This document shows, in pieces, positions 1 to 64,000 of a stretch of 64,000 nt of DNA. Where the stretch lies: assembly GCF_018350175.1 (NCBI RefSeq), contig NC_058368.1, forward strand, positions 21,950,001-22,014,000, read 5' to 3'. Each line of letters opens with the position of its first letter. Position 1 is the stretch's first letter. Below the pieces are notes generated by a model. It was not told where the DNA came from. It was given only the letters and a program-made list of their open reading frames with translations, and did not search any database. A program made the position numbers and the translations under genes. The DNA is from Felis catus (Eukaryota).

Positions 1-7
1 AGGTGGT

Positions 8-58
<51 letters not shown>

Positions 59-590
59 GGAATATTACTTAGCCATAAAAAATAATGAGATCTTGCCATT
101 TTCAACAACATGGATGGACCTGGAGAGCATTATGCTAAGTGAAATATCAGACAGAGACAGACAAGTACTATATGATTTCAATGATATGTGGAAACTAAAT
201 AACAAATGAACAAACAAAAAATCAGAAAAAGACCCATAAAGAGAGAATAAACTGGTGGCTGCCAGAGAGGAAGGTGGAGAGGGCACAGGCAAAATGGGTG
301 ACGAGGAATGGGAGGTCTAGTCTTCCAGTCATGGAATGAGTAAATCCCAGGGATGAAAGGCACAGATTAGGGAATATATGTAGCTAATGGTATTGTAACA
401 GATGGTAGCTACAGTTGTGGTGAGCACAACATAATGTAGAGTAGTAGAATTACTCAGTATGTTTACACCTGAAACACGTAACACTGTGTGTCAACTACAA
501 TTTTTTTTATACTTCAATTTAACGAAAAAAAGCGTTAGGAAAAGGTAATGAAACAAAAAACAAACAACAACAAAACCAAAGCCAGGAAAA
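1..590 (+). mobile_element. L1 3' end (ORF2 C-terminus and 3' UTR) with an internal (TG)n tract
   Basis: Translates as [31 protein letters not shown], the L1 ORF2 C-terminus, followed by an A-rich tail. Confidence 0.9.
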
Positions 591-939
591 AGATTAATCC
601 AAAGTTCTAGACCTCTACATAAAAAAAAAATGTTTGAATATTTCTGAAATTCATAAAAAATGACCTGAATAGTTGGAGATACTCTGTTGATGGATAGAAA
701 CACTCACATAATTTTTCCCAAATTCAATGGAATTCCAGTTAAAATTCCAAAAGGAATTTGTGTGAAACTCATAAACTGACCCCAAAATTCAAAGCACTAA
801 AAAAGAGCCATGGCTTATCATAAAATTATAGTAATTAAGACAATTTTGTACCAGCTGAGGGATAGGCAAAGTGACCAATGGAACAGACTAAAGAGCCAGA
901 AACAGATATGTGCACATATATTATATCGTTAGCACACTG

Positions 940-1190
940 GATAAAAGTGGGGGTTCTAGAAGTAGACAGCCCGGGTAAGAATCCTGGCTCAGTCACTTAT
1001 AGCTGCATGACCTTGGGCAAGTGACTTAAACTCTCTGTGCCTCAGATGTCTCATCTTTAGTTTGGGCATAATAATGATACCTACCTCTTGGGGTTGTTGT
1101 AAGGATTAATAGTTTAATACAGGTTAAGCTTCCAGAATATTACCTTACACCTGGTGAACACTGAATGATAAGAGTTATCATTATTATCAC
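940..1190 (+). mobile_element. MIR SINE
   Basis: Core TGACCTTGGGCAAGTGACTTAAACTCTCTGTGCCTCAG. Similar MIR remnants near 26700-26930, 41250-41420 and 57150-57290. Confidence 0.8.
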
Positions 1191-2535
1191 TAAAATCAAT
1201 GACAAAAGAACAGATTAGTCAAATAATGCTGGGAAAAGGGGTTAATCATATGACAAAAGAGGAGATCCCTACTTTACACAGTAGTCCAAATAAATTCCAG
1301 TTGGATTAAGAAACTAAATGAAAAAAGCCAAAATTTAAAATTGGGGGGGGGGGGAATCTTGTAAAGAAAAGAATTTCTTAGTGAAGAACTCCTACAAATT
1401 ATAAAGGAAAACAATGATATATTTAACAAGGATACATTATAAGGCTCTGAAAGGAAACACCATAAATTAAAAGCTAACATATATAATAATGCATTAGCAT
1501 CTATTTATATACATATAAAAATACACTTAAACAAAATCAATATCCCAAAGACAAAATGTGGTCCAGGAACACAAGTCACAGAAGTGACAAAAAGATCTGT
1601 GCATAAGCATAGCCAAATCTAGAAACTGCAAATGAAAACAAGAGACCATGTCACACCCATCAGAGAGGGAAAAAATTAAAATTTCATAATATCATGTATG
1701 GCAAGGAAGACGAGAAATGAATTTGGTGTCATCCTTTTGGAAAGCAATTTGGTGCATGTAGTGAGGTGCAAAATGCACCCTCTGTGTCCACCATTTCTGG
1801 TTTTTGCTCTGTGCCCTACACCAGAGAAATTCTCCCGTGATTTAGGGGACTTACTATACAAGGATGTTCATGACAGCTGGTTAGTTATATGAAAAAAGGG
1901 GAAAAACCTAAATGCTCATTCACATGAGAATGGTTTAATAGTGGCAGTCACAAAAGAATTCTCTAACATTTAAAATTAAAGACTTAAGAGTGAAATTTCT
2001 CACATGGATAAATCTCAATAGTTCACAGAATCTGGCTGAAATTCTACAAAGTCCAAGAACATGTAAAACCTCATCATATCTTGTTATAAGCACTTAAATA
2101 CACATGGTGAAAACGAAATCTGTGATGGCAATTATATCTCAAGAGGGATGGTGGGAGGGGGAGAGAGAGAATTAGAGAGTCCTTAACTATGTTTTATTTC
2201 TTAAAAAAAAAAAAAAATCCAAGCTAAAGCAAATACAGTATGATTTTTCAAATCTGGGTGAAATGTCTATGGGTATCTATTATATTTGAAATATCTCATT
2301 AAAATATCTTCAAAGAAGCTTATCATAATTGTGTTCGATCAGTTACAAATACAGCTAAAATGTAATCATAAGGTGGTAAGATCTGAAACAGTTTAAAAAG
2401 TTAGGAAATTTGCTCCCCAAATCCCCACTTAAAAGCCCAAACCATGGCCAACTCATCATTCTTTGTCTCCAAAGTACATTATCTATATTGGTACGTCCTT
2501 CCCTAAAAGGACTCATGTGTTTTCAAGTAACTTAC

Positions 2536-2657
2536 CAAACAATTTTCATGAGCAGCTATAGTCTCTTTTTTTGCAATGTATAGGACACTATACTCGGAGT
2601 CTTTGGGGCAGAGTGCACATGTCCTTTTTTCCATCTTTTCTGCAACCTGAAAGACAC
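2536..2657 (-). CDS. PHF11: PHF11 coding exon 2, pre-PHD C2HC zinc finger (GVFQVAEKMEKRTCALCPKDSEYSVLYIAKKETIAAHENCL); gene continues beyond the window start
   Basis: ttatag|GTGTC acceptor; TTG|GTAAGT donor; 122 nt; CxxC...HxxC motif; not in the ORF track. Confidence 0.96.
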
Positions 2658-4717
2658 CTATAAGTAACATCCTTGATGAGAAATGGAAAGGTAGAATTTC
2701 TTGGTCTCCATAACTCCTCCACCAGTCTTAAAAGTAGAAGGCAGGGCACTTGTTTTTATGAGAGGTCCTCAACTACTAGAGAGAGAAAAAAAATCGGGAC
2801 CCAAGTGGAAAAGCAAGTTATTTTGTATTTTTTTTAATGGCTTAATGAATGGAGGGACAATAGTTAATGTTCATTTAAAATGTCTAAACATGTGGAAAAC
2901 TTTGTTCAAGAAACAACCAGAGGGTGCCTGGATGGCTCAGTCAGAAGACCATGCAACTCTTGATCCCAGGGTTGTTAGTTTGAAACTCAGGTTGGGTGCA
3001 GAGATTACTTAAATAAACAAACTTAAAAAAAAAAAAAAAAGGAAAGAAACACAACTAGGAATTTAAATACAAAGCTCTCAAAACACTGCCTTGCCAATAC
3101 TAAGCTCTCAATAATTATTACTATTATCATTACAAATCAACAAGAACACAATGATATATTCAAGAAACAGTGCTCTGCTCAACTGCCTGCAAAAAAAAAT
3201 TTTAGATCCTGTGTCAGACTATACTCAAAAATAAATTTTGAGTGAATTAAAGATGTAAATGAGCAATGTGCTATAATTTAAATGCACTTAAATCTAGCAT
3301 TATAATAAATTAGGAGAGAAAGCTACATAAAGGTAGAAAATTGATTTTTTTTTTAAAGAAAGGAATGGAAGAAAGGAGAGGAACTAAGAGAAGGAGAGCT
3401 AGGAAGAAAAGGGAAGAATAAACAGAGAGAGAGAAAGAAGCCATCTGTTCTCAAAACCCCACCGGCATGTCAGTGAGAGGTAACTTTCCCATTTGTTTGC
3501 TATTCATTTGGCCACAAGCATTCATTTAACAATTTTTTTTTTTGCCCTTTCCAATGCTCATCCTCTTTTTGATTTGGTTTTCTGTATTAGAACACATTTG
3601 TGTTTTTAATCTTCAACTTTTAGTTTTGAAACAAGGACTTACTTTACCATTTAATGATGACAGTTTTAAATTTAGATGAGGTTGAGGCGCCTGGGTGGTT
3701 CAGTCGGTTAAGCCTCCAACTTCAGCTCAGGTCATGATCTTGTGGTTTGTGAGTTCAAGCCCTGTGTCAGGCTCTGTGCTGACAGCTCAGAGCCTGGAGC
3801 TTGCTTCAGATTCTGTGTCTTCTCCCTCTGCCCCTCCCCTGCTCATGCTCTGTCTCTGTCTCTCAATAATAAATAAATATTAAAAAAATTAAAAACAAAA
3901 TAAATTTAGATGAGGTTAACCACTTAAGGGGTTCCTATAAGTTGTTCCTAAAAGTTGTTTTTGTTATTCAAAACAAAACAAAATCTCTGAAATTAGATCT
4001 TGCATTTCACAAAATCATAGGACAGCACTTTTTTAAAAAAAGGTTATTTATCTATTTATTTTTATTTTAGATTGAGAGAGTGCAAGCAGGAGGCAGAATG
4101 AGAGAGAATCTCAAGCAGGCTCCACACCCAATTCAGAGCTCTATCTCACAACTATGAGATCATGACCTGAGCCAAATCTAGAGTCAGATGCTCAACTGAC
4201 TAAGCCACCCAGGTGCCCTTAGAAGACTGTGTTTTGGAGCAGCATTTATCTCACAATCTTCCCCCCCCCCCATGTTTATTTATTTATTTTGAGAGAGAGA
4301 GAGAAAGAGAGCGAACGAACACAGAAAGTGAGTGGGGAAGGGGCAGACAGAGAGAGAGAGATAGAATCCCAAGCAGGTTCAACGTTGTCAATGTGGAGCC
4401 CAACGCAGGGCTCAATCCCATGAACCATGAGATGACAACCTGAGCTGAACTCAAGAGTCAGAAGCTTAACTGACTGAGCCACCCAGGTGCCCCTCAGATG
4501 AGTTTCTTCTTTAATTTCTGTTTCCTGGATTTGGGTCCTAACTACTGAGGATAAAAATATGTAGTCCCTCTGCTCCCCACCAATCAAGAAAAAGGGGTTG
4601 AGACTGAGAGAAAAACTTCAAATGACTGAGAGAAAACCTCATTTTCATTCATTTCAAACCACCACCAATTTGGGAGCACCTCTGGTAGGAGAGTCATTTT
4701 GCTGGGCACTCTAGATG

Positions 4718-5062
4718 GGTGCTAACAGAAACATAATGTGAGCCGCAAATGTGACCTACAGCTAAAAAATTTCTAGGAGCATTGTAAAAAAAAGCATCAA
4801 GAAATGGGTGAAATTAATTTTACCCATTAAATAATGGGTTAATTAATAACAGGCTCTTTTCAACTAAATGTAGGCAAAATATTATCCTTTCAAACTTTAA
4901 TTGACATAATTAATTCATTCTTTAGTACTGAGTTTTGAAGCTTGGTGTACTTTGTGCTGAGTGTGTCTTAACTAAATAAGCCACATTTTAAGTGCTCATA
5001 GCCATGTGTATGTGAGTGGCTACACTCATGTGTAGTGAGTGGCTACTGTGGAGAACTGCACA
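4718..5062. mobile_element. hAT-Charlie MITE, MER33-like
   Basis: AGAAACATAATGTGAGCC start and internal TAGCCACAT/GTGGCTA repeats. Family assigned from memory. Confidence 0.55.
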
Positions 5063-6699
5063 GCAGAGGACACAAAGAAACAGGAGACAGAACTGTTGCC
5101 TGAAAGAAGCTAACAAAATAAGATCAAATGCTAATAAGGAAAAGAAAATAACGGGATAAATGCCACAAAGGAATATGATGGCTGAGTGGAAAATACAATA
5201 CATGCTATGGATCCAGGGGAGTACAGTGCTCCCCTGTGGGATGGGGTGTTGTCAAGGACATGGGCCTTGAGCTGGTACAACCTGGAGACAGACAGAAAGG
5301 GGGGAGGCGGTGGGAGGGACACTGGAGACTATGTAGCGATGTGGGAAAAGGTCAAGAGGTTTGACCAGGGGCCAGAAAACCAGGATCCTGAAGGGGGAGG
5401 GAGTCTGTGCAGAGGAAGCTGGAAAAGAATTTGAGAAACAGATGTAGAAGACTGCCAGGAAGGATTTTTAAGCAGGGGAATGACATGATGAAAGCGTTGT
5501 TTTAATCAACTGAATTTCAATACAAAAACAAAAACACAACATGGGGGGGGGGGAAGGGTATTACAAAGTTGCCAAATGGAGAGACAATGTGTATGCTTTT
5601 CTTGGTCTAAAATAATTCACATTATGGGGGGAAAAAGTTTTAAGCTTGATCTCAATACATGGAGAGAAATACTGTGCTCCAGAGTAGGAAGACGGGACAT
5701 TATAATCCTGTCAATTCTTTCTCAAATTGTAGGTTTAATGTCATTTCAACTTAAATTCCAAGAAGGTTAAAGAACTTGGGGGAAAAAAAAGTTTATTTGG
5801 AAGAATAAAAGGGCATGGATGGTGAAGGAAACCTTGAAAAGAAAATACAAGGGTATCTGGCTATCCCATCGAAAACCACACTATATAGATACAACTAGGA
5901 CAAAAGAGTAGATGACTATGTCTAAAGAAAGGATACAAAGCATAGAGAGAAGAATATAATCTATAATTATGAATTTAACATATCATAAGGCAATATGTGC
6001 ATTTCTTCTCTGGCACTGATGTCCTCAGGCCATTTTCTGTTGGGTTATTCACTATTTTCTTATTGATTTATGAGCCTGTTATGCATTCTTGTTAGTCGTA
6101 TGTGTGGTCTTTTTTGTTTATAAAATGGACATACAGAATGTTTAAACGTTTTACTTGATAAAAAGGAGATATGACTTAGAAAACACCTCCATAGCTCTAT
6201 TTTCTTCTAAAATTTTATTTTTATATTAAAATATTAATGTGAAATTTATTGTATTATAAATTATGAGATGGGGCGCTAACTTATTTTCATAGTGGTTAGC
6301 CAGTGATTTAAATCTCCTTTTCCTACATTTAATGATTACATATGTTTGGGTTTGTTCACATACTTCTATTTTGTTCCATTGATCTGTCACTTTCTCTGCC
6401 AATACCACACTTGATAATTTTCAATGTTTTAGAATACATTTTAATATTTGACAACATAATATACCATCCTAGATGGAAAATGAGGAAAAAAAACCCAATA
6501 TTTTATTCACCTCAGGCCCCAAATATACTGTGTTAAATACTATATTCTTTTTAAAAGAACACACAAACTGGATATTAAATTTATAAAGCACAGGCTAAAA
6601 AAAAAAAAAAAAGCATCAAATTATTAGTGACAAAATCTGGAATAAAAATCCCTAATAAAATAGTATGATAACATTTGATAGGCATGCAATGCTCCTTGT

Positions 6700-8620
6700 T
6701 GTATAAGAGCTAGGCATTTTCACACAGCATTGCCCTTTCCTTGTGCAAAGCTGGACTTTTGGACAGGTGCACTGTGCAGGGCTGAGCTGTCAGGCTTTGG
6801 ATACCTAAGCATGGCCCCTGTGTTTCCTCTGGGGACTGTCCATCTGAGTTGCATTCCCAAGTCTGCAGGCTTCTAGGATTTTGGCACCTGGGAATATGGT
6901 GGTGGTAGCTACACCATTGCCTTCTGACCTAGAGTTTTGCCACTACAACCCCCAAAGTGGGACACACAGGCTCCCCCTAATGGCCTTTTCTTGGTAAAAC
7001 ACGTCCTCCTCATAGTTTCTTATAAGATCTTGGCTTTTCTAACTTGTTCATTCTTCCAGACTGGAGGATGCATGTAACTCTGGAGTTGAGGGGAAATCAC
7101 ACTAGAGGCTCTTACATAGACAGGCATCTCTCACTATCTGAATGCTTGCTATGCATTATCCAAAACTCATGGACCAAATAAATACATTTGGATAACTGAT
7201 AGTCCTCACCTTCTGAATTCAGGAACTGTATAGGTTCAGACAGTGAGGGATAGGTGTATTATGGGAGCAGGGGCATTTTAGGGAAAAGTCCATTGGTCTC
7301 CATCAGCAGCTGACACTAAGAACAATGAGGATCGGCAGGGCTCCCCATGGTCCTTCTATTGTGTCTAGCAGGCCTAAGGACTCACAGAGACTGACCTGAC
7401 AACAATTCCCCAAAAATTAAACTGGTAGTCAAGAAAGGTTCTACAGAATGAAGCTGCAGAAAAATGACAAGCCAGGAACATATGAACTCTGACTAACTCA
7501 AACCAACAGAATGAATCTCTGTCTCTAGGCCCATCTCCATCTGGAAAGGGATTACTAATGCCACAGCCTCTGCAGGGATGTCAGGGGTGTCTTCCAAATG
7601 TTCCTTTTCCCAGATATGGTCTTAAAGCCCATTGGACAAGGGAAATCCAGCCAGAGGACAGAATCTGGGGTAGCCAGACTGGATAGCCAAGAAACACGTT
7701 TCACCACTAAATGAGTGGATGATGGAATGAGAGTCCCTAATCTTACAATTCCATTTACAATGCCCTTTTGTTATGATTTATGTTCTGGACTGGCAACCGA
7801 TGTATGGTGCTGGCTTGGAAACTTATTCCTCTTTTCTTCTTTGATCAACTTATCTATTATTGCAGCTTTTTAAGTTCTTCCATTATATATAAGATATGTG
7901 GGAGAAGTCAACTTTATCACTGAGTCCCATGACTGCACACCTGTAATGGATAAAGACCAAAACAGAAGAGGAGTGGACATTACCTAGAGGCTTGGTAATG
8001 GACTTGGAAACATAAATGTATTTGGGAGAGCCAGAAAGCATTACTGGGGACAGCTTTAGAGTGTATAAACAGGGGGAAGCCTGGGGGGCTCAGTCAGTTA
8101 AGCATCCAACTTTGGCTTAGGTCACGATCTCATGGTTTGTGAGTTCGAGCCCCACATCAGGTTAGCTTGAGCCCCGCTTCAGGCCCCACACTGACAGTGC
8201 AGAGCTGGTGTGGGATTCTCTCTCTCTCCCTCTGCCCCTCATGGGATTCTCTTTCTCCCTCACTGTCTGCCCCTTGCTTGCTTGTGCCCTCTCTCTTTCT
8301 CAAAAAAAAAAAAAAAAAGAAAAAGAAAAAAAGTATAAACTGGAATAAGAATGGGCATGTTGTGGGAAAGGGGTGGCGGACAGCCAAGGTGTAGGATGTT
8401 CAGTGGACTTCTTTAAGATATCTATCTCACAATCATACACAGGGATGACCCTCAGCAGTCACATTTGTATTATGTGACTCCATTTCCCTATGCACAGCTG
8501 ACAGTCCCAGAGGACCTATGTGCCCAATTCTCAGATATACAGAATTCAGAACAGAAGAAGTTCAAACTGGGCTGGTTTCCCTCCTGAGAAAGACATTCCC
8601 CATCAGCAACAGAATAGAAG
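6700..8620 (+). mobile_element. Degenerate class III (ERV-L-like) pol relic: tether/RNase H, possibly integrase N-terminus
   Basis: Collinear motif remnants LLGFW (6870-6884) and GQGKSSQRTE (from 7634) resemble ERV-L PLGFW and GEGKSSQWAEL. No open frame survives. Confidence 0.5.
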
Positions 8621-8639
8621 CCAAGCTCAGTGGTACATA

Positions 8640-9540
8640 CAAGCCCACTCATTCCTTCAACAAATTCTTAATAAGAACCTATTAGGCACTACAAATAAAA
8701 CAGACAATGAGATGAGAGTTTCAACTCTCATGGAACTTTATTCTAGTAGTAGAGACAGACAAGTATTTTTTTTCCTGCTAGTGATAAGTGTTATGAAAAA
8801 AACAGAGCAGGGAAAGGAAGTAGAGAGTCATGAGGGAGGTGGGGTGTTCTCTTAAATATCATGGGAAGGCAAAGCTATGGAGGGACACACTTGAGATTTG
8901 AATATGGTGGGGAAGTGAGAAATGTGATGCAAACAGAAAGACCCTGAGGCAGGGACAGATCTGGGGGCTTGGAGGACCCACAAGGCAGTAAGGGGTAGCA
9001 AAGTCATCAAGATGAGCAGGTATGGGATCAGATGAGGACATGGGTTACACTGTAGGCCACGGTAAGAGATTGTTTGGGAGGTAATGAGAGACTGTTGAAG
9101 GGCTCTGTGTAGGAGAATCACATTCGCTTTTTTTTTCTTAAAGATCATTTTGGCTGTTGTGCAGTCTTGTCTGTATGAGAAGTTGGAGTAGGGGCCAGAT
9201 TAATAGTCCAGGCAGGAGATGATGGTGGACTGGGCTTGGATGGTAGCGAAGGTGTGAAGCGGTCAGGCTCAAGATCTATTCTGAAAACAGAACTGACTGG
9301 TCTAATGCATTACATGGGAGGTGAGGAAGAAAGAGAGGCATTGAGGGCAGTGCTAACAGTTTTGGCCTGAGAAACTGGATGAATGGAATGCTGGTGGTTG
9401 AACAGGTTTGGAATACGTGGATATATGAAGGGAAACAAAAATTCTCTTTGGGATATTCAGTTTGAAATCATTCTAAGCATTGATGAAGTTGGTTATACAA
9501 GTCTGGAGTTTGGGGAAAATGTCAGGATGGAATCTCATCT
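8640..9540 (-). mobile_element. L2 LINE 3' fragment
   Basis: CATTCCTTCAACAAA end and typical L2 body (AAAGATCATTTTGGCTGTTGTG, GTCCAGGCAGGAGATGATGGTGG). A second L2 piece lies near 56430-57150. Confidence 0.75.
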
Positions 9541-10527
9541 CTAGTAACATTCCATAGGTAACACTAGCTGAATGAAAATATTCAACCACTTGGTTTATGG
9601 TTGCCATGTGACGTTTTGAGGCTGGTGCCTCTTCCTGTCATCACCTTTGTATGGAACACCCTTTCAAACTTTCTACCTCTGGTTGCCTCTTGCCATTTAA
9701 AACTAAGGGCATCCTCACCTCCATAAAGCTTTCCCCTGAACACCAAGTTGAGTTAGGAACCCCTCATTTGGGCCTCTGTGGTGCTTACTTACCAGGTCAT
9801 CTTCAAGTTGCCTATTCGATTCTCTAAGCTGGGGTCAGTTTAACTCATCTCTGTATTCCCCAAATCTAGCCCTGAGCCTGGCAGGTGGTAGGAGCTCTAC
9901 ATCTGTTTAAGTGAAGGGAAGGCGCAGACTCAGACTATTGCCTTATTCACAGAGAGGGTCGCTGAGGATCTGAACTACTGAATGAAAAGGAGGAGATGGT
10001 TCCAAAGTCACATTCTCTGCAAGAACCTTCCCAACCTCTTCCTGAGACCCAGCTAGCCACTTCTCTTCAGGAAGGGGTCCACTCCTGCCTACTTCTCCAC
10101 TTCTCTGACAACACTGTTTTACAGGTGGGTGGAGCTTTGCGTGGAGAGTAAGCCCACCAGAATTTATGTCGGTTTCCTCTGATGCCTCCATTCCCAGTAG
10201 AGTAGGACAGTAGCATTGGGCTGTCCATCACTAGTGGGAGAAGAAAGCGGGACACAACTCTCCTAAGTGAAGCTCCGGGGCTGAGGTCTGGGCTCAGAGT
10301 CCCTGCGGAACTGACCGAAGGTCTGTTGGAGGTGAACGTAGACAAGCCCGGCAAGTTCGGCAAGTTTGCCAGCGCTGCCAGAGGGGCTAGGATGTGGATC
10401 CGGGGGCCCCCAAGCGGCCGCAACAGTGAGCAGACCCTGGGCCCCGCCCTGTGATTGTGGGACACTGCATTACCCCCCTCCTATCCACAACTCCATCCCC
10501 GCGTGTTCGCACGCGCACATTACTCAC

Positions 10528-10588
10528 CAGTGGGGTGGGGGAGCTGGTCCGGCGCGTCCTTGGCCGAGGAAGACAACGCTTGCTCCAT
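10528..10588 (-). CDS. PHF11: PHF11 coding exon 1 (MEQALSSSAKDAPDQLPHPT+G)
   Basis: Strong Kozak GCAGCCATGG; 61 nt; consensus donor CTG|GTGAGT in phase 1, giving ...PTG|VFQVAEK as in PHF11. Confidence 0.88.
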
Positions 10589-10633
10589 GGCTGCACCCTC
10601 CGTGGCTGTCCAACGGCTGTGCTCCTTGCCTGC

Positions 10634-10645
10634 ACTTCCGGAAGT
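10634..10645. promoter_or_regulatory. Palindromic double ETS site ACTTCCGGAAGT
   Basis: Perfect 12-bp palindrome with CCGGAAGT on both strands (GABPA/ELK/ELF-type). Confidence 0.7.
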
Positions 10646-10661
10646 TCACAGGCAGTTGCAG

Positions 10662-10673
10662 AGTTTCGTTTTC
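10662..10673. promoter_or_regulatory. ISRE / IRF-binding element AGTTTCGTTTTC
   Basis: Matches the AGTTTCNNTTTC consensus, 74-85 nt upstream of the PHF11 ATG. PHF11 is a known interferon-stimulated gene. Confidence 0.8.
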
Positions 10674-11021
10674 GTAAAAGCTGTGATGATCCATTTCCCC
10701 TGCATAGGGGGAAGTTCTGAGCAAGAGACGCGTAGAGTTTGCAGACGTAGTTCTCATTCAAATAGGAGCTTGCATCTTATCCAGATCTGGTCTGAATCTG
10801 AACTTGCTTTGTTTTGTTTTTAAACTTGCAGGCGTTCCCCACCCTGCCCTGACTTTTCCTCTTCAGATTGGGAGGAAAGATGACCAAAACCCGGGATCAG
10901 CTGGAGAAGTGACTGCTCTTCTGTTTCTTTAAAAATTGTGTAACACCAAGTCTGGCCTAAATAGTTATGTCATAAACGTAGGCGGAATTAACAGACTAAT
11001 TCCAGTTGCAAGTCGCAAGTC

Positions 11022-11027
11022 TTTATT
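11022..11027 (-). terminator. Candidate distal SETDB2 polyadenylation signal AATAAA, about 440 nt before the PHF11 ATG
   Basis: AATAAA in apparently non-repeat sequence just upstream of the PHF11 promoter. Usage is unproven. Confidence 0.35.
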
Positions 11028-11499
11028 TAGCACCCATGGGGTACACAGCACCATACAAGACGAGGTTTTCAGTGCATGTGACAAATATACATGTAGAGAA
11101 CACAAATGCATATAAATTACAGATAAAAAAAATTCTGGAAAAGAAGCATGTCATAGTAGGTGGTTTGCTGAGGAATTAAAGGAAAACTTCTGCAGGTCTT
11201 GCATTTTGAGGTTTTAAAGAGAAGAAAGGCAAAATTGGGGACAGCAGAAAAAACAATATTTAAAAAGATAACTTGGGACAGTCTTGACAAATACAGAAAT
11301 GGGTTACAGAAGAATGGGGCTCAAAGGGGAGATAAGAGCAGACTCTGGCAGCCAAGTTTTTGCCCTTAAATCAGGAGGAGAGACAAGTATTCCTTGACAG
11401 GCCAAAAACAGTCCATAACAGACCATTAGAGACTCGGTAGCTCAGCTACCTCATGGTGTGGCACTTGAAGAGCCCTTTCCCCCAGTTTATAACCTCAGC

Positions 11500-12870
11500 C
11501 TTTTTAGTGTTCCACTCTTAAGTATGAGTAGACTGCCAAGATCACCAACTGAGGAAAGTCTATAACATGAAAGACAAAGACCAAAGGAAATATACAGTGA
11601 AAACAAACCTTTGAGGTCACAAAATATGCAGGAAGAATACATATATGAATGTGTGTGCACACAACTTAAACCTATATACATGACACTTTCAAGAAGATTT
11701 GATACTGCAACCATGAACCAAAAATAGGATGCTATTAAAGAAAAATTCAGAGAAGAGAGCTCTAGAAATTAAAAATGAGACCAGAAGGGGAGCCTGGGTG
11801 GCTCAGTCTGTTAAGCATCCGACTTCGGCTCAGGTCATGATCTCACGGTTTGTGAGTTCGAGCCCTGTGTCTGCCTCTGTGCTAAAAGCTTGGAGCCTGC
11901 AGCCTGTTTCAGATTCTATGTCTCCCTCTCCCTCTCTACCCCTCCCTACTCATGTGCTTGCTCTCTGTCTCAAAAATAAATGAAACATTAAAAAAAAAAA
12001 AAAAAAAAACGAGACCAGAAAAATAAAGCACAATACATCTATATTGGAAGATTCAGACTGAGGAAATCTCTCAGAAAGTTACAGCAAGAAGACAGCTGAA
12101 AATATATTTTGGGAGCCTGGCTGGCTCAGTTGGAAGAGCATGTGACTATTGGTCGCAAGTTTGAGTCACACACTGGGTGTAGAGATTACTTAAATAAATT
12201 AAAAAAAAATGAAACTCTTAAAAAGAGAAAAGAAAATTAGAAGAGAGTCAATCCTGGAGGTCTAACATCTGAATAACAAGAATTCTAGAAATAAAGAACA
12301 GATTAGGAATCATTAAAGAAATGGTTCAAGATGATTTCCCTGAACTGAAGGACAAAGTTTTCAGATTGAAAGATCCCACCAAGCACCCAGGATGAAAGAT
12401 GAAAATGGACTTCACCAGAAAGGAACACTGGGACAAAGATAATTCTATCAATTTCAAGAGAGATTAAAACTGGTCATATATATAAAAAATAAGGAACAGA
12501 ATGACATCTGACTTCAGTAGTCATCCTGGAAGCCAGAAAGGAGACCATTTTAAGACTTCATAGCAGCAGCACTGGAAGCTAGCAGATGCCTTCAATATTG
12601 TGTATGGAGGCTACTCAAGAATTCTATACCCTGATAAAATAGCAATCAAGTATACAGGTAAAAACAACATAATCAAACATGCATGGTCTCAAAATATTTA
12701 CCTCTCGATTTTCCTTTTCAAAAGCAACTAGGAAGAATATGTCCTTCACCGATATGTGGGAATAAACCAAGGAAAAGGGAAATAATGGAATTTAACTGGA
12801 AATAGATCTGACATAGACAAAGAGAATCTCTAGGACACTGATGGAAGATGAGAGCTGTGAAGCAGATCAA
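11500..12870 (+). mobile_element. Old HAL1/L1-ORF1-like fragment interrupted by two SINEs
   Basis: A-rich ORF1-like relics (GAGGTCTAACATCTGAATAA, TTCCCTGAACTGAAGGAC, TTTCAGATTGAAAG). Confidence 0.5.
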
Positions 12871-13579
12871 GATGTTAGGATTTCTGCACAAAAGTATTTC
12901 CCATACTGATTAAGTATCTTCACTTTGTGTACTACCTAAAACATCTTTACTGTGAATAAATGGACTTAACTTTCCTCATCTGTCTGGAGCCTGTTTGTTG
13001 GCTTGTAACTTTTGCTCCTCTTCCTAGTTCCTAGGTTTCTCACTCCGTAAAACAATTTCAAGTTAAATTTTCATCTAGTTTAATATTTTTAAGAAATTAA
13101 ATTGGGTCCAAACTTTGAACAGGTTTTTTTTTTTAATTTTTTTTTAATGTTTATTTACTTTTGAGAGAGAGAGAGAGAGAGAGCAAGCGAGTGGGGGAGG
13201 TGCAGAGAGAGAAGGAGACACAGAATCCGAAGCAGGCTCCAGGCTCTGAGTTGTCAGCACAGAGCCCTACGTGGGGCTCGAACTCAAGCTGTGAGATCAT
13301 GACCTGAGCTGAAGTCGTACGCTCAACCGACTGAGCCACCCAGGTGCCCCGAATGGGTTTTGTTTTTTTTTAATGTTTATTTTTGACAGAGAGAGAGAGA
13401 GAGAGAGCGAGCGAGTGAGCACGAGAGCACTGCAAACTGGGAAGGGGCAGAGAGAGAGACAGAGACAGGCTCATAGCACAGAGCCCAATGCAAACTTACT
13501 AAGCATGAGATCATGATCTGAGCTGAAGTCAGATGCTTAATGGACTGATCCACTAGGTGCCCCAAACTTCAAATAGGTT

Positions 13580-13585
13580 TTTATT
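13580..13585 (-). terminator. Candidate proximal SETDB2 polyadenylation signal AATAAA
   Basis: First AATAAA I noticed downstream of the stop codon (about 1.2 kb away). Usage is unproven. Confidence 0.35.
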
Positions 13586-14793
13586 TGAACAGTAACCAAA
13601 CTAAACCCAGAATCAAGTACAAAAGAGAAGAAAAAAAGACATAAAACCTCTCAAAAGCCAGAACTACTTTTAATTACTACTTTTTGAGCTGGTATTCCTG
13701 TTCTGGTTCCAAGGGAGAAGCTCCTGGCAGTCAAATGTACATCTTTGTTATGGGTAAAATTAGTTTTGACTCTTGGAGATTCCCAGTCCTCTTTCTGCTC
13801 CATGATAAGGGCTGGGTAACCCATAGCAGAGTAACTCCCTTTTTCTCAACAAAAACAATTTGCACATCATACACAGGAGAATTCAAGCAGCTGTTCCAGA
13901 CTTTACAATTGAGTAGAACTGCCTTGTTTTGTTGTTGCTGTTGGTTTTTTTTTAAGTGAAATTCTTGCCCAGCACACTCCCTTCTGGCTTAAGAAAGACA
14001 TTATTTTTCTAAGTTTTGCTAGTTTCTAAGTTTTGTTTTTCTTATGGCTCTCCTCTACTTAGAACAAAAACATTCCAATTCCTCCAGGTTTCTATTCCCT
14101 TTGTTTCTTGTCTGTGTACTGGAGAAGTACAGAGAACCTATGGAAAAGACGTTTCCTCTCAAAGTTTGCCAAAACCTTCCCCATAGGGAGAGCTTCTCCA
14201 TCTTAGCACTCAAATGGTTTGACGGGGCAGAGTTGCAAGGAGCCAGACAGAGCTTCTCCAACTAGTGTTAAAATATTGGAAGTGATATGTATAAAGTTAG
14301 TTCTTACATATTCCTCAGGCTCTGTTGCCCACCTTATGGCTTATAATGATAAATTATTTGCCAAGAATTAAACAAATTTTGTAAGTAACGATGTGAAATT
14401 TGGCCTTTTGGGGGCATAAACTCAAAGATAATAATCACAAAAGTAAATACGATCAACTGAATTCTATTGTGACATTTGTTTCTCTTAATATATAATTTAC
14501 AAATAAGTTACAAACTGTATAATGGTATTTCATATAAAATATACACTTCCATCCCACTCATGTAAAGTTGAACAGCAGAAAGAATAAAGAGATAGCCTAT
14601 GTGTATGAAAATGTCCTTATTTTGTTTCTAGCACTTTAAGCCACACAAATGAATTCCCTGACAAGGGTAAACTGAGACGAATTCTCTTGATGGATCACAA
14701 CCTAAGTTAATTCCACTGATGACTGAAAGTTTCTTGCATGGCTCTAATTGCAGCGTGATAAGCTAATTTCTTCAATAGGCATTAGCTACAAAT

Positions 14794-14911
14794 TTATAAT
14801 ATTTTCTTTCTACATTTATTAACCCCACACTGGCAGAGGATTTCTTTCTCAGGCACAGTCCCGGCTTCATACCCATAATCCCATGTTAGTTCTGTTCTTG
14901 CTTTCACATAC
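14794..14911 (-). CDS. SETDB2: SETDB2 last coding exon ([38 protein letters not shown])
   Basis: tttctag|GTAT acceptor; ELxxDY motif; post-SET CxCx4C; TAA at 14796-14794. Confidence 0.97.
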
Positions 14912-17900
14912 CTAGAAAGTAGAAATGAAAAAAGTAAACAAATTACTCTGAGTAACTACCAAATGAACCAAATTTATTATATCAATTTCTTAGTAACATT
15001 ATTAAAAATCTTCAACCACCATCCACCAGTTAGGAATGCTCTTTTATTAAGAATAATCATTTGAGTTTTTTTTTTAAGATTTTTTTAAAGTTTATTTATT
15101 TATTGAGAGAGTGTGTGAGAGTGCGCGCGAATCAGGGAGGGGCAGAGAGAGAGAGAGAGGGAGGGAGAGAATCCCAAGCAGGCTCTACACTGTGAGGGCA
15201 AAACCTGATGAGGGGGTCAAACTCATAAGCCGTGAGATCATGACCTGAGCCGAAGTCAGACACTTAACTGACTGAGCCACCAAGGCATCCTAATCATTCG
15301 AGTTTTATTTCAAATCTACTAAAATCCTAAGTAAGAAGAAACTTGTCAATATCCCAAGAAAGGAAGTGTTTTACAAACAGTGGAACCTAGTGACATGAGG
15401 AGGTCTGTGGTACAAGGCCTGTGGTGTGATAGTTGGGGGGTAGTTCTGACTTAAAGAACTAGTTAAAGATATTCTATATCACTTATTCCCTGAATTGAGC
15501 TGGACAAGACCTGCCATTGTCAGCCCTTTCAGGCATTAATTTTCAAAGGAAATAAGAACTGAAATTTTAGCTGTTTAAAATTTTATTGACTAGGAACAGT
15601 TTGGGATAAATGAATATTCTAGGGTACCAGATATTAGGGGCTGTAAGCACATATTTTCTTTTATATTTTCCTATTATTTTTTACAATTTCAAAATTAAAT
15701 CACATAAAAGAAGTTTCAAACCTGTTGGTGAAGAATGCCACCAATGGAAAATTCCTGTCACGTGTTTCTACAAAAACATTCTGTACCAAAAGATTTGGGC
15801 AACAACTATGCTGTTAAAATAAATAAATAAACACAGAGGTTAGATAAAGAGTTTGATACCTCGTTTTTGAAGCATTAGAATATCATTCTGTTTCTAGCAC
15901 ATCTCACTTATTTTCATTTCTTTGGTTTTGCTAATATGCAAAATATCAGAGACTGTAATTTTGTTAATATTAGGAACCCAATCGGAAAAGCTCTGTTCTG
16001 ACATTCTTATCCTGCTGGTAGAAATGCAAAATGGTACAAACTTCTATAGAAGATAATTTGTCAATTTTGTCAATATTATAAATGCATTTATCCTTTGATT
16101 CAGCAATCCCCTATCTGGGAGTGTATTCTACAGGTACATCTGTACATGTATCTATGTGTAAGATTATTCACTGAGCATTGTTTCTAAAAGTTTAGAGACC
16201 CAAATGTCTTATCTAAAGAGGATTGGTTACAAAATAAACTTTGGTATATCCATACAATGGAATCCTATGCAGCTATAAACAAAAACAAACAAAAAGAAAG
16301 AGAACCTCAGTGTACTGATATGGAAAGGTCTCCAGAGTATATTGTTAATTAAAAAAACAAGGCATAGGACAGTGAATATGCTGTTATGTGAGAAAGGGGG
16401 AAAATAAGAATATTTATATTTACTTGTATTTCCATAAAAAAACACTATAAGAATACGTAAGAAAGTAATAAAAATGATTTTACATATAGAGGGTAGAGTA
16501 GGGACAAGGTTAAATGAATGGAGGCATAGTTATTTTTTAGGGTATTTTTTTTTAACAGGACAAAAAAGGTTAATACGAAGAATGTATGTGACCTGAGTTT
16601 TACATGATCATCAAACAGACCTTCTAGAAAGGGAACATATGTAAGCAACTGACATCTCTGCTGAACACAACCATTAGTTACCCTTGTTCAAGGCTTCTAA
16701 CATGATATTATTTTCTTTGATTACCACCATTCCAATATTGTTCTATTGCCCACTAGCTCCCATCTCCATATATTCATCTATTCCCAGATTCACAAAAAGA
16801 CCAAATCCCAGCAATTTTCCTTGAATATGTCTGCCACCATTCAATTCCAATGATAACTTCCTGTCCACATTTTTTCAGTTGTGCCAGTAAGCTTTACTCA
16901 TCATGCATACATATAAGCTCAGAGTTACCCTGAAACAGAATTCTGTTTGGCTGTATGTATGTATTCTGTATGGCTTTTTATTTATTGATATATTTGCTTT
17001 AATTTTATTTCCATTTTAAAATCACGAATGTATTTTCTTTTTCTGTTTCTTTTTTTTTTAAGTTTATTTATTTATTTACTTAGAGAGACAGAGAGCAAAC
17101 ATGCACAAGCAGGGTAAGGGCAGAGAGAGAGCATCCCAAGCAGGCTTTGTACTCTGCACTGAGCCCAACATTGGGCTCAATCTCATGACCATGAGATGAA
17201 ATCAAGAGTCAGATGCTCAACTGACTGAGCCACCTAGGTGCCCCACAAATGTATTTTCTATATTAAAAAAAAAAAGGAAGGAAGGAAAGAGGGAAGAAAA
17301 AGGGGAGAGGAGGGGAGGGGAGGGGAGGGGAGGGGAGGGGAGGGGAGGGGAGGGGAGGGGAGAGGAGAGGAGAGGAGAGGAGAGGAGAGGAGAGGAGAGG
17401 AGAGGAGAGGAGAGGAGAGGAGAGGAGAGGAAGACAGATTAATTCTATTTTTCCCACAACAAGAGAGTTTTTCCAAAACTCAGGTGGTGTGCCAATTGGG
17501 AGAGGTAAAACCAACCATATGGTTCTGGTGCAGCCACTTTCAACACAGCTGACAGGAAATAAAGCCATGACAGTTCTTTGTTGGGGATCCTTCTTTAATG
17601 GCCCCTTAGTTATGTTTAATGGCATCTGACATGTTTGGCAACAGTAGAGAAGTAGTCAAAGTGGAATAAAGAACAGCAGTTGGGGACAGAGGAAGAGAAG
17701 AAAGGATTCTGTTCTTTGTTAACCAAGTATCCTCCTAACTAGGTGAAAAAGAAGACAAATAAACAGATCACCTAGCAAGGAAAAGGCTATTTTTTTAATG
17801 TTTATTTATTTTTGCGAGAGAGAGAAACAGAGCATGAGTGGGGGAGGGGCAGAAAGAGAGGAAGACACAGCATCCAAACAGGCTCCAGGCTCTGAGCTGT

Positions 17901-20900
17901 CAGCACAGAGCCTGATGCAGGGTTTGAACTCATGAGTCGTGAAATCATGACCTGAGCTAAAGTAGGAGGCTAAACAGACTGAGCCACCCAGGCGCCCCAA
18001 AAGCTGTTTGTTTTTAAAGATTTGCTGACTTTAGGTTGGGCGGGGGAGGGGGGGAGCAGATGGGAGGGTGGGGGAGGCTGGGTTGGGCCTGCAGGTCAGA
18101 CAGGTGCTGAGTATTAAGGAGGGCACCTGTGATGAGTACTGGGTATTGTATGTCAGTGATGAATCACTAAATTCTACACTTGAGACTAATATTGCACCGT
18201 ATGTTAATTGGAATTTAAATAAAAACTTGAAAAAGAAAAAAGATTTTCTGACTTCAGAATCTTATTCCCTTTTGATGGCAGGTCAATTACATATGACTGC
18301 ACATAAATTTCAAACCATTCAAAAAAGCATAGAAAAAGAAGTTGTTTAGAAATGTGATCAGCCCATATACTCACATTAAGGAAGCGGCCCACATTTCCTT
18401 CTTTTGTGGCATCCAATAAAAACACATTCCCTTTATTGAACTTCTTTAGACAATCAGGTGAAGTGTTCTTGGTTTCGCTTGGGAACTCTTTATCACAAAA
18501 GACCTGCTGGTTTTGAAATGCTGGAGATCTTTCCCCTTGGGGCTTTTGTATTTGAGACTTGAATTCCTTTATAATATTCTGATTATCCAGTGGGGTTGCT
18601 TGGTTACATCTTTCCCCTGATGGTATTTCTTCTCTACATTTGGTTATATCTATCACATCTGATTCAATCAGCAGACTGTTTTCAGTGTCTTTAACTTGGT
18701 AAGAGCTTGAATCCTCTAAGAAACATTTTAGAAGGAAGTGTCAGCAAATATACTTGGTTAAGCAACAGTCCTGAGATTAACATACTAATTAAATGCTGGC
18801 TGCTTTAATTATCTCTAATTCTTACAATGTATGAAGATAGATAGTACTCCAATTTTACAAATGAAACGTTGAGCCTCTGAGAGGGTAAGAGATTCACCTG
18901 ACTGGCAATAACAATGAGAAGTGGGGTAAGAAACCAAGAACTGTCTCAAATATTTGAGAAATGTCTAGCTCCAAGTCTGCCTTCTTTATACTACCTTTTT
19001 ATGAATGTACTGCTTGCCTCCTGTTACTATTACTGTATTTAATCTCTACTACTCATAAACTGACTTACCTCTCTTCAACTCTAGAATCTCCGTTTCCATA
19101 TATTCTAAACACATGTAACAGTGGGTGTTTAGGGAGTACTCTAGGCCTGTAGGACAACAATGAAAAGCCTGAGAAGACCTGCTGGCATTACCCTCTACAA
19201 GTCCCAAGAGCAATAACTATATTGCTGGGGGTTGTGTACACATTAGTGTTTGGTAGTTCTGCTACATGACCACTCAATAGTTACAAGTTTTTAAGCAATA
19301 ATACCTTAGAGTAAGATACGCTGCCTTAATCATTTTTTATCCAATAATGGAAATATTTTTTTAGAATATTCAAAAGCATGAATCCTTGTCAAACAGAATA
19401 AGTAAAATCATTTATTCTTTAAAAGTTACTGTGTCACCTAACTCAGTGGCACAAATTGTTTCTTTTAATGGTTTTGATTTAATCATTACTGTTACTGGCT
19501 GCTGTTCCTACATGTTCTCCTATTTTAATCATAGGTTCCATGTGAACCATAATAGTACATAAATGATTTTTATAGTGCCTGCTATATATTAACACTATAG
19601 CAATCAATGAAAATAACAAAAGAACCAAAGCAGTAGTATTCATTATGGCTCACAGGCATGAAATGGTGAAGGAAACCAGACTATGTCATCCCAAAATATG
19701 CTTCTTTGACATAAGATTATTTTAGACTAACAGCGATTAAGCAGCATATGCAGGAAAAGCTCATTTCCCTCCCCTTATCTGTTTAAAAGCAGTACATAAA
19801 TTTACAAAGGTGTCCCTCCTCCTACTAGGAAGGACAAAAGTTAGTGACAAGAGACAACTTTACACTTTCATCAGCCTGGAAACCAAACCAGTGGAATCTA
19901 CGTAACAAACTTCACTAACTAGCCTTTATCCACTATTGGTTTCTCACATATTTACCTTCCCACAACTTGCTGCCACTAGAGACTCAAGGTCCTTTTCATT
20001 TGTCCTGTCACCCTTCTAAAAATTTATTGCTGTTGTTTTTTGAGAGAGAGAGGGAGAGAGAGAACACAACCAGGGGAGGGGCAGAGAAAGAGAATCTTCA
20101 GCAGGTTCCATGCCCAGTGTGGAGCCCAATGTGGGGCTCGGTCTCACAACCATGAGATAGATCATGACCTCAGCAGAAATCATGAGTCGGACGCTTGACT
20201 GAACCACCCAGGTGCCCCTAAAAATTTACTGTTCTTTGGCTAAGATGCTAGATAAGCCACAGTTCTAAGCTACTTCTTTGTTACTCATCTCTAAGTACTC
20301 CCAGGTGTTATATGTATGATACACATGGTAATAGTGATACATGGCAATAAATTTCTGCTTGCTTTTCTCTTGTCAATCTAATTTACAAGGCCTCACGCAG
20401 CTAACCTAAAATGGGTAGAAGAGATTTTCCTCCCCTACAATTATAGAATAATTATAATACATAAATATCCTTTGTGATAGACCTTTTCTGTCAAGCAGCT
20501 GCCTCGCTCCCTACTCCCAATCTCCGTCCTTTAAGACCAGGTTAGGAGTTGGGGATACAGATGCAAGGAAGCTCAAAGAGAGAAGAGGCAATGGCTGGTT
20601 ATTTAAAAAGGGTCATCTTTTAGCAGTATCCCTCTGTGAGGGAGATAGTGAAATGCAAAAGTACCAAAATCCAGGTCTGTCAAGTTGTAACATGAAATCC
20701 GGCAAGAATGGTAACATTCAAAGACAAGCACTCAGAATAGCAGTATTTTTGCTTTTTGCTGAGCATCTCTGCAGCAGTGTTGGGTGGAGTACTGTAGAAT
20801 GATGTATCTTTATTGTTAAAGAGTTAGGAAATGGCAGCTTTGGACAATGCTTCCAAAACCAAAGATAACACTGTGGACTACATAACTCAGAGTTGTCTCT

Positions 20901-23900
20901 ACCCCACTCCTTCCTGACATGCCCCAGATCACTGTTGGCATACAGACTAGAGGTTGGCAAACTTCTTCTGCAAGGGGACAGAGAGCAAGTATTTTAGGCT
21001 CTGTGGACCATATGGTCTCTGTCCTGACTATTCAGCAATGCTGACATAAATCATCAGAGACAATATATAAATTAATGAGTGTGGCTATGCTCCAACAGAA
21101 GTCTTTATGGACTCCAAAATTATAATTCCATATAATTTTTGAGTGTCACAAAGTATTATTCCTCTTCTCATTTTTTTTCCAGTTATTTAAAAATGTAAAA
21201 ATTATCATAGCTCATGGGCCATACATAAACAGATGGTGGGCCAGATTTGGTCCACAAATTATAGTTTGCCAACCTCTGATATAGACAAGAAGTAACTTAT
21301 ATAATGAATGCAGCTGTTTAAGTCTGAGAAAATGAGCCACAGGTATTGAGCAGGACAGACAAAACAGCAGAAGAGGCAGGCAATCACAGAGTGAAACAAA
21401 GCCTACTTTTCATCTCCTTGGCTTTGGAGTTCAGATGTACTTGGGTCGGTTTAAATCCATCATTATCTTCTGAGGTGACAGACTCTGAGGAAGTAAATCC
21501 CTTAAAAGAGAACAGGGAAGATGTCTTTACTTTCTAGCTCAGGAAAAATAATTTAATTTAGCAGTTAGCCCACTTTCATCAAGTGTCAATCTTCATAGGC
21601 TGTAGCTACCAGATTAGTTTTGAAAGCCTCAACGCTGATATCATAAGAAATCTCTGGAGTGATGGCGCCTTTTTGGCCGTGTTCTGCTTCTAGGCACTTT
21701 AGTAAACCACAGCTATAAAGACTTTATCAAGACTGTCAAGACATTCTTTAGGCATTAAAATTTAAAATAAAATTCTAATACATCCATCTGTATCCCTCAA
21801 TTCTGATACCAGATTTGGCTTCAACCGTAAGATGTGCAAAGACAAAACACACTTTGGCTAGTTTTTACTTCAAAGAGAAGGTTAAGGGAGTTGCCTATCT
21901 TTATGAGTTGTAGACACTGCAATCACTTCATATGGTAAGGGTAGCTTTTAAAAAGGGCATATACTTAACACCATGCTTGGCACTGAACTAACTGTTCAAT
22001 AAATGTTGACCATTATTAATTATTCAAGTTACTTAAAGGGTCAACATTTATTGAGCACTTGGGTGTCAGGCACTGTGCTACACAAAGTATCTGATGTTTA
22101 TCTCATTTAATCCTCTTAACTTTGAGATCATTTTACAAATAAAGGAACGTAGACTTGGAGAGATCACCTAGGTAGTAAGAAACAGAGCTGGAGGTCAAAC
22201 CCAGGTCCATGTGGTCTCATGGCCCAACTTTTTCATAATTTTGTGATCCTGAGGAGGTATTTACTGTACATTACTAGGGCAGAAGATAAATATCTGCACA
22301 CCACCTAGGGCGGAGTTTTTACTTTTCATCAACAAGCCCTACCATGAACTACCATTATGTCTTCCTGTTCTTTTTCCGGTATCTTTCTTTGCTTTCAGGT
22401 TATAGTCTCTGACTAGTTATTCTTCTCAGTACAGACTGAAAAGTGTACCTTTAGAGGCTATCATGTAAAATGGTACTTTCTGGAAGATTCTTTTATTAGG
22501 CTGTGCCTCTTCTTTCTCTTACATCTTACAACCTTATCTCCTAAGCCTACTGTATCTTTTTTCTTATTATGTATCACTATCAAGTCTGGAACACTTTAAC
22601 TTTTCCCACAAATTCTCAGAACTGGATAGCTTTCAGTCTCAGTGGAATACACTGTCAGATCATGACCAATCATCTCCTTATGTATCTAAGTTGGGAACAT
22701 GCCAATCCACCATGTAGGACACTAATAAAGCACGGTCTTAACATTTCAAGAGTACGCCCATTCCAAAATAATAAAAGAAATCCTACACATTAAATAACAC
22801 AAACAATTGGAACTAAGTAAAAGACAGAAAGATGAGATAATAGTTAATGTTCTCAGAAGGGCCCCATCTACATTTTGCAGTTTTTACCATCTTTTTCCCA
22901 TTGCGTTGAATAATGGCTGTCTTGGCTTTAGGACTTCTAATGACTGAATGATACTGAATTCTTGAAATATTGTTACATTTCGTTTCTCTGAAAAGGAAAA
23001 AAAAAGTTATTCTATATATCACTAAAAGTTCTCTTTATTGGACTTTGAAATACAGATATCGACTGTTACATAAATATCCATTAGAAATTAATCTAATAAC
23101 ATCTACAGATAGCCCCCACTAAAGAAAGAAACATATTTTAAAGTCAATCATATTTGAAGTACATTAAAAAAAAGAATCCATGGGGCGCCTGGGTGGCGCA
23201 GTCGGTTAAGCGTCCGACTTCAGCCAGGTCACGATCTCGCGGTCCGTGAGTTCGAGCCCCGCGTTGGGCTCTGGGCTGATGGCTCGGAGGCTGGAGCCTG
23301 TTTCCGATTCTGTGTCTCCCTCTCTCTCTGCCCCTCCCCCGTTCATGCTCTGTCTCTCTCTGTCCCAAAAATAAATAAAAACTTTGAAAAAAAAAATTAA
23401 AAAAAAAAAAGAATCCATGAAAAGCTTTGCACATAAGTTGGTAGAAAATACAAAGGACTGCAAAAGTTATGACATCCATAAAGACTCTGAATAAAGTCAT
23501 AAATTTTTTAAAGGTAAAACTCCAGAAATGGAACACTGAGGAAAAAAAGTATGTTGGCTAGATTTTAAAATCTAAGTGTTCTAGATTTCTCTGTGTTAAA
23601 CTTGTAACTGTGAAGCAAGTTGATATACAGGAGATACACAGGAGTAGGGGTAAAGTAAGACACAAAGAAAACCACGCTTGATCAATAATACAGATCAATC
23701 CTGATTAGGTTTCTAAGATTTTACTTACGTAACAGGTTCTTTTAAATTATTACGGAATGTGGGTGGACATTCCTCAGTCTCAGCACTTCTATGTGTTTCC
23801 AGGTCTAATGGGATAACTTCTACCTCACAATCTGCAACTTCTATTTTCCTCTTTTTTGAAAACATATTTTTCATAATATTCTCTTCCTTTCCATTTTCAT

Positions 23901-25346
23901 CAGTAGGATCAGGTTTCCCAGTGTTAGATCTGCTTAGTAATCTTCCTAAAAGAAAAAAGGGTTTAATGAGACAAAAGATAATTGCTAAGCAACAAAAGAG
24001 CATCTCTATTCTGCTCCATTACTAAAGAACCCTGTGAAATATCCTTTATTTCTAGAATGAAAATAAACACATTAACTAATCCTAGAAAACTCTTGTAAGA
24101 AATAATAAACAAAGGACCAGTGAGAGATTTCTTATCTTCCAGGATATGAAAAAACATTGGCCATCTAAAAAAAGCATTGTCTGTTCTGTTATAACATGAA
24201 AGAATAGATTTAGCTACAATAATATAAAACAAAAATATAGATCAGAAAGCATTCTAGAAAATTAGAGAGGTGAACTCCAGTCTTAAGATTACAGCTTTTA
24301 TGGGGCACCTGGGTGGCTCAGTTGGTAAAGCATCCAATCTCGGCTCAAGTCATGAGCTCATGGTTAGTGGGTTTGAGGCCCACATGGGGCTCTCTGCTGT
24401 CACCACAGAGCCCTCTTTGCATCCTCTGTCCCCCTTTTTTCTCTGCCCCTCCCCCACTCATTCTCTCTCCTTCTCTCTCTCTCAAAAATAAACATTTAAA
24501 GAAAAAGAGTATAGCTTTTGTGTCTAGTTAAAAATGCTGTATCAGCTAAAACGTATATTTTTTTAATAAAGTGACCAATTTAAATCTGAGGTGATATGCA
24601 CCTATTATTCTCATATTAAGTTCTAGTATAATATTAAAATCTTCAAGTTTATGCATTTTCTTGTAAGGGACTCAAAATTATACTTACCAAGTCAAAATTA
24701 GCAGCCGGATCAGAGAGATACCTTAGGTACATTTTCTAGTAATGCAGATAAAGCCAATGATACTTCCTGGACACCATGTAGCACCTTATAAGGCAGCTAA
24801 CTTTCATCAGAGTTATTTTGAGAAATAGGAGAGACAAATGTGTAGGTAAATTGTGTAGGATGTGTGTCTGTAAGTGGTATGTGACAGGGATCCAAGTGTG
24901 ACTGTTATGAATTATAATAATTCTTGCCCTCACTGAAGTGAACCTGGAATTTCAGATGAGAAGGGCTGCTCTGGTCCCTGCTGCCTTACTGCCAAGACTC
25001 AGTCTAGGACATTTCCTTTAGACTGGCTCCAGAGTTATGTTCCCTCAACCTTTCTCATTTCATGGTACACATAGGAAGTGAGGATTTTTGCCTGATACTC
25101 TGGGGTAAATGGCTGACACTACTGGAGACTGGTGTTTCTGGCCTGGTGGCTGTGACCAGAAAGAATCAGTAACTGCACAGGCGTGCCCAGGTGGCTCAGT
25201 TGGTTAAGTGTCTGACTTCAGCTCAGGTCATAATCTTGCGGTTCATGAGCTCGAGTCCTGCGTCAGGCTCTGTGCTGACAGCTCGGAGCCTGGGGCCTGC
25301 TTCAGATTCTGTGTCTCCCTCTCTCTCTGCCCCTCCCCTGTTTGTG

Positions 25347-25382
<36 letters not shown>

Positions 25383-25383
25383 T

Positions 25384-25420
<37 letters not shown>

Positions 25421-28400
25421 CTCTCCCAAAAATAAACAAACATTAAAAAAAAATCATTAACTGAACAACTATGACACACCAGTTGCGAAGTTTTGCTCAG
25501 AGTGTGGGCAACTCTCTCAAGTCCCTAAAATGGAGTGACTGCTTAAAGTCACTGCCTGAATCATCCTATGCAAGTATTTATTACAGACTTAACTTGTTAC
25601 ATTCTAACAGCCCAAGTCATTGAGCAAGACAGTCTTTGATTGATAATCTTTACCTTAGCAAATCAGTTATACAGTTTTCTTTTTTTTTTTTAATGTTTAT
25701 TTATTTTGAGAGGGAATGGAAGAGGGGCAGAGAGAGGGAAAAAGAGAATCCCAAGTAAGCTCTGTAGTGTCAGTTCAGAGCCCAATGCAGGCTTGTTCTC
25801 ACAACCACAAGATCACAACCTGAGCCAATATCAAGAGGTGGACGCTCAACTGACTGAGCCACCCAGGCACCCCCACCCGAGTCATGTAGTTTTTTTTTTT
25901 TTTAAAGTTTATTTATTTATTTTGAGAGACAGACAGTGTGAGTGGCGGAAGGGCAGAGAGAGAGGGAGACAGAAGAGAATCCTAAGCAGGCTCCATGCTG
26001 TCAGCTCAGAGACTGACCTGGGGCTCGAACTCACAAAACTACGGGACCATGACCTGAGCCCAAACCAAGAGTCAGATGTTTAACCGACTGAGCAACCCAG
26101 GCACCCCTAGTTTTCTTATTCAAAAAGACTTCTAACCTTACCACAAAGCATCTGAAGCTATCATGGAGACCAAAAAAAAAAAAAAAAAAAAAAAAGCCTC
26201 ACACAATAACCCAAGTTTTATCTCTGAGCCTTTCTTTTCTGGAACATCCAGTGTTTCCTAGAACATGTCATCCCTTCAGTGCTCAATCTCCCAGTTATTT
26301 GTCCCCTCTCTTATGCTCCTCCTATATATTGTTGCTCCTGTCCTTGCTATAAGATCTCAATGGCCCTGGCTAGTAAAAGAGATTTAGAAATGTGGACCTT
26401 ACTATAATTTGAATAATTAACCTTTGCTTTACCTGAATAAATGCAAACAAATGTCCCTCTGTCAATGTCATCTAGGCAGCGTACTCCCCATCCCTTCTTT
26501 TCAGTTTTGAACACCTGTAGCCTCACTTGAGGTCCATGCTGCACAACTCGGTTTTGACACATTTGTCGATTACACTTGCACAACAGGCTGCATTCATAAA
26601 TGCTGTCAATAAAATATGCAAGAGAAAATCAATCAGATATCCAAATTAAAAGCAAAAGCAGTTTATACCGCTACCTCACCAATAATTACCAAGGGAGGCA
26701 GACTAAGTGTGAAGGCTCCTAAAGCTAGACTGCCTGGATTCTCATCATAGCTCCAGCCATCTACTATACTAACTGTGTGGCTTGGATGAGTTATTTAACC
26801 TCTGTACTTCAATTTTCCATTTTTAAAAGTGGGGATATATGATAGTACCTGTCTTATAGGGCTGTTTTATAATTTAATGGGTATTTACAAGGTGCTTAAG
26901 GCAATGTCTGGCACATAATAAATGTTAGCTTTTAAAAAACTGTCTAGAAATGTCTGGGAAGGGAATGTCTAGGAAGAAAGATTTTCTGTTTCTATGTATT
27001 TTTTAATAACATCATTCTTGAAAGTTTGAAAACTCCCAATTTTTAAATGAGCTTTGTAAGCTATACTTCTTAATGAAGAAATGGCTGCCCAAAGCAGGCT
27101 AACCCTAGAGGGGAACAGCTACCTCAAAGCAAACATTTAAGTACGTTCTGTGTGGTACATGAGTGTTCTGTGACTTCCATTTCCAAGAACAATATATAAA
27201 TTTGTTTTTTTATTCCTTAATATATAGATTTGTGGTATAAAAATTAATATTTAATGATATCTATAAGACTATAGATCACAATAGTAAAGTACCCACCTTC
27301 AAAAATACAAACACCCTGCAACAAATCCTCAAGGTATCTTACCCAGTAGGTATTTGTCTCTGTAGTCTTTTATATTTATATCCAGTGGTTATTTTATTAC
27401 TCGACAAGGGGCAAGTCTTGGCATTCCTTGCTGTCAACTGAAGACATGCACATTTTGCTCTAAAAGGAAGGCAATGGATGGAGAAGTTAGAATAAAAAAG
27501 CACCAACTTGAGTAATGAGAGTCTTCTTAAAAGTGTAAATGACGGGCTCTGGGCTGATGGCTCAGAGCCTGGAGCCTGTTTCGGATTCTGTGTCTCCCTC
27601 TCTCTCTGCCCCTCCCCCATTCATGCTCTGTCTCTCTCTGTCCCAAAAATAAATAAACGTTGAAAAAAAATTTTTTTTAAAGTGTAAATGATAGGGGTGC
27701 TGTGGTGGTTCAGTCAGTTGAGTGTCTAACTCTTGGTTTTAGCTCAGGTCATGATAACACGGTTCATGAGCAAGCCCCACATAGGATTCTGTGCTGACAG
27801 TGCAGAGCCTGCTTGGGATTCTGTCTCCTTCTCTCTCTGCCCCTCCCCTGCTTGTGATCTCTCTCTCTCAAAAATAAATAAACATTAAAAACTGTAAATG
27901 ACAGTAAAGGATGTAATTGTATTTAGAATAGTCATTTGGCTCATGGACAGCTGGACTTCTTCCCTAAACAGATTTCTTTAAAAGACAAAAACTAAGAGGA
28001 ATTTATAAATAATTCCAAATAATATAAATAATTCTAAACTACCCTATCCCTGTATTTGTTCATGAAATACATACTTAACTATATGAGTTTTAGTTTTTTT
28101 TTTTTTTTTTAACGTTTATTTATTTTTGAGACAGAGAGAGACAGAGCATGAATGGGGGAGGACCAGAGAGAGGGAGACACAGAATCTGAAACAGGCTTCA
28201 GGCTCTGAGCTGTCAGCACAGAGCCCGACGCAGGGCTCGAACTCACGGACCGCGAGATCGTGACCTGAGCTGAAGTCGGACGCTTAACCGACTGCGCCAC
28301 CCAGGCGCCCCATAGTTTTAGTTTTTTTAAATGAATTCCTTTCATTTCCTATTCAGCAGAAGCTAGTTTGTGAAAATTCTCCTAGCTCCCCTCTCCTACA

Positions 28401-31400
28401 ATGGATAAACTTATGTGCGAAAGGGCATAGGTAGTTTTGCAGACATCTTAAATTATCTCTCCCTCCAATTACATGAAAACAATTGGGGAGATTGATGCTG
28501 GCCATCTGGCTACTACAATCTGCTTTTCATAATGTTGCTAAAGCAGACGACATACAACCATAGATTTCTTTCATGCAAGATGGCAATGTAGAAAGACCTC
28601 CTCCATAGACACACCAGATCTACCTATTTGTAAAGCAATGCTTTGGGAAGAACTGAAGGCTGACTGAACAGCTTCTTCACAACAAAAGATAGACCATGTA
28701 CAGAATGGCAAGAGAGACAGAGACACTGTAATGAAGGGAACCCCCACCACCTCTGACACTGCAAACTGCAGTGGGGAAGGACTGGTGGGCAGATTTATCT
28801 GCCCTGGGGCACAGAAAAAAAGAAATGACAACTAGAATACAAAGGAACTGGCCTTAGAACCCTGTTGATTGGCAGGGGAGCTGCTGCAACTCTCTGAGTT
28901 AGAGGGGCTGGCAAGTGCCCCATTTTACGTTTCCTCTGCACCTTAATAGCACAGATGAGAGTAGAGTCTGGGAGCCCTAATTGGACTATCACCATACCAA
29001 GCCTCAGATGCCTTGAAGCACAGAAAAAAAGCTGCATTTTCAAAGAACAACTAGGACATAAAAGACAGCCCTAAAACTATGCAAAATGGCAGGGAAGCTG
29101 CTGAAACCCTCTCAGAGTCAGAGAGGCTGGTGAACACCACAGGTGATATTCTCCCTCCACCCTGACAGTGCAGACAGGACAAGGGTCCAGGTACCTTAGC
29201 GGACCTACCACTGCAGTGAGCCTTGGGACCCTAGCCCACACCAGCCCTAGCCATCCCATTAAAGCGGCCCCAGTGCAGCACACACCAGATACCTCTGGTC
29301 AGCATTCACTGTAGCTGCAGACATCTCTTCAAGGTGACACAGGTGCAAAGTACCCTGGAAGACTCCAGGCTCACACTACTCTGGCTTCAGATGACATGTT
29401 AGCATATCCCTGGTACACAGTATCCTAGGACCTCCTGACCCATTTCCTGAATCAGCCCTAGCCACCCTGCCAGGGCCCCCTGAATAAAGAACTATGGGAC
29501 CTTTGGCCTAACACCCATTTAAGCTTCAGCTGTTTTCCCAAGGTACCCTCTCTGTGAAGAACCCTGGGACCATCCCAGACAATGTCCACTTCAGCGTCAG
29601 TTGTCTGGCCAATGTGCAATCTATGCTGAGAGCCCTAGGACTGCTCCATCCCACACCAACTTCATCTCCAGGCATCCCACCAGGACAGTGTCAGCATGGA
29701 GTCCTCTGTCCCACAGCCCACAAGAGCCACAGATCCAGCCAGTCAAAGTCACTTAGGCACACAGTCTCCACAGACACAATCACACACAAGATCATTACTT
29801 CCTGTTTAGGAGAAGTTAACAATTATACCTAATTCAACAGAAACAAAGACAGAAAGTCAAGTAAAATGAGGAGACAGGAATATGCTCCAAAAAAAAAAAA
29901 CTACACAAAACCTCAGAAAATAAGCTAAATGAAATGGAGATAAGCAATATGCTTGATAGAGAGTTCACAGTAATGATCATGAAGACATTTACCAAACTGT
30001 AGAAAAGATTGGATGAACTCAGTGAAAACTTCAACAAAGAAGATAGAAAATATGAAAAAGAACCAATCACAGTTGATGACTATAACTGAAATGAAAAATA
30101 TACTAGAGGGAATCAACAGATTCAAGGATGCAGAAGAACATATTAGCAATCTGAAAGATTGGGTAATAGAGTACCCAAGCTGAATAATGATAAGAAAACA
30201 CAAGTTAAAAAAAAAATGAGGATAGGTTAAGGGATCTCTTGGACAATATCAAGTGAGCAAACATTTGCACTACAGGGGTCCTGGAAGTAGAAGAGAGAGA
30301 TAAAGGGGTAGAAAAGTTATCTGAAGAAATAATAGCTGAATATTTCCCTAACCCAGGAAAGAAACAGACATCCAGGTTCAGAAAGCACAGAAAGTTTCAA
30401 ACAAGATGAATCCACAGAGGTCCACACCATGATACATAATAATTAAAACATTAAAGATTAAAGATAAGGATACAATTTTAAAAGCAGCAAAAGAGAAGCA
30501 ACTAGTAACATTTAAGGACAAACCCATAAAGCTATCAGCTGGTTTTTCAGCATAAACTTTGCAGGCCAGAAGGGAGTGGGCATGATATATTCAAACTACT
30601 GAAAGGAAAAAAAAAATCTACAACCAAGAATATTCTATTTGTCAAGATTATCATTCATAATTCAAGGAGACATAAAGACTTTCCCAGACAAACAAGTTAA
30701 AAGGTTCATCATTACCAGATTGTCCTTACAAGAAATGTTAAAATGGAACACAAAAGGCCATAATTAGAAGAAAATTATGAAAGGGAAGAGGACTCACAAA
30801 ATTAAAAGATATAAAATATGACAATATAGATATAAAATGTGGGAGTGGGGAGTTAAAATGAAGAAGTTGCTTTAGACTGTGTTTAACCTTAAGTGACCAT
30901 CAGCTTAATACAGACTACTCTATACTTAGGATGTTATATATAAACCTCACAGTAACCAAAAACCTGTAATAGAGATACAAAAGAAAGCCAAGCCTAATAC
31001 TAAAGAAAGTAATCAATCTTAAGGAATGAGAACAAGAGAAGAAAGGAATGGAGAACTACAGATATGTCCAGAAAACAATTAACAAAATGGCAATCAGCAC
31101 ACACTTATCAATAATTATGTTAAATGTAAATGGACTAAATGCTTCAATCAAAAGACATAGGGTGACAAAATGGATTTAAAAACAAAAACAAAGACTCATC
31201 TATGTGCTGCTTACAAGAGACTCTTCAGACCTAAAGACACAGACTGAAAGTGAAAAGATGGGAAATGATATTCCATGCAAATGGAAGTGGGAAAAAAAAA
31301 AACCTGTGGTAGCAGTATTATATTGGACAAAATGGACTTCAAAACAAAGATTGTAACAAGACACAAAAAAGGGCAATATATAATGATACAGGGATCAATC

Positions 31401-34400
31401 CAAAGACAGGATACAGCATTGTAAATATTTAAGCACTCAACATGGCAGCCCCTAAATGCATAAGGCAAGTTTTAACAGACATAAAGGGAGAAACTGACAG
31501 TAATACAATAATAGTAGGGGACTTTAATATCCTACTTACATCAGTGAACAGATCATCCAGGCAGAAAGTCAATAAGAAAACTATCTTTTTTTTTTTTTAA
31601 TTTTTTTAACGTTTTATTCATTTTTGAGACAGAGAGAGACAGAGCATGAACGGGGGAGGGGCAGAGAGAGAGGGAGACACAGAATCGGAAGCAGGCTCCA
31701 GGCTCTGAGCCATCAGCCCAGAGCCCGACGCAGGGCTCGAACTCACAGACCGCGAGATCATGACCTGAGCCGAAGTCAGACGCCCAACCGACTGAGCCAC
31801 CCAGGCGCCCCAAGAAAACTGTCTTTGAATAACACCAGACCAGATGGACTTAACAGATACACATATATAGAACATTCAAGCCAAATACAACAGAATACAC
31901 ATTCTTTCCAAGTGCACATAGAACATTCTATAGGATAGATCACATATCCCAATAAACAAGTCTTAATAAATTTAAGAAGACTGAAATCCTATCAAACATC
32001 TTTTCTGACCACAATGGAATGAAATTAGAAATCAATTACAAAAAAAAAAAAAGTGGAGAAACCATAAACATGTAGAGGCTAAACAATATGCTACTCAACA
32101 AGCAATGGCTCAATGAAAAACTCAAAGAGAAAATTTAAAAATACCTGCAAACAAATGAAACCCACTGGTCCAAAATCTTTGGGATGCAGCAAAAGAAATT
32201 TTAAAAGAGAAATGTATAGTGATCTCAAGAAACAAGAAAAATCTCAAACAATTTAAACTTACACCTCTAGAAATTAGAAAAAGAACAAGACCCAAAATTA
32301 GTAGCAAATAATAAAGAATAGGGCAGAAATAAATGTAAAAGAGACTAAGAAAAAAAAAATAGACAAGATCAATGAAACCAAGAGCTGAATCTTTGAAAAG
32401 AAAAACAAAATTGATAAACCTTTAGCCAGATTCATCAAGAACAAAAAGAGGATCCAAATAAATAAAATCAGAAATGAAAGGGGTAAAGTAACAACTGACA
32501 CTACAGAAATACAAAGGATGATAATAGATAAGAGACCACTATGAAAAATTACATGTCAACAAGTTAACAACCTAGAAGAAATGGGTAAGTTCACAGAAAC
32601 ATATAATTTTCCAAAACTATATCAAGAAAAAGAAAATCGGAATAGTCTGGTTACTAGTAACAAAACTAAACTGGAAATAAAAAAACTCCATTTAAAGAAG
32701 AGTTAATACATATTCTCAAACTATTCTAAAAAACAGAAGGGAAAGGAAAACTTCCAAATACATTCTATGAGGCCAGCATTATCTTGATACAAAAACCGAA
32801 TAAGTATATTACAAAAAATGAAACTACAGGCCAAGATTCCTGATGCAAAAATCCTCAACAAAAGATTAGCAAATCAAATTCAACAATACATTAAAAAGAT
32901 CATTTACCATGATCAAGTGGGATTTATTCCTGGGATGCAAAGATGGTTCAATATATGCAAATAAATCAACATGATACTCAACATTAACAAAAGGATAAAA
33001 ATCATAGGATCATCTCAGTAGATTCACAAAAAGCATTTGACAAAATTCAACATTGTTCATGATAAAAAAAAACTCTCAACAAAGTGGGATTAGAAGGAAC
33101 ATATCTCAACATAACAAAGGCCATAAATGACAAACTCAGAGCTAATATCATACTCAGTGGTGAAACCTGAGAGCTTTTCCTCTAAGATCAGGAATAAGAC
33201 CAGGATGTCCACTCCCACGACTTTTATTCAACAGAATACAGGAAGTCCTAGCCACAGCAATCAGACAAGAAAAAGAAATAAGAGGCATCCAAATTAGTAA
33301 GAAAGAAATAAAATTGTCACTATTTGCAGATGACATGATACTACATACAGAAAACCCTAAAGACTCCACCAAAAAAACTACTAGAACTGATAAATGAATT
33401 CAGTAAAATCAGAGGATACAAAATCGATGTACAGAAATCCATTGCATTTCTCTACATTAACTAATACAAAGAGAAATTAAGAAAGCAATCTCATTTACAA
33501 CTGTACCAAAATAGGGATGCCTGGGTGGCTCAGTTGGTTAAGCATCTGTCTTTGGCTCAGGTCATGATCTCGCGATTTGTGAGTTTGAGCCCTGTGTCAG
33601 TCTCTGTGCTGACAGTATAGAGCCTGGAGCCTGCTTCATATTCTGTGTCTCCCTCTCTTTGTGCCCCTCCCTCTTCCTCTCTCTCTGAGATAATAAACAT
33701 TAAAAAAAAAATTGTGCCACAATAATAAAATACCTAAGAATAAACTTAACCAAGGTGGGGGGGGGGTGCCTGGGTGGCTCAGTTGGTTAAATGTCTGACT
33801 TCAGCTCTGGTCATGATTTCACAGTTTGTGAGTTTAAGCCCTGCATTGGGTTCTGTGCCGACAGCCTGCTTCAGATTCTGTGTCTCCCTCTCTCTCTCTG
33901 CTCCTCTTCTGCTTGCACCCTCTCTCTTTCAAAAGTAAATAAACATTAAACAAATTTTTTAAATGGGGCGCCTGAGTGGCTCAGTCAGTTAAGCATCCAA
34001 ATTCGGCTCAGGTCATGATCTCCCAGTTGGTGGGTTCGAGCCCCGCATCGGGCTCTGTGCTGACAGCTGAGAGCCTGGAGCCTGCTTCGGATCCTGTGTC
34101 TCCTTCTCTCTCTGCCCCTCCCCTGCTCGCACTATTTCTCTCCCAAAAATAAACATTAAAAAATTTTTTTTAAAAAACTTAACCAAAGTGAAAAACCTGT
34201 ACTCTGAAAATGATGGATGAAAGAAATCAAAGACAAATGGAAAGATAGTCCATGCTCATGGATTGGAAGAATATTGTTAAAATGTCTATACTACCCAAAG
34301 CAATCTACAGATTTAATGCAATCCCTGTTAAAATATCAACAGAATTCTTCACAGAACTAGAATAATCCTAAAATTTGTATGGAACCACACCCACACACCC

Positions 34401-37400
34401 ACACACCCACACACACACACCAAAAAACCAAAACAATCTTGAAAAAGAAAAACAAAGCTGGAAGCATCACAATTCCAGATTTTAAGTTATACTACAAAGC
34501 CGTAGTAACCAAAATAGTATGGTACTGGCACAAAAACAGACACACATGTCAAAAGAACAGGATAGAAAGCCCTGAAACAAACCCATGATTATATGGTCAA
34601 TTAACATGACAAAAGAGGCAAGAACATGCAATGGGAAAAAGACACTCTTTTCAACAAATAGTGTTGGGAAAACATGATAGCTACATGCAAAAGAATAAGA
34701 CTGGACCACTTTCTCACATCATACATAAAAAAATAAAATCAAAATGGATTAAGGACCTAAATATGAGACCTGACACCAAAAAAGTCCTAGAAGAGAGCAC
34801 AGGCAGCAATTTCTCTGACATCAGTTGAAGCAATATTTTTCTAGATATGTCTCCTAAGGCAAGAGAAATAAAAGCAAAAATAAACTATTGGGACTACATC
34901 AAAATAAAAAGCTTCTATACAACAATGGAAACCATCAAGAAAACTAAAAGACAACCTATTGAATGAGAGAAGATATTTGCACATGACATTATCTGATAAG
35001 GGGTTAGTATCCCCAATATATAAGAACTTACACAACTTAACACCCAAAGGACAAACGATCCAATTAAGAAATGGGCAGAAGATATGAACAGAATTTCTCC
35101 AAAGAAGACATATGGCTAACAGACACATGAAAAGATGCTCAACATTACTCATCATCAGGGAAATGCATATCAAAACTACAGTAAGATATCATCTCACACC
35201 TTTCAAAATGGCTAAAATCAAAAACACAAGAAACAAGTTTTGGTGAAGATGTGGAGAAAAAGGAACTCTCCTATACTGTTGATGTGAATGCACACTGGTG
35301 CAGCCACTGTGGAAAACCATATGGAGGTTCCTCAGAAAGTTAAAAACTATGATCCAGTAATCGCAGTACTAGGTATTTACCCAAATAATAATAATAAAAA
35401 TACTAATTCAAAAGGATATATGCACCCCTATGCTTATTACAGCATTATATACAATAGCCAAATTATGGAAGCGACCTAAGTGTCCACCGATAGATGAATG
35501 GATATATGGATATAGAAGAGATGGTATACATATATATATGTGTCTGTGTGTGTATATATATATATGTAATGGAATATTTTTCAGACATAAATACAAATGA
35601 AATCCTGCCATTTGTAACAACATGGATGGAGCTTGAGAGTATAATGCTAAGTGAGATAAGTCAGTTAGGTAAAGACAAATACCATATGATTTCAGTCATA
35701 TGTGGAATTTAAGAAACAAAGTAAATGAGCAAAGGAATAAAAAAAAGAGAGAGATGGGGTGCCTGGGTGGCTCAGTCGGTTAAGTGCCTGATGCTTGGTT
35801 TTGGCTGAGGTCATGATCTCACCGTTAGTGGGTTTGAGGTGTGCATCAGGCTCTGTGCTGACAGCATGGAGCCTGCTTGGGATTCTCCTTCTGCCTTTCT
35901 CCCTCTCTGCCTTTCCCCCACTCACGTGTGCATGCACTCTCTATCTCTCAAAATAAATAAATAAAACTTAGCAGAGAGTGAGAGAGAAAAATCAAGAAAC
36001 AAACTCTAACTATAGAGAACAAACTGATGGTTATCAGAGGGGAGGTAGGTGGAGGAATAGGTTAAATAGCTGATGGGGATTAAGAGCACACATATCATGG
36101 GGCGCCTGGGTGGCTCAGTCGGTTAAGCATCCGACTTCGGCTCAGGTCATGATCTCTCAGTTCGTGGGTTTGAGCCCCGCATCAGGCTCTGTGCTGACAG
36201 CTCAGAGCCTGGAGCCTGTTTCATATTCTGTGTCTCCCTCTCTCTGACCCACCCCTGTTCATGCTCTGTCTCTCTCTGTCTCAAAAATCAATAAACGTTA
36301 AAAAAAAAAAAAAATTAAAAAAAAAAGAACACATATCATGATGAGCACTGAGTAATGTATAGAACTGTTGAATCGTTATAATGTACACCTGAAACTAACA
36401 CTCTATGTTAAGTACATTGGAATTAAAATAAAAATCTTAATAAAAAATTAAAATTAAAATGCAAGACAAAAAGCCCCAGAAATCTGTTGCATTTCTACAC
36501 ACTATTAACAAAGTACTAGAAAGAGAAATTAGGAAAAAAACAATCCCATTTATAATTGCACCAAAAGGAATAAAATATCTAGGAATAAACTTAAGAGGGG
36601 ACGCCTGGGTGGCTCAGTCGGTTAAGTGTCCGACTTCAGCTCAGGTCATGATCTCGCAGTTCGTGAGTTCAAGCCCCACATCAGGCTCTGTGCTGATGGC
36701 TCAGAGCCTGGAGCCTGTTTCAGATTCTGTGTCTCCCTCTCTCTCTGACCTTCCCCCGTTCATGCTCTCTCTCTGTCTCAAAAATAAATAAACGTTAAAA
36801 AAAAAAAACGTTAAGAGATAAAAATCCTATATTCTGAAAACTATAAAACACTTATGAAAGAAACTGAAGAGGACAAAAACAAATGGAAAGATATTCCATA
36901 TCCACGGACTGGAAGAATTAATATTGTTAAAATGTCCACATTACTCAAAGCAATCAATCTACAGATTCAATGCAATCCCTTTCAAAATACCAATAGTATC
37001 TTTCACATAGAACAAATAATACTAGAAGTTGTATGAAACCACAAAAGACTCTAAATATCCAAAGCAATCTTGGGAAAGAAGAAAAAAGCTGGAGATAACC
37101 CAATCTCAGATACCAAGATATACTACAAAGTTATAATAATCAAAATAGTATGGTACTGGCAAAAAAATAGACACTTAGATCAATGGAATAGATACAGAGC
37201 CCAGAAACAGATGTGCATTCACATGGTCAGTTAATCTTCAACAAAGGAGGCAAGAATATACTATGGGGGAAAGACAGTCTCTGCAATAAATGGTGCTGGG
37301 AAAACTGGACGGCTACACGCAAAAGAATGAAACTGGACCACTTTCCTACACCATACACAAAAATGAACTAAAAATGGATTAAAGACCTAAATGTGAGAAC

Positions 37401-39509
37401 TGAAACAATACAACTCCTAGAAGAAAAACATAGGCAGCCACTTCTTTGACATTGGCTGTAGAAACATTTTTCTAGATATGGCTCTTGAGGTAAAGGAATC
37501 AAAAGCAAAAATAAACTATTGGGGACTACACCAAAACAAAAAGCTTTTGCACAGCATGGGAAACCATCAACAAAATGAAAAGGAACCTACTCAATGGGAG
37601 AACATATTTGTAAATGACATACCTGATAAGGGGTTAATATCCAAAATAGGCAAAAAACCTCACACAACTCAAAACCAAAAAACCAAATAATCTGATTAAA
37701 GAATAGGCAGAGGACCTGAATAGACATTTTTCCAAAGAAGACATACAGATGACCAACAGATGCATGAAAAGATGCTCAACATCACTAAGTATCAGGAAAA
37801 TGAAAACCAAAACCACAATGAAAACAAACAAACAAAAACCACAGTGAGATACATCACTTCACACCTATCAGATGTCTATGACCCCACAGAAATAACAGGT
37901 GTTGGTCAGGATGTAGAGAAAAACACTATATACACTGTATATATCATCTCTAAAAATAAAACATTACATTTAAAAACTAAACTTTCAAAAGATTTGGTGC
38001 TACGTCCTCTATACTTTTAAGTACATATATACCTACAAAACAATATATTATACTGTTTTTAAAAATTCACTGTAGTTATTATCCTACAACTTGCCTTTTT
38101 CATTCAAAATAGTGTTTTTGAGATTCATCTGTGTTATATACAAATGTAGTTAATTCCTTCTAATTTTCGGACAGCATTTAGACAAGCAATTAAGTTGCTT
38201 AGTATATAACAAAGTTGCTTCTAGCTTTCAATATTTCGAACAATACTGCAGTGAACAGCTTGTTCTTCTGCTTATGTGTAAGCACCTCTAGAATAGTATC
38301 TCTCGAATATTTTTGAATATGAGCCACAGTAAAATACATGTTCTTCATGATCCTTTACAGGCATACATACTTCTCTGTGTATGTGTATAAACTGACACAG
38401 TGGCATGAAACTTTATCCTATGTATGATGCACTTGGTTTTTTTTTTTCCTTTTTAAAGATTTTAAGTAATCTGTAAACCCAATGCAGGGCTCAAACTTGA
38501 CAACTCCAAGATCAAGAGTCATGCTCTACCAAATGAGTCAGTCAGGTGCCCCTTGGGTATTTTTATTTAATTTAAAAAATGCTATTTACAACCGCTTTAA
38601 TGATTTTACATCCCACTAAATCTGTAGCTTGGAAAACAATACTCTAGATATACTTAAAAGTACTATTGCTGGAAAGAACATATGCATATATTCAATTGCT
38701 ATGTAATTGTTTGAACAACCCCTTGCAAAAAAACTGGTCTGGCTTTGTACAGTATTCTAGCTTTACAGTTATTCTCCTTTGGGATTTTAAGCTAACATGC
38801 CTGTTTGTGTCTTCCTTTACTTCTGATGAGACGTGTGCTGTCAATCTTTTTTTCTTATAGTGTTTGAGATTTATTCTGTACCTTAGAAACCTTTTAAGTT
38901 GCATCATGATGTATTTAGGTGTACATTTATCTTATTTTCCCTTTGTAGTACATTGTAGGCTTTTTTCACTCTGAGGACTCTGGCCTTTCTTCAGTTCTGG
39001 AAAACTTTCAGCTATCATCTCTTTAAATGTTGCTTTCTTCTTCTTCTCAGATATACTGGAGTTTCTCATTTTATCCTCCACAGTTTTTAATCTGTAAATT
39101 ATCTTCCCCATGTCTTTATCTGTTTGTATTCTGGGAGATCTCTTTCATTTTGCCTTGTAATTTACTAATGCTCTCTCCAGCTATATGAACTCTACCATTG
39201 AGTGTGTCTAGTTAGGGTTTTTTTTTTTTTTTTTTTTTTAATGTTTATTTATTTTTGAGAGAGAGGGTGAGACCCAGAGTGCAAGCAGGGTGGGACAAAG
39301 ACAGAGGGAGACACAGATTCCGAAGCAGGCTCCAGGCTCTGAGCTGTCAGCACAGAGCCCAAAATGCGGCTTAAACTCAGGAACTGCTAGATCATGACCT
39401 TGAGCTGAAGTCAGATGCTTAACTGACTGAGCCACTGAGGTGCCCCAATCTATTTAGTTTTTAATTTCATTGACCCCATGTTTTATTTCCCACATTTCCA
39501 TTTTTTTTC

Positions 39510-39582
<73 letters not shown>

Positions 39583-42500
39583 CCCCCTAATCTCCTTTTC
39601 TTGACGGATACTAACATTTTAATCTCTGTGAACATTTTAAACATACCTATTTTAAAGTCTCTTTTAATCAGATTCTGCATTTATCTCTGATTCTTCAGGT
39701 GTGAATTCTCCCATTTGTTGAGATTCACACTGTCTTTATGGTCCTAAACATCTCTGTATGCTCTGTATGAAATCATACCTTGGGGCACCTGAATGGCTCA
39801 GTTGGCTAAGCGTCTGACTTTGGCTCAGGTCATGATCTCACAGCTCGTGAGTTCAAGCCCTGCATCGGGCTCTGTGCTGACAGCTCAGAGCCTGGAGCCT
39901 GCTTTGGATTCTGTGTCTCCCCTCTCTCTCTCCTCCCTTCCTCTACTCGCATGCTCTCTCAAAAATAAATATTAAAAAATTAAAAAAAGAAATCATACCT
40001 TTCCATAAGGTTTACTCCTGGGTACTCCTTTATGTTGACTCCTTTCCCTGTTGCTCTGGCTATGACTATGGGTTTCATTGCTCTGCAACCGGTTATTGTT
40101 AATCTCATTCCAGGCTTTGTGAGATAATTAGCCTGTTCCCAGTCCTGTAGAGGTCCCTGTTTCCATTCCCAGGAGAGCTCAGTGCCCACTCAATGCCAGG
40201 CATGGGACATGTTTAATTCCCATTCCTGTAAGAGTTAGAAACCCTGGCCACAGTGCTTGTGTCCATTTCCAGATCCCAATGGGTTTCAGCCTTTGCTTTT
40301 GTGATTTCTCCTATAATTTCTGACCAATAGATGCAAATATGTATACTGGTGGCACATTTTATATAAAGATTAGTGTCCATGGTATTAAAGCAAAAATCGC
40401 ATATAGCCAAGATTCTTTTTAAAAATCTCAAAAACTGACCATTAGGTAAACAGTGTCCAATAGTTTTTTTTTTTCTCTCGAGCACTGAGAGATTGGGGCT
40501 TGGCCACATGTAGTTAGATTATACTTAGAAGCAATGTTAAGACAAAAAAACAACAACTTATTTTTAAACAAAATAAAACCTGGCACTGTGAAAGATTTCT
40601 CTCTCTAAAGAGATTTCTCTTTAGGCCTCTATGACAGGCCTAAAAAACTGAGCCAAACTGAGGTAACAGCAAATTCATGTATCTCATCTCACACTTCAAC
40701 TAACAGAGAAAATGGTGAAACTACTATCTTTACTATTTAAATTATTTCTCTCTCTCTTCTTCTTTTGCCAAGTACAGGTAGCTAAATTTGCATTAAATAT
40801 GTATAATGCAACTCCACTCTATATATGCCTACCTACAAATACATGTATCTTACATACCTTTAAAACAAAATTTTCAAATTCCTAATATATTGGAATATGT
40901 TTTAATTTTTTAATGGAATGCCAATGTTATGAGAATACTAATTATAACTATTTATAAGGGGCGCCTGGGTGGCTCAGTCGGTTGGGCAAATGACTTTGGC
41001 TCGGGTCATGATCTCACGGTTTGTGAGTTTGAGCCCCACATCGGGCTCTGTGCTGACAGCTGGGAGCCTGGAGCCTGCTTTGGATTCTTTGTCTCCCTCT
41101 CTCTGTCCCTCCCCCACTTGTGCTCTGTCTCTCTCTCAAAAATAAGTAAAATGTAAAAAAAAAAATTAATAAAAAAATGTTTATGAAAAAGCAGCAAAGA
41201 AATATCTGTAAAAGTAAAATAAGACATATAACATAATGATTAACAGCATGGGTTCAAATCCTGGCTTTTCAATTTGTTTGCTCTATGATCTTAAAATTGG
41301 CTTCTCAACTTCCTCATTTGTAACACAGAAGTAACATTACCTACCTCAGAAGGTGTGTGAGGATTAAATAAAAAAGTGTATGTAAAGTGCTCATCACAGT
41401 GTATGGCACTGTTACATGGCATTAGCTGGACTTGTTGCTATAATGATTGTGGTACTAGATTACAGGAAATACTCATCCTTGGGAGAAAGAATTTTTAATT
41501 TACTATTGTATTTGGCAAGCAGTTTTCTTTTCTATTGCTGGTGAGAGTGTATCTTTCCATTTTAGATTCTTGGTAAACAGAGTTTAGACAGACAGACAAA
41601 CTGATACACAGCAGGACTTCTTGACAAGTACCCTACATTCAGAAGACGTTTGGAAATGCCATGTTTCTCTACTCACATGTCTATGCAGCCCTCAGAACAG
41701 TCACATGAATCAGTAAACATGTTGGAAAAGCTGTTTAGATAATATGCTCGTGGCCACATAGTCCTTCTGTACTTAAACTGTGGAAGCTTTCTATTGTCAA
41801 TTTCATTACAGAAAGAAATGGGTACCGATTCCACTCCATTGCTAATATCCACATCAGAAACAATTTCTTCTTGTTTTGGGTAATTCCGAGTCAACTGAAC
41901 ATAGGTATTGAAAGAAAAGTTATCTGTAAATAAAAAGTTACATTCTGTCTCAAGCAGGTAACGAAAAACTTCCTCCACGTTTCGTAGACTCCTTCCACAA
42001 GGGGTTCTATAACTCACGTGGAGTGCTGAAGAATGAGAGTTTGTCTTTGCGTGTCGTCTTTGGAAGTGGCATTTGATTGGTAGCTGCAGAGGGTTTTCTC
42101 CCTTGAAGGTTAGTGGCATTTTCATCAGACAAGTTCTAGAGCAGTCATGACTTTGGTAACGTAAATTCAAAGATGATTTCTTTTCTGTAATGTATGCAAC
42201 TTTATTTTCCAAAGGAGGAATTTCCTTATTTTTTGTAGATCTGTTTAAAATTAATTATTCATTAGTATCTCAAATATATAGCACAATTCCCCATTTTTAA
42301 AAAACATTGTACACTAAGGTGCAATTAGTTCCTATTATCTTCTTTTTAGACGTAATAAGCCAGACTCTGAAATACACATTTTACTTATTATGTTCTGTCG
42401 CCATATAGAAGTTATACCTTAGGGATTTTTTTCCTTTGGACACCAAATACATGGTATCTACCTCTTCAACCGGGTGTCTAACAATTCGGTCCAATTCTGA

Positions 42501-45500
42501 CACTATCTATCTACTTGGAGGCAGCATCAGCTCCCAGGTGTTAAAGAGCTCAGTCCCACAAGACTGTCCCCACTTCAGATGCCAAACACAAGTTCCAGGC
42601 CACTCAAACTTTTGACCAACCCAGGGGTTTCCACATGCTTTCCTCAAGTTTGATAATTTGCTAGAAAGACTCACTTTAATTACTATTACCAGTTTATAAT
42701 AAGATACAACTCAGGGACAGCCAAATGTAAGAAGTGCATGAGGTAAGGTAAGTGGGAACAGGCACGGAGTGTTCCTACCCTCTCTGTGTGCACCACCCTC
42801 CCAGCACCTCAAAGCATTTACCAACCAGGAAAACTTCCAGAACCCTGTCCATTTAGAGGTTTTTATGGAGACTTTATTATGTAAGCATGATTGATCAAAT
42901 CATTTGCCAATGGAGATTATCTCAACCTCCAACCCTTCACCCCTCCCTGGAGGTTGGGAGGTAGGACTGAAGGTTTCCAGCTTCTAATCATAATGTTTAG
43001 TCTTTGGCTGACTAGCCCCCACCCCGAGGCTACTCAGGAGCCCCTCATTAAGAGTCATTTCATTAGCATGCCAAAGACATTCATTCTTCAGCTGACTCCA
43101 AAGGTTTTAGAGGCTACACAGGATCAGAACAAACACCAAGTATCTTTCCTATTATACAATAACCTAATTTCATAACATTCCAGAAAGTTTGATTACAGGT
43201 GTAACTCCGTGCTACAGTACCTATCAAATTTAGAGTTTATTTAGAGCATGCACTTTGAGGAATGTTACTTCTTCAGGCATGCTTGGGTTCACTTGTAAGA
43301 AAACCGGTAAAGGCTAGCTAAAAAAATTACGAATTCATCAGGAATCCTTCAACAATTGTACCAGTTTTTTTCTGTAATATGTATTACACCTAGCATCATA
43401 CTGACATATTTTAAAATAATCAACTGACATGAGAAAATGGAGAGGTTACTGAATTTAAGAAAAAAAATCTGTGAAAAGACTCCATGTATGTGAACTTGGG
43501 TTTTAATCTTTCTTCAGATACCTGAAGAAACTAAGTTTTGCTTTACATAGTATTTTCTATCTTTAGGTATCTGTTATTTATTATAAAAGTTATATAGGTA
43601 TTTTAGAGATATTTTTACAATTACCATATAAAGCAGCACTATCCAATAAAACTTTCTGCATTGATGGAAATGTTTCATATCTGTGCTGTTCAATTTGGGA
43701 GCCCCACTAGCCACATGTGGTGAATTATTCAGCACTTTTAAATGTGGCTAGCATGGGGCGCCTGGGTGGCGCAGTCAGTTAAGCGTCCGACTTCAGCCAG
43801 GTCACAATCTCGCGGTCTGTGAGTTCGAGCCCCGCATCAGGCTCTGGGCTGATGGCTGGGAGCCTGGAGACTGCTTCCGATTCTGTGTCTCCCTCTCTCT
43901 CTGCCCCTCCTCCGTTCATGCTCTCTCTCTCTCTCTCTGTCCCAAAAATAAATAAAAGTTGAAAAAAAAATTTTTTTTAAATGTGGCTAGCATGACCAGA
44001 AAAAAAATTTTTTAACTTTGATCAATTCAAATTTAATTTTAATTCAAATAATTCAAATTTAAATAGGCACATGTAACTAATGGCTACTTACTGAAAGCAG
44101 AGATATGAAGTTCCCCATCCCCTTTCTAGCTATATAGCAATCCTTTGCATAAATTCCACAATTTATTTAACTAGTTTTCTGTCGTTTCCAATCTTTTGCT
44201 ATTACAAATCATTATGTGGTGAATAACCTTGTGCATAACAATTTCATACATGTAAAGATTATCACTTCAGAATACATTTCCAGAAGGGGCAGTACTAGGT
44301 CACAGGGTAAATGAATTAGTAATTTGTAAAGATTGCCTAATTGTTCTCCATGGGGTCAGCCCTTTAAGCAATTTATGAGAGTACCTACTTTTGCAGAGCC
44401 TTATCAGACAATGGCTCTTGATGCTTTGGGATTTCTGACAATCTAATAGATGAAAGGATATGCTAGAATGTATTTAATATAAATCTTTTAATGTAAAAAA
44501 CATTTGTTTCCAATTTTCCTGTATGTTACTACTTTGATCAACATCCTCATACATAAATCCTTGACCAAATTCCTGATTATTACCTTAGGGTACATTCCTT
44601 CAAGAAGAGTTACTGGGTAACTAGAATACACATTTTAAAATAACCTCTTATTAATAAAACTTGCAAACTTACATAACTGTGTATTTTCTCATTAAAAAAC
44701 CTGATAAATTGGGGGAACCTGGGTGGCACAGTCAGTTAAGCTTCTGACTTTGGCTCAGGTCATGATCTCGCAGTCCATGAATTTGAGCCCTGAGTCAGGC
44801 TCTGTGCTGACAGCTCAGAGCCTGGAGCCTGCTTCAGATTCTGTGTCTCCCTCTCTCTCTCTGCCCCTCCCCCACTTGCACTCTCTCTCTCTCTCTCTCA
44901 AAAATAAACATTAAAAATTTAAAAAAAAACCAACAACACCACAAACCTGATATATCGGATCCCCATATACTTGTAAGAACTGTAGAACTCTTAGCACATG
45001 ATACCTCCATCTAAACCTGTGCACTACCCACAACAAAACTCCAGCAAGGCTTCTAGCAGCATAAGACCAAGTCTCTGGGATGACCCAAGCCCCCCCACTA
45101 ACGTGCCTGCCTAAGAAAGCTCAAGGCTGTCAAGACAGTTCATGGTTTCTTGTAGCCAAAACCTGAAGATAAGCTCCTGACCTTCCTTCCTTAGAACAGT
45201 TACTAAAAAAGGGCTTACAATTGTGAATCTTTCTTCCATTCCTCTAAGATGTGTATTTATCTCCTACAACTCAAGAGTGCCTTTCTCAAGGTCCTGAAGG
45301 GCCTTCCTTTGAAAGTTAATCATCAGGAAGGGTAAGGCCTCTGTCTTCCAGTCTCTGTGGGAGGAGAGATCCTAACATTGATGATTCCCAGCTAGGACAC
45401 ATAGCTGGCCTCATAAACATTCACACTGACTCTTTGTAATTTTTCACTTGGGTTCCTCTCTTCTATCTCTACTCCCTCATTTGCCTTTAAAACACTAGTC

Positions 45501-48500
45501 ACCCCAGCATAAACTGGAATAGAGCTCAGCTTTTTTCCTTAATATCAGTAGTTACTGCATAAAATGTTTTCATCACTTCAATGTCTGGTTTTGTTTATCT
45601 TTGACACTTGTTACCAAACTTCAGTAGTTATCAACATGTTGCCTATTTTACTTCTATTTTCCCCCCTCTTGCCCCACACTAAAACATGGGGTATTCTAAA
45701 GCAAATCCTAGACATTACATCTTTTACCTGAAATAATTCAGTATGTATGTCTAATAAATAAGGTTTTTAGGGGCATCTGGGTGGCTCAGTCGGTTAAACA
45801 TCCGACTTCAGCTCAGGTCATGATCTTACAGTTCGTGAGTTCAAGCCCTGCATTGGGCTCTGTGCTGACAGCTCAGGGCCTGGAGCCTGCTCCAGATTCT
45901 GTGTCTCTCTCTCTACCTCTTGCCCGTTCACACTTTCTCTCTCTCAAAAATAAACATTAAAAACAAAAAAAATTTTTTTTCAAGTAAGGTTTTTAAAAGA
46001 ACCTACAATCTCAGTGACCCATCTTCACATATCAGTGATTATTTTAAAATCTGAATCAGAATTCAAACAAGTCCCACACGTTGGATTTGATTCAGATGTC
46101 TTTTTGTCTCTAATCTTATAGCAGTGCCCCTCTCTCTTCATTTTATGACATTTATTTGTTGCAGTTGAATAACTGTGTCATTTGTCCTGTAGAATTTCCC
46201 ACATTCTAGAATTTGGTTGATGCTTCCCTTGTGGTGGTGTCATTTAACTCATCCCTCTATCTGGTAAATCAGTAGTCAGTTTTAGAAGCTTGATTAGATT
46301 CAAGTTCAATTTAGGTGGTGGGGGGCAGGGAGGACAGTGCTATAAATCTTTCACTTAATAGTTTAGTTATTCACTCATTAACATTATCTAAGTCAATGCT
46401 ACTCAAGGTATGGTGGTGCCATCCCACAGTGGTTGGCTACCAATTCATAAGTACAAAAATATAAAGTTGTAAAAGTTTAGGAACTTTTACAGCAATTTAA
46501 CACTGCTGCAACATTTCATTGTATTTTCTGAGTATTCATCCTCAATAAATTTGAAGTTTAAAACAAAACAAAACAAAACACCTGTTCTTACCACAATTAG
46601 TTTAACAGCACTGGCCTAAGGTCACTGTTTCTTTGGGAAAGGGGGGGAAGTTGTAAAAATAACAATCTTCTAATTCTACCATTTCTACTGCATTTTTTGG
46701 CTGGAATTCTTTGATAAAGAAGAAATTTTCCTCATCAACTCTTGGGTTATCTGAAATACAGTTAATATAGGAAAGGCAGGATAAATGCTTGATTCTTTCT
46801 CTTTAATTACTAGTGCTCAGAATGGTGAGTTGTATCCTAGCAACTACCAAAGTGACTGATTTTTAAATTTTGTTTAATGTTTATTTATTTTTGAGAGAGA
46901 GAGAGAAAGAGAGAGCGTGAGCAGGTGAAGGGCAGAGAGAGAGGAAGACAGAATCCAAAGCAAGCGCCAGGCTTCAAGCTGCCAGCACAGAGCCCAACGT
47001 GGGGCTTGAACTCATGAACTGTGAGACCATGACCTGAGCCGGAAGTCGAACATTTAACCAACTGAGCCACCCAGGCACCCCCAGTGACTTTTAAAATGTT
47101 ATTTTTAAAATTTAAAATGGGTTTTTAAGTATTTAATGTGTTTAAATCAATCACAGTGATTATTCCTTTTGATATCCAAATTGTGCCATTTTTTGGTCAG
47201 TGGGAGCTCTTTCAAGTTTGCTCCTATCTTTCTAACACACTTGGTAGTCTTTGATAGCCTTCTTGCTTTCTGTCACAAGATGCCCCAGGTCTGGAGTTAG
47301 CCATTTCTCCAAAGGACTATGGTTCCACTTAATGAGCAATAACATTTAGAGACCACAATCATGGCACTAGGAGGTACACACATTTTAACCAATACAGGCT
47401 AACCAAACCGATTCTCAAAAAGCCGGATCAATTTATACAGTATGAGTGTTGATCAATTGATTATTCTAAAAATTTTAACTAATTTGATAAATGAAAAACA
47501 GTACTTTATTACCTCCTTAATGTTTTTCTCTAGGAATAGAGAGATTGAACATAATTTCATGTTTACTGGTTTTTCCCTTATGGTTAACTGTCTGTTCATA
47601 TGCTTTCTCCAATTTCCTATCAGGGGTTTGTTTGTTCATTCACTTATTCATTCTTCCATCAGATTTTTTGAGTGCCTGCTATGCACCAGGCGCTACAGAA
47701 GTAATGATGAAAAGCTCTGCTATCTCAAGGAGTTTACATTCTAGACAAAGAACTAAGTATATATAATAAAGTGTAAATAATGTAATGAGTAAATTGGTGA
47801 TACATAATGTCATGAAAGACATCTAATCTTTATTATTACTATGATTATTTTTTAGGATTCTAATTTTTAATTAATTAATTTTTCCATGAATTGGGAGTCC
47901 AGTTTCATCTGGAATTTATTCTGATGTGCCATGAAGATCTAACTTAAATTTTCTAAATAATATCCAATTGTTCCAGAGTCATTTACTGAATAACAAGTCT
48001 TTCTTTTACTGGATGACTTCTGACTTACTGACTTAACAATACCCCACATTCTTACAGATACATAAAAATGTTATTTTTTTCTATGCTTATTTGGTCTCTT
48101 GATGCAATTGTTAATTCTTCTACCAATGTGTTTTTTTTTTTTTCCTATAGGTTGACTCTTGATTTTGGCTCAGGTCATGATCTCAGTTTCGTGAATTAGA
48201 GCCTCTCAATGGGCTTTGCACTGACCTAGAGGAGCCTGCTTAGGATTCTCCCTCTCTCTCTCTCTCCCTGCCCCTGCCCCCACTTGCACTTGCTCTTGCT
48301 CTCTCTCTCTCTAATAAACTTAAACAAAATAAATAAATAAATAAAAGAATAAACCAACTCTTGCATTTATGTTTGAAATAAAAATTTTAATGAAATAAAT
48401 AGAAAATGAGAGAGTTTTGGTGGTAATTTATATGAAAAAGAATCTTGTATTTTAGTGATTTAAAGTGATTGAACTTGTTTTTACAAGGTAATGAAATTTT

Positions 48501-51124
48501 GTAGATCAGAAGACCAGAATTTCTGGCTTTCTCTGAGAGTATTTTTTTTTTTAATTTTTTTTAACGTTTATTTATTTTTGAGACAAAGAGAGACAGAGCA
48601 TGAACAGGGGAAGGGCAGAGAGAGAGGGACACAGAATCGGAAGCAGGCTCCAGGCTCTGAGCCATCAGCCCAGAGCCCGACACGGGGCTCGAACTCACAG
48701 ACCGCGAGATCGTGACCTGAGCTGAAGTCGGATGCTTAACCGACCGAGCCACCCAGGCACCCCCTCTGAGAGTATTTTAAAATAAGTATCAAACGGGGTG
48801 CCTAGGTGGCTCGGTCGGTTGAGCATCCGACTTTAGCTCGGGTCATGATCTCACAGCTCATGAGTTCGAGCCCCGCATCAGGCTCTGTGCTGACAGCTCG
48901 GAGCTTGGAACCTGCTTCGGATCCTGTGTCTCGCTCTCTCTCTGCCCCTAACCCACTCACATTCTATCTCTGTCTCTGTCAAAAATAAATAAACATTAAA
49001 AAATTAAAAATAAAATAAAATAAGTATCAAACTGTAATGACATCTCTAGTATTTGCAAATGCCAATCATATGCAAAATAGTCAATCTGTAACACTCATAA
49101 ACACTAAAAAAACAACAAAAAGAATTCTAGGGGAGCCTGGGTGGCTCAGCTGGTTAAGTGTCCAACTTTTGATTTTGACTCAAGTCACGATCTCATGGTT
49201 TGTGAGAGCGAACTCTGCACCAAGTTCTGTGCTGGCATCGCAGCCTGTTTGGAATTCTCTCTACCTCACTCCCTCCCTCTCTGCCCCTCCCCTGCTCATG
49301 CTCTGTCTTTCCCTCTCAAAATAAATAAGCATAAAAAAAAATTCTACACTGACATTTTTTTTGTCAATTTAATATGTAGCTGAAAAGACAGACAAAATAA
49401 GGCAATTAACTTAAGAACTTTCTTTATGAAGACACTTTTGTTTTTGAAATTGTTCCCTGGTGTAGCACAAAATACTTTCAGGAACTTCCTTTAAACTACT
49501 TCTTAAAGGTTTTAGTATAGGTGTTACTTCCTAAAAATAAAGATTATGTGTCACAATGTCAGATTTCCTTTCATACGATTCTACTTTATGCTAAGGAATC
49601 TTCACTGAAATGGTAAAAGGAGAAAGAAACAGTCAGAAAAATTTAGCCTATTCTCCTAAGTACTTTAGAGCCATTTAAGTATTTGAAAAGCTGAACTGGT
49701 ACTGAAAGAAATACTGTTTGGGGCACCTGGGTGGCTCAGGTGGTTGAGCATCTGACTCTCGATTTCAACTCAGGTCATGATTTCATGGTTCATGTATCCC
49801 TCATGTATCCCTCTCTTTCTCAAAATAAATAAACTTAAAAAAAAAATACTGTTACCCTCCACTTTAAAAGAAATAATCTAGGACTGCTGGTTCAGGCAGC
49901 AGTGCATGTGACTTTTGATCTCAGGGCTGAGTTTAAGCCCCACATTGGGAGTAGAGATTACTTAAAAATAAAATCCTTAAAAAAAAAATACTCCAGGAAA
50001 AATAATTTTTTAGTTAAAAAAATTGCCAACTTGGTAGCTTTTAGTATATTAATAACATACACAAAGACATCTTTTTTTTTTTTTTTTTTTTTTAAAGTAG
50101 GCTTCAGGTCCAACACGGGGCTTGAACTCTTGATCCTGAGATCAAGAAGTGAACTGAGATGATTCAAGTCAGATGCTCAACCAACTGAGCCCCCACGTGC
50201 CCCTATACACAAAGACATCTTAAGCTAAATTTTATTCAAAGACTTGATTACCTAGGGATGTTAACAAGTAAATACCTTGTTAAGAGACTCATGAACCTTT
50301 ATCCTACATAAAATACTAAAATTTATGACTTTTCAAGTTGATGGGAAAAATTTTTTTTATATATTTTATCTATTCTTACGTCAAATGATTAGAAAGAATA
50401 ATTCTCTTTCCGGAAATGACAGCATTGACAACATAAAAAAAATTTAACCTATATACATACAGAAATGTACAGTCTTCTGGAAAGGAGTCTTCATATGATG
50501 TAGAAGGCAATGAACCTGATTTGTTTTCCTGTTCATTCTGGATCACTGATGTATGATCTACATGAAAAAAATACAAACATGAGTATTAAATATATCAAGT
50601 TAAGAATCATTTACTCTAATATCTAAATAATATCTTTATTGATTAGAGATACATGGCGCCCTTAAATCTGCAAACATATGAAAATATCAAGATTAAATTA
50701 AAAAATCAGGTGTGAATATTTTCAAAAATATTGACAAAATAAGATATGATCAAGTAAAAGACTTAGGGTAGAAGATACTTCTACTGGAGAAAATCTAGTT
50801 TGCCCTGAACTTTATTTGAATTTTAATCAACCTTTAAGGTAAACATCAAGTATCCTTATTTCTGCCTGTATTTTATAGAAAAATAACATAGCTCGTACTA
50901 CAAAAGGTCAAAAAATGGAAAATTTATGTTATCTTTTGCTTTCTCATTGTTCCCACTGCTATCTATATTTTTGGAGGGTGGGGTATTTGGGTACCTCTTT
51001 TTGTACTTCCACTTGTCTTTTCATATTAGTCTTTCCTATATCTTTCTTCACTTAATTTCTTTTTATTTAAAAAAAAAATTTTTAACATTTACTCATTTTT
51101 GAGACAGAGTGTGAGTGGGGGAGG

Positions 51125-51174
<50 letters not shown>

Positions 51175-54100
51175 ATCCGATGCAGGTTCCAGGCTCAGAG
51201 CTGTCAGCACAGAGCCCAACACAGGGCTTGAGCCCATGAACTGCGAGATCAGGACCTGAGCTTAAGCTGGATGCTTAACTAACTGAGCCATCCAGGTGCT
51301 CCTGCATTTAATTTCATCCTCTCTCTATCTTGTGTTTTTTCTACTTCATCTATTTTTACTCTCTAACATGACTACAATAATAGAAGTAAGCTGTGTATTT
51401 AGTGAAAAAAGTTATGGATTCCCTGTTCTTATTTTGAAAAATGGTTATGTAGAATATTCTATGTTTGGTTTAAAGATATTTTTTAAACATGTTTTTTCCT
51501 ATGCATTGAGGACCTTTAAGAAAAAAAGGGATTCTCATCTTGCTTCAGGTTATTAACTTACATTGGTCTTTTACTGCAGATCAATCTTATTAAGAAGAAA
51601 AAGTTTGGGGCACCTGGGTGACTCATTTGGTAAAGTGTCCAACTCTTGGTTTCAGCTAAGGTCATGAATTCACAGTTCATGGGCTCAAGTCCCTCATAGG
51701 GCTTTGGGCTGGCAGCAGGGAGCCTCCTTGGGATTCTCCCTCTCTCACTCTCTCTCTGCCTCTTCCTTGCTCACACACTCTCTCAAAATAAACATTAAAA
51801 AAAAAAAGGGGGGGCGCCTGGGTGGCGCAGTCGGTTAAGCGTCCGACTTCAGCCAGGTCACGATCTTGTGGTCTGTGAGTTCGAGCCCCGCGTCAGGCTC
51901 TGGGCTGATGGCTCAGAGCCTGGAGCCTGCTTCCGATTCTGTGTCTCCCTCTCTCTCTCTGCCCCTCCCCCGTTCATGCTCTCTCTCTCTCTCTCTGTCC
52001 CAAAAATAAATAAAAGTTGAAAAAAAAAAAAAAGGAAAAAAACTGTAAGTAAATAAAAGAATAGTTTAAGTTATAACATGAGGCCACTACTTGGCTATCT
52101 GGAAAATAATTATCCCTCTTTAATTATCAAGATAAAGGTTTAAAATCTGATAGTTGAAAAGAGCTATAATACCTGATTAAAATTAAGTTTTACAAATTAA
52201 GCGTTTCTGATTTTTCCCAACTAATTTCTTTGCATAAATCATAAAAATCCATACTAACAAATATGAATAGAATAAATGTATATAAACATAATTAAAAATA
52301 AAACTTACTGAAACATGGAGATTTTATTTATTTTGAGAGAGAGAGAACAAACCAGCAAGGAGGGGCAGAGAGAGATGGGGACAGAGAATCTGAAGCGGGC
52401 TCTGTGTTAACAGCAGAGAACCTGATGCGAGGCTTGAACTCAAGTACCATGAGATCATGACCTGAGCCAAAATCAGATGCTTAATGGACTAAGCCACCCA
52501 GGAGCCCCCAAACGTGGAGATTTTAAAATTAATCATCAGATAACGGAGGAAAGGGGAAATAATAACTCCCCTCAAGAAAACAGTATCCAATCCTTTGTTT
52601 GGGGACATAGCACATATTTACAGTTAGACACAAACAAAGAAAATAAAGGTAATCAGTGGTTTAGGACTCAAGTTGGATATGGGATACCTTGTTTTGACCT
52701 TAACATGAAGTCCTTTTGTCTTTCCCAGTTTCAATGTTTTTTAAAAAGTAAATACTAACATGAAACTTTATTACTAGAAAGTTTTTAATCTTTGTTTTGC
52801 CAACAATGTCAATTACATAACTCAATTCCTTACTTACAAATATTGCTCTATACCATTGGCAAATATATACTCTTGATAAATTCATTACATTTCAGAGGAA
52901 CCATATAAAAATACAAAATTGTAATATTCAACATTTCTATTGATAAAATTATCACAAAAAAACCAAAACTCAATTTACTTTGTTAGCGAGAAATAAATTG
53001 TTTTAGAATTAGTTCCTCTTACCACCTCCTGCATTTAAAAGCCTCTTCTTGCAAAACTAGGGTGATCTCTCAAGTATGTTGATTCCAAATGCTACTGAAA
53101 GATACTGAGTAAGGTTGTTTTCTTAAAGAAACTACTCTTGGGGCACCTGGGTGGCTCAGTCGGTTAAGCGTCTGACTTCAGCTCAGGTCATGATCTTGCG
53201 GTTCGTGGGTTCGAGCCCCGTGTCAGGCCCTGTGCTGACAGCTCAGAGCCTGGAGCCTGCTTCAGATTCTGTGTCTCCCTCTCTCTCTGACCCCCCCCCG
53301 TTCATGCTCTGTCTCTCTCTGTCTCAAAAATAAATAAACATAAAAAAAAAAAAAAGAAACTACTCTTCTAAAATTATACATTAGCTACTGAAATTGAGAA
53401 TACTTTTGAATAAGAAAAAGGTTTCTTTAAAATAGACTCATGATGTTAGGCTATATTTTCAGAGACTTAAAACCTTAAGACCCCATATTATGTAAGTTAA
53501 AATTATTATAATTTGCTAATAATATTTAGCAGCATTAAAATCCAGTAAAGTACCTTCTCAATATTTTAGGAAATTTGAGATAGACTAAGATTTATAGGAG
53601 AGTGATTCTGATAAAACAACTTTTTATTTTCCTAGTTCTGGTACAGTATCTTTGATCAATTCCTCCAAAACCTAATTTGTTTAGAGTCTGCAAGACTAAT
53701 GGTCTAATAATCTAGAAATAAAAAAATTTTACACTAACTTATCTATGCCAGAATATACCTTTCTAGTACTGTTTTTCACACAAGGTGGGTTTACAGTAGT
53801 CTGGGGTCTTAGAATTTTTTGAAGAAGTGATACATTTGTTCATTTCCTAAGAGGCTTAGAAGAGTGTGCATTTCCTATCGCTGGATGGGTAGGACTTTTT
53901 ATTTAATAGGGACGCTGATTTATATAATTTACCAATATAGGTCTTACATTTTATATTAAATTATCTTTAGATAATCTTACATAATCTGAACTAAATTAAG
54001 CCTGCATCAAGTCAAGAAAATAACAGAATACTCAAAATTGGGATTATTAATGCACGTACCCTTTATCAATGTTGAATTGTTACTTATGGTTGCTTCATTC

Positions 54101-57100
54101 ACTAGAATCATTGCTTGGATGTATTCTGTTAAGGAAAGGAAAAATGCATGAAAACCAGCAGCAGCAGCAGCATTTTCATTGTGCCAGCTACTGTGCTAAA
54201 TAATTTATGTACTTTATCTTAATCTTCATTAACTCCTCTGAGAGATTCTTATGATTACCTGCATTAGAAACAGAAATTGAAGCTTAGGAGTTAAACTATT
54301 TATTCCAGGTCATTCAGCTAGGAGTTGTTAGAACTGGATTCAAAACTAGATATATCTGACTCATGAAGGAATGAGAAGGAACATTAAAATGAAAAACAGC
54401 GCTACTGTTTGGACAAGCAAACAAAAGATTAATGTTATAAAAACATCCACAAAGTATTAAGAAGAGTCCAAATGAAAATTTGCTTGAATATCTTATGTCC
54501 TGAAGGAAAGAAGTAAATTTCTACCTAAAAGTCTTCTGTCCTACAACCAACCAGGGTTGAAAACAAAGAAACAGAAAAAATACAAACTTGGCTGACGGAA
54601 CTGACTGCTGAAATAGAAGGCAAGTTCTGATTAAAGCAGGCAAAATATCGTTACATGTACTTTCGCATTCTTAAAAAACATTAGGTGTCTCTGCGTAATG
54701 GGGTGGTGGATAATTTTTGTTATACTTTTCTATTGGTACTAAACGTTGTACAATGAGCAGATATTACTTTTGCAATACCCATCACCCCTCAAAAAGAGAT
54801 AAAAAGAGAAAGCAAAGATAAAATGTGGGGAAAACAAGGGAGCCTGACAGAAAAAGAGATAAACTCATTAGCTAACATTCAAAGTAATCATTTTCACCCA
54901 CTTTTACAAAATGTCTATGGCATATGGCAAAAGCGTGTTTTTGTCAAAGCAGAGTACAAACACACACAAAGCAAACAGAACTGATAGGCTCTTAGATAAC
55001 AAAAGAAACATAGTGGAAACAGCACTGTATTATACTGCCAGTGGGTAACATTTAACATTAAATGTATTAAAAGTTTTTTGTGCTTCATACCTTTATTTGT
55101 GGCAGACCCATCTTTAATCTTTTGTTTCAGTGATTGTAACACATTTTGCACTTGTTCAAAAATGGAGTCCACTTTTCCATCATCTTCCAGCTCCATCCAG
55201 AAAGTTTTTGCATCACCTATAATGAAAGTGAATAGCTTAAGAGCTCAATAAAAATAGACTGTAATTTCCCCAAGGCATATGTTATAGAGAATCCACGTGG
55301 TTTCTAAATAATGTCAAGATTTAATTGGTCTGTTTTTTTCCTCGAGGAAAAAGATTTTTATCACTGTTTCTTTATAAAGAATAGCAAAGAATATGACCTA
55401 AATATCTTACTCATTTCTGCTAACATAAAAATATGTTGAAAACTTTAATGGTACTATTTCTGGTGTCCCTGGAAAACAGAAGGAATGGCTTCATTCTAGG
55501 CTGGTGGTAGATGTACGTATAAGCATTTTAAAAGTTTCAGAGATATAACCTCCACTGAGTACGGAAATGGTTTTAGAATGAAACATCTCAAGAATTGGTG
55601 AACTAAATGTCTAACAATAACGTTTTTAAATCTTTTATAATTTTTAAATAATTATATGAAGCCAAAATAATGTTTATACTTTTTATAGATAGCTATATAG
55701 ATGAGCCAATATTTCATATGCCCAGCAAATAAACACCTTAGTCATAAATTCCTAGAGAGAGGTGCCTGGCTGGCTCAGTTGGTAGAGCATGCAACTCTTG
55801 ATCATGGGGTTGTGAGTTCAAGCTGCATGTTGGGGATAGAGTTTACATAAAAAAAAAAAATTTCCTAGAGGAAATAATTCTTTGAAAGCTGAACACAGAA
55901 ATATGAGAAATACAATTAAACTGGCAAAGCCCAATCTCACACAAAAGTAACAAAAATACCTAAAATGTTAACATTTATTTGTTAAAATGTTAAATGTAAA
56001 AACATATAAAATGTTCAAAATTAACAGGGCCTTAAAGAACAGAGAGACATGATTATTGCACTTTAGAAAGGTCACTTGAGAAGCCATTCAGAGGATTAAT
56101 AGAGAGCCTAGTAAGCTTACAAAAAATATATTTTCCTTAATAAAAATTAAACCTACATCTCTAGGTTCAGCAGTGGGGTGAGAATAGTCATAAAGGCTTA
56201 GGCCTCATAGTCCCAAATCTCCCTGGCAAAGTCACCTTACCCAAAGGGGATCTCTGGCTAATTAGGGATGCTGCCACCATCGCAGTCTCAGAAGGGGTGT
56301 TGTTTCCCTGTTGTCACTTTGGCCTGATGCCTCCAAGACCAAGCCTACTTTTAACTCCCCATAGGACAGCTGAGACAAGATTTTAAACAAATGCAATGTG
56401 AGAGGACACAAAGGATGAAGAAAGAGGTATTAGAGGCAGGAGAAGCCATGCCATGGAGAGCCTTTCACTTGAGTTTTATACAAAAGCCTATGGGAGCCAC
56501 TCAAAAGGTTTAAGCATCTTATATGTGATTAGTTTCTTAAAAGGTCACTCAGGTGGCAGGGGAAAGAGGGAGGAATCAAGAGTGATTTCTAAGTTTTTGA
56601 CTTGGGCAACCATATGCACAGTAATAGTATTCATTGAGATAGGGAATAAAGACAGAAGACAAGTGAGAAATTTAAGTAGGGCAAGTACACTGGGTATACA
56701 GGCTCCAGAGTAAGATCTGGTCCAGTTATACGAATTCTGGAGTAAATGGTACATAAATGCTTGAGTAGATGTAATTAAGGACAACGTATACAATGAGAAG
56801 AGGGTTTTTTTTCTTTTTAAATGTTTACTTATATTTGAGAGAGACAGAGAGACAGAACATGAGTGGGGGAGGGGCAGAGAGAGAGGGAGACACAGAATCC
56901 GAAGCAGGCTGCAGGCCCTGAGTTGTCAGCACAGAACCTGACATGGGGCTCAAACCCACAAACCGTGAGATCATGACCTGAGCTGAAGTCAGACGCTTAA
57001 CTGACTGAGCCACCCAGGCGCCCCGAGAAGAGGATTTTCTATATATAAGACACAAGTATAAGAAAAAAGAATCAGGGAGATCAAGAAGGAGCAAACAGGT

Positions 57101-58703
57101 GGAAGGAAAACCCAGGAGAATAGCATATCAGGAGTCAGTGGAAGAACAGAAGTGGTGATTAATAATCTGGGCTTTGGAGTTCAGATGCATTTGTGTTTGA
57201 ATTCCAGCACTAGCAGTCATTAAGCTGTGTGACCACATCTATAAAATGGGAATAGTGATAGCATATAGCTCACAGAGTTGATGTGCAGATAAGCATGTGG
57301 CCTTTATCTAGAAATTACTGTAATTTAACAGGGACATAGTCTTAAGCACAAGAAATTAATCTCTACTTGTGGAACTTTAGATATCATTTGGCTGAGAGGG
57401 AAAAGTATCTTGTGAAGGACCTTCCCAGAATCCTTAAAATCATTTTTTCACTGAGAGATCACCAACAAAAATCACAGCTTTTAGACAAAACTATTCATGA
57501 AAGCACTTAATTGGTTGTTACTATGTTTCTTTTCATGAATGAGTTAATACTCCACACTAGGGATTTATCTTTATCTGAGGTGGACATCTAGACAGAAAGG
57601 ATTTTGAAAGATACTTAGAAATAGCTTCTAGTAGCATTATAATCTTCTGGAATCATCTACAACTCTCACCTGTCCTGAGAAAGCCAGCAGCATCACTGCT
57701 TAGTGATGTTGAAAAGACCACAATTAGGATTCATCTGAATTTGTTTTCCAGTGACTATCATTTAAAACTGTGTTCAAAATGTCAATTCATGATACCAAGT
57801 TATTCTGATAGGAAATACTTAAATTATCTGAAAAGTGAACAGGGTAAATTACTAGTTTTAGAATGGATTAATGGACACTGGAAATAGAATTTAAGAAAAT
57901 AAAGCCAATCAGAAAATACTGAAACTGTCTGCTTGTATAATAAATGAAAGTAATTTAGAAATTCATATTTATTTATTCTGGGTTTTTGATATTGTTCTTT
58001 ATGGTATCATTATTTCATATGGCTAGTTTTAATTCTCATTTAAATGGTTCTTATTCCTCACGTCTTCCCTCTTGATCATTTTTGTCTTCTCAGTATGGGA
58101 ATTTTTAACCACAGTAATATTAAGAAAAAAAAAGGTAACTGATTTATCTGAAAAATGAGATTAACAGATCCAGTTAATAACTTTTTTGAAGAGGCTAAAT
58201 GAATATCACATGGAGAAAAAATTGAGTCATTTCATTTCAACTGTATGCCATCTAGATGTTTACCAAAATGTAAATAATTTTGGTTTCTTGCTCCTTTTCT
58301 TTGTACTGTATGTATGTTTGAGATTATAATCTAATACTGTAAATATTTCAGTATATTGCACTAGAAAACACTTACAAGGAATAAATCCTTGAACTGAAAA
58401 TCAAATCAGTATACTAATATTGCTACTTGCCTGTAGAAATGAAGAATACCATCTCATTATTCTACTGTTTGTCCTAACTTGCTCCCTTAGCTAGATATGA
58501 CTATTGCAGGGACATAATCACTAAGTGGGAAGTATAGTTGCTTTGGAAAGAAGACAAATTATATAGTTACATTATATTGTGTCTCTCAATCTCCCTTGAC
58601 ATACACTGTCTATGTAAAAAGGCAATACTCAAGAATCACAGCTAGATGAGTTATTTGCTAGACACCTGTTTTTGGAGTATTAACGAAGTACACTGATAAT
58701 AGG

Positions 58704-58762
<59 letters not shown>

Positions 58763-61650
58763 TATATATATCCATCCCTACACACACACACACACACACA
58801 TCCCTGGAGGTGCTTCAGGGCATTGGTCTAGAGGATCTCTATGATGCCTTTGAGTCTGTGATTAGCAAAGTGTGATCTATGAGCCTTTGGGGTCCCCAAA
58901 TCCTTTCAGGGAATATGCTAGGTCAAATTATTTTAATAGTAATACTAAGACATTATTTGCTCTTGGTCGGCCGCTTAACCGACTGAGCTACCCAGGCACC
59001 TCTGCAAGTACACTTTTTAATTTAGAGATTTTTAAGTATCTTGTAGATGAAGTGCATACACTTACCCATTCTTTTTCAGACACTTCATGGCTTAAATTTT
59101 AGAGTCAGTTTAGAGTTCCCCATACTGGCATTTTCTTTTCTTTTCTTTCCTTTTTTTTTTTTTAAGTTTGTTTTGAGAGAAAGAAGGGTGCAAGCATGTG
59201 AAGGGCAGAGAGAGAGAGGGAGAGAGAGAATCCCAAGCATGTTTCGTGCCATCCGCATGAGCTTGAAGCGGGGCTGTACCTCATGAACCCTGAGATCATG
59301 ACCTGAGCCGAAACCAAGAGATGACACTTAACTGACTGAGCCACCCGAGCACCCATGGAGCTTTATTTTCAAGTTGTGTTGAATATGTATGTGAATTTTT
59401 ATAATGTTGGCATTATTCCATTGAATCTTACAGTTAATCTTATTATATCTTATTGATATAGAATATTTACTTATATATTCTACAATGCTTTTCAATGGAG
59501 TTTTAAAGGATTTAAGGAGTTGGGGTGCCTGCGTGGCCCAGCCAGTTGAGCATCTGCCTTCAGCTCAGGTCATGATCTCATGGTCTGTGGGTTCAAGCCC
59601 CATGTTAGGCTCTGTGTTGATAGCTCAAAGCCCAGAGCCTGCTTTGCATTCTGTGCCTCCCTCTCTCTCTGCCCCTCCCCTGCTCCCAGTCTGTCTCTAT
59701 CAAAAATGAATAAATGTTAAAAATTTAATGAATAAAAAAAAAAGACATTATTTGCTCTCTTTTTTTTTTCTAGAATGACTTTAACTGATGGTACAAAAGC
59801 ATTGGTGAGTAAAAGTCAGTATGTCTTAGCATGAATCAAGGGGATGGCACCAAGCTACCAGTAAATTTTCTAGTATAGTACCAGTATACTTTTCACCATC
59901 AATTTCACTTAAGAATATCCTTAATAAAGCAATATAAATGGTTACCACAGTACAATGGCTGTCTCAAGCAAAAGCACTAGTGAGACTGTTTGAATTACAG
60001 GCCAAACCAGCTAATTTTTTTCATGGAAAACTATTTTTACTTAAAAGTACTAATAAAAATTATAGTATTTTTAGACTTGGGTGTTTAACACACATTTTCT
60101 TGAAGAACAAAAAACAAAAAACAAAGTGAGCCTACCACCTGAAGTTCAATGTTGACAGCATTTGTTGCTAATTCACACTACCAAGTTAAAATTGGAAATT
60201 TGTAAACTTTACATGTGCCCTGGTAAGCCTGATAGCTTCTCAATAATTAATCACTTTTCGAGGAAATGGGTAGCAATATTAACAAATGTGATTTTTTAAT
60301 ATTGTATGATGAAATGTGTCAATATCTGGAAAATCTGCATGATTCATTGAACCAATATTTTCCAAGTGGCCAATGCATATTATAAAATCATAAAACACCT
60401 ATTCAATGTGCAATAGATTTTCTGTAACAGAGTGTTAAAAAACTCACAGATATGTGTTCAAATTTCACACTACAACTGACCTGGAAGGAGTAACTACTTG
60501 TTGAGTTTTATAGTTGTATCCAAAAAAAAGTCCACAATTAGCTGAAAGGCTATTAATACTCTTCCTTTTTTCAACTTTTTGTCTGTGTGAAGCTTCATTT
60601 TCTTTATACATTTCAACCAAAGCAACATATCACAATAGACTGAATGCAGAAGTACCTGTGACTCTATACTGATATAAATAAATGACTGAATAAATACATA
60701 AATGGGAGAAAGGAGCTAAATCTCCCTTGGAGAAGAATTCCAAATAATTAATGTAGATATTCCATTCTCAAAGATGGGGAGCATAATCCCCATTCCTTGA
60801 ATATGAACTATATATGAGGATTTCCTATCAAAAGTACAGCAGGGAAGGAAAGGGGAGAAAAAAGTAATTTACAGTGGAGAAACATAACACTATGTCTGAC
60901 ATAACACTATGTCAGCCAGGTGATCAAGCTCAGTATCAATGAGAGAGAAAGCATGTTGATATCATGTACTCTTGGCATAATGTGGTAAAAATGGCACTTT
61001 ACCAATATGGTCTTCTTCCCAAAACTTGTAACCCCAGTCTAATCATGAGAAAAATAAATAAAACAATAATTACAATAGAGGGGTATCCTACAAAATACTT
61101 AGATACAAAATACTACAAAATAAAAAATAAGTCTGAGCAACTGTTATATCCAAGAGGACCCTATGAAGATATGACAAGTAAATACAATGTGGGATACTGG
61201 AACAGAAAAAGACATCAGGTAAGAACTAAGGAAATATGAATAAACTATGGACCTCAGTTAATAATAATGGTTCATTAATTGTAACAAATGTACCAGATAA
61301 AAATAAGATGTTAATCATCAGTAAAAGTGGGTGTAGAAGATATGGTAACTTTCTGTACTATCCTCTCAATTTTTCTTTAAAAAGTAAATCTAAAAGTGTT
61401 CTAAAAAGTAAAGAATAATTTTACAAAAGTACATTAAAGAACTGACTTAGCTTTACAGATACACAATTAGTTATCGACTATCAAAATTTTGGCTACATGA
61501 GAATAAGTCCTAAATTCCTTCAAATGTAGAACTGTCACTTGCAGTGAAAAGCCTTGAAAATTCCACAATTTGGCTAAATTAAGTAGTCTACATACTTTTA
61601 AACATAACGTTTAACAATGGTTTTCCAAACCTACCATTTTTTTCTCCCAT
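14794..61650 (-). CDS. SETDB2: SETDB2 histone H3K9 methyltransferase, complete spliced CDS (13 coding exons, 2115 nt, 704 aa): MBD-like domain, pre-SET, bifurcated SET, post-SET
   Basis: Exons joined by hand: 61650-61635, 55216-55091, 54125-54060, 50557-50461, 42240-41677, 27459-27343, 26602-26433, 23945-23729, 22987-22888, 21500-21407, 18715-18375, 15810-15722, 14911-14794. Lengths are 16+126+66+97+564+117+170+217+100+94+341+89+118=2115. All introns GT-AG, phases consistent. Protein runs [22 protein letters not shown]...[14 protein letters not shown]...ELTWDYGY...[13 protein letters not shown]. Confidence 0.98.
15722..15810 (-). CDS. SETDB2: SETDB2 coding exon 12 ([30 protein letters not shown])
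   Basis: ttttaacag|CAT acceptor; ACAG|GTTTGA donor; 89 nt; completes the NHSC motif. Confidence 0.97.
17277..17432 (+). repeat. Polypurine microsatellite (GGAA)n-(GGGGA)n-(GGAGA)n
   Basis: Directly visible; produces the spurious low-complexity ORFs at 17238-17625. Confidence 0.97.
18032..18238 (+). mobile_element. 5'-truncated carnivore L1 3' UTR insertion with 16-bp TSD
   Basis: Flanks AAAGATTTGCTGACTT (18016-18031) and AAAGATTTTCTGACTT (18239-18254); AATAAA plus A tail. Confidence 0.85.
18375..18715 (-). CDS. SETDB2: SETDB2 coding exon 11, end of insertion and C-half of SET (…[17 protein letters not shown])
   Basis: tttcttag|AGGAT acceptor; AAT|GTGAGT donor; 341 nt; ORF 18204..18656. Confidence 0.97.
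19667..20439 (+). mobile_element. Solo LTR, MER34-like (ERV1), with a nested SINE at about 20030-20218
   Basis: TG...CA ends; CCCAAAATATGCTTCTTTGACATAAGATTATTTT start; internal AATAAA; TTTTCCTCCCCTACA end. Confidence 0.75.
20948..21278. mobile_element. hAT-Charlie MITE, MER58B-like
   Basis: TIRs TAGAGGTTGGCAAAC / GTTTGCCAACCTCTG; 8-bp TSD ATACAGAC / ATATAGAC. Confidence 0.88.
21407..21500 (-). CDS. SETDB2: SETDB2 coding exon 10 ([31 protein letters not shown])
   Basis: cttttaag|GGA acceptor; AAAA|GTAGGC phase-1 donor; 94 nt; not in the ORF track on this strand. Confidence 0.93.
22888..22987 (-). CDS. SETDB2: SETDB2 coding exon 9 ([33 protein letters not shown])
   Basis: ttttcag|AGAA acceptor; ATG|GTAAAA donor; 100 nt. 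Confidence 0.95.
23729..23945 (-). CDS. SETDB2: SETDB2 coding exon 8, SET insertion ([11 protein letters not shown]...FSKKRKIEV...LKEPVT)
   Basis: ttttag|GAAGA acceptor; GTTAC|GTAAGT donor; 217 nt; basic KKRK cluster (possible NLS). Confidence 0.95.
26433..26602 (-). CDS. SETDB2: SETDB2 coding exon 7, end of pre-SET and N-half of SET ([23 protein letters not shown]...[23 protein letters not shown])
   Basis: attgacag|CATT acceptor; TCAG|GTAAAG donor; 170 nt; GWG SAM-binding motif. Confidence 0.98.
27343..27459 (-). CDS. SETDB2: SETDB2 coding exon 6, pre-SET ([39 protein letters not shown])
   Basis: cttccttttag|AGCA acceptor; ACTGG|GTAAGA donor; 117 nt. Confidence 0.97.
28570..36455 (+). mobile_element. 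Near-full-length degenerate L1 (5' UTR, ORF1, ORF2, 3' UTR, A tail), antisense to SETDB2, with about six nested SINEs
   Basis: YY1-type CAAGATGGC at 28576; ORF1 relic about 29870-30750; ORF2 start ATG 31087 with LNVNGLN; RT motif FADDM at 33323; ORF2 C-terminus near 35700; many stops and frameshifts. Confidence 0.93.
36477..37925 (+). mobile_element. Second L1 ORF2 segment, truncated at both ends, directly behind the tail of the first
   Basis: QKSVAFL...KYLGINL...KNKWKDIP; parallels 33432-35262. Confidence 0.9.
39510..39578. repeat. (TA)n microsatellite
   Basis: Directly visible, with one C interruption. Confidence 0.97.
41677..42240 (-). CDS. SETDB2: SETDB2 coding exon 5: MBD-like domain (FQRRHAK...[21 protein letters not shown]...DNFSF) and start of pre-SET ([18 protein letters not shown]...CDCSEGC)
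   Basis: ttttaaacag|ATCT acceptor; GACAT|GTGAGT donor; 564 nt; ORF 41673..42212. Confidence 0.98.
42396..43176. mobile_element. Solo LTR, MER21-like
   Basis: CAATTCTGACACTATCTA and CAGTCCCACAAGACTGTCCCCACTTCAGATGCCA motifs. Family assigned from memory. Confidence 0.7.
43634..44100. mobile_element. hAT-Charlie MITE, MER3-like, split by a young SINE (43755-43980, TSD AAATGTGGCTAGCATG)
   Basis: CAGCACTATCCAATAAAACTTTCTGCATTGATGGAAATG start; perfect 16-bp TSD around the SINE. Confidence 0.8.
44972..45606 (+). mobile_element. Solo LTR (ERV1-like, family not assigned)
   Basis: TGTAAG...TTTGACA termini; LTR-like 3' region (CTTTGTAATTTTTCACT, ATAAACTGGAATAGAGCTCAG). Confidence 0.65.
50461..50557 (-). 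CDS. SETDB2: SETDB2 coding exon 4 ([33 protein letters not shown])
   Basis: tttcatgtag|ATCAT acceptor; TTTCT|GTATGT donor; 97 nt. Confidence 0.95.
54060..54125 (-). CDS. SETDB2: SETDB2 coding exon 3 ([22 protein letters not shown])
   Basis: ttccttaacag|AATAC acceptor; AAGG|GTACGT donor; 66 nt; not in the ORF track. Confidence 0.95.
55091..55216 (-). CDS. SETDB2: SETDB2 coding exon 2 ([41 protein letters not shown])
   Basis: ttatag|GTGATG acceptor; AAAG|GTATGA donor; 126 nt; overlaps ORF 54915..55196. Confidence 0.97.
58706..58800. repeat. Compound (CA)n/(TA)n/(CA)n microsatellite
   Basis: Directly visible. Confidence 0.95.
58880..60655. mobile_element. Charlie1-like hAT DNA transposon remnant, interrupted at 58964-59741
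   Basis: GGGGTCCCCAAATCCTTTCAGGG...AATACTAAGACATTATTTGC resumes after the insert as ACTGATGGTACAAAAGCATTGGTGAGTAAAA and ends near AGACTGAATGCAGAAG. Confidence 0.7.
60660..61420 (+). mobile_element. Old L1M (L1MC/MD-like) 3' end fragment
   Basis: GAATAAACTATGGAC, CATTAATTGTAACAAATGTACC and TGTAAATCTAAA-like 3' UTR motifs. Confidence 0.65.
61635..61650 (-). CDS. SETDB2: SETDB2 coding exon 1 (MGEKN+G; start codon)
   Basis: ATG GGA GAA AAA AAT G|GTAGGT. The phase-1 donor fits the next exon (G|GT GAT GCA). Confidence 0.93.
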
Positions 61651-61998
61651 CTTTTGGTGTTGTTTATAAACAAAAGTCTTCAAAATTAACTTTATCAATG
61701 GACTGAAATCACTTTGATAGGAGAATATAACTGGAATCCAACTGTGGTATCTATGAAATTTGTAGTTCTCAGAGAAAACACATCATTATGGCATTCTAAG
61801 CCCAATGTTCTTGGATACTTGAATTTTCAAATGTAACTGTGGTTGAAGAAACTTTGAAAAATGACTGCTAGTCCAACCTGATGACAAGTCCATGCAATTT
61901 CATCAAGCAAGTATTTATAGTCATATCAGATCATTGACAATATCTTTTTAAAAACAAAAACCAACTCCATCTTTTGGTCCATGGATGCATGAAACATT
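61651..61998 (-). other. SETDB2: Probable 5' UTR portion of the SETDB2 start-codon exon; first exon and promoter probably lie beyond the window end
   Basis: Acceptor TTTTCTTTACAG| ends at 61999. No CpG island is present upstream within the window. Confidence 0.65.
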
Positions 61999-63491
61999 CT
62001 GTAAAGAAAACAACAAAGATTGGTATATATTTGTAAGGAATAAAATATATATAAGAAAAAAAGACATAACAATGCCTCTATCTTTTAAAATAGCATAAAC
62101 TATTATAGAAACAAGAATACATATTAACTGGAAAAATGTGTAAAATATCAAAATTATGCAATTACAGAGAAATTAAGTATCACCCATATTTAAAATACTG
62201 TCAATTAACATAAACTATCCCCATTTTTTTACTTGTTTTTTAATTTTTTTTTTTTATGTTTATTTATTATTGAGAGACAGAGAGAGCATAAGCATGGGAG
62301 GGGCAGAGACAGGAGGAGACACAGAATCAGAAGCAGGCTCCAGGCTCTGAGCTGTCAGCACAGAGCCCAACACAGGGCTTGAACTCATAAACCACGAGAT
62401 TGTGACTGGAGCCAAAGTCGGACACTTAACCAACTGAGCCACTCAGGTGCCCCATTTACTTTTTTAACTTTTTAAATTTTTAATAGATACTTTATAAAAA
62501 CTTTTAAAATGGGGATAATAGCATTAACTACCTCAAAGGCATGTTGTGAGGATAAGAGTTACTTAGAATGGTGCCTGGCACATACAAAGGACTCAATAAA
62601 CACTAGCAATTATTATTATTCTTTCAGTATATATACTTTAAAAATAAATTTTGGATTTTAGTGTATACAATTTCTTAATAATCTTCTACTGGTAACATAT
62701 CTTGCACTTTTCCCCCTCATTAATATTTTTCTATAATATGACTTTTAAGTGGCTGTATAATGTACTTTGGTCAATAAACCACATATTATAGTACACTCAA
62801 AACTTTTAGTAATTAAATTTTAATAAATTATTAATTAGTACTGTACATAAACCTCTGTATTGGGGATTTAGATTATTTCCATTTTTTCAATATGATAAAT
62901 GCTGGAATATACTTTATGCATATCTCTGATTATTTCCTCAAGAATACACTTAGAGATGGAACTACTAGGTCAAAAAGCGATCAATAATTCTCAGTCTCAG
63001 GATATTAATCAACATATGATAAATTCTGCTTCCACTCCCACACCAAGCCCAAATGTCAGATTTTTTAAAATTAAAAAATATAGTCATGCTAAAGACAAAA
63101 AGGGAATTTTCTATGGACCAAGTCTGTGAGACCTCCCTAGGGAAAAGAAACAGATGGGAAGCTGAAGAGATAATGCCAACCACCATCATAACACAGCAAA
63201 TCCTCTCAGAGAAGATGAATGTACAACCCAGAGTCATCAAATACCCAAGGAAAGCTACACCATCAAAAAGAGACTTAACAAGCCCACCGAAAGATGGGCC
63301 TATCGTCAAGAGGAAAACAGAGCATCCTGAAAATAATTTTAAAACAAATGTTATTAAGGCACCTGGGTGACTCAGTTTGTTAAGCATCATGATCTCATGG
63401 CTTGGGAGTTTGAGCCCCACTTCGGGTTCTGTGCAAACAGCTAAGAGCTTGGAGCCTGCTTCAGATTCTGTCTTGGTCTGTCTGTCTGTCC

Positions 63492-63557
<66 letters not shown>

Positions 63558-64000
63558 AATAAACATTAAAGGGGCACCTGGGAGGCTCAGTCAGTCAGTT
63601 GAGCGTCTGACTTCAGCTCAGGTCATGATCTCGTAGTTCTTGAGTTAGAGCCCTGCATCTGACTCTGTGCTGATAGCTCAGAGCCTAGAGCCTGCTTCGG
63701 ATTCTGTGTCTCCCTCTCTCACTGCCCTTCCCCTGCTCACACTCTGTCTTTCTCTCTCAAAAATAAACACAAAACAACTTTTTTAAAAATGTTAAAAAAA
63801 TTAAATGTTATTGCATTTAATGTCCTCAAAGAGCTAAAGAAGGAAATCTCATCCATGAAATAACACAATTTTGAAAAATAACCAATTAGGTATCTTGGAT
63901 ATAAAAATAGTTGTTGAATAAACTCAATAGATAATTGAATAACAGCATAAACTCAGATGAAGAGCCAGTAGTAAGCTGGAAGACTGAGTTGAGTAATTCA

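What the first reader, a model, noticed from the sequence alone, without database searches (positions are those of the whole stretch)
58947..59758. 778-bp composite retrocopy (SINE head + unique DNA + SINE + unique DNA + SINE) inside one perfect 17-bp TSD
Seen: AAGACATTATTTGCTCT occurs at 58947-58963 and again at 59742-59758, the second copy directly after AATAAA and an A run. The Charlie1-like host resumes cleanly after it. The insert holds a cut-off antisense SINE head (from 58964), about 140 nt of unique AT-rich DNA, a full antisense SINE, about 165 nt more unique DNA, and a sense SINE ending in poly(A). Inference: one L1-mediated event copied the 3' end of a Pol II transcript from another locus that was polyadenylated at a SINE tail (or a SINE 5' transduction). 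A repeat masker would report three independent SINEs and miss this.
Basis: partly seen in the sequence, partly recalled or inferred. Interest (0 to 1): 0.7.

Follow-up and report, generated by a model that had tools for sequence, protein, structure and literature searches.

The report
Retrocopied DNA ending in old SINE
A 778-base piece of cat-family DNA holding parts of three short repeats was most likely copied in one step from the tail end of an RNA into a gene's intron, a known kind of event that repeat annotation would miscount as three separate insertions.

Summary
Observation confirmed: a perfect, window-unique 17-bp direct repeat (58947-63, 59742-58) brackets 778 bp that end in an A-run (0.025 such repeats expected per 64 kb). 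The insert lies antisense in the first coding intron of a SETDB2-like gene, inside a decayed hAT fossil. New here: the three Can-SINE pieces differ in age (old subfamily-I middle copy, 22% diverged; terminal copy 14%, 0 of 13 CpG kept; cut head 3 of 4 CpG kept), each keeps an endonuclease-like site at its own 5' junction, and perfect TSDs occur only on younger SINEs (8 of 24 vs 0 of 16). So the terminal SINE was an old passenger that lent its poly(A) signal (59709, 25 nt from the end), not the mobile element. Best reading (0.8): one L1-primed, 5'-truncated copy of an unspliced Pol II 3' end, i.e. an orphan 3' transduction or monoexonic retrocopy. Donor locus and empty site were not found or testable, so the driver (L1 read-through or host gene) is open. 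Known class; modest interest.

The parts
58947..58963 (+). 5' copy of the 17-bp target-site duplication
   Evidence: exact repeat; site matches the TT/AAAA nick consensus at only 4 of 6 letters (read by eye)
58964..59002 (-). Can-SINE head, positions 1-38, cut at the insert's 5' end; youngest piece; 1-2 nt at the junction depart from the SINE
   Evidence: 4 differences in 36 from the window majority, 3 of 4 CpG kept; 6/6 TT/AAAA site 16 nt upstream in its own sense
59003..59134 (.). spacer 1, non-repeat DNA, 33% GC
   Evidence: no second copy in window
59135..59355 (-). full-length old Can-SINE with the 7-nt head insertion (subfamily-I type)
   Evidence: alignment; 22.1% non-CpG divergence, 0 of 4 CpG; 5/6 nick site 14 nt upstream; own TSD not detectable (11/15, p 0.39)
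59356..59521 (.). spacer 2, non-repeat DNA, 24% GC; both ends are 5' flanks of SINEs
   Evidence: no second copy in window; nick-like sites at both ends
59522..59733 (+). full-length Can-SINE without the head insertion (subfamily-II type), older than the event; supplies the poly(A) signal
   Evidence: 13.9% non-CpG divergence, 0 of 13 CpG; 5/6 nick site 17 nt upstream
59709..59714 (+). first AATAAA on the + strand of the insert, 25 nt from the last non-A base
   Evidence: dog 3'UTR mode 22-24 nt (PMC11699766)
59718..59734 (+). possible decayed 3' copy of the terminal SINE's own TSD (partner 59505-59521); weak
   Evidence: 11 of 17 in register; 7.6 bits, reached by 22% of 1722 mismatched flank pairs, by 2 of 41 with the same flank
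59734..59741 (+). terminal A-run (8 nt, 10 with the first two TSD bases)
59742..59758 (+). 3' copy of the 17-bp target-site duplication
59759..60660 (+). host: decayed hAT-transposase DNA (Charlie1-type by recall), right of the insert
   Evidence: 3 of 5 database proteins match 59929-60138 at 44-52%, E about 1e-11, none match the insert; Atlas FAM200/ZBED5 cluster 0.90, lead only; Pfam no relevant hit in 6 pieces
55216..61650 (-). SETDB2-like gene: start-codon exon near 61650 and next exon at 55216; the insert lies antisense in the intron between
   Evidence: exon junctions; MBD, Pre-SET, SET in downstream exons; gene name from recalled N-terminus

Best explanation
One L1-mediated target-primed reverse transcription event inserted a 5'-truncated cDNA of an unspliced RNA polymerase II 3' end. 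At a donor locus three Can-SINEs had inserted one after another into unique DNA (shown: different ages and nick-like 5' junctions; inferred: that this happened elsewhere). A Pol II transcript crossed the two antisense SINEs, met the first AATAAA in the tail of the old sense SINE and was cleaved and polyadenylated about 20 nt further (inferred from spacing). L1 ORF2p primed on the tail at a nick in the hAT fossil, stopped 778 nt up inside the youngest SINE's head, and repair left the 17-bp duplication (TSD and A-run shown; mechanism from established L1 biology). The promoter was either a source L1 reading through (orphan 3' transduction) or a host gene or lncRNA ending there (monoexonic retrocopy); I put these near even. 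The event is felid-age and probably neutral: its poly(A) signal faces away from the host gene.
For: Perfect unique 17-bp repeat with the second copy directly behind an A-run. Terminal SINE lacks an adjacent TSD but has this displaced one; the other full-length copies reach at most 12 nt at a displaced position. Age order: perfect TSDs of >=13 nt on 8 of 24 window SINEs under 12% divergence, 0 of 16 at or above 12% (Fisher p 0.013), while the terminal SINE is at 13.9% with 0 of 13 CpG and the head keeps 3 of 4 (p 0.006). Nick-like sites before all three SINE heads score 6, 5, 5 of 6; joint chance 0.0003 on intron background, 0.002 on spacer background, 0.145 for ordinary SINE copies. First + strand AATAAA is at 59709, 25 nt from the end; dog mode 22-24 nt, with antisense SINEs upstream and sense SINEs at 3' ends (PMC11699766). 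14 DNA-type runs from 10 studies hold 0.75-0.86 of the words of 58300-60600, above the 0.64 ceiling for DNA lacking the insert, so the sequence is not an assembly one-off.
Against: No donor and no empty site seen: no genome held, no reads laid, spacer motif gave 1 chance hit in metagenome contigs and 0 in viral contigs. Outer nick site is only 4 of 6 to consensus and the A-run is short (8-10 nt) and could be the SINE's own tail. Inner TSDs of the middle and terminal SINE are not significant (p 0.39 and 0.22). No microhomology at the 5' junction. The head's age rests on 38 nt. Continuity of the host across the insert is recalled, not computed.
Confidence: 0.8

Rival explanations
1. Template-switch chimera or 5' filler capture: an ordinary SINE RNA was reverse transcribed to its 5' end, then ORF2p or repair jumped to unrelated RNA/DNA that supplied the other 558 nt.
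For: The terminal SINE is exactly full length; 1-2 non-matching bases at the outer 5' junction. Such chimeras are established for L1 (recalled).
Against: The terminal SINE is too decayed to be the mobile template at the time of a still perfect TSD, and has a nick-like site 17 nt upstream plus a weak inner repeat, as a native junction would.
Confidence: 0.06
2. DNA-level templated insertion at a staggered double-strand break; the A-run is merely the SINE's own tail.
For: Short A-run, imperfect nick site; no splice junction to prove an RNA step.
Against: The insert ends at a poly(A)-signal distance typical of mRNA ends and the duplication has TPRT length; a DNA break has no reason to end there.
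Confidence: 0.06
3. Twin-priming variant: same RNA origin, but the 5' part (head, spacer 1, middle SINE, part of spacer 2) is inverted, so all three SINEs were sense on the RNA.
For: 5' inversions occur in 13-22% of L1 and pseudogene insertions (PMC12016303 passages); all antisense pieces sit 5'.
Against: The rest of the head's SINE (about 190 nt) is absent, whereas 46% of inversions have the two cDNA ends within 20 bp; no pairing of the TSD end with the SINE continuation; a sense young SINE would have offered an earlier poly(A) signal.
Confidence: 0.05
4. Three independent SINE insertions in local DNA, with the 17-mer a chance or repair-made repeat.
For: SINEs cover 15.6% of the window and often cluster; each has its own nick-like site.
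Against: Chance expectation 0.025 per window before asking for the A-run position; the head is cut exactly at the left copy; spacers show no hAT homology.
Confidence: 0.03

Closest known systems
Orphan L1 3' transduction (PMC12350158: 48 in 1,019 human genomes; PMC4862182: transduced lengths 51-1570 bp)
   Same: TSD, poly(A), 5' truncation, no L1 sequence, unspliced non-exonic-looking DNA (61% SINE), length in range.
   Different: Source L1 not shown; the 3' end is defined by a Can-SINE signal; fixed-age rather than polymorphic as far as seen.
Monoexonic processed pseudogene / 3'UTR-only retrocopy (PMC12350158: 216 of 292 polymorphic ones monoexonic; PMC7692494 non-coding retrocopies)
   Same: Same hallmarks; SINE orientation pattern matches dog 3'UTRs.
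   Different: No parent gene, no coding remnant, SINE density high for a 3'UTR.
Can-SINE-imported polyadenylation signals (PMC11699766)
   Same: Sense SINE with AATAAA at the transcript end, antisense SINEs upstream, signal 25 nt from the end.
   Different: That paper's abstract and first half of Results treat living dog 3'UTRs; here the evidence is a genomic fossil copy in a felid.
SVA 5' transduction; Alu transduction
   Same: Unique DNA 5' of a retroelement inside one TSD.
   Different: There the element is young and active; here it was old. A search of 118,489 AluY confirmed no Alu-driven (3') transduction (bioRxiv 2024.04.29.591526, part 1 of 3 read).

Membership tests
L1-mediated (TPRT) insertion | target-site duplication of about 7-20 bp | tested here: met
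   17 bp, perfect
L1-mediated (TPRT) insertion | 3' poly(A) directly before the 3' TSD copy | tested here: met
   8-10 A; short, could be SINE tail
L1-mediated (TPRT) insertion | endonuclease consensus TT/AAAA at the nick | tested here: inconclusive
   4 of 6 by eye
L1-mediated (TPRT) insertion | empty site with one TSD copy in an orthologue or allele | not testable with these tools
   no genome, no reads laid; host consensus recalled only
Orphan L1 3' transduction | no L1 sequence in the insert | tested here: inconclusive
   61% is SINE; the 298 nt of spacer match nothing in the window; no repeat library to exclude an old L1 scrap
Orphan L1 3' transduction | donor locus downstream of a source L1 | not testable with these tools
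   donor not found
Orphan L1 3' transduction | poly(A) signal 10-30 nt before the tail | tested here: met
   59709-59714, 19 nt before the A-run
Processed pseudogene / retrocopy | match to an exon of a parent transcript, introns lost | not testable with these tools
   no parent found; no ORF of note in the insert
SINE-driven (Pol III) transduction | terminal SINE young and active at the time; no Pol III terminators in the carried DNA | tested here: not met
   13.9% divergence, 0 of 13 CpG; 13 T>=4 runs on +
Charlie1 hAT fossil (host) | hAT transposase remnant and match to the Charlie1 consensus on both sides | tested here: inconclusive
   right flank matches other decayed copies; Atlas lead; Pfam and word search negative; terminal repeats not found; consensus not available

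The most novel reading that the evidence does not exclude
Old Can-SINE tails that terminate Pol II transcripts act as a standing 3' handle for L1: carnivore genomes hold a sizeable, unannotated class of SINE-terminated composite retrocopies that repeat maskers count as independent SINEs, biasing SINE counts, ages and presence/absence phylogenies and shuffling unique DNA; this locus would be a type specimen, findable genome-wide by the displaced-TSD test (old SINE, no adjacent TSD, perfect distant TSD).
Probability: 0.2. Interest if true: 0.55.

Novelty: new member of a known kind. Interest (0 to 1): 0.27.

Why it matters
It is a fossil record of a germline transcript ended by a Can-SINE poly(A) signal, linking two known facts (SINE-imported signals, L1 orphan transduction) in one felid locus. 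It shows a blind spot of repeat annotation: an old SINE can sit in a young insertion, so SINE age and locus age disagree. If traced, it barcodes an extinct source L1 or a lost transcript end and is a clean lineage marker. No effect on the host gene is indicated.

Tried and rejected
Donor search: none in the window; earlier findings by sequence and by words gave nothing; a 22-nt spacer-2 motif hit 1 metagenome contig, which matched only 13 of 40 and 8 of 40 bases beside the seed and lies in a long microbial-type ORF, so chance; 0 viral contigs. Second host copy for an empty-site comparison: an 18-nt right-flank motif gave 57 prokaryote loci, none extending past 30 nt; protein-based scan of viral contigs 10 candidates, 0 confirmed; plasmids and phages no match. 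No reads or contigs were laid on the locus, so junction support, allele state and expression are open. Three RNA-type runs hold 0.38-0.43 of the words, close to the insert's share of 0.36; unlaid, so no evidence. Inner TSD test not significant. T-over-A skew of the trimmed spacers (0.20) is opposite to the host gene's mean (-0.07) but reached by 12 of 158 windows: not used. P0001 and P0002 are unrelated repeats. Names for P0003-5 could not be obtained. In one search the head was one base out of register; one search corrects it. One 5'-truncated copy (48156) was left out, and the two insert SINEs out of the 40.
Full report
Setting. The window is felid DNA dense in Can-SINEs (54 merged hits, 43 of at least 150 nt; the run list includes a feline metagenome). 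A minus-strand gene with MBD, Pre-SET and SET exons is SETDB2 by its recalled N-terminus; the start-codon exon is at 61650 and the next begins at 55216. The finding lies in that intron, antisense to the gene. No whole genome was held.

Observation. The 17-mer occurs exactly twice, at 58947-58963 and 59742-59758. Forty order-4 Markov simulations give 0.025 such repeats within 2 kb per window. Of 134 A-runs of 7 or more, five are followed by an exact upstream copy of at least 13 nt; four enclose one SINE and only this one encloses 778 nt. The insert holds SINE positions 1-38 in antisense (59002-58965), 132 nt of spacer, a full antisense SINE (59135-59355), 166 nt of spacer, a full sense SINE (59522-59733) and 8-10 A. 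Spacers have no second copy in the window. Fourteen DNA-type runs from 10 studies hold 0.75-0.86 of the sampled words of 58300-60600, where DNA without the insert could reach 0.64; the list ranks best holders and one may be the source sample, so this shows the sequence is real, not that it is fixed.

Host. Right of the insert the frames show hAT-like remnants (motif identity recalled). An unfiltered HMMER search gave 5 proteins; three short ones match 59929-60138 at 44-52% (E about 1e-11) and none match the insert. The Atlas offered a FAM200/ZBED5 cluster at 0.90 with low recognition, a lead only. Pfam (6 pieces) and the word-indexed search found nothing relevant. That this is Charlie1(a) and that it reads on across a single 17-mer agrees with my memory of the consensus but no call tested it.

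Ages. Against leave-one-out majority sequences of window copies, the middle SINE belongs to the class with a 7-nt head insertion and is 22.1% diverged (0 of 4 CpG); the terminal SINE belongs to the class without it, 13.9%, 0 of 13 CpG. PMC4084570 (passages) places the first type in early Feliformia (about 45-60 Myr) and the second in felids and linsangs (about 35 Myr or later); my assignment is by indel pattern. The head differs at 4 of 36 positions and keeps 3 of 4 CpG (p 0.006 against the terminal SINE). Perfect adjacent TSDs of 13 nt or more occur on 8 of 24 copies under 12% divergence and 0 of 16 at or above it (p 0.013). So the outer TSD and the head are younger than the terminal SINE: the SINE at the 3' end was cargo.

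Inner junctions. In their own orientation all three heads have a TT/AAAA-like site 14-17 nt upstream (6, 5, 5 of 6); joint chance is 0.0003-0.002 on background and 0.145 for ordinary copies. Each SINE therefore seems to have inserted into the DNA that still flanks it, so the insert is a stretch of genome with history, cut at both ends. A decayed repeat of the 17 nt before the terminal SINE lies just before the A-run (11 of 17), which would be its own TSD nested inside the outer one, but 22% of mismatched flank pairs score as well; the middle SINE's TSD is not detectable (p 0.39).

3' end. The first AATAAA on + is at 59709, 25 nt from the last non-A base. In dog 3'UTRs the mode is 22-24 nt, upstream SINEs lean antisense and terminal ones sense (PMC11699766, abstract and first half of Results). 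The hexamer that touches the A-run is part of the run. Thirteen T-runs on + exclude a Pol III transcript.

Mechanism. Shown: TSD, A-run, signal spacing, age order, nick-like inner junctions. Inferred: a donor elsewhere, a Pol II transcript ended by the SINE, TPRT with 5' truncation. Confidence 0.8. Open: whether a source L1 or a gene drove the RNA. In humans 48 orphan transductions and 216 monoexonic pseudogenes were counted (PMC12350158 passages), which favours a gene; 61% SINE content favours intronic or intergenic DNA. Dog L1 transductions are documented and often parentless, and the pipelines miss inserts under 70% L1 (PMC13141329 and PMC13756887 passages). Rivals: chimera 0.06, DNA-level insertion 0.06, twin priming 0.05 (rates from PMC12016303 passages), independent SINEs 0.03.

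Against. No donor or empty site was seen (all negative or chance; no reads laid). The outer nick site is 4 of 6, the tail short, the head only 38 nt.

Novelty. The class is known. Nine literature searches listed no paper on this locus or on SINE-terminated composite retrocopies in felids; I saw listings for most and passages only of PMC9599045, PMC4862182, PMC7692494, PMC13298077 and part 1 of 3 of bioRxiv 2024.04.29.591526. No supplements were read; insertion tables in the canine and feliform supplements could hold like cases, and the library lacks most subscription papers. Verdict: real, well spotted, new member of a known kind; interest 0.27.

Noticed in passing
window 50057-50221 (-): Short (131 nt) Can-SINE-like element without the CT-rich body, with a long A tail and a perfect 17-bp TSD; looks young for so short a form.
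   Followed up: partly
window 48531-49032: Two SINEs head to head 31 nt apart, each with a perfect TSD (15 and 17 bp) whose inner copies abut: a reused target site.
   Followed up: no
window 33514-34166 and 51605-52042: Tandem same-strand SINE runs (three and two copies), the later ones apparently in the A-tails of the earlier.
   Followed up: no
window 63023-63370 (+): 115-codon open frame ending at a SINE head in the intron upstream of the SETDB2-like start exon; no Pfam or Atlas hit.
   Followed up: partly
window 28221-57019: ARAGORN tRNA genes; all coincide with SINE heads and are false positives.
   Followed up: yes
window 60882-60915: 17-bp head-to-tail duplication, 16 of 17 identical, no insert between.
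   Followed up: no
window 58708-58800: CA microsatellite 150 nt left of the insert, usable as a linked marker.
   Followed up: no
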